A stretch of DNA of 63,310 bases, filler included, from Collodictyon triciliatum (Eukaryota), in NCBI GenBank assembly GCA_043381765.1. It is 15 parts of 15 records of this genome, joined end to end, with 100 filler letters (N's around TTAATTAATTAA, not from the genome) between each part and the next. Parts side by side here need not be neighbours in the genome. Positions count along the whole stretch, not along the records: positions 40,736 to 44,692 come from JBHJMP010006667.1; 14 more parts are not named here. The stretch is one strand, 5' to 3'. The position numbers were made by a program, and so were the translations under genes. Each line of letters begins with the position of its first letter. Position 1 is the first letter of the stretch. Shown one piece after another: positions 1-63,310 of this stretch. The notes beneath the pieces are model-generated. The model was not told the DNA's origin, made no database searches, and saw only the letters and a list, made by a program, of their open reading frames with translations.

Positions 1-195
1 CATATCATATCATATCATATCATATCATATCATATCATATCATATCATATCATATCATATCATATCATATCATATCATATCATATCATACCATATCATAT
101 CATATCATATCATATCATATCATATCATATCATATCATATCATATCATATCATATCATATCATATCATATCATATCATATCATATCATATCATAT
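1..195. repeat. (CATAT)n microsatellite
   Basis: About 39 near-perfect CATAT units at the window start, upstream of the splice acceptor at 231-233. Confidence 0.97.
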
Positions 196-233
196 CCCCC
201 GCCACAGTCATGCATTCATCCTTATTTCATCAG

Positions 234-3200
234 AGTCAATGAGTACAATGTTGTTGCTGTGATCCAGTGCATCCTACCGTACCATGAGACAGAATACTTC
301 TCGCGCATGGTGCAGATTCTCCACGTGCGGTATGTATGCACAGTTATACTGATATCTTTGGAATGGTACTTGAGCTGAATCCCGTTATACTTTTCATAGG
401 GATACGTGCTGGGCGTTTCTCAGTCGCTTCTCATCCTCGAAAAATGGTATGGATCGAGCTACCCTGGTATCGCACTGCTTAATTGATAAATCGGTCCTCA
501 ACACAGTGTTGAATGTGGTAAGCAAAATATTGTGGATTCATTTCTGCTCTGGCATTGTGCCTTCATTGAAATTAGCATATACATATCCTACGCTTTAAAC
601 AGACTAATTCTGCATGATACACTACTAACACCATTATATTTTTACACTGCAAAAATCTTCTGTATAGGCTACACAGTCAACGTCTCTTCCTTTTCTTCCG
701 TCTCCTTCAGTTTCGTTTACTGTTGCCACCCTTGGAAGTTTACTTGAGGAGTCCAAGGCCATCAAGGAAGACACCGTGATTTTAATCCTCGGTCACTTTG
801 AGCAGTGGTGTAGTACATCGAAAGATGAAAAGCTCCAGGTCAATATATCTATAATTTGAGGGTGGTTTTATTAAACGAAAAAAAAACGCAAAAAGCATTT
901 TTATAACAATTGAACCGTGGGGAGTGTAGCTTTAGACAGTCAATTGGATAGTCTAATCATCATCAAAACATTTTACATTCCTGTACTTCGCCTTTATCAA
1001 AAATCACATCCTAGATTGCATCTTATGCCACGGCAACAGTTCTTTCTGTTCGGATTCCCTTATCCAAGCAGCTCACCTCAGCAATGCTGTCCTCTGTGTT
1101 GAATAAGAAGGCTGCTCTCCGCTCAAGGGAAGCATTACTTTGTGCCATTCAGATAGTCAAGTATCAGAAGGTCACCCAGCTGAGCGATGCACTGATCGAC
1201 CAAATATATGCCATCCCGTTAGTCATGTCTCTTATTCCCTATTTAAAATTCATTTTTTACAATTCAAAGTCCCTCTCATTTTCCCATCCTCTACACCTTG
1301 CAAGTTTACTCTATGCTCTACTTGTGCAGATATATTTTACCTAGATACCAAAATCTATGTACATAAAATGGTCTTCATTGTCTCCCTCTTTCTCCTCTCT
1401 GAAATTCCTATCATAAATCGCAAAAATAGGTCGCTCGCTGATGTTCTTTCAGACATTACCTCGACATACGTTGCAGAGGAGTTTCTCCAAGTTCTTGCTC
1501 TCAACACAATCAACTCACCGTTTGTTTTCTTTTTCACATCACTAATTTCAGCATCTTTCCGGCATGCAAATCGATAACTGACCACCTACTTGCATTCTGC
1601 TAGAAACGCAAAAGAATCAGGGATTCAGACACTTAAGGAACTCCTCCACCGCCTTCCATTTAAATCCTCATCCAAGTCAATTGCAAATGCAGCTGCCATC
1701 AGGATTATCGATAAAAACTCTGACAGTCCCATCACATCAGGTGAGAATTATAAAAATGAACTTTACTACTATCAAAATTGACATTACATACATATCTGCA
1801 TGGCATACTCTTCTCTGCAAAATATTTTCTGATACTTGGAAAATACAAGGTTGTAAAGAGATCTTGGAAGTCATCCAAAACCTGTATCCAGCAGAGTTTG
1901 ATTCAATCGTCAACGAGGCACTCCAGGTTTTCCTCTGGTGCAAATCGCACATATATACATTCTTTGCAATACCTTCTGAAACTGTGACATTATATCCCCT
2001 TCATTGATCGATGTGAAATCCTTTTCTACTGAAAACATAGATTTTGTCCTTGCATTTTAACTAATTTTTAATTCCACTTACTGCTAACAATATTATCACT
2101 CTAACAATCCATGCTAATTACGACACCTCAGAAAAGGTCTCTGGGAGGGTCTGATGCAAACGTGCTTGCTGACTTCTTATCACGCCTTGTTTTGGGTACT
2201 TGTCAGCATACACTATCGAATCATATAGTGAATGAAACATATTTTATACCAATTTGTGTAGATTGCGAGCACAGGACCTTCCAAAGGAGAATACATTCTA
2301 ATTCCTTTAAACTTGCCTGAAATCCAAATAGACACCGGGTTTTCAACTTTTGTTGATTCTAGCACGATATTCTCTGCGTTAGAGCATAAGTTTGCAAGCA
2401 TTCGTCGACAGGCGTCTGAGGCACTTCTGTCCCTACCTGCAAATGCACCGGTGATTGAATATAATTTCTCATGCGCAACAAACAACCCATCATTTATAAG
2501 ATTCAAAATATTCATGCCAATAATATTGCTCAGTTTCAATCGTTCGGAGATAAAATCGTCGCTCGACTCAGCGATGATGACCCGATGGTTGTTGCCAATG
2601 TGCTTGCTTTCCCTGGTCTTTCATCATGCGCATCAGCAGACGCCATTTTTAACTCTATCGCCACGATACTTCGATCTGGTTAGCATATTTTTTCTTGTCT
2701 AAAAATTCCTTTACTCTTCCTATTTTCTATATTTTCAAGTCGGGCGTAGCCATTTTCAATTATCTGTACTGGTTAATTCCACAATTAATACCACGTACTT
2801 TGCCTAAAGTTGAGAAGTTTCGGATTCATCCATTTGCGCTGAATGCACTGAGTACGTGGTTCGTGTCGAGTTATCCGGATTACACTGAGCAAATCGCAAA
2901 ACTTGCCTTCAAATTCATTCTTGGAAATGCGGATGTAAGTGTTTGCAAAAAGCAGAGTCCTTATACTTTTTTTCTCTTAATCCTTTTATACACCTTATTG
3001 AATAGCAGGATATGAAAACGCACAGATGGATATTTATATAAACAAACATAAAATATTATTAATTCCGTGATAGTGTTACCGCCGCACTCTTCAAGCTGTT
3101 TACTTCTTTCTGAGTAATCGGAATATCTCATTCATATCTGGATTTCAAGATGTAATGAATTCTAGAAATTACTCCATGCTATGCTATTTACTGAATTGGA

Positions 3201-3520
3201 ATGTTTCGACTGTTATAGTGAAAGTTACACAAACTATAATACATTTTTCGATTCTTTTTTTTTTTTTTTATCTCAGCATGCATTCTTCTGCCATAGAATT
3301 TTTCAAAGGCGGTCGTTTTTGGACTCGACCAGAATCCGATACAGAAATACCCAACAACCAGACTGGATGGCGATGTTCAAGGAAAAGCCATCCAGGTGAG
3401 ATGCATATCATCTAGTTCCGTTGGATCTATTCCGCCACAGATTTTCATATTCAATTTTTTTTTTTTACGCGTACGACCAATTAATGAATTATTATTCTGT
3501 TTTTCACTTTTCTTTCTTTT

Positions 3521-3608
<88 letters not shown>

Positions 3609-3747
3609 TTTTTATTCATACTAATCAAATTGTCATTCTGATTTATTTTTTTATTTTTTGCGCGCAAACCCATAGTCGATGAAAGGTGAGGAAAAACGCG
3701 CGGCTCACGCTGAACTAGACTTGGCGCGAACCAAGAGAGAATTTGAT
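234..3747 (+). CDS. UTP10: U3 snoRNA-associated protein 10 / HEATR1-like, partial, multi-exon
   Basis: Exon 234-329 reads VNEYNVVAVIQCILPYHETEYFSRMVQIL, matching the conserved N-terminal LPYHET motif of UTP10/HEATR1. Later helical HEAT-like exons include LEVIQNLYPAEFDSIV, ALEHKFASIRRQA and RLSDDDPMVV. Introns are GT-AG. Both ends are truncated and the last exons (3297-3747) are tentative. Confidence 0.8.
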
Positions 3748-3967
3748 GTAAGCACCTCGAATTGAATGTTAAAAATGTCTTTAGTTATAAATTATTTCTT
3801 TTTGTGTGTGTATGTGTGTTTAGCATTCTTTAATTGTGACTGAATTTTAGTTCAAATTATTATTTTATTTTATTTTATTTTATTTTATTTTATTTTATTT
3901 TATTTTATTTTATTTTATTTTATTTTATTTTATTTTATTTTATTTTATTTTATTTTATTTTATTTTA

Positions 3968-4067
3968 NNNNNNNNNNNNNNNNNNNNNNNNNNNNNNNNN
4001 NNNNNNNNNNNTTAATTAATTAANNNNNNNNNNNNNNNNNNNNNNNNNNNNNNNNNNNNNNNNNNNN
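3968..4067. other. Artificial contig linker (N44-TTAATTAATTAA-N44)
   Basis: Six-frame stop palindrome embedded in Ns. The same core recurs at 8077, 12142, 16206, 20267, 24325, 28383, 32441, 40680, 44737, 48794, 52848, 56404 and 60456. Confidence 0.97.
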
Positions 4068-4094
4068 AACAAAAAAACAAAAAAAAAAAAAAAA

Positions 4095-4203
<109 letters not shown>

Positions 4204-4240
4204 AAAAAAAACAACACACACCTTTCCACAACAACAGATC

Positions 4241-4593
4241 ATGGCTTTCATAAGGCGCGATCAAAGCCTTCTGCCGCAACACGAGACATCCCTGCCCGAA
4301 AGCTGGGGCGCAACCGACTCGATCGTCCACTGGGTTCCGTTCCAAGAAGCACGCTCTTCCACACCCGATTCCAGCACAACGACCCCGCACTCGGTAGAAA
4401 GCCTCGCAAATGCCCACAACTCAAGACACGACCAACTCATTCCCGAAAGCAAACAAAGCACAGAAAGACCCGAGCTGCAACCAGAGCCGAAACAGCAAGA
4501 AAGTGTATACGTTGATGAGGACTATGAGGACGAAGTGATTGTGCACGACAGCGATGATGATGAAGACGATGACGAAGATGAAGAAGGAGGAGT

Positions 4594-4629
<36 letters not shown>

Positions 4630-6424
4630 CGAAGGTGATGAAAATAATCATCCTGCCATCCAAGTTGTGCAGCACCGTAACGGCCCGCCCATAGTCGAAA
4701 TCATCCCCATCAAGCAAAGAAACGCGGCGGCCGCTGCAGCCATCATGGAGATCATTCCAGAGCCGCGGAAAGGACCAACCAAACCGCAATCTGCCATGGC
4801 CAATGCCCACCCAAAGCCGGTCGCTTCTGACGGATCCAAACAACCCGCCCACGTCACAATCATCCCTGTTGTCACATTCATTCCGCCAAATGCATCCAAC
4901 AATCCTGCTTCATCAGTTGATCAGGAGAAACCCAGCCAAGTGATTCCCGCACCACCAACATCAACATCACCATCACAGCAGAAGAAACCCGCCCGTTCAC
5001 ACTCGTTTTCACCCACGAAAAGGCCCATCGCCACGCAGCTGCCATCGCCCCGCAAGGGTGGGATCAAAGCGGATCACAGTCGCGCCAACAAAGCCGATGC
5101 AGATGCCGAGGCTGCCAATGACAGCGGATCCATGAGACGCAACTACTCCAGCCCGATGCTCCCGGATCCGAGCCAGTCCACCGCCTTTGTCAAGCAGGAA
5201 GTGATTGCACAGCGCACAGAGCGTTCGTCCTCGCTGACTCGTCTGATCCACGAAGGTGTTGGTCATCAGCGAATGCGCAGCGCAAACGCCGCACAGAACC
5301 CCTCATCTGGCCGCACAATCAATCCTGCGATTGCTGTGATCCAACATGATCCCGCTCCACGGCCCAGCCAAGCAGCCCACCCAAACCACACAGACCAACA
5401 CGCAGCACGCACTTTTGCACACAAGCGGTTTATCTCATCGGCACAGGTTGTTGGGAATACCGGGTCGAACGCAGCCGCGGGTGGGAATGCGAATCAGCTG
5501 AATCCTGCATCTGCTTTTGCGCGTATCAATGGACATCGGCGTGTCCAATCACTCCCGGTTGTGCAGCGAAATCCGCAGAACGACTCGCGTGCGTGGCGCA
5601 GAATCGATGCGGATTGTCTGCGAAGCCGTGTGCTTGTGATTTGGTGGATGGAGGAGGAGAACCCGCTCGCTTTGGAGGCTTTCCCGCAGTTGACGATTGC
5701 GCAGGTGATTTCCATGGCGCTTAGGCATATTCACTCCTCACCGGATTTGCCGCAGCCCACTATGCGCGACCCGCTTGCCTATGAGCTCTGCCTTGCTGCG
5801 GCTGATGGGTCTGTTCATCCGGATTGTGATGGTTTGTTTGCTATTGATGTCTCTTCTTTTCTTTTTTCTTTTGTCCTTTCTTCTTCATTTGTCTTTTCTT
5901 TTTCTTCATTTGTCTTTTCTTTTCTTTTTCTTCATTTGTCTTTTCTTTTTTTTTTCTTTCTTTTTTTCTTTTCTTTCTTTTTTTCTTTTTTTCTTCTTTT
6001 CTTCTTTTCTTCTTTTCTTCTTTTCTTCTTTTCTTCTTTTCTTTTCTTTTCTTTTCTTTTCTTTTCTTTTCTTTTCTTTTCTTTTCTTTTCTTTTCTTTT
6101 CTTTTCTTTTCTTTTCTNNNNNNNNNNNNNNNNNNNNNNNNNNNNNNNNNNNNNNNNNNNNNNNNNNNNNNNNNNNNNNNNTCTTCTTTTCTTCTTTTCT
6201 TCTTTTCTTCTTTTCTTCTTTTCTTCTTTTCTTCTTTTCTTCTTTTCTTCTTTTCTTCTTTTCTTCTTTTCTTCTTTTCTGCGTCACTGAGGAACATGTT
6301 TATACGCACAGGGTTACCACGTGAAAAAGTAATCAACGACTTTCCTCCAAGCACTATATTTCGGTTGTTTATGGACCCGAATTACCAGTTCATGGAAGAA
6401 CATGGCGAAGAAAGTGATGAATAA
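4241..6424 (+). CDS. Low-complexity/acidic protein with C-terminal SIN1-type CRIM-like domain
   Basis: Long exon 4241-5831, then a GT-AG intron 5832-6311 filled with CT microsatellite, then exon 6312-6424. The spliced C-terminus LTIAQVISMAL..DPLAYELCLAAADGSVHPDCDGLPREKVINDF..IFRL resembles the CRIM pattern (TV.EVI..L..Y.L.I..DDGE.D.D...L.R...I..F). Confidence 0.7.
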
Positions 6425-7258
6425 TACATTTCTCTTTTCGTTTTTTCCACTTAAAGACATATAAGAGTACTGGTATTATTCCCCCTATCTAACATCAGTT
6501 TTATTGAAGGCACATTCGATGTCTCTCCCAACTCCATTCTTTTTTTCTTTTTGCTTCATTCGACTCAAACCCCTCCCAACTGCACTAATGTCTTTGTCAC
6601 AAACGATTTAGATTTATCGAGCACGGCCAAATCGCACCGAGCGGGTCACACACATCACCGCACGTCATCACTGTCCTCAAAGCTCAACTCGCTCAAAAGC
6701 AGCTTCCTGCGTATTTTTGATAAGTGAACACCCGCGGTGTGTGTTCATTGGTTGTGTCATAGTACAAAGAATCAAAACAAAACAAGACAAACCAAAACAA
6801 AAAAGAAAAAAAAAAGGAAGAGTATGTGTATTCAACCGAAACAAGTTTGGTTCGCCCCGTTCTCTTGGTTTTGCTCCTAATCTTTTACTTTGTGCCCACG
6901 CACGCGTCGTTTATTGCATTCCAGAACCATCCACAGTTCGTTCAAAATAATAATAATAATAATAATAATCTGAAGAAGAGGAAATAAAAAAAGTTGCAAA
7001 ATAATGGCGAGGTTGAAGCAACATTCTGGCATCACAACGAGCGATGTTTTCTTGCAACCAAGGAACACACGCGATAAGCAGTTGCCATGCCATGTAATAT
7101 CTTTGTCGGCATGCAGACATTTCTTTTCTTGCACCCATATTTTTATTTTCTTCTCATGGGAATGGTTGAGATGAAAGGTGTGAAAAGCATTGTTTTTCTT
7201 CCAAGGCCAACCAATCTTCCTCATTTTTTTTCATTTTTCATCGTTGTTTTTTTCTTTT

Positions 7259-7314
<56 letters not shown>

Positions 7315-7430
7315 GCGCTACATGTCTTCAATCGAATAAAAGAATCGTAAAAAGATTAAAGAAAAGAATGAATCTTTGGGCATAGGGAAACAGAGCAGCG
7401 TGAAAATGCGGAAGCAAAGGCGCCTCATGA

Positions 7431-7933
7431 CTAGGAAGCCTGCTGTGCTTTCCATAGATCGAGTGCCTCTTTGATTTTATCGCACCAGAGGCGCGCCTTG
7501 CCCGACGGGTCATGTAAGATGTACGTGCGGCCCGGCTGATGAAACGAGCATTAAAGCAGAAAAAAAAAAGGATAGTCTTAGTTATTTTTTTTATCTCGAC
7601 TATTTATTTGTTCGTTCATTTTCTCTTTTTATAAAAAAAAAAAAAAAAAAACAATTTAAATCGTGACATGGTAAAGAGGTGTGCATATTTTTAAGCATGG
7701 AAACAAACGCCTTTCATACCACATCTACGAGGAAGTGCGAAGAGTTTTTGTAAGTGCATTCCAGCTCGCGAACCCATGGGATTTCGCCTTTAATCTCGTT
7801 CTTGTCCAAGTCAATGTAAAAGAAACGAGGCAAGTCAGTCAGGACGAGATACCGCTTCTTGGAAAAAAGGCCGCGTTTCTTTGAGATGGAGCCTTCGAAT
7901 AGAATCAGCTCACTCTGTTCCAGGAATAGGGCT
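7431..7933 (-). CDS. PDPK1: 3' end of PDK1-like protein (PDK1-type PH domain), partial
   Basis: Exons 7933-7720 and 7535-7431 give LILFEGSISKKRGLFSKKRYLVLTDLPRFFYIDLDKNEIKGEIPW..HFLVDV/PGRTYILHDPSGKARLWCDKI*, closely matching the PDK1 PH domain. Not present in the ORF track. The kinase domain would lie beyond the contig end. Confidence 0.85.
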
Positions 7934-7938
7934 CTGCA

Positions 7939-8032
7939 AGAAGAAGAAGAAGAAGAAGAAGAAGAAGAAGAAGAAGAAGAAGAAGAAGAAGAAGAAGAAG
8001 AAGAAGAAGAAGAAGAAGAAGAAGAAGAAGAA
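7939..8032. repeat. (GAA)n microsatellite
   Basis: Perfect GAA run to the contig end. On the minus strand it forms the pyrimidine tract of the PDK1-like intron. Confidence 0.97.
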
Positions 8033-8314
8033 NNNNNNNNNNNNNNNNNNNNNNNNNNNNNNNNNNNNNNNNNNNNTTAATTAATTAANNNNNNNNNNNN
8101 NNNNNNNNNNNNNNNNNNNNNNNNNNNNNNNNCAGAGAAAAAAAGACAGAGAAAAAAAGACAGAGAAAAAAAGACAGAGAAAAAAAGACAGAGAAAAAAA
8201 GACAGAGAAAAAGACAGAGAAAAAAAGACAGACAGTAAAGAAAAAAAGATAAACAGAAAGAAAGAAAAAAAAGAGAGCCCCTCACCAGCCACTACTCACA
8301 CGCAACAGGTGCCG

Positions 8315-11300
8315 ATGCAGACGCCCAAGATCACCGCCGCAACCGCCACACTACAAAGCCGCGTAAGTTTCAGCCCACGAAGGCGATCTGTGCCGCGAAT
8401 CCCGCTGCCTGTCGAGGCAGAGGCAGAGGCACCAGCAGCCCACGAAGCCGCCTCGGCCAGAGCAACGCCGCACGTTCTCCAACCTCCACCATTCTCGAGA
8501 CAAACCACACTGGGGTATTCCAGAGTCCTCCGAAACCTCAAAGGCGATCCCACCCAAGGCATGAACGGAGCCCCAGGCCCAGAAAAGGCCGGCTCAACAC
8601 ACAACCCCCGGCAAATGACGCATCAAAACTCGGTGACTTTTTCCCCGGTAAACAACGCACAGTTTACCGAATGGATAGACTCACTCGCACCTCCTCGAGT
8701 CTTATCCCCCCGCTCGCCCAGAATGCACGGGTCTCTTTCGCTCGAGAGATTTCCAGCCAAGGCGAAACCATCTACAAAAAGCAGGCTGAAAAAAGAGCAG
8801 CACGTTCATACCCCGCGCTCCTCCGTGTTTCAGAAGCGCGTGGATGTTGACTATAATACAGGTCATAGAACAGATAATATCGCGCCGAGCTATCAAAAAA
8901 GTCTGAAAGATGGCATGAGAACTGCCTTGTTGGATAGTGCGTTAGTTCAAAGTCAAGCGATAAACAAAAACAATGAGAATGGGAAATATGCCAATAAATA
9001 CAGAGGGATTGAACCACGACAAAATGAACAAAATACAGGTACATGCACATTGCAACTTGGTTTTTTTTTTAATGTTCTATCATTTCATTTATTCATAAAA
9101 GAGTGATACGATTTCGTTTCCCTGGTCAGAATGTTGATAATCAAATCATTTTTTCTCTGAAATTTTCTTCATTTGTTTAGTAATTAAATCAGTTACGTAT
9201 TTCACACATTCATGCACGCCATTTTTCTTCTCTCGGTGAGTTAAATAATTCCATAATTCAGTATATTAAATAAATATATACCTTTCCAGCCAACACAGAT
9301 GAGCCTGACTCTTACACTTACATCACACCAGTGAGCAAGATATATGGAAAGCGCATGCATGCACCTGATGTGTTGCTATCTCGACCACAATCATCCCCAT
9401 ATATGTCCAGTATGTACCGCATATATTCACATATTCAAATAAAAGTCATTCATTTACATATCCAGTACGACAATACGCTTTTCGTCACACTATAGTTCCT
9501 TCCTCCGCTTCAAATCAATGCCGACCAGCTTCGGGACCGGCCTCATCCACATGCGATTTCCTTTCAACTGCGACACAGAGTGCTGGTTGTCCCATGGCGG
9601 AGCCACCAACCAAGTCATTCCCTCCATTAACACCGTCGACCAGTTCAAAAGAAAATACTCCTAGGTCTGCACGTGGATTACTTCCACGGTCGTCTCCTGC
9701 CCCATTTCTGCGCCATGAAACGAACTCGATAACGTTTTCGTCTATTTCCACATCGTCAAATCAAGTTAATCCATTTTCTGCGACTAATGGAAGTGAAGCC
9801 GTGGCAACTACGTCTTCATTGGCCGTGCCTGGATTGCAAATTCCACATCCGCCTATGTCGAGGCGAGCGTCTACCATTGAATTGGATACAAACTTAAATG
9901 ATAGGTAGTATCTCATCGTAAGACTATTCTCAAACCCAATCATAAAAACATTTTCCTAGACATAATATTCGAAGTTAAAGACTGAGGTTAAGATTCATTC
10001 CGAATTACTCTATCTACTTCGATTTTGAATGATATGAATTCTTATAAATATAATGTATTTCCCGTCTCATTCCTTTAGACTGAAAATGATACCATCTACA
10101 AATCCACAAGACGCTCAAAAACACCCAGGGACATCATCACACAATACATCAAAGTCTTCTCATCGCGAAATTTTACTTGTAGGGATAATAGCATATTCGG
10201 AGACAAAAATATAATGATAATTGGATTTAAGACAGATTGATAAACGAAATATTGTGAAAGAGTACCCAAAACTTCAACTGAAAAAATGACATTTTTCAAC
10301 TTATCTTCATTGTTACTTAATTATAACATTCAAATAATTTGAACTTTGAATCGAATAAAGGAAAAAATTCAAATATTTTGAACAAGGTCCGTAACAGTTA
10401 ATTTTTTTAATCATATGGATAGATACCTGATGCACAGAAAAAGATACTCACACTAACCGGAGAAGAAGGGTCCCTACCGTCCGAAAGAGAGGTCCGCGAA
10501 TCTGTGGTTCGTCTTTTCCGGGAACTAGATAAGGAATCATTAGCTTACGTATGGTATGACGACTTAAAAAAGGTATTTCTTGTTTCTTTTGTGTATCCTT
10601 TGAGTTCAAATAGGTCTTTATTTTTCTTTACATCAGCATTGAAATTAAGCAGGTATATCGAAGCCAGCTCTGATATCTCACTGAGACATAATTTCGTCTT
10701 TATCACAGGTTGTAAGCTCTTTGGAGAATAGTTCCAAATTTGGCCTTCATTGCAATAACCAGCAGGCCCAATACCTTCTTACCTTGCTTAAGGTGCTTCC
10801 TATTCCTGTTATTTATGAAACAGAGCGTGTCAAAATATCTACCGTTTAGCTGTAAATGAAAAGTAGAGGTGTGGTTAGTGAAAATCTTGCCGCTTAGGCA
10901 TGACTCCGGCGTAGCTGGTGTTGATTGAGAACATCCACCAAAGTCGGAGCTTTGCACATATTTTTTTAACCTATTAATCTCTTTATCCAAACAGCCTGAC
11001 GAGCTTGGGGTTGTGTACTACGCGCCTTTAATTGGAGAGTTCACCAAAGCGTTTATCAAGTTCCAAATTGAAAGTGCAGTCATACCCGACTTGATAGGAC
11101 CATCCGCCGTATTTGGAAACGAAGGGGAATATCCAAACCATAACAACACAGAGATTTCAGCAGACACAAAGATAGTCAGCAACGAAGAACAGTCAATAGC
11201 CGACTTATTTCTCTCAACAGTTGCACAGAGTAGTGATTTTCACCGACTGCATGGTTACTCCAAGCCCCTTTTTCACCAAAAATTGCTGCGTAGCTGCGTA

Positions 11301-11976
11301 ACTATGGACTATGAAAGTGGAGGCAAGATGGACCGTATCTGGTTTCGAAAGGTACTGAAGGAAAAATGTCGTTCGTTTTACTTAGCCATTCTCTTTCGAA
11401 TGTGAACAGTAACAATATATATGGAAGACCAAATATAGACATTATTGTAACTAAAAGTAACAAAAAGTCTTGAACACTATTTTTCTTACAAGCGTTGAAT
11501 TTTCATGCAAACGCTATGAATCATATTGTATACATGTGCATAAATCAGGCCCTTTCACAATCTGGTATATGCTTATCTCCCAGGGAAATATCATACTTGG
11601 TATCCCAGGTATGTTTTACACTAAATTTAATATGATATCAAGTTGTACTCTAGATAAATTCAATTTCAAATACTAGCATAAATTCTATGACATTATAAAA
11701 TATGCAGTCAGCCCTCCTTTGTTAGTCACAAGAAAATGCTTCTCTTAATTTTCATATTAGGTTCCTGTAGATGAAAATGGAAAATTAGATTACAAGAACT
11801 TTGTCGGAGATTGTTTCGAACTTCTTCAAGTCGCTATGAGGAAGAGATACACACAGCTAGCCTCTGACGTTCATTTCACTAGGCATATCCTTTTGAAAGC
11901 CTTCCAAGACCAGCTGCAACAAAAGGCCCAAAATCTTGAGGACAATCCAGGTTTGAAAACATTCACCGCAAAATGA
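8315..11976 (+). CDS. Multi-exon protein with S/P-rich N-terminus and C-terminal EF-hand-like motifs
   Basis: ATG at 8315. Exons include VRLFRELDKESLAYVWYDDLKK, PDELGVVYYAPLI, TMDYESGGKMDRIWFRK and the final exon 11761-11976 VPVDENGKLDYKNFVGDCF..*, which look like degenerate EF-hand pairs. Confidence 0.6.
10343..10366 (+). mobile_element. Extremely 5'-truncated retroposon end (copy 1)
   Basis: ACTTTGAATCGAATAAAGGAAAAA matches the 3' end of the copies at 29156 and 30603. It is flanked by ATTCAAATAATTTGA / ATTCAAATATTTTGA (15 nt, 1 mismatch). Confidence 0.6.
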
Positions 11977-12097
11977 TCATTATCATTATCATTATCATTA
12001 TCATTATCATTATCATTATCATTATCATTATCATTATCATTATCATTATCATTATCATTATCATTATCATTATCATTATCATTATCATTATCATTAT
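11976..12097. repeat. (ATCATT)n microsatellite
   Basis: Perfect hexamer run starting at the stop codon and ending at the contig end. Confidence 0.97.
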
Positions 12098-12227
12098 NNN
12101 NNNNNNNNNNNNNNNNNNNNNNNNNNNNNNNNNNNNNNNNNTTAATTAATTAANNNNNNNNNNNNNNNNNNNNNNNNNNNNNNNNNNNNNNNNNNNNACG
12201 GGTGTGGGAGATAGGAAGGAATGACAT

Positions 12228-12655
12228 ACGTGCTGAATCATGTTTGAGGAGGGCTCCACACAGACCCACGTCTTGGTTGGCTTTTCGGACATTCTAGTTC
12301 GTAGAGCACGCATGAATGCACCAGTCCCGCCTCCAATGTCGACGAGCACAGAGTCTTTTTTCAGGTTGAGACGCTTCTCTACCTACACAAATGCATGCTT
12401 GAACATAACAAGACGAAACACGAAGCGAAGCGAAATGAGAAAAAAAATCATCTGAATTACACAACTACAACACTTCGAAGCATGATGATGGGGTGTAAAG
12501 GGATAAAAAAGTGTATATATGCAGACGACGAAGAAGCTCTGCAGAAATACCTCGTCAAGCAGGAAGTGCTGATACTCGCCATTTGGTCGATCGAGACACA
12601 TGTCATCATATTTTGAGGCAAGGCGCTCGTAGTGGGAGTTTGGGTCTGTTGTCAT
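12228..12655 (-). CDS. Class I SAM-dependent methyltransferase, 5' part
   Basis: Exon 1 is MTTDPNSHYERLASKYDDM... Exon 2 contains motif I LVDIGGGTG and post-I VCVEPSSNM. Truncated by the contig end. Confidence 0.85.
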
Positions 12656-13399
12656 GGCCTGTGCGTAGGGTGCGACGAATCAAGAGTCTTTTCATGTGGT
12701 TGTGGTTTGTTTTCATTTGCGTGTGTTTTAGTGCAGGACAACTTTGTTCCTTGGTTGTGTTTTTTGAGCGAGTGTCGTGGAATCCCTTTCCTTGATCCTG
12801 GCTTCGTATCCTATATTGGCACATTCGCGGTATGCTGGGGAAGTTGGTCAACGAGAGTGGATTCTCTTGTGTCTAGAATTATCAGAAATCCGAAAAAGGA
12901 ATCCGAGCGGATTTGGTAACTGCCTCTGGCAATATTTTATTATGCAGTGCATTTAATGCAATTGTGCATCAATACTATGCAAATAAATATATCTTGTTAA
13001 GGTAAAATAAAGTGATTATGTAAATTCCGCATTTGTAAAGTGACCACAGGCGAACATTCAAAATTCTGTCTCCATTCTGTCGCCTGTCAAAAGCGCCCTT
13101 TCCAGCAAGAAACACAAAGCAGCACGCCACAAAACCCACAGCCGGATCCGTTCTATAAATAAAACCGGACAACCACCAGTTCACGTACTTAAATGCCAAG
13201 AGGAAGCCTGCATCCCATATCCACCAGCCACACATGCAGAACCACCCGGCCAAACATGTGGACAAAAGCGCACCTATCCCTTGCTGCGTTTCCCACACAC
13301 CTTCACACACACACCCACACACCCACAACGACACTGACATCCACATTCATTCTTACACCCTTACTCAATCCCGCGTACACTCACGACTCCCAGGAGAGG

Positions 13400-15478
13400 A
13401 TGAAGACTGCGCTGCACGAAGCAACAAGCCGCCTTCTGTCGTGGCTTCCTGGCTGGCGCAACACAAATACAAATACAAACACAAACACAAACACAAACAC
13501 AAAGACAAACGCACCGCCAAATACCGGCACGCACAAGACAGCCATTGCCGCATCGCGCATCCGCAAGAGCCACGGGGTGCACGCCTCGCAGCTGGCCCAC
13601 CCGCACGGCCCGCTCTCGACGGCCGCCACCGAAGCTGCCCGCCCACCGCGCCTTCGCCGCAGAGACCGCGTGCGCCGCTTCCTGACGCGCCCGTCCGACT
13701 GGCTCTCGGTCGCCCGCGCCCTGGCCAACAAGCGCCCTCTCGCCCCGCTCGGGCCCAATGGCTGGCGCGTGAGTCTCCTTCTCTTCTCCTCTCTTCTCTT
13801 TTCGCTTCTCCTCTGCCAACCGACAGCGCAAATCGCGACACCGGCCCTGACAGCCGCCTGCGCAAACAGATCCAGGCCCTCAAGCGCCTCCCAACGCGCA
13901 GCCTGTCCCGCGCCTGGGGCTGGTTCCACAGCAGGCCGCTCCCCTTCTGGGCCCGCGCCCCGGTCTACCGTCTCTGGAGTCTGCTCTTCCGCTGCAACCT
14001 CGACGAGATCGCCGCCCCCCGCCTGGAGGACTATCCCAGCCTCGCCGACTTCTTCACACGCTCCCTCAAGCCCGGTGTCCGCCCCTTGGCCTCCGCCCCG
14101 CTGGTCTGTCCCGTGCTTCTCTCCCGCCTGTCCCTTGTTCTCCCTGCGCTTGTCGGCCAGCTCCTTTTGCTCCGGATTCATCTGCTCGAGATTCCGTCCA
14201 GGAGTGGGAAGACACCGCCGTTTCACTTTCTCTTTCTCTTTCTCTTTCTCTTTCTCTTTCTCTTCCTCTACTCTAAAGACATAACCAACCAGGTCAGCCC
14301 TGTGGATGGCCGCGTTCTGTACTTTGGCGAGGTGGCCGACGACATGCTGGAGCAGGTCAAGGGTGTGACTTATCCACTCGGCGAGTTTCTCGGTGAGATT
14401 CCGCGCCAGACGACGCGAATCAACCCTGCAAACAAGCTCTACCACTGTATCATTTATCTTGCACCGGGCGACTACCATCGTGTCCATTCCCCGGCCAACT
14501 GGTCTATCCAGCGTGCTAGACACTTCACTGGTCGGTCGCTTTTCTTTTCTTTTCATTTCTTTTCCTTTCCTTTTTTTTTTAATTTTCATTTTTATATTGA
14601 AGACATACCACACACTATCCATTCTTTCACCAAACTCATCCACATGATACATTGAGGATTCCGTGACCCGGGATCTCTATTTTTTATAATGAATTTTCAT
14701 TCCTTTTATCTTTTTTTTTTATTTAAGAATCCAAATGTTTGAAGCATTTGAACACTTTCGTCAACAGCGCCTGTTTATTAATCATCAGATTTTTTTTTCA
14801 TTTCCTCCTCTTCTCTCGCGTCCCTCAGGCGAGCTTTTTTCTGTGGCCCCGCACATGCTCCGAGTGGTGAAGAGCCTCTTTGTGCTGAACGAGCGTGTAG
14901 CGCTATGTGGTTCGTGGCCGCATGGATACTTCTCCATGACCGCCGTGGGCGCCTTCAACGTTGGCTCCATCTCGGTCAAGTTCGACCCGGTGAGTGTCAG
15001 CACGTCGACAATATATGAAAAGAAAAGAAACGAACAAGCTGATTTCCTAATCCACATCTTGTCCCCCATCGAATGGGGGATAGCCCCTCTCGAAAAGAAA
15101 AACTTTTCTCACACCGACGAGTTTTATTGATATTGAAATGTCTTTAATATATATGACGATTCAATATCATGTATTGTCCACTGTTTGCCAAAACTCACTA
15201 TCCCGAAATCATGTTATGTATTGTGCCATCCCTCACTCACATACTCGCCATCTCGCACAACCATGCAGGAGATTGTGACGAACCACTCATCACACTCAAA
15301 GAGCGATGTCTACCTTCGCACATATAACAACCAAGGCGTTTCCAAAGGCGACGAGCTGGCCACTTTCAATCTGGGCTCCACCGTCGTGTTGGTCTTTGAA
15401 GCGCCAGCCATCAAGTTCTGTGTGGAAGCCGGAACACACATCCGCATGGGAGAACCACTTGGCGTTTTCTCCCACTGA
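13400..15478 (+). CDS. PISD: Phosphatidylserine decarboxylase (mitochondrial type)
   Basis: Spliced motifs LPTRSLSRAWG, YPSLADFFTRSLKPGVRP, VSPVDGRV, QVKGVTY, IIYLAPGDYHRVHSP, LFVLNERV and VGAFNVGSI, plus the autocleavage motif FNLGSTVVLVFEAP. Basic N-terminal leader. Confidence 0.95.
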
Positions 15479-16301
15479 TCCACAAACACACGCACAACTT
15501 TATGAATCTTTCTGTTTTTCTTGTCTCAAACACACACACACACACTCACTCACTCAGTTCTGTGCTTGTTACTCATTATATCCACTCCACCGCGCATCTC
15601 CCTCTCCATGTACGCTTCATTACAAAACCTTCTCCTTCCTGTTCTTTTCTCCTCGTTGTCCGTCTGATTCTCTTAGAGCATTTGTGACGTGAAGAGCACG
15701 TCGCATAATCGGGTGTTCCTTCAGAAGATTCATCACTCCGTCCATTAAATAAACCGGTCTTTTGCTTCGTCACCAAAGGAGCTTCTCCCTCTCGCCATCT
15801 CCAGTGGACAAACACAACTGTTGCCTTAAAGCAAACCACGCGGACGATAAAACCTCTTTTGCGACTCCGCTGAGACGAACACCGGAAACTTGTAGGCGCT
15901 GCCGCACGATTGAAAAGTGTAGCGTAAACTCCACAAAGACAAACAAATAAACACACAAAGGCAGGAAATGTTGTTTCTCGCAGCTTCGTTGCGATCTCTT
16001 CTTCCTACGCTCAGCCGTCCTGTATTTGCCCCAGTAGCGGTTAGAGGTAACTTTCTCTTACTCGCATTGAATCCCTTGGAAAAAAACAATAAACAAAAAA
16101 CAAAAAACAAAAAACAAAAAACAAAAAACAAAAAACAAAAAACAAAAAACAAAAAACAAAANNNNNNNNNNNNNNNNNNNNNNNNNNNNNNNNNNNNNNN
16201 NNNNNTTAATTAATTAANNNNNNNNNNNNNNNNNNNNNNNNNNNNNNNNNNNNNNNNNNNNGTTTTTTGTTTTTTGTTTTTTGTTTTTTTTTTTTTTGTT
16301 T

Positions 16302-16388
<87 letters not shown>

Positions 16389-16629
16389 GTCTTTTTGTTT
16401 TTTGGATTTCTATAGTGGGAGCCTCTTATTTTCACACTTGAAGAAGAATCAGCAGACAAAACATTATATGCGCCGGTTGCAACACCCTCTTCGTTTTGTT
16501 GCCATTGCACTCTGCAGGCAAAGCCGCTGCCATCTCTTTTCTACTTTTCTTCTGCCTCCTCTTTTCTCTTTTTAAAAAAATAATAATCTCTCGGTTGATC
16601 AGAGTTGTTTTGAGGTAAAGTAGGCAATC

Positions 16630-18568
16630 ATGGCCGGTTTCTCGAGCCGCATCCTGATTCTGCTCGTGCTTGTTGTACTCGTCCCGTCTCTCTTTTTCAA
16701 CCTGGCGTTTCTTTCGCGCTTCGATCACGGACTGCAATCCGTCCACTCGATCCCTGGAGTAAATCAAGAAGAACGCGCTGTAATCACCGTCCTCTTTTTT
16801 TTCTTCTTTGTCTTTGTCTTTTCTCTTCGTAGCGTTTTCATTTGCTTATCATCCATGTATATGCGTATATCTGCTTGTTTTAGCATCCTTTCTCTTCGAC
16901 TCAATGTCATGCTACTCACCGTTGTCAAAACACAGGCCAATCAGCGTCATCTTCCACGCAATCACACCATGCTTGTCCAGCAGTACGTTTGTCCACACAT
17001 TGAAAAGATTGGTTTGTGTAATTATTATTCCACTTCACATGTTTATGTCTATGTTTCGATGTGTCCAATCACAATATCCTTCATGATTTGCTTATTTTTT
17101 TCATTGTCGACATGCCATGTTACTTGGTAATGATAATATTACCGCTTAATCATGTTAATATGTTCAATTTTATTATTCCTTTTCTAGTATTTCATCTTTT
17201 GATATTAAAAAAAATCAGCATTTGTAACTTATCTAAAAAAAGAAAACCAATCATGGATGCCACAGGAAAAACGGAAGGTGGATGGACGACTTGCATCACT
17301 CCCAGCATCAATCGAGACAGCGTTATCTACAGTTTTGGGCTCGGAAACGACCCGGCTTTTGATTTGACCTTCATCGAACGGTACGGCCCTGTGGTTCATG
17401 CCTTCGATCCGACACCAACAGGGGAGAAGCTATTTGCTCGATTGAAGTAATTTTTCTCTTCTTTCTGTGCATCATCATTTGGTATTCACGTTTCGACTTT
17501 CTCATTTTTCTTCTCATGAATATGTCATACATTCATCTGTCTCTATTAATTAGCTTATTTGTTCTATAACCTTCCATAATCATAATGATTGCCTCAAGTC
17601 AATTTCATACGATAATGTCAAACTCTGATTACATGTTATTGCGAATTATGAATCAGAAATAAGCCAAAAGAATGGATTTTCCACTCGTGGGGTTTGCATA
17701 AAGCAGACGAGAATATGACTTTTCTTGCACCGAAAGGCCACGACCAGTACTCGATTCAGAATTGGGATGGAAAATACAATGACGAGCGAAAAATCATCAG
17801 ACCAGGGTACACATTATTCTCTCTTACACCGCTGGCTTATTTTCCTCGTATTTTTTATTTTAATTACGTGATACTGCTTCGAGTCATGAACCTTGCTCTG
17901 TAAGAAAGCTCAAAAAAAAAAAAAAAGGAACAAAAAATGTATTCGTATGTGTGGATTGTGATATCTTGAATTGTATGAAACTCGGCAATTACTCATACTA
18001 GATATAAGCTCAGCACCATCATGAAAATGCTTGGGCATTCCCACGTGCATGTGTGCAAGGTGGACATCGAAGGGAGTGAATGGGGTATTATTGACGACTT
18101 GCTAGAGAAAAAACCGAGCATCGACCAAATCTTTTTCGAATTCCACTTCTTTGACTTTGATAAAACAGACAAGTATTCTGAGCAGGTTTTTTCTTTTTAA
18201 AATATGCATGAGGGGCAGCAACCTTTGGTTAATCCTTTTACTTTCTTCTTTCGTCCTCGTCTAGTTATAAGACTTTAAAGTACATATGTTTATATCAATA
18301 ACATAATTCATTTTTTTGAAACATAAGAAGTACTGCTTTGGATGATTTTTTTTTCATATATGTTATCCAGATAATTTTTGTGACTTGAATTATGTATTCG
18401 TCAATTTTTACTTTTATTATTATTTTTTGGCAGGTGACGAAGTTTATTGAGAAGCTAAACTCGCTTGGCTATAAATGGTTCTTCAGAAACAATTTCCGCC
18501 AACTCGGCAAGCGATATAACCCACCTGGGGAGTTCAACTATGTGGAGTACTCTTTCATTCGCCCGTGA
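16630..18568 (+). CDS. Membrane-anchored FkbM/METTL24-like methyltransferase
   Basis: N-terminal hydrophobic anchor. Exons contain GGWTTC, VIYSFGLGNDPAFD, VHAFDPTP, LSTIMKMLGH..CKVDIEGSEW, QIFFEFH and the terminal VEYSFIRP*. Confidence 0.85.
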
Positions 18569-19516
18569 TGAGACGCGGTGCTTACAAGCGCAACCGCCAA
18601 AAGATTTATCCAGTTTTTTTTTCTACTTCTCTTTCACTTTTCTACTAATGAAGCGAAATCTAAAAGGCTACAAATAAAAATACAAAATGAGCTGAATTTT
18701 CCCCTCTTAATTGCGAGCTTTTAACACTGTTGATAAGTAACAGTGGTGGAGTTACTATCAAAGAAAAACAAAGGAATACATAAGAAAAATTCCATGAAAT
18801 CACTCGAGAAAATATTTGCAATAAAGTATCTGATTATAACCACTCACATCACCCATGAAATACAGTCGTGGTCGATTATTGCATGGTTTATTGTGGTATG
18901 CATCTAAGGACACTATCTTTTCACGACTACTTCTCAAAAATGATTATTATTGTGCATTTCATTGAGCAATTTATTTCATGATTTACCACTTTAAGGACAA
19001 TTCTGAAAAGAGTGATAACTCTCACCCTTCTTTGGTGCTTCTTAGTTCCTCGAAATAGTTGGGGTTTTTATATCTACAGTTCAATACCATAAAGGTTTGA
19101 AGAGACTTTTTCAAGTGCCTTAATATTTCTCCATATTGCCAGACACATAAGGCTTTGTGGTTGTGAGGAATGAGCTGCAAAGACCGGGATGAAGCATCCC
19201 TCACACGCAGATATGAAAACAGACGTGAATTATCATGTCTTGCAGATGAAAGGTGATGATGAATTTCTTTATTAATACACCCATGGAAACACATGTTCCA
19301 TCTCGCATTGGTTTTTATATCGCCTGTCGATTGGGAGGGAATACACCTCTCTGGATTTTTCGTTTCATATAAATAATTAGTTTGGTGGCATTGGTAGACG
19401 CAGAGGGCAGGCTGATGGAGGATGAGACTTTTCCAGGATAAAGAATAAAATAGATGGGAAAAAAGGAGATAGAAGAAAAACGCTGCTTGACCAATCTGAA
19501 TTGAAGTAAACAATAA

Positions 19517-19551
<35 letters not shown>

Positions 19552-19761
19552 ATATAAAATGAACAGAATGAACAAAATGAAATTGGCTGTGGTTGCATCG
19601 ATTTATTTTGGGGCTAGAACAGAAGGCGGAGATAGGCATTCCTCGGCAACTGCGGCTTCGATCTGTTCTGTTTCTTCTTTTTTTTTCTCTCTCTGGACTT
19701 CTCAGTGCGGATGTGTGCCTGATGGGAGCGTCTGCAAAACCGCGAGAGAAAAAAACGGAGT

Positions 19762-19917
19762 CTACTTGTCCTTGCGGCTCTTTTCCTCCACCTCTTTGGC
19801 CTGGCCCAGCAGAACGTTCGCCCACCACTTCACGTCCGGAAGATTGTAGTTCTGCGCGGCGTAGATTCCAGAGACTCCGCCAATGGCAAAGCTGAAGACA
19901 GCACCGAAGAGACTCAT
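19762..19917 (-). CDS. STMP1: Short transmembrane mitochondrial protein 1-like (51 aa)
   Basis: MSLFGAVFSFAIGGVSGIYAAQNYNLPDVK..AKEVEEKSRK carries the G.Y.AQNY..P signature of this micropeptide family. Confidence 0.85.
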   Translation of the reverse strand: MSLFGAVFSFAIGGVSGIYAAQNYNLPDVKWWANVLLGQAKEVEEKSRKDK

Positions 19918-21244
19918 GGCTGAATCGGCGAAGTGTTCATGAGTAAGGAATGCAGCGCGCAGAGTTTGATTGTGCGCGACGGTGTTTTCGATTCTCTGTT
20001 TCTGCGAGATGTAACGAGATCCGTGTGTTTCCTTCTGGCTGCTTCGGTTTTTCACCCTGCTTTGTCCTGAATCGCCCGACATGCCATATTTTCCACAAAA
20101 AATTTACTAAAGCGGAGCGGCCACATTAGGGCAGAAAACAAAAACAAAAACAAAAAACAAAAAACAAAAAACAAAAAACAAAAAACAAAAAACAAAAAAC
20201 AAAAAAACAAAAAAAAAAAAAANNNNNNNNNNNNNNNNNNNNNNNNNNNNNNNNNNNNNNNNNNNNTTAATTAATTAANNNNNNNNNNNNNNNNNNNNNN
20301 NNNNNNNNNNNNNNNNNNNNNNAAATAAAAAACAAAATAAAAAACAAAATAAAAAACAAAATAAAAAACAAAATAAAAAACAAAATAAAAAACAAAATAA
20401 AAAACAAAATAAAAAACAAAACAAAAAACAAAACAAAACAAAAAACAAAACAAAAAACAAAACAAGAGGAATAATGTTCGCGAGTTATTACAGAGCTTGC
20501 TTCTTTGTTATCTTTCCTACAGATCTTCCTTGGTTGATTAAACCCCCTGTTGGTATGTTTGTCGTGCATTTTTGTCTGTGAGCGATGCAGTAGATGGGGT
20601 GGCCCTTTCTGTATAATAGGGTCTTTTGTCAAAATAACACGAGATTTTGTCATCAACTGCATATGTCTTACTATATTTTAAATTATGTTTTTTTTTCTTA
20701 ACAAGGACGTTAATGAATTGTAGCAAAACAAACGACAAACGACAAACGACAAACGACAACAACAATAGCAAAAAAAAAAAAAAAACCAAACAAACAAAAA
20801 AAAAAAAAAACAAATAATACAAAGGCGATGTGAACTTGCAACAGTGAAGATATAGTTTACCTCAAATTTCTTCTTATGGAGCGATTCAATGGAAGCGGTT
20901 ATTTTTTTCGTTTTTTGTCTCTTATTTGCATCAGGCAGATTTTTTTCTAAATTTTCACAGGATTTGGTGAAACGATATTCTTTAGGTTGTTTGAAGTATT
21001 TTTTCTTCATTTTTTTTTTTTCAAAAAAAAAGGTGTTATACCTGGAGAAACAGCCAACGGAAAAGAGTCATCTTCAGGTTCTTGCAATCTGGAGGGATAA
21101 TTATAAAATTTTTACGATTGGAATCATAAAGCCAAGCCAGACAAAAGAAAACAAAAGAAAACAAAAGAACGAATACTCATTTTTGATACACATGACGGCT
21201 ACAACTGGTATAGTATGATATTAATGTTTATTTTGATGTAGAAA

Positions 21245-23964
21245 TTACATAGACAGGTAAACCCAACAATCGTATGAGTCTAAATAAGGGTCAGCAAGTT
21301 CCAAGTCGAATTGAATTTCTAATAAGCTATGAGAAAGGATATTTTATTCGAAAAATTGCATACTTAAAGTGAGAACATTCATGAAATTTTATTACTTTTC
21401 CAAGAGGGCAATCACCATGCGAGATAACTCATTTGATCTCAAAATGGCACCTCGCCTTAAAGTGAACCTGCATCAATCATCATGAGTAATATTAATAAAA
21501 ACAAAGTATTAATTAACATAAAACTCATATAGCCAAAAGGGGAGATACTATTTTGTTTCATATATCCCACTAATAGTAATTGTGAAATACCTAATAGCAA
21601 CTGTAAAAAAAAAAAAGAAGAAAAAATACTGTGAATTTCGATAGTTCCATATAATCGCTTGTAGGTTGGATGAAATGAGCTTTTCATTCAAGGACCACCG
21701 AAGGAATGCCCTAGCACGTCCCAACGGAGTAGTCAAGCAGCTAATACTCCGTATCATAGATATTGTTTTCTAAATAAAATATGTTATTTGAGCTCTCCAG
21801 ATGTGAAGTCTGTGTAAATTAAGAATGTAATATGTCTTTGAATCAAATAAAAAAAAAGGGGGGAGGGGAGAGGGTTTTTTTTTTACACTCATTCCAGGTA
21901 GGCAGTCTGCTATTGAAAATAAGAAGCTACAGTACAAGCTCCCAAAGTCATCCTTACCAGAGGTCTCTTTGTAATTTTAACTTATTATTCATTCTTCAGC
22001 AATATCAAATATCACACAATATTCGATCTTTTTCTTTATATTTAACACTGCCATGCTGGTCTAAATAAAAAAAAAACCACAAAATACCTTGTATATCGTG
22101 AATTATAATTGCTTCAATACTCTCACATAAGTGGGTAACAGTTTGCATGCTATCCTAATCCACATAATTACATGATTTAATGAATGCACAAATGAATAAA
22201 TATTGAGAATTGAATTCATTTTATATATAAAAAAAGTCTTATTATAGGATTGTATGAATAATGACTCTCAGTGGTGATGATTCCTGTGAAGTTGCCATAG
22301 TTTCGATGATGTTCTGCATATAATAGATATGGATATGCACTGAGTAGTATAGTTCGCGGTGGTAGCTAAACAATAATATGTGTAGATAAGAAGTCACAGT
22401 AGAGAAGGATGATTGAATTGAATTACTATTCGAAGGTCTTCAATCAGATCTTCTGAAGACTTTGAGCGACTAGATTGAGTGAAATGTGACCATTAGGGAG
22501 TATTAATAAATGGCTCATGATTCGTTTGTCCCTATTTTTTTCGATATGAGAAATTCTGTTCAAAAAGGTTGGACATTTACCAAGCCAGAAACAAGACAGT
22601 TGATTCTTGTACACTATCTATGGCTGATGGCAATCAATTTAATCATTATGACTTAAAGACAGTATTTTTTTTTGTGGCACTATCCTGTGTATCCTACAAG
22701 CTAGCCGCGCTGCAACAAAGAAAAAGGGTCGACGAAAAAAAAAAAAAAAAAAAAAAGGGAAAAAAAAACATAGTTGAGTTGTGTTGTACTTACTTTTTGC
22801 AAGGGTGGTCACATTTGGATCGGAGCTAGCACTCGATAGATAAGAAATATGATTTTCAGGGTCTTGAATTACTTTTGAAGGCGCTTCGTCCCAGGGAAGA
22901 TCCCTGGAGTAATTTTAAGTTGAGTTTTTGCAGCTATTGCTCTTAAAATAAACATACATATTAAAGGCGGCTGATCTGGGAGATAATTATATTAAACGCA
23001 CAACATGTAAGCTCGCTTCAGGAAATCATCTTGGTCTAGCCTGGTGTCAGTGTGATCTTCGCTGAATGTTTCCATTGTAACGCTGCCAGAAATATCGCGA
23101 GGTTTAATTGAAAATGTTCTTGTGGCTTCGACCTTGGAGTCCACATTAAATAAACCAAATGCTACCTTTCCAACAATGGGAAAAATATTGCCTGAAGCTC
23201 TTCATGAGTTACAATGGATGATTTTTCATAATATTTCCTTGAATGAGAACGCAAAAAAATCAACGCTAGAATGAATTAATTGCATAGGAAAATACCTTGA
23301 TGTAAAGTATCTACATAGAATAATATATTAAAATAAAAAAGGAGCTACGATGTATTAATACAATAAATCGATTTTTTTAACGCTAAAAATCATTACTCCC
23401 CGTAACCCCCATATACAAGAGCAGTGATGTAATCATACAAAGCATGTTCATTCAAGGACATCCTCAGAAATGAACGGAGTCTCCCTCTGGGCGTCTTGAG
23501 GCCCGGTATCGAATAGATGCTCTGTAAAGCCCTATCATGTCAAATATATTTTTCATCTTGGATTTTTGTAGTCTAAAAGTTGACATATCACGCAGAGGAA
23601 AACAAAAGACAATGACGATATTGTGCCAATATTATGTGCTTACACAGAACCATTCGGTATGCAATATTTCAAATTATCAAAGAATGACATTATTGGGCGA
23701 GTTCGAAAAAAGGAATTTTCTGTATGATTTATTCGTCAATAAAATTTGAGTAATCACAAGTTAACGGCAATATGCATCAAGCAATTAAAAGTAAAAATAA
23801 AAGTCCTTAAAGTATTTATATGGAAGCCCACTGGATAATTATTAATTCTTACGTTTAAATCCATAGCTCAGAATATTTTCGAGTGTTTCGCACAAGTCGT
23901 TCACAAGAATGGACCGATCCTCTTTACTTCCAGAGGAGCCATCACGCATCAAGTTTTGGAATGC
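21245..23964 (-). CDS. Protein with two RUN domains, partial (5' missing)
   Basis: First RUN: LCETLENILSYGFK and LKTPRGRLRSFLRMSLNEHAL. Second RUN: LTTPLGRARAFLRWSLNEKLISSNL, AILRSNE and IQFDL. Stop at 21245. Confidence 0.8.
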
Positions 23965-24103
23965 CTACGAATATCAGCGTTTTTTATTTTTATTTTTATT
24001 CTCCCTTTCCAATTTATGCATGATGATGGGCTACAGATATTTGTATTAGAAGAGAGGGTCCATTCACAGGCTAACTGTCTATTTTCTTTGATAGTAAGGA
24101 ATA

Positions 24104-24280
24104 AATAGAAAAATAGAAAAATAGAAAAATAGAAAAATAGAAAAATAGAAAAATAGAAAAATAGAAAAATAGAAAAATAGAAAAAAAGAAAAATAGAAAA
24201 ATAGAAAAATAGAAAAATAGAAAAATAGAAAAATAGAAAAATAGAAAAATAGAAAAATAGAAAAATAGAAAAATAGAAAA
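24104..24280. repeat. (AATAGAAA)n microsatellite
   Basis: Octamer tandem run to the contig end. Confidence 0.95.
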
Positions 24281-24828
24281 NNNNNNNNNNNNNNNNNNNN
24301 NNNNNNNNNNNNNNNNNNNNNNNNTTAATTAATTAANNNNNNNNNNNNNNNNNNNNNNNNNNNNNNNNNNNNNNNNNNNNTTTTCCTTTGTTATTCAGGA
24401 CGGCTGTGGTTGGCTGTGCATCTTGTGTGCGGAATGCGGTGGAGCCTGGCGTTGTGATGTACGAGCCGTCTTCTTTGAATGAGATTTCTCTGATGGTGGC
24501 CACTTCGCCTTCGTGAGTTTGTTTGATGATGCAGAAGCCTTTCTGGTTATCTCGCAAGATTAAACTCTCACTATAGCAGCGACAATAATTGAACACCGCA
24601 AGGCAATAATTTCAAACATTTAATTTCAAACTTGTAACATCCACATGCATGGACAATTTACCGCGTGTTCGATAAATATTGATGTTGTGTGCGCTCAGCA
24701 GCGGGGCTAAATATATGTTCAAGGTGCAACACAACAGTCTTGCGAGAACCACATTCGCCGGTTGTTTTTTTATTTTCCTTTGGTTGGTTAGCCACTTATG
24801 CAGGAAGTTATGAATTGGGTTGTCTGTA

Positions 24829-26048
24829 TCATGGTGGGTCTGGAGGTAAATGAGATTGAGGAAAGAGGGCACATAGAATCTGTGGCAGCAATATATGAAA
24901 GAGGTCTTTTGAACTCTCCTCAAACAGATGAACATTGTCTCTGTTAAGTTTGTTATGAAATATGAGCCTTGTACTCGGATACCTGTTAAATTCCAACCAA
25001 TTGTATTTTTTTACAAGCTCATGGTGAAGCTTATTGATATTTATGGTACATTCATCAATATCAATCCAGGCTTGGGTATCAAGCCATATGATGGGGATAT
25101 CCAGGGTTTCATTAACCAGTCGAAAAAATTCAACAGACCCCTTGGTTATGTTTTCGTAAGGCAGAATATGAAAGCAGTCATGCAAGCCAAAGGAAAATAT
25201 AAATAAGTCTGGCTTCCGTTGACTCATAAAATTTTTCATCAAGTACTCGTCATAATTTTGGTATGCGAAATGTTTCCAGTCAAAAGTCATTTCATAACCG
25301 TCCAGGACCTTTGGTGAAAAATCGCACCTAGCCTCGTTAGGAGAATCTGAATACCGAACCTCGTTTTCACGGGTTGGTTGCCTCGAGCAATTACCAGATC
25401 GTACAAACTCTGTGGTTATAGTTATCCATTAAAAAAAAGAAGCAAATCTAGAGGTTAGTGTAAGTGAAGAAAAATATCACACAAATTACCTCGAAACAAG
25501 ACGAAGTCAAAGTCTACATATTTTCCAATGCCCTTCAAAAATTGAGAGGCCTATAATGTCCAATTTAAAATACAAGAGTATTGTATTCAAGTCAGTATAA
25601 AAAGTACAAGGAAAAGGACAAGCAAAGTTCACAGTTTGAAAAAGACCAAATAGCGAAGGGAATTTTGGGATACAAAACAATGGAAGAACCAGTCGGAGGG
25701 AAATGTACCACTTTGCGACAAAAATTTTTGTAAGAAGGTTTCAACCATTTGCCTGACAGTAGAATCTCCATAGAAATACAGCCACTTGTTCTTCAACATA
25801 GAGATGTCACGGAGTGATTTTTTACGCATCGAACGATACAATTCAGGCTTGCTGACATCCTCGATGAATCTTACTCCTGTTGAGTTTTTTTCCCACGTTC
25901 CGTAAGGGGTTATGTTTGGGCAGTTTCTCCAGTCACCTAACTTTGCGCCTGAACTTTCTTCCTCGGAAGGTGGTCCCATTTGTAACAGAAAAACAAGTGC
26001 TCCAACGATCATGAAGATGGAAACCCAGAACAAAGATTTTCTGGTCAT
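24829..26048 (-). CDS. PC-esterase / SGNH-like (GDS...DxxH) type II membrane protein
   Basis: N-terminal transmembrane segment MTRKSLFWVSIFMIVGALVFLL. Motifs LYFYGDSTVRQM, PDLFIFSFGLHD and C-terminal DNVH. At least one GT-AG intron. Confidence 0.8.
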
Positions 26049-28508
26049 GGTAACCAATGTATCCTGCACATCAGAACATAATTGACAAGATTCGAGGGCT
26101 AAGTGACAAGCCAATAAATACAGGATAATGCGGAGGTTTTATGTGTCACTGGTATTGCTGCAATGAAGTGTCTTTTTTGAAAAAAAATTCCGAAGGTCGT
26201 TTATTTAAGTATTTGAAGAGTCTGGTAAGAAGAGATAATGGCTAAGTCTTAAAATCCTTGCAACTGTTATGTGATCTTTTCTTAAGCTTATTCTTAAGCT
26301 AACATATGCCGCTGGGCTTTATTTTACAAAACCAGATTAATTTTTAAGTATTTAACGAAGAATCCTCAACAGCGCAAGCATCCCAGCAAAAAAATGCCAG
26401 TATAAAACAAAGATTTTTAAGATTCAACTCCATGACTTTAAACGCTGATAAAGTGATAGCTCTACACAGATTAATAACAGCCATTGTGGCATAACAACGA
26501 TCTCTTATGCCTAGTAAGTGAAATCCTTAATCCACTGTGCGACAACTGTTGGAATTTAAGCACAGTTTCCTTGAGTAATTTTTGTTTTAGCCAAATATGT
26601 ATAAATCATTATAGTGTGGTATATTTACTTCGACTTTGTGTCACAGTTTCCAAAGCAAAACCCTTCAAGGTGGGTGTAGAAAGACTATTGAGAGTCTCAC
26701 TTTTTTTCTGAAAGGCTTTCCTGCATTCGCTCAGTAGCACATGCCGTCACCCCACAAGCGACCAAAACTTTTCTTTCTATGCACATGACACTTTTATACT
26801 CTATGCAAAGAATACCAAAGTGTCAGCATGTTCTGGAGTATGCACTATAATTTGTGATGAAATTATAGTCACACTAGTTTTATAAAATTGCTGTCCTAAT
26901 CCAAACTCCTTACTTTTCTGTCGTCTTCAAATCACCGTAGAATAACCATTTACGTACTGTCATCAATAATACTAGAGAAAAACATGGATCTCATTGTGTT
27001 CCGATGAACACATAAGGTCGGAAAGAACTCATCATTTGAAACTCAACCATTATAACTATACACTCTTGCATACGTTTATGCCCATTCTACTTGATTGGGT
27101 AGAAAGGACAGTTACAGCAACTGAAAGAAGACTTTCTCTTAAATATATAGATCTCGACCACAGGCTCATACCCGTGCAGCCCTTGACGGAACGACAACAT
27201 GTTTCAAATGAAGTCAAAAAATAAACGAAATCTTTTTCTAAACCAACGCGAGCAAAACATCTTCCTTCCACTCGTGGCAATATAATACTGCAACTCTCCA
27301 CCCCCAAATACTACAGTCACGCCATTTTACTGAAAAAATGACCAGGATTTGGTACTGCTAACCTCTATTGGTACTTCAATGGAAACTATGCAGAGTGTGC
27401 TGGTGGATCCTTGCAGATATCGGGACAAACTGATTCCATCTCCCAGGTTCTCAAAACTTTGACATTATGATGTATCCTAGTTTGTAAAAAAGCAGGCACG
27501 CAGCAAGAGAAAAGTATCTCCGCCACATCCACACAAACGCACGCACAAAGACTTCTCTTTGCTCCAATTTTTATTATCTGCGATGAACTATCTACAAACT
27601 TTATTTTTTGTTCCTTTCAATTTTGTGCAGGACGGAACTAACTACAAACATGTACATACATATACTTACATAAGCCCAGCTCATGCACACAACCACCCTG
27701 TCGTCTCCCTAGTATATATGACTTACTTAATTATTGCAAACTAATACCTTTGCACACGCAAACAACCGACGTGAATACTTAACGCATACAAAAAAGGTGA
27801 AAAGGAGGATATGCTTGCGAGAAAAGGCAAGAAACTCCAGCAGAAGTTGCAAGACAAACACATGAAACTGCCGCCTCTCAACTCCCATGCACAGGCCGAC
27901 AGCCACAGCCCCACACCTCGCAAGCAGCTAGATGAACACCACATGTACTAGAGGGCTATTGCCACCATATCACACGACTTCTAGCACTCATCAACTCATA
28001 TACTCCAAGCGCGGTGTGTGCAGGTGTTCATCATGCAACGCTTTAAACGACCAACAACAATGTTTACAAGAGACACAAGGAAAGAGCAGCTTCTTCCCAC
28101 TGTGCCTGTTGAGTTGTCCTAGACAGACAGGATAAGGTATTGCGTTATGCTGCAAGGATGCACAAATTCGAGACACAACTGTGGGGACACAGGCGCGAGA
28201 AGCAGTGTAAGTCTTGTGCTTGTGCCGGTTGATACACAGCCACCCACAACTCACAAAGCAACAGTAACACAGCCGCGTACCGTTCTGCGGTGGGAAAGGC
28301 GGAGGAGGCGCACCGAGTTGGAGTGGAAACCATACAAANNNNNNNNNNNNNNNNNNNNNNNNNNNNNNNNNNNNNNNNNNNNTTAATTAATTAANNNNNN
28401 NNNNNNNNNNNNNNNNNNNNNNNNNNNNNNNNNNNNNNTTTTGTTTTGTTTTGTTTTGTTTTGTTTTGTTTTGTTTTGTTTTGTTTTGTTTTGTTTTGTT
28501 TTGTTTTG

Positions 28509-28539
<31 letters not shown>

Positions 28540-29155
28540 GAAACGCGCACCGGGATTTATCTGTCCTCGGTGCAAACAGAGTCTATGAGGAATCTGCTCC
28601 TGTTTTTCTCGGCCCGCTTCAAACCAAGCGCGACACCAGCCTTGGCTGATGAAGGAAAGAGCGAAAAGCAGATTGGAACCCACATAACATCGGACGATCT
28701 GAACGGTGTCGGCCGCGTATGGAAGTGATATTCCAGAAATGAACATATACTAACCTGGACAATATATCGGCTTTCCATATGTGGCATCCTTCGTTTCAGT
28801 TCTGCTTTTTTTGGCTTGTTTTGTCGAGTTTATGTCTGCACTCTGTCGTTGTGGGGTGTGTGGGTGTGCCTTATCCGGGCTGGGCTTGTTGTGCATTTAC
28901 TTAATCACAGACTCAGGGTTTATATGCTTTTTGGTTGTTCTGCACAAGCCTATTTTCTGAGCGATGGTTTATCTCTGGCAATGCTTCTTGCAATATATCC
29001 GAAAACATTGCTGATGTGCTTTTGCTTCCTTTTTGTGTGTCAGCGATCATTATTCCCTGTTTTGATTGTTTTGTTCTAAACGCCGAACGAGCCAACAACT
29101 TCGCTCGCGCTGGGACGGCGGTCCGGCTCTTCTTCCAACAACGCTGCATCAAGGA

Positions 29156-29213
29156 TTTTTTTTTTCCCCCTTTATTCGATTCAAAGTGCAGCCAGGTTAT
29201 GCCATACAAAGGG
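29156..29213 (-). mobile_element. Poly(A)-tailed retroposon end (copy 2)
   Basis: Minus strand CCCTTTGTATGGCATAACCTGGCTGCACTTTGAATCGAATAAAGGGGG-A10, near-identical to 30603-30657. No clear target-site duplication seen. Confidence 0.6.
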
Positions 29214-29331
29214 GCGGGATGGGAGTGCATGGTAGAGAACAAACGCGAGTAAGAGGAAGACACTACCGTGGAGAGGCTAGCACGGAAAGAAATCAGTGGT
29301 TGCGAGCTGGTCAGGCAGACATCCCAATTCG

Positions 29332-32230
29332 TTATTTACTGTTGCTCTGTACAAAGAAGGTTCTTATATCTACCGCATTTTTGTCCTTCACGGCTTCACC
29401 CCGCCTTTTCTCCAAAGCCTTGGACTCCGAGTCATGTGTTTTTCCTGGTTCTCGTTTAACATAAACGTATCGACGGAATTCAGATAAGAAACATAATTTG
29501 CGAAAAATTCAAAAAAAAAAAAAAAAGGATTGTCAGGAGGCTCCAAAAGCCAAATCATTTGATTTTGTTTCTCTCAAAATTCCCTTGTGTGCTATTCACC
29601 TCGCTTCGATTCCTTTTTGCAAAAGTCTCGGGGCTCTCTAATCTTCTGGAAGATTCCACCACAAGCTATACGGTGCTTTTCCCACCTGGAGAAGGGCATC
29701 GTTAATTGTATTCATATATTTGCATTTGGTATAAAAAAAATCCCCATTATGGTCGTTTATGTTTTTCTGGTATAGTTTTCTTTTTTGTTTTTATATTTTT
29801 TTGTGTTTTCTTTTTCTTTTTTCTTTGTGTTTTCTATTGTTTTTTTGTTTGGATCTTTGTTTTTGTTTGGGTGTGGTTATCCTAAGCGCTTCTATGGTAC
29901 TTGATATAATTTCTACCAGTTGTCGTTTGGTCCGGGGGCTCTATTTATGGAACGCTTTACAATCCCGTAGAAAGGGGGTCGGTTCTGACATGGCCCCTGT
30001 TATTGTTTTATGTAGATACCAGGTTCCGAGGAATCATTTATTTCAACTATATTCTGGTCGCAATGCGAGTATCATCTCCATTTGTATGTATATATTTTGC
30101 ATGAATGTATGCATGTTGTAAAATCTAACCGTGCACTTCCACCAATGTGTCATGTAGTGGTTTACTTCGTCGTGAAATGTATGATATATAGATATCGAAG
30201 TTCCTTGAGAATATGTCATAAATTGATACAAACTGTTATGCTTTCACAATAATTTACATAATACTGATAGTTAATAATTTGATCATAATAATATATTGAA
30301 ATAATAGTGATAATAAAAACAAAAAATCAATAACGCTATCTCATAACTATTTTTTTACAGCACTCTATCACAATACCTGCCAGGTGGTTTATTCTGTGCA
30401 TGTGGTACTGAAATTTTTCTCCATGTCCATCTCTATCCAAGTCCCTCTAAACAAATCAAAAAAATCATGAATAATACCTCATGGCAATATCCTATCTAAA
30501 ATATCATAGGTCAATTAGGTATTACATCAGTAAGGAACAGGAATGCGTGGATCATTTCATGCTATACTTTGTTCAAGAGAAAAGAAAATCACGTTAGAAG
30601 GATTTTTTTTTTCCTTTATTCGATTCAAAGTGCAGCGAGGTTATGCCATACAAAGGGCACGTTAGAAGGATTATAATATTTTGATAGAAATGACTATAAC
30701 TAATCAAGCATAAAAGCGACTTAAAGAGATCTTGCATTCACCAAAAGTGTATTTATAGTATCACTCCTTGGCCTGAACTTGAGGAGAGGCTCTGACAATG
30801 ATATCGAACACGAACCATACTGACCTTTGAAGTAGCACAGACCAGCACATCTACATTTTAGGGAAATTCTTTTGTTTTTCTGTGGAATGATCAATCATAT
30901 AAATGTGTGAAAAAAATTGTGAAAATATGCATGAGTGATATCATATTTATCTAACTATACATAGAAAAAATAACTTCTATGAGTTGATAAATAAATATGT
31001 AAATTTATAAACAATTAACTATAAATATAAAACAAATCAATGAAACAAAATAGTACAAAGTCACACTTTGTCATTCGGCGACTCCACGTGAGTGAAACAG
31101 AACCTAGCTTTCCACCAAAGAACATCTTATCGTACTCGACAAAGAGGTTATAAACATCTGGTGTTGGATCAACTAATTCCAAGGAGGAATCCGAGGCGTC
31201 CACTTTTTATTTGAGTATTGTTCAGTATAAATTTTGAAGGAAGAAAATGTAATTCAAGAAAGTAACAATAAAGCGATATATGCCATGTATGTTTTGTTTG
31301 ATATCATTCATCCATATACAGAGTATTGTAAACATTAGCAGAGTAAGAAACTGTATTCCTGAAATTTACTTAATTGTTTTCCCTCCTTAGATGCCAATTC
31401 CTCTGACTTTAGAGAGATTCGTAAATATTATATTTTCAATGTGTCTGGATCGAATCGAGGGGGAAATGATTTTTGTAGTGCGGATAAAAGAAAAAAGTGA
31501 TCCTTAAAGAAAAAAATAGGGAGGGAGGGAGGGAAAGGGAAAACGAAATTGGCACAAGAAGAGAACATATCGACAAGAAATATGTGACGCAATTCAAAAA
31601 TACACCCCCTCTAAAAAGTTCTGCTGGTGTTGTAAAAAGAATAGACCTACCTCACGAATTTCATCCTCTTGAAGTGCTTTTGCGATTTCCTCGTCTGTTT
31701 TGGTTTGTCGAAGCTTCTCTTCCAAAGTGTGTATTTCCTCAGACGCGATGGTCCACCAGCATTCATCGTCGCTCCCATCTCCAATTATTTTCGCTTTCTT
31801 CCTCACATCATCCAAGCTTCTCTCTGGAGATACGCTTATTACCTCAGGAAATCTTTTCGCATTTGATGATGCTCCGAGAAAATTCGTGGGCAACGAAAGA
31901 TCTTCGCCACGTGTGTTATCCTTGTGGGTTAGGTCGATGATGAGTTCTTTCACTATCTTCTTGTCTTCTTTGATACCTCTCGGGTTATGAGGGTCTGTAC
32001 ACGGAGGCTGGTTTGGCCCTTTTTTGGTTCCTAAAAACCAGACATCATGTTCTGAGCTGTTGGAAGGCTGTGAAGAACTCGATGAGCCATCTGGTTTTTG
32101 GGAATGGCAAAACGGGGTTTGCTTTGTTAGGGCACGTCTCGACACTTCCTGTTCGCTTTGTGGCGGAGTGCTCGATCGAGCCAGGCGTGTGGAGTTTTTG
32201 CTTTGTTGCCAGAGAGCTGCGTGTCTTTTG
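29332..32230 (-). CDS. SPRTN: SprT-like DNA-protein crosslink protease Spartan
   Basis: Exons give LELVDPTPDVYNLFVEYDKMFFGGKL..WSRRMTK/CAGLC..ISLSEPLLKFRPR, HEMIHA (HExxH), DGHG, YHTFHDEV..HWWKC, GPCQNRPPFYGIVKRSINRAPGPNDNW and H...CGGIFQKIREP. Start codon not identified. Confidence 0.92.
30603..30657 (-). mobile_element. Poly(A)-tailed retroposon end with target-site duplication (copy 3)
   Basis: 55 nt element with AATAAA and an A10 tail, flanked by the direct repeat CACGTTAGAAGGA (30590-30602 and 30658-30670). Lies inside a SPRTN intron. Confidence 0.8.
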
Positions 32231-32757
32231 CGATAATCCTCCAGTTTTTTGCCTGCAAAAAGGGGTTGGAAACGAAATGCTATTGCTTTGCAGCGCTCTG
32301 CTTTCTCTTCTTTTTTCTCTTTTTTTCTCTTTTTTTCTCTTTTTTTCTCTTTTTTTCTCTTTTTTTCTCTTTTTTTCTCTTTTTTCTTTCTTTTTTNNNN
32401 NNNNNNNNNNNNNNNNNNNNNNNNNNNNNNNNNNNNNNNNTTAATTAATTAANNNNNNNNNNNNNNNNNNNNNNNNNNNNNNNNNNNNNNNNNNNNTTCG
32501 TTTGTTTTTTTTTGTTTTTGTTTGTTTGTTTTTGTTTGTTTTTGTTTGTTTGTTTGTTTGTTTGTTTGTTTGTTTGTTTGTTTGTTTGTTTTTGTTTGTT
32601 TGTTTGTTTTTGTTTGTTTGTTTGTTTGTTTTTTGTTTGTTTTTTGTTTGTTTTTTGTTTGTTTTTGTTGTTTTTGTTGTTTTTGTTGTTTTTGTTATTA
32701 GAGGACTTAATCGGGCGTGAATAAACAGGTGCATAGAGGAGGAAGAAAAAAAGAAAC

Positions 32758-35700
32758 CTCAATCCTGGATTTCACCTCCATTTTGATTGCTTCATCCGTA
32801 ACCAAACGGCTTTATGTGTTTTTTGTATGCATCATTAGTGTGAAGCTGATACAATATGAGTATTCTAGAATCAGAAGAAATCGTGTATTCTTGGCGTGGT
32901 ACAATATCGAGGAATTTATTTAAATAGGGAAAGTAGAAAAAATGATGTTACGATTCATGCTACCTAGATTCGTAGTCATCTCTGAGCAGCCTGACTGTTT
33001 CCGCAATCGTTTTCATTCCCTCAACAAATTCAGATTTCATAGCTTGGTCAGTCTCTTCACGCTCATTTGCTTCAGCTGAAAATCGAGAATTGACGCTGTG
33101 GACATGTTGGTCAAAATCCTTTCTCGTTAAATCAACTGCACCCCTAACATTTTCGACTATAATAAAGTCAGAGATATTCAAGGGGTTTCCTTTTTTTTTT
33201 AAAAAAAAAAAAAAAGTATAGTTCCAATTGTACAACCAGTTATGTGGAGGTTTGGCGCTAAAGATATCAAAAGAAAGTAGTACGTATCAATATATTGCCG
33301 ACAGAGAGTATATGCTTATCTCAAATTATATACCGGAATCCATGGTAGATCTCTGCGTCTCTCGGACCACTCGCTCTAGGTTCGAGAATCGGTCAAACAA
33401 GTCCTGCTTTTCGCGAACGTCTCTGTCTCTGGCTTGTGCTTCGTCCCTTTTTCTTTGTTCAAGTTGTGAACGTTGCTGGTGTTCTGGAATAAAAATAATT
33501 ATTCATTAAATTCAAACATAATTCATACAATTTCACTTTTATATAATCAGAGAGAATTAAGGAGCATTCCGTCGTTTATTTTTTGAAAAAAAATAATTAC
33601 CCGTCATGGACGTTACAGCAGAGCTAATGCGGCCTATAATCTCAGCTTCCTTCTCCGAAAGAATAGCCTTGTATGTGATTGAAAAGAAAAACGCATGTGT
33701 CGGTTATTTGAATGCTGATGTTAATAGTACAACCTCTAAAATTACACATGATAATATTGTTTTGAAATTTTGAAACCAAGCAATAATCATGCCATCTAAT
33801 TTCATATTCCATTTACTGCAAAATCGCTGGCTAGCTTCTTCATGTGCGTTACGCGGACTTCCTCTTCACTTGATAACTGTCCCTTTAAAACCATCAAAAT
33901 CTAGTGGATGATAATGCTACTCAGTAAGTGAATTTTTTTAAAAAAAAAAATCATCTAGTTTTGGTGACAATTGGCAGTTTTTTTATTACAAAATTGTGTG
34001 TTTTTGTGCAAGTTTAGAGACAAACTTGCTCTATATCTCTAAATTTTGAATCGGCGGCAGCCAAGATTTTGGCTGTTCTTTGATAAACAGAGTCTGTGAC
34101 ACGCTCCTCCATTCCTGCCATGTTTTGCAATATCCCTTCCACAGCCAATGACCTTTGTCTCGTGTCGTTCTGAGAGATAAGTGGATGAAATGAATCAAAT
34201 GATGAAGAAAATAACATAAATATATATATATATATCTATTGAAAGCACGATTTTACTTGAAATTGTCTGGATTCTGAAAAAAGTGAATCATGCTTGGCTT
34301 CCAAATGTTTAATGTTTTCAGACAGGCTGAATATTCGTGATTGGCTCTCCTCATGCATCTTTCATAAATGAGATTTGTTTTTCATATGGTATTTACATAT
34401 GAGGAGACAGATTAAAATATAATGTCTCGATAACTTATTACAATAGCCTGCAACACATGGAACTCTATGAAACCTGTCTCTCTCGCTGAAGAATGGTTTC
34501 TTGCATGCGGTTCAAATCGTGAGAATTAATTTGTTCCTGTAAGCCAAAAAATTCTCCTTTAATCCTATGATAAGTATGTATATTGATATATTTCAAAAAA
34601 AAAATACTCTTATCCAGTCCATGTCAGACTTAAGCCGGTCCCAGTAGGCAGCTTTTTCGTGCAGCTCTTGAATTCTTTGGCTGTCAGAGCGAGATGTGGC
34701 CTATAATATTAGTTAGGGTTGTATTGATATCTATCAAATATATCATAAATAAAATAAGTATGGAATCGTGTTATAAAAATTATGATTTGGATTTTCAAAA
34801 AGATTGATTCAGTCAAACATTAATATAATATATAAAGATACAATCTGACCTCGATGACGGAAAGTCGCTTGTAAACCTCGTTCATGAAAACGTTCGATTC
34901 CATTACCGTTGACTTCACTGACTCCTCAAGTGAAAATCGTGCCTGATAGATTGAACCCCGGTTAATCACGCATAATACGGGAGGAAATTGCTTAAATATA
35001 TTATGAATAAAAGATAGAGAAAGGTAGAAAAAAAAGGCGCAGAAAATATAATCTAGCATCTAGTGTAATGAATATATCAATTGTTACATGTTGCTCCCTC
35101 GACATTCTGTCTTCTATCGTCCGCATTTTCCCGGTATAATCATCGACTATTTGTGATTGCTCACGAGCAACCTTTGATATCTAGACGATAATTCATAAAT
35201 AACGATAGAAAGAATAGAACAGGATTACGGCAAAACATATGGGTCGTGTGAAGTCTGACCATGTCGACTTGCGGTCCTTGTGTCTGGCCCTCATATATTC
35301 GATATGCCTGGATGGGAGGATACGGCTGTGGACCGACAGATTGCTGGATGATAGTCTGCTGATCAATCGGAGGAAGAAACTTCCTATCGGTTGCCGGTAA
35401 CTTGCCACTGTCAGCACTGTAGTGAAGTAAGAGCGGTTCATGTAAGTCGCAAATGAGACGGGACATAGCCAAATGGATGCAACATATAAATGGAAGATTA
35501 AGAAGTGTAAAAGTGTGAATTATTTATAATGACAGCATATAGTGAGAATGTGGCACACATGGTTGCACTAGATGTTGGATCGTGTTTGCTACACTCACGA
35601 TATTGCACGGCGGACTTGCATAGGAGATTGTGTGGTGGGGTGTGCTGGTGGCTCCGCAAATGTCACACTCGGCATGGTGGGAACGGTGGGCTAATTCATG

Positions 35701-35990
35701 ATAGATATACCACAAGTGTGGTCTTTGAGTTAGTTTGTTTCAGAAATACTGGTTTTCGGGAATGTGAAATTGTTAGAAACCTTTTTATACAATGCCGATG
35801 GCATAGATTATGAATGACAATATAATGGAATGTTGTTCTTCGTTCCGTGAAAAGGAAAATAGATAAGTGCATGCGCACTGGAGAAGGCTATGTAAAGAGA
35901 TGATTTCATGTGTTTGAAATAGTCTATTTAGTGGACCTGTTCAGGATAAGCTGGCGGCAACTTCCCTCGTCTGCGCCGGTCATCCTCCAT
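32758..35990 (-). CDS. Coiled-coil protein, multi-exon, 3' truncated
   Basis: Probable start MEDDRRRRGKLPPAYPEQ at 35990. Successive GT-AG-bounded exons are rich in E/Q/R/K heptads (e.g. SLEESVKSTVMESNVFMNEVYKRLSVIE and FSAEANEREETDQAMK). No family recognised with confidence. Confidence 0.6.
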
Positions 35991-37387
35991 CTGGGCTCGC
36001 AGTTCTGAGACATTAATTATTTGAGGGAGCTTAGAAGAATATAGGAAATAAAGACCACATCAAGCAAAAGTAGCCATTCAGCTGATAAATTGTTTTCTGA
36101 GAGATGGGTAATTTCGGAAGTTAGTTCATTTTCCTGTTTATGTTTTCGCTTGTTTGTTTCTTTGTTTGTTTTTTGTTTGTTTGTTTTTTGTTTGTTTGTT
36201 TTTTGTTTGTTTGTTTTTTGTTTGTTTGTTTTTTGTTTGTTTGTTTTTTGTTTGTTTGTNNNNNNNNNNNNNNNNNNNNNNNNNNNNNNNNNNNNNNNNN
36301 NNNNNNNNNNNNNNNNNNNNNNNNNNNNNNNNNNNNNNNNNNNNNNNNNNNNNNNNNNNNNNNNNNNNNNNNNNNNNNNNNNNNNNNNNNNNNNNNNNNN
36401 NNNNNNNNNNNNNNNNNNNNNNNNNNNNNNNNNNNNNNNNNNNNNNNNNNNNNNNNNNNNNNNNNNNNNNNNNNNNNNNNNNNNNNNNNNNNNNNNNNNN
36501 NNNNNNNNNNNNNNNNNNNNNNNNNNNNNNNNNNNNNNNNNNNNNNNNNNNNNNNNNNNNNNNNNNNNNNNNNNNNNNNNNNNNNNNNNNNNNNNNNNNN
36601 NNNNNNNNNNNNNNNNNNNNNNNNNNNNNNNNNNNNNNNNNNNNNNNNNNNNNNNNNNNNNNNNNNNNNNNNNNNNNNTTGTTTGTTTGTTTGTTTGTTT
36701 TTTTGTTTGTTTGTTTGTTTGTTTGTTTGTTTGTTTGTTTGTTTGTTTGTTTGTTTGTTTGTTTGTTTGTTTGTTTGTTTGTTTGTTTGTTTGAAATAGG
36801 AAATAGATATATATATGTACAAAAAAAATCATGAATCCAGAGTTCTCTTAATTGCACTCCAACCTGCTGCGTATTGCCGCTGCTTGCGTTGTTTCTCCTC
36901 CGCATTCGACTGATCACCCGCGTACATTTCCCTACCTTGAGTGTCAAACTCTGTAGACTGGGTGAATTGACTATCTTTGTTCCTTTTTTTATTTGGTTTT
37001 TCTTCTTTTTTTTTTTTTCTTTTTTATTCTACTCATTTTATTTTACAGAATACAACAATGGCAACACACTCGTCTTCAACGCATGGTCTTATAACAGTCC
37101 CCATACAGCCCACCACAGGATGCAACGAGTTCGACCAAGTAATCATCAGGCCTCACAGGAAGTTCACAGCTTTTGGCTCTCCTCTGATATTAAGTAACGT
37201 CGCGTTTGATTCTTCTTCGTTTAGTGAGCTCGCGATCGTTATATGACTCGTTGGACTTTTTGTTTAATTGTATCGTTAAGAAAAAAATGAATTTTCCAGA
37301 TAAGGATTCCGTTGTCTTTATAGGGTATGACTGGGCGTGCTACAGTTTTGGTATCGTTGAGCGGAGTTTGTTGCGGATTGGGTTTTT

Positions 37388-40370
37388 TTATTTGCTGAAC
37401 TGCGTGAGAAGAGCATCCAGCTTCTGATTCAGTTGTCCCATGGCCAGGTTGGAGCTCTGCGATGATGCGTTGATGAGAAACCCGTCGTGAGTTGAGTATT
37501 AGAGATTACACGTACCAGCTCTGGATTTACATCGAAACCCATCAAGCACACAGAATAAGGCGAGGATGATGTCGCCTTTGTTTGGGACAGATACCAGCGC
37601 AATGTAAAGGTGTCTTGGGATGAAAAGAATGAGAATTCAATATTACCGCGACAGTCAAGTGGCCCGGTGCCGTTTGGAGGAGCTGGCGCTGCTTGGCAAG
37701 TTCCTTGCGGGCTTTGGAAAGATCGGAATCGTCCCCAGTACCGTAAGAGATTTCACCGCGGTGGTCAAAGTAGTAGGGAGTTTCAAGTTGAGGCACCTAA
37801 GATAGGATAGTGATGTTATCTGATATGTTCTCTTTTACCGAGGACGTAAACTCTGGTCACATCCTCCTTATGATGGAGCAATATAGAATATCATGCAACT
37901 CTGGTGCAGGAAGAACCAGTACCTCCCAGAATTCCCTGTCTTGGTAAAAGTCGGTTGCAGGTTCGAACTTCTTGATGAAAGCACCAGTGATGAGTCCAGA
38001 TGTGATGGCAATCCCAAGGGTAATGAAGAGAAACCCGATTTGAACACCAGCCTGTGAAGTTTGAGAGGGAATAGTATTTCAATTCAAGGAATTATGGAAA
38101 GTCACTGAGATTCTTTCCATAAAAAAAAAAGCCTCATTGCAATCAAAACGAGAGCACAGTGGAGATAGATATTTAAACGGGCCCTGATAAAATACCGCGA
38201 TGATGTATTACCTGCTCCTGCATGGTTCTGTCGTAGTTGATGACACCTGGGAAAACACTGTAAAGGGTGTCACCTTGATAGAACTCGAGCTTGGCAAATC
38301 CAGCAATGACAGCGCTGAGAGCCCCTGAAATCACTCCGGGCATACCGTGCAAGTTATGGACACCACATGTGTCATGGAGTCTGAGATACTTCTCCAAGAA
38401 CCCTTGGACGTAGACAAATCCGAAGACACTGATTGAGCCTGCAGCACAACCAATGACAAGGCTTCCGAACGGATACGGATTCATGTTTGCGACAGAGCCA
38501 ATTGCAACACCCCCAGCAAGCGTGGCATTCTGAACATCGACCATGTGGAAGCGCTCATCACCGCGCAGGAAGCGAGAGGTAATGAAGGCAGTAACGCAGC
38601 TTCCAGACAGGGAGATGACGGTATTAATGATGGCGCGTTGCTCGGAATCAGGAGTACCAGGGGCACTGTTGAAGCTTGGCCAGAACATCCACAGGAAAAC
38701 AGTTCCGATCATCGAGAAAAGATCTGACCTGTTGGATGCACATGTCGATTAAGAAAATACATCCGCAATACACGAGACGGCAGAGTAAATAAGTATGGCC
38801 ACATGAAGTAACATGACCAAATATGAAAATATATATCAGCAATTAACGAGTGCTACGTTATTCAGTATTTGTATTTGTAACATATAACAAATGTGCACCT
38901 GTAATCGGCAGAATTGTCTGAGCGACCACGAGCCTTAGAGGAAGTCAGCATAGCAGAGGCAGACAGTCCAAAGTATGCTCCAAATGTATGAATCACCATG
39001 GAACCACCAATATCGGCAACGTTGAGGAAGTTGCAGATGGTTTCGTTAAGGGAATAGAAGATGACTTCAAAGAATGCGACGAGCAAAAGTTGAGTTGGGC
39101 TCACCTATTATCGATGTGAAATAATTAGATGACAAGAAAAATGAAACAGGATACATCCAACACAAAAAAAATAAAATATTATCTATGGAAAAATAAAGAG
39201 AGAGAGAGAAAAAAGCTATTTGTGTCAAATAATAATAGAATCTTGATTAAAGACTTAAATCACTTGTGATGGTTGTTGTTTTGAAAGTAGAGGGAGAGTG
39301 GATGGTGGACAAATATAAATGAGAAATAAAATACAATCACAATATCATTTAACTTGAAAATAACTTTGAGAAAAAAAAGGGGATTTTACAACAAAATCTC
39401 AGAAGAGAAATAAGGGGAGTTACCTTTCCTAGGAGCGCGCCATATGTGATAAGGACGGAGCCAGCAGCAAAGTCGGCCAGGACAAACTTGTAGATATCGA
39501 TCTCGAGGGCCTCGTCCAGCTTGTCATGGAACAGATGCTCCCAGAAGCCGCCGCAGAGGATGTACCACTGGATGACAAACGCGCCGATGAGGAAATTGAA
39601 CCCAACTGAGGAGTAGCCGTACTTTCGCAGGAAAGTCATGAGAAAGCCGAAGCCGATAAAGATCATGACATGGACGTCCTGGAACTGCGGGTATCCGTTA
39701 TCGATTTGGCCATCGCCGTCCTCAGTGTAAAGGTCGTCCGAGTAGCGGACAAACAGTCCAAAGAACAGGATAAAGAGAGCCTGGAAGCCACCGAAGATGG
39801 GGACAAACCAGCTCTCTCGGTGCGTCTCGGCAAGAACTCCACCGTACTCCTCAAGCTTCTCGCGGACTTGGTCCTGACCCACACGGGCGGCGTGGCGAAT
39901 GGCGTCTGTCAACGGGCTGCCTCCAAAGCGGTCCTGAGCGTGGACATCGGCTCCGCGTGAAAGCAGAAACTCCACCACTTCCAAGTGGCCCTCGCTCGAG
40001 GCAAGATGCAGTGGTGTGCGGCTGTCGTAATCAGCGCAGTTGACCGAGACTCCAACGCGCACAAGGCGCTGAACGTGGGGAAGATCTCCCGCGCCAGCTA
40101 TGTTAATATGGTTTGTCTTTGGTTATGTTTTGATTTCTTTAATGTTTTCTTTATTTTTGTTTCGTTTTTTTTGTTTCGTTTTTTTTGTTTCGTTTTTTTT
40201 GTTTCGTTTTTTTGTTTCGTTTTTTGTTTCGTTTTTTGTTTCGTTTTTTTGTTTGTTTGTGAACAAACCTGCAGCAATCAAGTCAGTCTCAAGTTCATTA
40301 GGATTTCCGGAGCGGGCGCCAGAGAGAGCGAGGATATCGACAACACCGTCATTTTTGACACGGAGAGCAT
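37388..40370 (-). CDS. Ankyrin repeat - Rh (Rhesus-type ammonium/gas channel) fusion protein, 5' truncated
   Basis: ANK repeats (DYDSRTPLHLASSEGHLEVVEFLL..GADV...DRFGGSPL) run in one exon into Rh motifs YPQFQDVHVMIFIGFGFLMTFLRKYG. Later exons give DIGGSMVIHTFGAYFGL, IGTVFLWMFWPSFNS, QNATLAGGVAIG and LHDTCGVHNLHGMPG. The last exon (..LNQKLDALLTQFSK*) is tentative. Confidence 0.93.
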
Positions 40371-40479
40371 CTTTTTGAATGTTAGTATAGGGAAGGAAGA
40401 TTATGGAGTGAAGAAAGTTACTTTTGAAAGGTATGATATTGAACTATAGTGTAATATTTCTGTATTAATTGCATCGTTC

Positions 40480-40635
40480 CTGTTTCTGTTTCTTTGCGCT
40501 TCTGTTTCTGTTTCTGCTTCTGTTTCTGCTTATGTTTCTGTTTCTGTTTCTGTTTCTGTTTCTGTTTCTGTTTCTGTTTCTGTTTCTGTTTCTGTTTCTG
40601 TTTCTGTTTCTGTTTCTGTTTCTGTTTCTGTTTCT
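40480..40635. repeat. (TTTCTG)n microsatellite
   Basis: Hexamer run in the ANK-Rh intron, ending at the contig end. Confidence 0.95.
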
Positions 40636-40997
40636 NNNNNNNNNNNNNNNNNNNNNNNNNNNNNNNNNNNNNNNNNNNNTTAATTAATTAANNNNNNNNN
40701 NNNNNNNNNNNNNNNNNNNNNNNNNNNNNNNNNNNGGCAAATCAGTTCTCAGAGAATGATGGCAAATGAACAAGAGAATAGAACGCCTGATGTAATCATT
40801 TGTATCAATCGTAAATAATACAATAAGATATTCATATGAGCATATTTACAGGGGACTCGCGATGCTGTAGTCCTAGAAATCAAAAGCAGTTTTCATGATT
40901 TATTAATATTAATAATAGTATCATTATCAGTATCATTATCATTATCATCATCATCATTATTATTATTATCATCATCATCATCATCATCATTATTATT

Positions 40998-41038
<41 letters not shown>

Positions 41039-41340
41039 AATTTTATTACTAATAGCGAAATTTTCGGAGTAAATTAATTCATGAATCCTCGTGTCAACGG
41101 TCTCCTCTTTATGATTTTCATGGTGCGCATGATGTCCTGCGAATAACTTCCATCGAAACTCCCAGAACTGTATCTTTTCTTTCATAATTATGAAATAATA
41201 TTTTTTTTAAAAGAAAAACAATTTAGAATGCATCCGTATGATTGTAATCCTTTTTTTCCCCTTATATATACAATCTTCATTTGATGTTGAGGTTCTGACT
41301 TTTTCAAGAGTCTTATATTTTCTTTTCTTCTAATAAAAAG

Positions 41341-42270
41341 GAGGCTGTGTCTTTCCATGGAGGAGTATTTTCCCGACGAGATACCAGTACCAGTTTTCAT
41401 AGCGACCGCAACATCAGAAACTCCGATTCATATACCGATATATACCCAGAAAACGTATCTGCATCCGACTATGACGTAATCCGTTTTTTCGTTATTGCTG
41501 ATAGCTATTTTTAGAGTATATCATGTTATTCCTTAAAATATATTATGGGGATATTGGAAAATCTCATGAGGTGTGGAATCATGCTTCGTAAACTAATAAC
41601 CAAACCAATTTATAGCGAAAAAAACACATTCTCTTGAAAGGAAGCGATATCCATCCCGTCTCACAAATGACGTCTTATTATTTTGACTCAAGCGCGACTG
41701 ATCTGGAAAAGACTGTGCAAGAAAATGAGGACAGGCGAGGCCATACCACTGAAGTTCCTCAAAGAGTCGATGGAGTGACAGTTCATCACCAATCTCCCGA
41801 AAGACACCATCACCAGCCAGTAATCCTAATTTAGTGTTCATAGAACTCGAAGCACTCAAAATTAATCTGAGAGCATAATGGATAAAAATAAAGGAGAATA
41901 GTATTCTTTTATACATTAAAATAACCTTGATATATTTCTTATCGACGCCCAATAGCCAACACAAAAGACCTCAGGAAAACAAGCAGATCTAACTACGCAG
42001 GCGCTGGACTCCTTTTCCATGCACAGTCAAACTACGCCAAAGGATATACGATATATGTACCTTGTGCAACAGCATCGACTTCGCATCCGGCAAGAAATAT
42101 CACACGGCCTTGTTCACTCTCTTGTCCAAGCCATGAATTTGGACCAGACAGAGTCCGAAATCCAGTGCGCAACACTCATCCGGGAGATCGAGCTACTGGA
42201 GGAATCCCGCCTCAACGAACTACTTTCAGCACCTGGCGTGACTCTTGAATCGCAGCTGGACGAAAACTGA
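41341..42270 (+). CDS. Hypothetical protein (3' exons)
   Basis: AG/GT-bounded open segments 41641-41819 and 41956-42270, ending ..LIREIELLEESRLNELL..QLDEN*. No recognisable domain. Confidence 0.4.
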
Positions 42271-42674
42271 TTATCTTTTTGGGCCAGCGAATAATATTAG
42301 GGCGATACCAAAAAAAAAAAAAAAAATATGGCGCAATGCTTAGGCGCACCCTATTTTCATATCCAACATACTACATGTCTAATTAGCCTCGTCGACTCAC
42401 GAGGCGTCTGTTGTTGACCGAACTAATATAACGCATCTATATTTTTTTCTTATTGAATTGTCGAAAATCAACCGATGGCAATGGCGACTATGGAAAATAA
42501 ACTTCTTTTAAAAAAATCTTTGTTAACTTTGCAAACTTGAAAAAAACAAAACTAATTTAGCCTGCACTGTCACACAAAAAGGAACAGAAAAATGTGAGTT
42601 CCGAAGGAATAACAGATGCAATAGCGGGAAGCCAAAACAAAGGGGATTCAGCGGTCGCGCCAGGTGTTCAAAAA

Positions 42675-42757
42675 CCTGCTCTACCAACTGAGCTACTGGG
42701 CACAAACAATGCGCACCCAGGTGAGAATCGAACACACGACCAGGAGGTTAAAAGCCT
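42675..42757 (-). tRNA. Circularly permuted tRNA-Lys(UUU)-like gene (3' part 42757-42713, spacer 42712-42703, 5' part 42702-42675)
   Basis: Minus strand: AGG CTTTTAA CCTCC TGGTC GTGTG TTCGATT CTCAC CTGGGTG C (positions 29-73), then a 10 nt spacer, then TGCCCAG TA GCTC AGTTGGTA GAGC A GG (positions 1-28). Joined, these give a full cloverleaf with a perfect GGAGG/CCTCC anticodon stem. Confidence 0.85.
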
Positions 42758-43037
42758 AACGAAGTAACACCCAACTAGCGCATCAACCCCACAAAACAAG
42801 ATAATTGACAGTTTATAACATCAAACTTTCCATACAAACAAGGTATGGACTCGCCAAAATGACGACCTTAATGGCTGTTCGGCATCTCTTACTCTCATTA
42901 TTTTTTAAACTTCCATTTTGTTAAACTATTTAATTATTTTTTTTTTCAGGGCGATGAGGCGCTTGCTTCCCGTGTTGGATGTGAGAAAAGGAGTGAATGA
43001 GGGCTGCTCAGCAATGTACTTTTTTTTTCACAAGTGC

Positions 43038-44320
43038 TTATTTCTTTCCTTTTGGTTTCCCTTTCTTCTTTTCCTTCTTTGCGGCATTTTTTATGCAAAC
43101 CGCATCAATTTGAGCAAGAATGGCAGACCCTTCAACTCCGGCGTGATTGCCAATAGCATGGACCGATGTGATTGAGGGGCATCCTCTGTAAAGAAATAGG
43201 TGTGGAGGCTTTAGTTTATCTTCTTGCGAAAGAAATGTGCAGATATATATTCCCCCTGGTGTGAGCAAGAAAAGGGAGACATATGAATGAACTAAAGTAG
43301 GAAGTAACGTGACAGTGGAGAGGTTTTATAATTCCTTTACTTCACTGCCTCGGCCAAAATATTAAGACCTTCGAGCCCAATGTGATTACACTCAATATTC
43401 AGAGAAACCAAGGTTCTAGATTACAGAGTAGGCCAATTAAAATTTTATACAACCATTCACAAACACCAAAAGACAAGATTAAATAGCCAAATGTCGATAG
43501 ACATGATATCTTACTTGCTCATTTTGATGGCCTCTCCAAGGTGCCTCATCCCCTCTACTGTGATACTGTTTTCTCCCAGATTGACATGGGTCATTTCCCG
43601 GACCTTGATTAGGCGGGACACCATTTCGGCTCCTTCATCTCCGATCTTGTTACAGGCAAGATTTAGTGCGGCAAAATGCTCCTTCGTCTTGAGCTTCTCG
43701 GCTATCAGACGCAGACCAATAGCTGTCAAGGTATTATGGCCTAATTGGAGACTTCGAATCGAGCAGGAAATGAATTTGGTAGTTCAGACAGAAAGCCAGC
43801 CAGTCAATCGAAAAGCAGTTTAGCGAGTTATCTCCATTAGGGTAAAGCGGTTCAGGAATAGATATAATTGGGGAAGGGAAACAAAAGAAAAAACAAAGAG
43901 AATAATAATAATAACAATAATAATCATAATATTAAATATATGAGTGGGGGTCAGACCTGACCAGCGCTGTATTACGGTCGAGGAGGTCCGACAATGTATG
44001 AGCATCAAGGTCGCTAAAGCCAGTGCCACTCAAATTGATTTCAGTCACTGTGAGAGCGTCCGAGGTTCTGAGTACGTTTGTGATCTGCGGTCCAAACATA
44101 AAAGCAGCAGACAGTTTTCAGCGGTGGTTATGTGAACAGTTGGACCAAGTGAAGAGGCGCACGTGTTCGGCACGGACATGTAGATAAAAAGAAAGAGAAA
44201 AGAGAGTGAAAATAAGCGAAGAGAAGAGCAGGGAAAAAGTACCATTTGGAGGGGACTGGCAGGTGCTTTGATGATGTCCTCTGCAGTAAGGATCGGGCGT
44301 GATCCGCTGGAGCCGGCCAT
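43038..44320 (-). CDS. RI-like leucine-rich repeat protein
   Basis: Repeats INLSGTGFSD, LQLGHNTLTAIG, LNLACNKIGDEGA, VNLGENSITVEGM and LNIECNHIGLEGL, with a lysine-rich C-terminus ..KKKGKPKGKK*. Confidence 0.85.
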
Positions 44321-45203
44321 TTCTGTCTGGTCTCTGTGGCTTTTCTTTTTCCTTTTCTTCTTCCCTAAAGGTTGTATGTTTTGGACTTGGTTGTTTGGAT
44401 TCTGTTTGGTGCGATCTTTTCTTGTTGCGTTATTTTGATTATACTTTTTTTTTTTTTTGAGAACTGAAATGAGATGGGGTTAATCGGGGATAACTGCTTT
44501 CGATGTGCATGATATACAAAATTATATATACTCTATATGAAATTTGGTATTATTCACAACTTTGAGGGATCAGATAGGTAAAAAATAGTTATTTACAATA
44601 TTTTCCAGATTTAAGATTGGATGAAAATAGCCCTGCCCACAAAAAACAAAAAACAAAAAACAAAAAACAAAAAACAAAAAACAAAAAACAAANNNNNNNN
44701 NNNNNNNNNNNNNNNNNNNNNNNNNNNNNNNNNNNNTTAATTAATTAANNNNNNNNNNNNNNNNNNNNNNNNNNNNNNNNNNNNNNNNNNNNTTGTTTTT
44801 TTTTTGTTTTTGTTTTTGTTTTTGTTTTGTTTTTGTTTGTTTTTTGCTTGTTAGACGGTTGGTTCTGTTTCAGATCAGATTCGTTGGGGTTGGGGGCGTT
44901 GTGGGCGCGGTGGGAAGCGGAGCGGAACGGCCGAATGGGAAAGTCCTTGCTGTTTGGTGAGCCGAATCGACGAAATGGGATGACAGATTATATATTCTCT
45001 TGGGAACTGGGCTATATTCAAAGAAAAGCGTGCTTGTATGTGTAATATTCGGTAGTGAGGGTTCGAAGCATTTACCAGCTCTTTGTCCCAACGCCCCTGA
45101 TTTAATGAGAACTATGGTATTATTCGAGGCACCCCCCTTTTTTTTTTTCTTTTTTCCTTTTATTTCTCCCCTTTACACGGCACCGACCACCCTTTTGAGC
45201 AAG

Positions 45204-47984
45204 CTACTTCGACTCTTTGAACTGGTTCGAACCGTGCTTTCTGGGCGGCTGTCTTTGGTTTGGCCTTGAATGGAGAGACGGTGGCGACGATGACGATGAC
45301 AACGAGGGAAGGGTCGGCGAAGAGAGAGGTGCGTTCATGCCAGACAGGGAAAGCAGGAGCGCTTGTTGCAAAGCTTCATCCACTCCATAATCTGATGATA
45401 AAGGTGCGTAGTCGTTTGAACTTCGAGTGGCACTGGTTGAGCTGGACGCACGGTTTGAATAGGGGGATTTGGGATCATCCTTTGGCTGGAAGGAATTGGG
45501 CGACCTCCCGCTTTGCAGACTTATACCGTAGTCCGCGTATAGAGAAGGGTCCAAGTAGCCTGTGGTTCGGTACAGATTCACGTAGTATTCTCTTTCGGAT
45601 GCAGCCAGAATGGAATCTTCAATTCCTTTTTCAGATGCATCTAATTCCGATTCCTTCATAGATTGCTTGACAATTTCCTATGCGTTTGCGAATAAAATAT
45701 TTGATTTGGATTTTGTCCGTAGAGAAAAGGGTGATACAAATGGTTTTTAATTCTTTGACAAAATCCTCGACATGAGTTCACAATTTTACCTTTTCTATTT
45801 CGAGGTCTTCCGAGGCTTTTGTAGCAGCTAATATTTGGTTCTTTTCGTTCGCCTGTATATTAAATTCTCGCATTATCGTTAACCACATAACAAATGCAAA
45901 TTAATGTCTGCTTATCTGTACAGATGGGTAAAATACAACAGTAGACTATGGAAAAACACAATTTGAAATGTTTTATGGCCCTTGTAGTAAATTAAAAAAT
46001 CCAAAGTCTTACGCGAAGGTCGAGATTTGGAAGACCCAAGCCAGCACCAACCGAGGGGGCCAATGGATCGATTATTGAGTTGTAATGGCTCCTTCTGTGA
46101 TAGCTAACTCTGATGGGTGGATTGTCCGTGTGATAGGTTGTTTGGAAAATGTTGATAGGCTCTGAAGTGAATGATATTTAACAAAAAAAAATCATGATAT
46201 GACAAATATGAGTTCAAATACTCGTTGAATGTGCATATTTAGATAACTGGTATGATTTCGATAAAGTAACAAACCCAAATCATAGAAATAGACTTCGATT
46301 GGACGCCCATATATCTCCGTTAAGGCTTGTATTTCAACGGCATTTGCATAAGAGCCCAGTGCTCTTTTTCTGGTTACATATTCTCTGAAATCCTCCAAAA
46401 TGAACTCAGAAAAATGCTCTTCATCCGACTCCTACTTGCACAGTTTTTTTTAAAAAACCATCGAAGCAAATATAATCAAATGTTCTGATGAAAAGGCACA
46501 TGATTAAAAAATAAGGAAAGTATTTATATTACAATATGGTCCATGCAACGGGCGCGGACAACGTCATGCATTTCTGCATCACCATATACCTGATGCGCTA
46601 AGAAAACAGAAAATCGAGGACGCGAATTAGATACACAAATACATCCAAACGCATTCAGGTAGATACAACAAAGGAAAATATACCGACAGCACGGAAAAGG
46701 CAGTTTCCATCTCCAGCCATGGTCTCTATCACAAATCCTTTCTCTCTTTTTAATTTGGCTTCAAATTCACATTCAATTTGAATCTAAGTAAAATATTCAA
46801 TAAAAATATGGCAATCAAGCGATTTAACGTTCATCTAAATATATGGGATGTCTGCAAGCTTTGTGACTTGTTTCTAATCAATGTTTTATTTTTACCATAT
46901 GCTCCTTACTCGTTGAATTACTTCTCGGAATTCCGTAATATTCGTCAGAACTATTATATCCTTCTTCGTGAATATCTTGCTTCTTTGTATCGATAGACAT
47001 CTGCTTCCTCCCTGAATTATCCGAATTTCAGCACATGGCCAGGAAAAATGTTAGTTGCATTTACATTACAGCAATTTATTCTTATTATTTTTGTTAATGT
47101 ATGGTATGTATCACATAAAGAGTGCCACCTTCTATAAAAAAAAATATATGCAATCGATGGGATAACATTTCATACTGAAAAACAAAGGCAAGTAAACATC
47201 AATTAATTATGAGTCTGAATGACTATTGATGGGATAAAATTTCGGATTGATTACATGCAGTATATGTCCTCTCACATGAATAAAAAATAATAATTTCCTT
47301 GTAAGTTATACTAGATAAAATAAAATGTAAACATAATATCATATGATTAAGTGTACCATGTATACAGGTATTGTCACTATGCCCTATGTCTCTCTCAAAG
47401 TGTATTCCCCTTTCTCTTTTTCGGGATTTCTTCTCAGGAGGGATAATGGAATACCCTTTGAAAATGTGATTATTACCTAATTCTGACTCCATTTTATCAG
47501 CATCCGCAGTTCCATGCATGATTGAAGATGAGGCTGAGGCTGAGGCTGAGGCCGGTGTTAGCTGTCCTCTTTGGTGATTGGGAATCTCTTCCATTGTTGG
47601 ATTCACTCGGTTTAACCTTGGATGAGTGCGAGAGCTTGCATTTAGTGGCGTCGATACATCGATTGGTTGCGGCAATTCGGCTGTGTTTACATGGGCCCCA
47701 ACCAAAGTACGAGGATTTCCTGATCGTGATTGGATATCGTTTCTGCGACTGCGGGCGATCGGACTGTTTGCTGACCCTGCTTGTATGGATTGCGCTAGAT
47801 GTGCTGCTTGCGGTGATATTGAGTGGGCCGCATTGGAATAGACAATTAGGCGTTCTCGACTTTGCGGTTGGTCTTCTGCAAGATTGGACTCGCTCGCAGA
47901 ATCGTTGCGGGATAAAATCGGTGTGCTCTCTGCGTTTCTTGATGCGTGTGCTGGTTGTCTTCCGCTCCCAGGGATGATTCTCAT
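45204..47984 (-). CDS. OTUD5: OTU deubiquitinase, OTUD5-like
   Basis: Spliced OTU domain with Cys box GDGNCLFRAV/AHQVYGDAEMHDVVR, EIQALTEIYGRPIEVY and His box PPIRVSYHRRSHYNSIIDP..VGAGLGLP. C-terminal UIM-like DEALQQALLLSL. Confidence 0.9.
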
Positions 47985-48974
47985 TCTTGGTTGGAAAAGC
48001 TATTGGGGGTCGTGTGCGTAATGCTAAGTCCTCTATTTACTTCCCACAATATTGAAAGAGAGAGTGGAGGGCGAGAAAATATGGAGAAATAGAGAGAAAA
48101 GGAAAGGCGATGTTAGGGATGTCGTTGATGACCTCAGCCTCGTGTGTATGTTCTCCAGCCGCGTTGTAATATTTGAAAGAGCAAGGACGATCACACTTGT
48201 GGGTATTTGAAACCATCCAAATCCGTTTATATATTTTTCCTTTTTCTTTTTCTTTTCCTTTTTCTTTTTCCTTTTTCCTTTTCTTTTCTTTTCTTTTTCT
48301 TTTTCTTTTTCTTTTTCTTTTTCTTTTTCTTTTTCCTTTTCTTTTGCTGTTGGTTCTGGCTGTAATGTTCCACGACTCTTTGTAACCAGCTTATTTCTAT
48401 GCGCTGGAATAGATCGGGATGTGTGCTATTTTCCGGAATAAGCAGGAGTTTCCGAGATTCTACAAGTTCCAAAATCTTGATTGTGGGTGATTTCATTTAT
48501 GGAATTTATAAATATAAATCGTTTGTCTCCAATTTGTGTATTATATCTTGCCATCTACATTATAATTAAACATATAATAATATATATTAAATAAAAATAT
48601 AACAATATCGCATGATTGCTGAATAGAAGGTTATCCATCAGGATTCTGGGAAAACAAAACAACAAAACAACAAAACAACAAAACAACAAAACAACAAAAC
48701 AACAAAACAACAAAACAACAAAACAACAAAACAACAAAACAACAAAACANNNNNNNNNNNNNNNNNNNNNNNNNNNNNNNNNNNNNNNNNNNNTTAATTA
48801 ATTAANNNNNNNNNNNNNNNNNNNNNNNNNNNNNNNNNNNNNNNNNNNNAACAAACAAACAAAAAACAAACAAACAAAAAACAAACAAACAAAAAACAAA
48901 CAAACAAAAAACAAACAAACAAAAAAAACAAACAAATAAACAAACAAATAAACAAACAAAAAACAATTCGGCAG

Positions 48975-51900
48975 AACAATGTGAAATTCGACAACTCTAT
49001 CGTTATGCAAATATATTGTCCTAAATTTAACCTCGCTGAGATCTGCCAAATCAGACACCTCCGGTATCGCCTTTGATGCATTTCTCCAGAGCAATTTCTC
49101 AATGTCTATGAAGAATACAGATCAATTATAAAAATTGTGGAGACATAAGCTCTTATGGAGCAATACTACAAGTAAATCTCTCATAGCACATAATCGGATA
49201 TTATTGTTTGAATCCAGACCTCGAAAAATATTTTTGAATTTCGAGGAAGCATCTTTCTCAGAATCCTATAAAAATCGCAGTCAGAAATGATACAAAACAC
49301 ATAAAACATTATCGTTCTTCTTTCTTTTTTGAAATAACAACTATTTCTCACCTTAAGTAAATAAAGGAAAAAAATTCTCACCTTAAGTATTCTGGCGATA
49401 TCAGACAAAGGTGTTGGTATCATTCTATGACATATGAAAATGATTAATGAATGCAACCTCTCAATAGATCTGGGTTTATTTTTGTTCTATTGAACGTTTG
49501 GTAGCTCACTTTAACGTCCAGTTGTATTGTAAACCTCGATGAAATTCTTGAAATCCTCTGTGTGATATATTGTTCTTGTCGAAGTGAAGAATCTTCAGAA
49601 ATTTATTATTTGACAGCCCCCGACTCAGAGCAAACATTACTTGAGTTTTCAATATGACCCAGTAGGCCGAATCGATATCAGTAGATGTTTTTTTTTTTAA
49701 AAAAAATATGGCTACAGGACAATGACACGATTATGCAAGCTAGAGCTAAATAAGTACACAAATCTCCTGATTGATTTGCAGATATGTCGAGGTCGGTTAT
49801 GCATCGGTTATGAGACAAAGATTCAATAACAGGAATTATATCCTGAATAAAAGGAAAAATTACAATGCTTGAGAAAAATACAGGATTATTTATTTTCTAT
49901 ACGGCCTTTTTTCCTTCAAGATTGTCCAATTCTGTGAATATAATATTTGATGTGTGCCTACGGCGACAATAAATTGATTCACAAACAGTTCTCCAATAGC
50001 TTGAAGTGGAACCACTCAGTGACAGAGTTCGCAATCCAATGCATTTTTCTACATATGAAGCCAAGTATCTTGTAGCATTATTGTATCTATAAAAAAATAA
50101 ATAAATTGATAATGAGGATATTATGTCAAAGTTCTCTGATTCCCTCCAGGGGCCTATTCTAAGCATCAGATTAAAATTGGATGATGGAAACGTTACTTTC
50201 CTTGGTACTTGTAATTGCCTCCAAGATAAAGTCTTTGAAGGTGAATGGCATCTGCAAGCTCCATAACAAGGTTGGCAATACCTATTTTTAAACTTATAAT
50301 TACTCCCTCCCTTTAAGGTAATAATACTAATAGAGAAAAGAGTATAAAAGAATATAAACAAAAGGACCAACAATAAATAAGAAAAGAACCTTCATCTCCA
50401 AGAAGACATTCTGATAAGTCGATGGACACAATTTTCCGTGTTTCTTTTATAATGGAGCCTATGGAACTGGCTGATTGCGGTGTGATGCGATTTCCAGCTA
50501 TTTATTCGATATAGATAATGATTGATAATTAATAACTGAGAGGCGCTAAAATGCAAGAAAATAGTACCAGATATAGTAGACAACCTAATGCAAACATATC
50601 AATCATCACCAAAGTTAACGTGCAAATCACTCAAGTGATTGTCGAATGCGATTGCCTGGAGGATTTGCGCAAATGCTGATTGCGGTAAATCACAATAACT
50701 CACATTTAACTTTTTCAACTTTGAAGCGATCTATTTCAAGTAAATTCGTGCATGAATGAGATATTGCATCGTATTTCTTCAATCACCAAACTGTGGTTGA
50801 TTATGATAAAGATGTCGAGTCTATGAAGTAAAATATTTGGAAGAATTACCATTAAAAAAGATTTCAGAGAATCGACGTCTTGTGTGGTCATTGGATTATT
50901 CGATACGTTCAATTTAACAAGAGTCTCTGCTCTTGTCGTTATTGCTGGAGCAATCACACTTAGCTTTGTGGACTATCGAGTCACATTACCAAGAAAAATG
51001 AAGAAAAAAATCAAGTTAACAGGCTGTTAACTTTTCTCCTACTAAAATACATATGTCTAGAAAGGGATATCATTCTTCAAGCAATTCTATTACCGTGGAG
51101 CAGAGGCTCAAGTATTCCAAAAAATTGGAATGAATAATAAAGTGTGCCAAAGCAATGGACGCTTCCTCTCCGATCGAATTGAAATCAATAGCAACGTGTC
51201 TGACCTTTTGTAGCTTACAGCCAAATTTCTGAATTCAAAATTATTATAAAAAATCAAAAATCAGTACGCTATTCATATACATGAGAAAATAAAGGGGTAA
51301 AGTAATTGTAAAAATGCATAGAAATATAAAGTATATTTCATTCATTCCTTAGTAAAAATAAAAGTGTTTGAATTTTTGGATTCATTTATGTGAATAGCCA
51401 CAATCTAGAATGTTAACACAAACTTCAAAAGAGTTAAATAGTGATGACAGGGATGATGAATCTAATCCATTATTGGAAAGAACTATATGTTCGAGTCCAG
51501 ACTGTGAGTTACATAATGCTTGGCTTAAATGTTGAACACCTACGATTGTGAGAGTGAGAGGTCTTATGAGGGCATCTTATGACTAAAATATTGTTCATAT
51601 TATTTTTAACAAAAATATGATATTACAGCTACTTATAATCAATAGCTATACCAGTTTGGCCAACTAAGTTGTACGATATAACGAATTTAGATATTTTGGA
51701 TTTTGGATTCTGTGATATTTTTTGCATGACGTCCGCCACAAGTTCTTTTTGGACTATTATGAGTGAATAGTTTGGTTAAAGCTAATATCTTGACTGTGCA
51801 TTATTTCATTTTTGTCTCAATATTAGTTTTTATTATTTTAGAAAAATAAGATATATATTGATTTCTGGTCTTTAAAGTAATACTGGCTAAATTCACCTGA

Positions 51901-52620
51901 TAAGTCAACTAATTCCACAGATTCCAAATGGGTAGAGTACTGTAAGCAGTTTCCAAGAGCAATAATAATCTCACGAATCAAGATTCGCTTTCGAATAATT
52001 AGCTCTTTGAACCTGAAGATAATTTAAAGAGAAAAATATAAAAATTGCTATGCTACAAAAACACCAGCCATGAGTTAAGAGGGAAGAAAATATTTATAGA
52101 CCATGTATTATGTGTAAGAGTTTCCATCATAGCCTTCACTTCCTCTGGTGTATCAACCTAGCAGCAAGTTATATGAGAACTTGACCATGTTTAAAAGCTC
52201 ATGTAAATAATATCTTGCACAGGAGACAAGGAGAAGCACATTACTTAATTAAATGTCGTGAAAAAAAAAAACATACGTGCCAATCCTGCACATCCATTCT
52301 TTGGCAGCCACAGGAACCAAGATGACATATAAGTTGCGTGTTCTTCACCAAATTTGACGGAGAACGGCAGTTGTAAAATGTCCAAAAGAAAATTAGAGTG
52401 TGAGAAAACCCAGCACATGGCCCGCAATCTATTATTTAGATAAGAGCCAGGCTAAAATAGCAGCAATTGTAAAAGAGCAGTAGATTGAGAGCATTAAACA
52501 GCGTATGAATTAATAGAAAAAAAGTCGCAATGGTTCACACATAATATTCAATGGAACAATAGGTAAAGAAATATAATGGGATACCTGAAGTCGGATCCGT
52601 CATTTCAATCCTGTTCGATA
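48975..52620 (-). CDS. CARMIL/LRRC16-like LRR protein, partial
   Basis: Many short exons: ETLTHNT/WFKEL, LEHIVLSNNGL, VAIDFNSIGEEAS, LVKLNVSNNPM, LKKLNVSYCDL, LSDLHVNFG, IESLSHNRCITDLDISANQ and LDVKVSYQTFNRT. The order and content fit the CARMIL LRR region. Confidence 0.65.
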
Positions 52621-53440
52621 TTGAGTTCATTAGGAAATATATTCAATCGAAATAATGATTTATTTATTTATTTATTTTTAGAAAAATGTTTGTAAATTTG
52701 AAATATAGACGAAAGGTTGTTTTTTTCCCAGATATCTATGGGTTTTTCTAAGGCATAGCTAATTTCGAGAGTTTATGACATTTATCAAAAAAAAAAAAAA
52801 AAANNNNNNNNNNNNNNNNNNNNNNNNNNNNNNNNNNNNNNNNNNNNTTAATTAATTAANNNNNNNNNNNNNNNNNNNNNNNNNNNNNNNNNNNNNNNNN
52901 NNNAAAAAAAAAAAAAAAAGGAGAAAAAAGTTGAAAAAAAAGTAAGTTAGGCTTTCGTTTTCTTGTTTGTTTTTTTTCTTTTTTTTTTTTTTTTTTTTAA
53001 CCATTCTTTTTGAACAGCGCGCGGCAGAGAGAGGAGACGTGGCGAGTGGCGATTCAAGTCGATTGTGATCAGATCAGAATCAATCAGTCGATCAATCAAT
53101 CCACGAAACTTTCCAATTCACCACAACCAGACCCACGTCTTGCAACTTGTGAAAGAGGGCAAAGCACACAAAAGTCCCGATATGCAGGCACACTCTCTGG
53201 GGGCAGATATGGTGTTTATCATCCCAAACCAACGCATTAATAAGATTGACTGGTCAGAACACAAAAGATGAGCGGATGGAGGCGTGATGGAGCGCACAGA
53301 ATGGAACAAGACTGAGGAACAGACGTTTACGACGGGAAGAAAGGGCGGCGCTGTGTGTGCTTCTCTGTCATCCCTGTGTCTTTCCTTGCCGGGTTTTCAA
53401 GTTAGAACTATAGCTGCTGGAGTCTCTTTCATGAGACAAG

Positions 53441-55590
<2,150 letters not shown>

Positions 55591-56691
55591 TGAGAGGTGT
55601 ATTAGTGTTGTTACCAAAAGAATGTATATGAGCCTTATAGAATAGTAAAATAAAAACAAAAAAGTAAGAAAAGAAGGGCATTTGTCTCTTTAAAAAAAAA
55701 AAAGGTGAGCAGAAAGATAGACCATGGTATCACTTATATTTAAGCGAAGGCATGAAAGCACATGATAAGAGGACTTTGGGGTGAGGAGAGATCATTGTCG
55801 TGGTGAGCGAGCAACAGAACCTGTCAGAGGCAGTTCATATTCGAAATATATATTAATGGTACTTTGTCCTTGGAGCTTTTCATACGAAACCGGTTGTGGT
55901 GGAGATGGCTAGAATAGAGTGTAGTCCTGGGTCTTCAATAAAGGCTGCTGTGTGTCGAGTTGAAATGGTAAAGGGTGGTTGAGACCTGAAAGCAGGGTGA
56001 GCGGTAGTGATTCATAGATGAGCGGTTGCAAATTACAAGAGCCGAAAACATACTTTCTTGTGGATAAATAGGGAATGGTATTATGACTATTGTATGAAAG
56101 CTTTTCAAGGTGGACGAGATACGGTCAGGGCGATATGTGCCCCAAGGCATTAGTTTCTTGTTGTTGGGCGGCACTGCGAAGTTCGATTATTTATTTAATT
56201 TGGTTTTTTTTGGTTTTTTGTGGGTTTTTATTGTTTTTTATTGGTTTTTATTGGTTTTTTTTGGTTTTTATTGGTTTTTATTGGTTTTTATTGGTTTTTA
56301 TTGGTTTTTATTGGTTTTTATTGGTTTTTATTGGTTTTTATTGGTTTTTATTGGTTTTTNNNNNNNNNNNNNNNNNNNNNNNNNNNNNNNNNNNNNNNNN
56401 NNNTTAATTAATTAANNNNNNNNNNNNNNNNNNNNNNNNNNNNNNNNNNNNNNNNNNNNAATAAAAAAAACCAGAATAAAAAAAACCAGAATAAAAAAAA
56501 CCAGAATAAAAAAAACCAGAATAAAAAAAACCAGAATAAAAAAAACCAGAATAAAAAAACCAGAATAAAAAAAAACCAGAATAAATGAAAATAAAACATA
56601 AGCTAGTCCATAAACTGTCCATGTAATTGAACTTGATTACTGGTGATTTGTCTCTTTTTTGAAAAGTTTGAGACATAAAACAAGGGTTGCA

Positions 56692-59600
56692 TCAATCCTT
56701 GTAAACTGTCGTAGTATTCCTGGCCTCTTGAGAGTCTGGAAGATGTAATACTAACATGTTGGAGAATACGCAACAGGATCTACATTTATATAGTTAGCAA
56801 TTTAATTTTGATTTCGTCTGCTGAATACAATCAACGTAAAAAATTTGATCGTTATTCTGCCGTTAAGGGAATGTTACCGATGTGATGTCAGGCGATTGGT
56901 ATCTTGCTTGCCACAGGAAGCGTGGAAGTAAATTAACCCACGACCAGAAAGTCTCGTCACTGATAGCAGATTTATTGCCTGAAATCGAGTCTAAAGTATG
57001 CTTCTGTGGATTTTTTTTTTAAAAAAACTTGTCTGAAAATCTCATAACGAGTTTATATAAATATTTAATCCAGCGATATTCAAATTATACCGTTGTATTG
57101 GGAAAAAAAATTAATTATTTGGCTAAATAAGAAATTAGAATATTTGACAGTGAAGCAAGACCTATGATAAAACAAATCATATGCATCAAACACCTGGATA
57201 ATACTTTCTAGAAGCAGAAGGGACTGTTTCTTTTGACCCGAAATAGGATGGCTACTTTTGAGATATTTTTCGAAAGCCTACCCACACGGTCGCAAGAGAG
57301 CATGAATAATGATTGAGCGAAATGGGGTATTAAACACTTCTTGGTTGATTTAAACCTCAAGACAAGATATTACCTCGGCTAATACATCTCTTTCTTCACC
57401 AATCTTATCAGAGTACCAAAATGTCGGGACTAGTTCAAGCAATTGAGCTCCGTTGGCAAATATATGAGAGTTTGGCTACAGTAATTTTAAATGATCAAAG
57501 TGCAAATATAATATTTTGATCAATTTACTCTCAGGATAATGAAATTATACAGTGTACCATGATTACCTCAGATTCTAATACTTTAATAATGTATTTGAAA
57601 ATATTCTGAAACCATTTTGGCTGCATGGCTGTGTGTTTCGGATTGTAAACATATGTGGACAGAGTGCATATCAAAACGTTTATATTCGATATGATTGCCA
57701 ATGTGCTCTGCATATGTATGGAATTTAATGGTCTCTAGCATGCTTAAATTTACGGTGACTTCTGTTTCTGGTTAAAATAGATGACTCATATAGCACCATA
57801 TTTGTATATGCCAAATTATGTTCCAAGAACTACCTCTTTTGATGACAATGCCGTGAAGGGAAAATATACAAATATGTACTTGTGTATATCTTTTTCAAAC
57901 TTATCTAATTTAACAGACTCGATCATTACAATTTTTTTTTTAGAAATACAAAAGAATTCTTAATTGGCGTCATTTGATCAAAATTTAAGATGAGGCTGTA
58001 AAAATCATTACCAAAAAAAACTTGCGAGTCGTCTGGATTGAGAAATCTAAGAAAGTCAAGAAGATTTGTGGCAATTGTCAATATCTCCTGCATGCATTTT
58101 AACACATCATCGGAGGCATTTCCGGAGAGGACCTCAGCTGGAGAACACTCCAACCAACACTCTAGCATCACTGGAATTATCATGAATACGAATTCCTACA
58201 TTACAAGTATTTCCTTATTGATATCACTATATGAGGATACAAAATCTATGTAAAACAAACGATTAAATCATTGACCCATATATTCGAGTGAAACAGGACA
58301 AATTGAATAGATATATGCATCTAATGCAACCTTGAATTTTTCACTTGTATTTAATTCAAATGTTGTCGTAGATGCTATTGCATTTTGCTTATCGTTCGCT
58401 ACGTGACAAAGTTGATACATCAGATTCAAATTATAAAGTAATTTTCTTCTTCACTGTAATCAATAACAAACATTTATCCAGTATTTGTAGATTTGGATTA
58501 AGCAGAGAAGACAGCTGGGCAATTTCCTTGTAAGACGGAGCGCGCCGACTTTTGCTCAAGAATTCCTTTAGTGATAGCATAATTCAAGGAAGTCAGGGCA
58601 TAAATTAGACAGAAAATGGTTCAACCTAATAAACAATGCCCTTACTTTATTTCCAAAGATGTGATATGTCTGAAGAATTTTCTCATCGTCTTTTTTTTGA
58701 GACTCATTCTAGTAAGGTAATTTTTTTTTTAAAAAAAAAGGGAATTCATAAATGAGATATAAATCACAATTTTAATTGAACCATACTTTGAAAAATTTCT
58801 ACACATAATTTTTTTCTATCAGGTTATTATCACTTTTGGAGAGAGAGGAGGGAATATTCACCTTGAATGTCGAAATAACTTGATTCAAACATATCAGAAT
58901 GGAATGACGAGACTGGAAGCTGGCAGTTTTGGTAGTAGGGTTGACAATCAAGCTTCTTGAGGAAACGTTTCCAGACGAATGGGATTTTGTGCCCTTATCA
59001 GTCCGTGATTCAGGGGAGAGAATGTCCAAGAATAACGGAAGAAGCTATTGAGAGAGAATGTTGCACATGTCATGACTTACATGACTATTTCCTTATAAAT
59101 GATTACATATTTCTGTTCATGTAATTCATACTATCATAATTAAAATATGGATTATTCCATAAAAAATCAAAATAATATCGATGGAATAGTTATTATTTTT
59201 TGATAAGAACTTTATTTGTATAACAAAAACACCAGCAACCTGTCCTCTATTTTCAGAAACAATATTCGGATGGTGTTGTAACAAAACTGAGATAAAATCA
59301 ATCGAATGCAACCGAATGACATCAGCAATATGAGTCATTGCAACGCACAAATATTTGCAGTATACTCCTGCATAAGGACGAAAGCCATCCTGGAAAAGTA
59401 TCGACCGGTCAACGAATTATATGAATCAAGCAAAACATAAAAAGTATTTGTTTAAGACCTTCAGTATGAGATGTTATTTTTAGGATTAAATAACGGGAAA
59501 AAATATACAACAACACACAACAACACATAACAACACACAACACCATACAGCAACATACAACACCATACAACAACATACAACATACAACATACAACATACA

Positions 59601-60254
59601 ACATACAACATACAACATACAACATACAACATACAACATACAACATACAACATACAACATACAACATACAACATACAACAACATACGTAAAACAGAACAA
59701 AACAAAACAAAACAATAATTAGTAATTGCTTTTGACCACACATTTCGCAGATTAATTTATTTTTTTTTTTGTATAAAAAGCAGTTCCTATAGAGTGATAG
59801 TATCATTTGATTGAGGACAACAACCTTTCCTATGCGAGAAAGAAGAATCTTGAAGAGCGAAACCAGAGACAAACGAACAGGTTTCTCCTCATCCATCATC
59901 AAATCAATGGTAGTGTGAAATATACTAGAGAAATTGGGCACGATGACTTCTGGGTGATGCGAAAAAAGCTCTTTCATTCCATTCAAGCTATCTGTAGTTT
60001 ATGTTATTCATCGTTATAAACAGAAAGAAATGGTTCCATATATTGTGGAATGATATCAATTTTTTTTCGTGGGAGCACGTGACTCAAAATGCCGGAATGG
60101 AAAAGTGTATTGCTTTTGGCTTTTGTAAAATACCTTTACGGACATTTGGGCTGTAATGCTTCACTTTGCTGAGGAGTTCTTTCAACGTTTGATTCCTGTG
60201 CGTGACCGGCTCAGTTTTTGCTGTTTCCAAGGGCTGGTTTGGCAGTAGAATTTC
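56692..60254 (-). CDS. TEX10: Pre-rRNA processing protein IPI1 / TEX10, 5' truncated
   Basis: ILLPNQ..VTHRNQTLKELLSKVKHYSPNVRK/DSLNGMKEL, DEEKPVR, AMTHIADVIRLHSIDFISVLL (Ipi1_N-like) and IIPVMLECWLE. Confidence 0.88.
59570..59677. repeat. (ACAACAT)n intronic microsatellite
   Basis: Heptamer run with degenerate flank inside a TEX10 intron. Confidence 0.93.
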
Positions 60255-60593
60255 TGTGATGATGTGCCTTGTGAGCATCATTGCTCACAAATATTCTCTA
60301 ATAAGGTGGGTTAAAAGAGAAAAAAAGAGAGAAAAAAAGAGAGAAAAAAAGAGAGAAAAAAAGAGAGAAAAAAAGAGAGAAAAAAAGAGAGAAAAAAAGA
60401 GAGAAAAAAAGNNNNNNNNNNNNNNNNNNNNNNNNNNNNNNNNNNNNNNNNNNNNTTAATTAATTAANNNNNNNNNNNNNNNNNNNNNNNNNNNNNNNNN
60501 NNNNNNNNNNNAAAGATGGTAGTGCCCGGGAAGGGGGGGGGATTTAGTCTAGAGAGGTGTTTGTTTTTTTGGGGGGGGGGGGGGCTGAAATAC

Positions 60594-62517
60594 CTTTCGG
60601 CAGTCTTCAGTTAGACTAAAGCGGATAAAGGCCTCCTTATCTCCCTTGTTGAAGTCGACGTATCTGACATCCCCGAATTCAAGGAAGGCATCCTGGATAC
60701 AATAAAATGGGAGAAGTAAAAGCATATCACTAGGTGAGAATGTGCTTCTGCAAGGAGCCTCCTTAGGCCTATCTTTACTCAAAACTAGCCAAATCTGGTG
60801 TGGTGTATTTTGTACCTTGATGATTTCGCGGGTCGTGTCTTCTCCCAGGTTGCTGAGGTGCAGGAGGACTCCGGTGGGATGAGACTTCTGAACATGATGA
60901 TGAGAGAGATATGGGTGAGTAAACTAGAACAGAGGCAAGAGGCTGCGGGTGAAGAGGGTGAGTGCTTGGTGAACAAAACAAAAAAAAATGTTTCGGATAT
61001 AGCAATGGCGATTTTCTTTTGTCTTCAAAAAGTGAGTGATGCCTTCTCCACTTCGTCGTCGTCTTCCTCGGCTTTGCTGGAACCACCTTGCTTTTGCGGG
61101 CCTTGTTTGGACTTGCGGCGCTCCTTCTTTTCGACAGCCTTCTCAGCAAAGTAGTCCTCTCTGTGGATCAAACAATAAATAATACTCATGTTCCAACTTC
61201 AAGGTCGCGCTGACTTGTGTTTGCCAAATGCAACATAGATATTTCAATATTATTTATCCTTTACTAAACGATGGAATTTTTCGTTTGGATGTTAAAAAGT
61301 AACAAAAAAAATAAGGACTTGGCTTTAAGAACAAGGGTGGTTTCTTCGTATTTGACGTCTGAAGTGTTCAAACACTTCTCACGTCCTTCTTCTGTGACAA
61401 ACTCGACGAAGAGAGAGTCCTACAATTTTAGGGTTTTATTTTTAGGAGTAACTCAGTTTTGCGAGTTTATTTATTTTATTTATTTATTTTTTGCAGCCCT
61501 GTTTTATACTTAATTTGAGTCTTCTGTAATTACTTCAAAACAGTGTATAAGGGTAATTCGGTATATTCATGAAGTATGGTAAGTGAAATGAAGTTTCAGT
61601 TGAAAAAGAAAAAGAAAAAGGACAAATTTGAACCTTCAGCTCCTCCGACTGATACATCTTGCGAAGACGAATGGCAGCAACTTCACCAAACTGAGAAAAG
61701 AACTGTTGGGCAGCCTCTATGGTGATGGTCTTGGGAAGCCCTTTCTGAGGTAGGTAAAACATATTGTTTTGAGCGAAGTGAGTCGTATCAATATAAAAGA
61801 ATCTTAGATTCAAAGACGCTCCCTTCGGGTTCAAGAGCAGGGAATATTGAAAAGGAATTTCTTACAGCATAGACCGATCTCTTAAGACCGGTGTCGACTT
61901 CCGGCAGAGGGTTGACTCTGCGGACATGAGTGCCGGCTTCGTTCACTTCAAGCTCCTTGCTGTACTTCAGGACGTTTGCTGGATTGCGAGCCGGAACGTA
62001 TTAAGCACAAAATTGTAGAGGGCACAAAGGATGCGAGTTGTATTGGCAGCTTCTGCGCAACGCAAAGTACCTTAAAATGAGGGGGAAACATTGAAGGAGC
62101 GCATACCAATAAGGGCGACATCCTCCGTCATGGCTTTCACCTTGTTGAAGCGCGCAAAGTCGGCGATTTCAACGTCTTATGAGATTTTGTTTGGATAGTT
62201 AGAACAATAAAGAAAGAACCGCACTCCAGCGGCAGGGGGAAGGTGGCGTTCTTTGCGCTAAGAGAAATAGCAAGCGCACAAAAGTCAAGCAAGGGCTTTG
62301 GAGTCCAGAGTTATAGTATTGGAGGGGCCAACAAAAAGGGTGGGGAAGAGAAGGACTTACAGCCTTCAGGATGTGCCTCGGCCTTGGAGCGGAGATAACG
62401 GTCGCGTCGAAAGTTGCTGTCTGAAAAGTAAAACTCGATTTGTTTTAGGACCTTGTATTCCACGGTGCCTTGTCCATAGTCTTCGGGGTTCACTTTCTTG
62501 GTTGCAGATGCGCCCAT
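60594..62517 (-). CDS. SSB: La protein (La motif, RRM1, RRM2), 3' truncated
   Basis: La motif KVLKQIEFYFSDSNFRRDRYL..FARFNKVK. RRM1 RSVYA/KGLP..FFSQFGEV..SLFVEF. Second RRM TTREIIK/DAFLEFGDVRYVDFNKGDKEAFIRF. Confidence 0.92.
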
Positions 62518-63310
62518 TTTGCTTACTTTGCAGGTGGCCTTGTGCTGGTGGGTAAAAAGTGGCTGTGGTTAACATATGTTGGTTTCGGTTGAGAACCAAC
62601 ACGTGTGGATAAGGTGTTAAGTTGGCAAGTTGTCGTCCTTTGCTTTTTCTCTTCAGTTTTTTTTTTCAGCTTAGCGGGTTCTTGTTCTTGTTTAGTTGCT
62701 TGGTTTATCTTTTTCTTCGCTCGAGACTCTGAGAATGAATCAAGAGGGAGGGAGGAAAATGAAAAGAGGTGCCGAAAGTAGAAAAGCAGGTCTTTCTGGA
62801 GCCGATTCCTGAAAACCACCGAGAAATCCTGTTTGGGGCCACACGATCCGTCCTCGGAGGGCTTTACAATTTGTCCTCGGGATTCGAAATGATCTTGGCT
62901 GTTTTGATTATTTGTGGCGAATAATCAATTCCAGTGCGTTGTTCGCTGGGTTTATGTGGGTTTGTGTGTGGTCTCGTCGTAATTAAGGTTGTAACGAAGT
63001 GGTCTTTTTTCTTATTATACCAACTATAGATATTATTTATGGAATTTATATTGTTTATCATTTATTTTGCCATTTTATGAACATAAATTGTAATCATACG
63101 AATCTTATACTGAGAAATCTGTAATACTAGTGTAAGCATAGCGATACGGTGTTGTGGCAACGATAAGAGAACGTGGTAATTGGAAGAAGCACACTGTGAA
63201 AAAGCGGCCTGTGGAATACTCTTTTAGGAGTGCGTGTGTCTTCAAGCAGCGATAAAACCCATTTGACTCTGTGGGGTCTCTTGCTGAGACGACTGCATAC
63301 TTGTCGGGCC

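Follow-up and report, generated by a model that had tools for sequence, protein, structure and literature searches.

The locus described here lies on the minus strand of the window, by which we mean the whole stretch of DNA that was analysed (63,310 nt). The window is eukaryotic nuclear DNA with a G+C content of about 37% and carries genes for a phosphatidylserine decarboxylase (at least three exons), an ankyrin/ammonium-transporter protein, a bZIP protein and a La-type RRM protein. For a 727-aa open reading frame of the window the sole match is 36% identical and stems from a protist transcriptome set. Parts of the window match two small organism-labelled runs, with small shares in freshwater/lake metatranscriptomes and metagenomes.

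Read along the minus strand, the locus consists of a TATAAA box, a 33-nt leader, the 3' half of a tRNA-Lys(UUU) (tRNA positions 29-73), 10 intervening nucleotides, the 5' half of the same tRNA (positions 1-28) and a run of five Ts. The TATAAA box (42812-42817) is located 27 nt before the first G of the leader and 60 nt before A29 and is a putative promoter, by analogy with the TATA-like elements found upstream of the permuted tRNA genes of Cyanidioschyzon merolae; the hexamer occurs 88 times per 126,620 strand positions of the window. The leader (42758-42790) is G/U-rich and ends with ACTTCGTT before A29 (42757). Its length of 33 nt applies if transcription starts near GGGG, a 5' end that we infer from the distance to the TATA box. 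The 3' half (42713-42757) begins inside the anticodon arm with three of the five 5'-strand stem bases (29-31), continues with the loop CUUUUAA and the 3' strand of the stem (39-43), and then contains the variable loop, the T arm, the 3' strand of the acceptor stem and C73. The intervening sequence GCATTGTTTG (42703-42712) closes the acceptor stem, and CCA is not encoded. The 5' half (42675-42702) provides the 5' strand of the acceptor stem, the D arm, A26, G27 and G28.

The first base after G28 opens the T5 run (42670-42674), a candidate Pol III terminator or U-rich linker. It is followed by a trailer segment complementary to the leader (42642-42669), made up of G, AACACCUGGC, ..CGCU and AAUCCCC, for which ViennaRNA gives pair probabilities of 0.36-0.61. 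Directly 3' of the last pair of this stem lies TTTGTTTT (42634-42641), a second candidate terminator whose longest run is T4. In the window, runs of five or more Ts begin at 621 of the 126,620 strand positions, or about 1 in 200, and runs of four or more at about 1 in 93. The 3' half precedes the 5' half on the same strand, the two are separated by a short sequence at the acceptor stem, and as sequence a TATA-like element is present upstream and a T stretch downstream, with nothing longer than T3 within the intervening sequence. In its architecture, the locus corresponds to a circularly permuted tRNA-Lys(UUU) gene with its junction at 28/29 and with no bulge-helix-bulge (BHB) motif.

When the halves were rejoined in silico, ARAGORN called tRNA-Lys(ttt) in 12 of 12 boundary variants. 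The call persisted at 120% of the default thresholds of the program, a level at which 8 of 10 control tRNAs from three bacterial loci (L001-L003, described below) were still found. The cloverleaf is complete, and each of the 20 pairs examined is either standard or G-U. The conserved bases U8, A14, G15 with C48, G18-G19, A21, U33 and A37 are kept, as are U54-U55-C56, A58 and G53-C61 in the T arm. Oddities of the molecule are U1.G72, G2.U71, a U52.U62 mismatch and C73; the pair 52-62 lies outside the list of 20 and is marked as a non-standard U.U in the ARAGORN drawing. The halves join at 28/29 without gap or overlap. This position is fixed because G is required at 27, 28, 30 and 31 for pairing with CCUCC, and because the trailer would supply U at 29 and the leader U at 28.

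In the native gene order, ARAGORN finds no tRNA in the whole 63-kb window, and Rfam yields no match in it at gathering thresholds. Further tRNA pieces were not found in the window either, and the D-arm pattern RGCNNAGTNGGNAGNGC occurs in it a single time, at this locus. The possibility that the flanks are the decayed outer halves of a tandem duplication was rejected, as local alignment performed no better than with shuffled sequences (p = 0.32 and 0.58; cross-controls, p = 0.35 and 0.95). An intact core between flanks that bear no significant likeness to a tRNA argues for selection on the core.

Permuted tRNA genes were first described in C. merolae in 2007 (reviewed in PMC3978253). According to the available portions of this review, the known genes have 1-74 nt of intervening sequence and lack an encoded CCA, with a TATA-like element before them and a T stretch after them. 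Their precursors undergo cleavage at the junction and ligation of the ends, which yields a circular RNA; this circle is subsequently opened at the acceptor loop, probably through RNase P and tRNase Z (PMC3978253, section 6). Their flanks can form a strict or relaxed BHB, so that the tRNA splicing endonuclease accounts for their maturation (PMC3978253). In the literature searched, as far as its text was accessible, permuted tRNA genes are on record from a few algae, two chlorarachniophyte nucleomorphs and one archaeon, with later reports on Auxenochlorella (PMC12633428) and the nucleomorph of the chlorarachniophyte A. amoebiformis (PMC4494063). The 34 permuted genes tabulated in 2014 have junctions at 15/16, 20/21, 37/38, 50/51 and 59/60, and none at 28/29 (PMC3978253). 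A junction inside the anticodon stem is likewise not reported in the accessible text of PMC12633428, PMC4494063 and a 2026 review (PMC13578239), nor in that of the PlantRNA 2.0 preprint and the O. tauri genome preprint. What is new relative to the 2014 table is therefore the junction position 28/29 and the absence of a BHB; the permuted tRNA architecture itself is known.

As far as the available descriptions go, the C. merolae genes resemble the present one in having the 3' half upstream of the 5' half, no CCA, a TATA-like element and a downstream T stretch. Their intervening sequences measure 7-74 nt, compared with 10 nt here, and in both cases close the acceptor stem. A tRNA-Lys(UUU) is even found among the 11 permuted genes of C. 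merolae, but its junction is at 59/60, whereas here it lies at 28/29 in the anticodon stem. The junctions of this alga are at 20/21, 37/38, 50/51 and 59/60 with flanks predicted to form a strict or relaxed BHB, while none forms here. Circular intermediates have been shown for C. merolae. The green algae Ostreococcus, Micromonas and Auxenochlorella and the chlorarachniophyte nucleomorphs have permuted genes in which the halves are arranged as here, and a circular route is presumed for them too. In Ostreococcus, Micromonas and the B. natans nucleomorph the tabulated junction is 37/38 in all genes but one, with an hBH motif that suits the eukaryotic endonuclease, and none of the tabulated genes is a tRNA-Lys or is joined within a stem (PMC3978253). 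The 27/28 'no H' intron listed for the permuted tRNA-Ser(TGA) of O. lucimarinus adjoins the position used here and offers a precedent for processing at the top of the anticodon stem in which a central helix is lacking (PMC3978253, Table 1).

The initial annotation had stated that the junction does not conform to a textbook 3-4-3 BHB, and this holds: the canonical register at 28/29 pairs at only two of four positions. In a BHB, a central helix of 4 bp lies 5' of each cut, a geometry that agrees with the known anticodon-intron pair, in which position 32 is matched with the intron base located three nucleotides upstream of the 3' splice site. The corresponding helix would here need A23-A26 paired with UUCG of the leader, and two of these four pairs form. 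We enumerated 75 registers with central helices of 3, 4 or 5 bp and with each cut preceded by 0 to 4 unpaired bases. A full helix of 4 or 5 bp was found in 0 of 50 registers, that is, neither a strict nor a relaxed BHB is present, and matches with a 3-bp helix numbered only four among the 75. Two 3-nt bulges around a 4-bp helix, as in BHB-type introns or split-intron halves, are absent. Relative to the GUGUU/AACAC helix, the TTGG bulge and the U-rich linker sit on the 5' side of their respective strands, an arrangement that mirrors a BHB. At best, the junction falls into the published 'no H' class, as this is defined in the figure legend available to us (PMC3978253, Figure 2).

A long bulged stem between leader and trailer had also been proposed in the initial annotation, and its letters and coordinates are correct for the minus strand. 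GTGTT (42770-42766) faces AACAC (42668-42664) and adjoins a TTGG bulge (42774-42771), GCGCTAG (42781-42775) faces CTGGCGC (42663-42657) with one U-G pair, and GGGG (42790-42787) faces CCCC (42645-42642), after which TTTGTTTT follows (42641-42634). The sequence also contains the T5 run at 42674-42670, ACTTCGTT before A29, TTTTTG after G28 (42675), and an acceptor helix of 9 bp, CTGGGTGCG/TGTGCCCAG, closed by CATTGTT. ViennaRNA selects a register that differs from the one first drawn: GUUGGGUGUU (42775-42766) pairs with AACACCUGGC (42668-42659) over 10 continuous bp, and beyond this core GCG/CGC, one A-U pair and GGGGUU/AAUCCC are formed. The resulting leader-trailer duplex is a bulged helix of about 20 bp with an energy of -25.5 kcal/mol. 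With the cloverleaf imposed, the whole unit reaches -39.6 kcal/mol, as against -34.5 kcal/mol in the earlier register. The unconstrained optimum of the unit, at -48.7 kcal/mol, does not contain the cloverleaf; the 10-bp core of the helix is kept in the centroid structure. As a recurring leader motif, GTTACTTCG gave 11 matches at no more than one mismatch, where 9.6 were expected, and the exact match occurs only here.

The extent to which such pairing exceeds chance depended on the test. With the flank limits picked by the initial annotation, -25.5 kcal/mol was reached by 0.5% of 3414 window-derived segment pairs of the same geometry; among 2000 dinucleotide shuffles, 3% attained it. With neutral flanks of 40 nt, the duplex energy was reached by 1.6% of 2037 controls and 1.8% of 396 GC-matched controls, and with flanks of 60 nt by 8.5% of 2048 and 10.3% of 429, respectively. 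In the structural ensemble, 12.75 leader-trailer pairs are expected, compared with 9.08 +/- 6.46 in shuffled flanks, and 33% of 300 shuffles reach 12.75. Shuffled flanks thus pair comparably, which indicates that a G/U-rich leader and a C/A-rich trailer pair easily regardless of the order of their letters. The fold of the entire 157-nt unit (42790-42634) was likewise no better than that of shuffles (z = -0.66; 46 of 200 at least as stable). The proposed stem consequently stands as a set of pairs that are possible on paper, whereas an excess over chance is not established by the control tests.

Long complementary leaders and trailers are a feature of split tRNA genes in Nanoarchaeum equitans and other archaea, where they unite the two pieces before cutting and ligation. 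This is the role proposed for the stem here. The archaeal pieces are encoded by separate genes and their helix abuts a BHB that is cut by the archaeal endonuclease, whereas the present locus would give one transcript and has no BHB. In the available accounts of known permuted pre-tRNAs, the helix termed h' resembles the proposed leader-trailer processing stem.

Homologues were sought in metagenomes with a degenerate pattern of T arm, acceptor stem and D arm. Three loci matched and none is homologous: L002 and L003 are tandem bacterial tRNAs, and L001 is a bacterial-type tRNA-like element before a tRNA array. The same pattern had 0 matches in viral contigs. Contigs of four out of 21 sequencing runs were compared with the interval 42300-43100 (801 nt). 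Runs X1 and X3 gave none, and X2 gave one contig that matches 43025-43100, outside the unit. From run X5, seven contigs (eight pieces) were obtained, six of which match the A/T-rich stretches 42911-42947 and 43038-43077. One X5 contig has the D arm directly before the anticodon arm and shows 5 differences; it represents the ordinary tRNA-Lys of another organism.

The order of T arm, loop-closed acceptor-like stem and D arm, together with paired 5' and 3' ends, is also that of the bacterial Y RNA YrlA (Rfam RF02553), and the initial annotation had considered a stable Y-RNA-like tRNA mimic. YrlA is indeed the sole Rfam family matched at the locus and also provides the highest-scoring match of the window, with 36.4 bits (E = 1.1e-5 for 2.5 kb and 2.7e-4 for the window) against a gathering score of 69 bits. 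The match is confined to the tRNA-like module: just positions 24-84 of the 114 positions of the model align, a part that any permuted tRNA would match, whereas the Ro60-binding stem of the model is unaligned and no conserved bulged stem was recovered. In the interval 41500-44000, neither the Y_RNA family nor, for the flanks, any small self-cleaving ribozyme family of Rfam matched at E <= 10. TROVE/Ro60 or RtcB domains were not detected in the 98 stop-to-stop open reading frames of at least 110 aa in the 63-kb window. In contrast to the YrlA model, the locus lies in a eukaryotic nuclear context and carries a complete anticodon arm with UUU and halves that fit exactly, which a mimic would not need. 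Taken together, these searches gave the mimic no positive support.

The other reading offered in the initial annotation, in which a permuted precursor of the intron-exon type has a junction that is not a BHB, fits the locus, which holds a complete permuted tRNA-Lys(UUU) gene, a TATA box and T runs and no BHB. We consider it probable that this is a functional permuted tRNA gene. A live gene is favoured by the exact fit of the halves, by a core that scores like a genuine tRNA between flanks devoid of any tRNA trace, and by the location of TATAAA and the T run, each rare by chance, at places that resemble those of a promoter and a terminator. Counting against it are two features of the tRNA, namely wobble pairing at the acceptor end and the U.U pair within the T stem.

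With regard to how such a gene would be expressed, we tentatively favour a version in which the flanking helix is in use, at somewhat less than an even chance. Pol III would read past T5 and stop at TTTGTTTT. By analogy with Cyanidioschyzon and the green algae, the precursor would fold into the cloverleaf, with G27-G28 paired to C42-C43 and A29-G31 to C39-U41. Once these anticodon-stem pairs form, the ends to be joined would abut like a nick inside the anticodon stem. The leader-trailer helix may act as a processing stem that clamps these ends together; this is the least certain step, and it requires read-through of T5. As in the known systems, leader and trailer would then be removed and the ends ligated into a circle, the acceptor loop of which RNase P and tRNase Z would presumably open before CCA is added. 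We favour use of the helix because the leader is unusually long, because the stem starts near the transcription start predicted from the TATA box and finishes exactly at TTTGTTTT, and because 0.5-1.8% of natural controls with flanks of 33-41 nt reach its duplex energy. Ordinary tRNA leaders are usually shorter than about 30 nt.

Since T5 begins at the first base after G28, the transcript may also end before the trailer. In that case Pol III would stop at T5, the trailer would not be part of the RNA and the stem would be chance complementarity. It would then be the tRNA body that determines where the ends lie. Conceivably, trimming would remove the oligo-U tail and the leader up to the borders of the anticodon stem, and an RNA ligase would seal the nick, giving a circle independently of a BHB. 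Such an early stop is somewhat unlikely in our estimation, although several observations speak for it. With just 621 starts of T>=5 among 126,620 positions, one falls exactly at +1 after the 5' half, and this position is the feature of the locus least likely to be chance. T5 is also the better terminator of the two: TTTGTTTT does not exceed T4, a length equal to that of the run in the anticodon loop that Pol III has to pass. Moreover, there is no BHB that would require the trailer, and the helix is matched by 33% of shuffled flanks in the ensemble comparison and by 8.5-10% of controls with flanks of 60 nt. On the other hand, the number of Ts that stops Pol III varies among species, and termination at T5 leaves a partnerless leader of 30 nt unexplained. 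The helix, moreover, ends exactly at TTTGTTTT, and with short flanks its duplex energy is attained by 0.5-1.8% of natural controls. In the known permuted pre-tRNAs, as presented in the accessible sections of the review, the strict or relaxed BHB also uses both leader and trailer (PMC3978253, sections 4, 6 and 8).

Both versions of a live gene bear on a more far-reaching proposition, namely that a lineage from which permuted tRNAs have not been recorded makes its tRNA-Lys(UUU) from this gene and joins the ends at 28/29, within the anticodon stem, in the absence of a BHB and independently of the tRNA splicing endonuclease as it is known. These ends would be set either by the leader-trailer clamp helix or by a Pol III stop exactly at the junction, after which they would be trimmed and the nick sealed. 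We regard this proposition as possible, yet on balance doubtful.

A non-functional relic is quite unlikely. The locus might then be a repeat-length piece left from a former tandem array of tRNA-Lys genes, or have arisen by reverse transcription of a circular or dimeric pre-tRNA, and the pairing of its flanks would be due to chance. In line with such an origin, there is one locus, no contig of the four sequencing runs compared covers the unit as such, and the tRNA has two wobble pairs at the acceptor end and a U.U mismatch in the T stem; the lack of a BHB and the weak statistics of the helix point the same way. Reverse transcription and duplication-loss are both among the published scenarios for the origin of permuted genes in the portion of the review available (PMC3978253, section 10). 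A relic is difficult to reconcile with the exact fit of the halves at 28/29 and with a core that retains all conserved tertiary bases and matches bona fide tRNAs in ARAGORN score while the flanks show no tRNA trace. Furthermore, inert DNA would hardly be expected to combine TATAAA at a promoter-like distance with a T5 run at the exact end.

It is highly improbable, finally, that the locus encodes a tRNA-like RNA that is never rejoined, be it a Ro60-binding Y-RNA-like molecule or a two-piece RNA held by the flank helix after opening of the acceptor loop: the shared module order and YrlA match, the absence of a recognisable splice signal, and the pairing ends and U-ended RNA, as for Pol III transcripts, that the long form would have are opposed by the full anticodon arm, the unmatched Ro60-binding stem and the statistical weakness of the leader-trailer stem.

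If the locus is a relic, or if the stem arose by chance, the finding is an ordinary one. If it is a working gene, the taxonomic range of permuted tRNA genes widens and 28/29 becomes the sixth junction position. Standard tRNA finders would then overlook an essential tRNA, as ARAGORN and the Rfam gathering thresholds, which gave nothing here, exemplify. A working gene would also raise the question of which enzymes cut and seal a junction without a BHB, and if joining indeed proceeds independently of the splicing endonuclease as known, the locus would represent a new maturation route for a disrupted tRNA gene.

At the acceptor end of the circularly permuted tRNA-Lys(UUU) gene, which lies on the minus strand, the acceptor helix extends past the U1.G72 pair by G(-1):C73 and then U(-2).G74 (42704-42712, minus strand), and the base that precedes U1 is a G. 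This end is unusual both for RNase P and for a tRNA-Lys, and hence the true mature 5' end may lie elsewhere than at the position given by the 7-bp rule.

At the other end of the 5' half, C25-A26-G27-G28 together with U(+1), the first base of the T5 run, could pair with ACCUG (42665-42661) and enclose the loop UUUUGAAC. As judged from the sequence, this candidate hairpin (42678-42661, minus strand) would leave the cut site at G28 buried; its formation would compete both with the D stem and with pairing of the trailer stretch AACAC to the leader.

An open reading frame with a La-type RNA-binding motif was found at 60552-60923 on the minus strand (Pfam RRM_3, E = 2.4e-10). The same frame gave a Pfam xRRM match (E = 6.3e-5) slightly below the gathering score of 23.7 bits, which no single stretch reached. 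The frame probably represents an exon of a gene for La or a LARP7-like protein. La binds Pol III transcripts at their U-rich 3' ends. The frame and the tRNA unit are 18 kb apart within the window, and we take their proximity as coincidence.

In the metagenome contig L001, which was matched by the degenerate pattern scan, the complementary sequences AGGACG and CGTCCT flank a module of T arm, loop-closed acceptor stem and D arm (464-620, minus strand), and a six-gene tRNA array begins immediately downstream. This element looks like a YrlA-type tRNA-like RNA of bacterial or phage origin; Rfam made no call for it at the gathering score.

Elsewhere in the window, ankyrin repeats and ammonium-transporter segments occupy neighboring open reading frames of the same strand (38176-40122, minus strand), which suggests an ammonium transporter carrying an ankyrin domain at its N terminus. 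Several frames are open on both strands at 36020-37028, and none of these frames of 219-296 amino acids had a Pfam match; the region is probably of low complexity or repetitive. A phosphatidylserine decarboxylase domain is spread across three consecutive frames at 13159-15475 on the plus strand, which match the profile at positions 22-102, 98-149 and 145-197. Introns therefore divide this gene, and this supports a eukaryotic nuclear origin.

Follow-up and report, generated by a model that had tools for sequence, protein, structure and literature searches.

[quoted passage not shown] Table 1 of the review PMC3978253 contains 34 such genes, with junctions at 15/16, 20/21, 37/38, 50/51 and 59/60. 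The features that the review describes for them are a BHB motif at the junction, which it terms pivotal, an intervening sequence with a known range of 1–74 nt, a TATA-like box upstream (within 50 bp) and a T-stretch downstream of the gene. Eukaryotic endonucleases, according to its section 8, measure to 37/38. Section 10 sets out a model in which permuted genes originate by tandem duplication and reports that in Ostreococcus lucimarinus an extra 5′ half lies behind a permuted tRNA-Cys gene. For an origin by duplication and loss, the review takes two-piece (permuted) tmRNA and permuted rRNA genes as its model.

In YrlA RNA (RF02553; Chen et al. 2014, PMC4201824), the two ends of the RNA pair to form a stem, inside which lie, in this order, a T arm, an acceptor-like helix with a cap and a D arm; the locus described here has the same arrangement. 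Metazoan Y RNAs are described in that paper as being without a tRNA-like module. In the split tRNA genes of Nanoarchaeum equitans (PMC3978253, sections 8 and 10), complementary extra sequences beside the break bring the parts together, as they could at our locus; the Nanoarchaeum parts, however, are separate genes whose BHB joint is cut and ligated, whereas our unit is single and has no BHB.

The locus shares with the permuted tRNA genes of Cyanidioschyzon merolae, Ostreococcus, Micromonas, the Bigelowiella natans nucleomorph and Thermofilum pendens (PMC3978253) the order of 3′ part before 5′ part and a short intervening sequence; a TATA-like box and a T-stretch also flank it, but resemble those of the known genes less clearly. 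As in those genes, joining gives a canonical cloverleaf and CCA is not encoded, and a leftover piece of a second copy fits their tandem-duplication model. It differs from the genes of the review in the position of the break, which lies in the anticodon stem at 28/29, in the lack of a BHB, in an anticodon loop that is not conserved in a related contig and in a host that is not alga-like. What we describe is a rare layout, a unit-length permuted tRNA body that lacks a BHB and belongs to a freshwater protist which does not appear to be an alga.

Organization of the permuted unit

The locus is a genuine circular permutation of a sequence of tRNA-Lys(UUU) type; it is exactly one unit long and is broken at 28/29. 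On the minus strand of the window (the whole stretch of 63,310 nucleotides that was analysed), tRNA positions 29–73 (42757–42713) come first and are followed by a 10-nt spacer (42712–42703) and by positions 1–28 (42702–42675), exactly where a preliminary description of the locus had placed them. The motifs given in that description (the loop CTTTTAA, the variable region TGGTC, the T loop TTCGATT of the 3′ part, and T8-A9, the D stem GCTC/GAGC and G18G19 of the 5′ part) are likewise all present. A T5 run (42674–42670) lies directly 3′ of G28. The features, all on the minus strand, are as follows:

42812–42817, minus: TATAAA, a candidate upstream promoter element
42792–42799, minus: upstream copy of the 8-nt direct repeat TTGTTTTG, which flanks the 149-nt unit
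42758–42790, minus: leader, with the outer-stem GGGG (42790–42787) and the helix strand 42775–42766 that pairs with the trailer
42713–42757, minus: tRNA positions 29–73, with the 3′ three anticodon-stem pairs, the loop CTTTTAA, the variable region TGGTC, the T arm, the acceptor 3′ strand and C73
42703–42712, minus: intervening sequence of 10 nt, in the native order the loop that caps the acceptor helix; its last G can pair with C73
42675–42702, minus: tRNA positions 1–28, with the acceptor 5′ strand, T8 A9, the D arm, A26 and G27 G28
42660–42674, minus: trailer +1 to +15, a decayed copy of tRNA positions 32–46, T5 run included
42642–42668, minus: trailer strand of the closing stem; 42668–42659 pairs with 42775–42766, and CCCC (42645–42642) pairs with GGGG
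42633–42641, minus: TTTGTTTT run directly after the outer stem, a candidate terminator that contains the downstream TTGTTTTG copy (42640–42633)

tRNA character of the joined and native sequences

Joined by their coordinates, the two parts were recognized by ARAGORN (default threshold) as a tRNA-Lys(ttt) of 73 nt. In the joined form 20 of the 21 stem pairs are made. As can be seen in the ARAGORN drawing, all landmarks checked (T8, A14, G15 with C48, G18G19, A21, T33, T54-A58 and C56) are intact, and the blemishes noticed earlier, i.e., T1:G72, G2:T71, the T52:T62 mismatch and C73, are all real.

In the native order, ARAGORN found no tRNA in the whole window, in line with the earlier remark that standard tRNA scanning does not apply here. 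Rfam at the gathering score returned nothing from the whole window, and the family of ordinary contiguous tRNAs (RF00005) gave no match up to E = 10 in 42550–42900. The sole Rfam match on the element up to E = 1 was a local YrlA alignment at 42744–42675 (36.4 bits; E 1.5e-6 in a 351-nt scan and 2.7e-4 for the whole window), which is below the gathering score of 69 and covers only model positions 24–84 of 114. The likeness is thus confined to the tRNA-like module of YrlA. A GNCGAA(N0-1)G or GGUCCGA-type motif for Ro/Rsr binding, as given in PMC4201824, was not found by direct reading of the leader (42790–42758). Since the score is below gathering and the GNCGAA motif is lacking, the unit is not a Y RNA. 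It also keeps an anticodon hairpin, unlike YrlA, and lies in a eukaryotic context. The tmRNA families in Rfam gave no match up to E = 1 in the window. The third acceptor pair of the unit is C3:G70, whereas tmRNA carries G3:U70.

The permuted unit is single-copy within the 63-kb window. The 18-mer of its D arm occurs there once with up to three mismatches allowed, and was matched in 3 of 100 shuffles. A loose structural scan of the window found no second convincing back-to-front tRNA body, against a noise level of 5.2 hits per shuffle, and a scan of viral contigs with the acceptor–spacer stretch gave 0 matches.

A metagenome scan with a 19-nt query reaching from the T loop to the acceptor gave five loci, none of them related to the permuted unit. 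Four were rejected as chance matches within GC-rich, protein-coding-looking sequence, and the fifth (L002) as an odd tRNA-like sequence from another organism. The L002 sequence (7100–7168, minus strand) is 69 nt long, is called 'tRNA-???' with a two-base anticodon by ARAGORN, and has the T arm and acceptor 3′ strand in common with the permuted unit. Another metagenome contig is alike at 34 of 40 positions to 42715–42754 and continues into an ordinary tRNA 5′ half; judged by its sequence, it is a normal contiguous tRNA of another organism with a similar T arm. It is one of two contigs of the same run that are ordinary tRNA pieces of other organisms.

An independent contig carries a variant of the unit

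A 268-nt contig with a depth of 2, from an independent freshwater metagenome run, is collinear with 42560–42827 and differs from the window by 20 other letters and 2 gaps. It spans both outer borders, from the leader to A29 and from G28 to the trailer. Since the order across these borders is the same, the permuted order is not an assembly artefact, and the misassembly that the preliminary description had named as a way in which its proposal might fail is not what was found. The same run contains a 171-nt piece identical to 42004–42174, and the 268-nt contig can therefore be taken as an allele or a close-strain version of the locus.

The variant unit was rebuilt by applying the differences listed for the 268-nt contig to the window sequence. 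Joined at 28/29, it again gives a 73-nt cloverleaf. Ten of the 22 differences fall within the 83-nt unit, and no stem pair is broken by them: C13 → T keeps a wobble pair with G22, T52 → A restores the pair 52:62, and T17 → G together with G19 → A still leaves GG in the D loop, with G15/C48 kept. The variable region has lost one base and changed another while keeping C48, and one base of the spacer is changed. The anticodon loop of the variant can be drawn with 8 nt, or as a 7-nt UUC loop with an A29:C41 mismatch in the stem. After G28 the variant reads TTTT and then A, not T5. The leader (42758–42790) carries no listed difference, and two of the three differences in trailer +1 to +33 (at 42670 and 42662) add or strengthen a pair of the closing stem.

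When ten changes were placed at random, no pair was lost in 103 of 20,000 trials, a figure that is conditional on ten changes; the differences fall in about 6 clusters, and by a rough estimate the chance rises to about 0.05 if they reflect 6 events. The unit is not conserved above the flank background (10/83 differences in the unit versus 12/185 in the flanks, Fisher p = 0.149). Stems were changed at 2 of 42 positions (Fisher p = 1.0 against the same flanks), and the chance of seeing no disruptive stem change at the flank rate is about 0.13. The loops, with 8 of 41 positions changed, outpaced the flanks (p = 0.014), which is predicted by no simple model of function. Selection on the fold between window and variant is suggested by these counts, and a decoding role common to the two versions is unlikely.

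Contigs with the 83-nt unit came only from two DNA-type runs; the RNA-labelled runs (one with a guessed label, one a metatranscriptome) gave none, which counts as missing data. Among the contigs of four runs, none joins 42675 to 42757 and none has an empty site, and contigs of this kind cannot show absence.

The break at 28/29 and the BHB motif

At the 28|29 cut, a geometric search over the precursor found no BHB, whether strict or relaxed. Two of the four central-helix pairs form there, with h = 0 and h′ = 0, and loops of 6 and 8 nt separate the cut sites from the leader–trailer helix; other BHB-like geometries in the precursor would not give a tRNA. The 28/29 junction is absent from Table 1 of PMC3978253, and no case turned up among the papers surveyed, PMC13578239 included. 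The locus had been proposed as a new permutation type. That holds insofar as its break lies outside the junctions of Table 1; the further step to a permuted tRNA gene maturing via a circular intermediate is not supported, the BHB being absent and the anticodon loop changed in the variant.

A vestige of a second tRNA copy in the trailer

The beginning of the trailer (42674–42660) matches tRNA positions 32–46 in 11 of 15 ungapped positions, at an offset of 3. In a positional test, 45 of 20,000 shuffled trailers matched as well as this, and none of 1146 genomic 45-mers did. A free local alignment of the trailer with the 3′ part was not significant (2185/5000), so that the positional test alone is significant. 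The similarity to tRNA ends at trailer +15, the next 35 nt being without likeness. As a vestige of the 5′ part, the leader was not significant either by local alignment (866/5000 shuffles) or in the positional test (13,629/20,000). Given the 11/15 match, the T5 run would most simply be the decayed anticodon loop of a second tRNA copy, and the locus as a whole is the leftover of a tandem tRNA-Lys duplication, as the origin model of PMC3978253 proposes.

Closing stem and flanking signals

The duplex of leader and trailer predicted by RNAduplex has an energy of −25.5 kcal/mol, a value reached by 53 of 2000 shuffles and by 10 of 607 genomic controls of the same geometry. This closing stem, which bounds a 149-nt unit (42790–42642), is retained together with four hairpins inside it when window and variant are folded jointly by RNAalifold.

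TATAAA starts 27 nt ahead of the G that opens the outer stem and lies 55–60 nt upstream of A29. The minus strand contains 41 such hexamers in 61,595 non-N bases, which gives any 12-nt span a probability of about 0.008 of holding one, a post hoc figure. For permuted genes the review places the box within 50 bp (PMC3978253), against 55–60 nt here; the T5 run directly follows G28, but is T4A in the variant and resembles a decayed anticodon loop. An internal T5 would stop RNA polymerase III before the trailer strand, and the closing stem and a Pol III origin are therefore in tension. A dictyostelid DUSE promoter was considered and dropped, the host not being shown to be dictyostelid.

Judged by sequence, TTGTTTTG on both sides of the 149-nt unit looks like an insertion footprint. 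A shared 8-mer of this kind in 12-nt flanks occurred at 266 of 59,300 window positions of the same geometry. SINEs and MITEs derived from tRNA would occur as many dispersed copies with terminal repeats and target-site duplications; the unit has the 8-nt flanking repeat, is single-copy in the 63-kb window and has a weak terminal inverted repeat (12/30).

A possible tRNA-mimic RNA

The locus may be a gene for a small RNA that mimics tRNA and is not rejoined, and we tentatively favour this reading. It builds on the layout, the compatibility with the fold, the vestige, the closing stem and the promoter- and terminator-like signals described above, and would add transcription, processing and a function to them. 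A tandem duplication of a tRNA gene would have given rise to the tRNA-Lys(UUU)-derived unit, and transcription would start at the TATA-type promoter upstream and end in one of the T-runs. In the transcript, the leader/trailer stem would enclose four hairpins, namely the anticodon hairpin, the T arm, the capped acceptor helix and the D arm. The cloverleaf would then form with a permanent break in the anticodon stem, so that no joining of ends at 28/29 would be needed. The acceptor helix of 7–8 bp may be opened by RNase P and tRNase Z and then receive CCA, by analogy with the YrlA RNA of Mycobacterium smegmatis, whose acceptor stem of 7 bp makes it a substrate for RNase P and for the addition of CCA in vivo (PMC4201824). 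The product would be a small structured RNA that imitates the body of a tRNA and does not decode.

An unjoined mimic is favoured because the permuted tRNA body is real, with its landmarks intact and 20 of 21 pairs made, and because the native order matches only the tRNA-like module of YrlA. The leader–trailer duplex and the consensus fold, which retains the closing stem and the four hairpins, also point to it, as do the differences of the variant: none of the ten in the unit breaks a stem pair, and two of the three in the trailer strengthen the closing stem. TATAAA 27 nt before the outer stem and a T-run after its last base are consistent with a transcript of these limits. A mimic is preferred over a decoder because the anticodon loop has been free to change in the variant.

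Several observations weaken this reading. The signal of conservation is weak against the flank rate, the loops outpace the flanks, and the differences are clustered. DNA-level correction of an imperfect inverted repeat could also yield changes that improve pairing. If the direct repeat is an insertion footprint, the TATA box would be a coincidence. If the locus is expressed, it would represent a second use of the permuted layout, either as a YrlA-like eukaryotic tRNA mimic or through a new joining route.

Alternative readings

It is possible, if somewhat doubtful, that nothing useful is made from the locus and that it is a non-functional remnant or an inserted copy, in which a tandem tRNA-Lys pair, or a copy of slightly more than one repeat unit, was rearranged or inserted and is now decaying neutrally. 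The trailer vestige serves such a remnant as proof of a duplication history, and the similar rates of difference in unit and flanks (10/83 versus 12/185, Fisher p = 0.149), with no conservation above background, are what neutral decay would leave. The neutral route, however, requires two breakpoints at the same tRNA position that leave exactly one unit. The two acceptor wobbles, C73 and the T52:T62 mismatch could be early decay and the anticodon loop differs between window and variant, but in the inner parts 20 of 21 pairs are still made and none of the landmarks checked is missing, whereas the redundant vestige has lost 4 of 15 bases and three nucleotides, and the ten variant differences break no stem pair. 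The flanking 8-nt direct repeat resembles a target-site duplication; against an inserted copy stand the weak inverted repeat (12/30) and the lack of a second copy in the 63-kb window. A remnant is also in keeping with the absence of a BHB and with the lack of RNA contigs and of a joined form in the four runs, the latter being missing data. It would make coincidences of both the leader–trailer stem and TATAAA at −27, at roughly 1–3% each. If the locus is dead, the unit preserves the intermediate of tandem duplication that is expected under the origin model.

A working, circularly permuted tRNA-Lys(UUU), in which the ends are removed, G28 is joined to A29 and the acceptor is opened by RNase P/tRNase Z without a BHB, is unlikely. 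The layout fits the family, with an intervening sequence of 10 nt inside the range of 1–74 and a vestige that fits the tandem-duplication origin (PMC3978253, section 10); a TATA-like box lies upstream and the 5′ part runs into a T-stretch, ARAGORN accepts the joined sequence as tRNA-Lys(ttt), and leader and trailer can pair with each other, as they do in permuted and split pre-tRNAs. Against this, neither a strict nor a relaxed BHB is present at 28|29 (2/4 central pairs, h = 0, h′ = 0), and eukaryotic endonucleases measure to 37/38 (PMC3978253, section 8). U1:G72, G2:U71 and C73 are atypical, and no joined RNA or DNA form occurs among the contigs of the four runs, which again is missing data. 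The variant argues further against decoding, since an orthologous decoding tRNA should tolerate neither an 8-nt loop nor UUC with A29:C41. Between close relatives a working tRNA gene is expected to show far fewer than 10 differences in 83 nt, and the 10 differences seen here are far above that expectation.

Were such a tRNA made nonetheless, its ends might be joined by trimming leader and trailer down to a nicked stem, in which a nick-sealing RNA ligase would join G28 to A29. Ligases of this kind are known from free-living amoebae, and the need of such a route for a duplex would explain a break within a helix. That the locus is the first working permuted tRNA outside algae and archaea, broken in the anticodon stem and matured without the BHB/splicing-endonuclease route, we consider improbable.

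An assembly artefact or a chance resemblance is hardly credible: the window is a draft with many N blocks, but the nearest of them (40692–40735 and 44693–44736) are far from the unit and the independent 268-nt contig, as far as contigs can show, rules out an artefact by running through the unit and past both borders with the order unchanged, while the YrlA match (E 2.7e-4 for the whole window) and the D-arm 18-mer (matched in only 3/100 shuffles) speak against chance.

Neighbouring genes and other features of the window

The last two exons of a leucine-rich-repeat gene (Pfam LRR_6) lie at 42998–43369 on the minus strand, with the stop codon (43040–43038) about 280 nt upstream of the permuted unit. 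Its last intron (43186–43340, GT..AG, minus strand) was confirmed by a metatranscriptome contig that skips 43186–43340.

Farther along, at 38173–40122 (minus strand), we observed a fusion gene in which N-terminal ankyrin repeats precede an ammonium transporter (Rh). The best matches that share the layout of this fusion are protist transcriptomes of EukProt, at 72% identity, and metagenome proteins share it too; one match is labelled as a Physarum transcript (55% identity). None of these best matches is labelled as an alga, in agreement with the earlier remark that the genes of the host do not point to the algae known for permuted tRNAs. Protein Atlas look-ups returned ankyrin and phosphatidylserine-decarboxylase clusters alone and did not place the host. 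Just below the Rh exon, at 38048–38134 (minus strand), there is a weak C/D-box snoRNA-like match (29.5 bits, E 0.75), which is at chance level. Apart from YrlA, the window has three Rfam matches up to E = 1 in all, each weak, snoRNA-like and outside the element.

Blocks of 44 N's occur in pairs 12 nt apart (3968–4011/4024–4067, 8033–8076/8089–8132) and recur every ~4.06 kb up to 60468–60511; with no pair near the unit, they look like masking or scaffolding and not like biology. A long open frame at 53441–54457 (minus strand) begins like a basic leucine zipper and contains about 35 glutamines in a row, and K-, N- and Q-rich low-complexity frames are common throughout the window.
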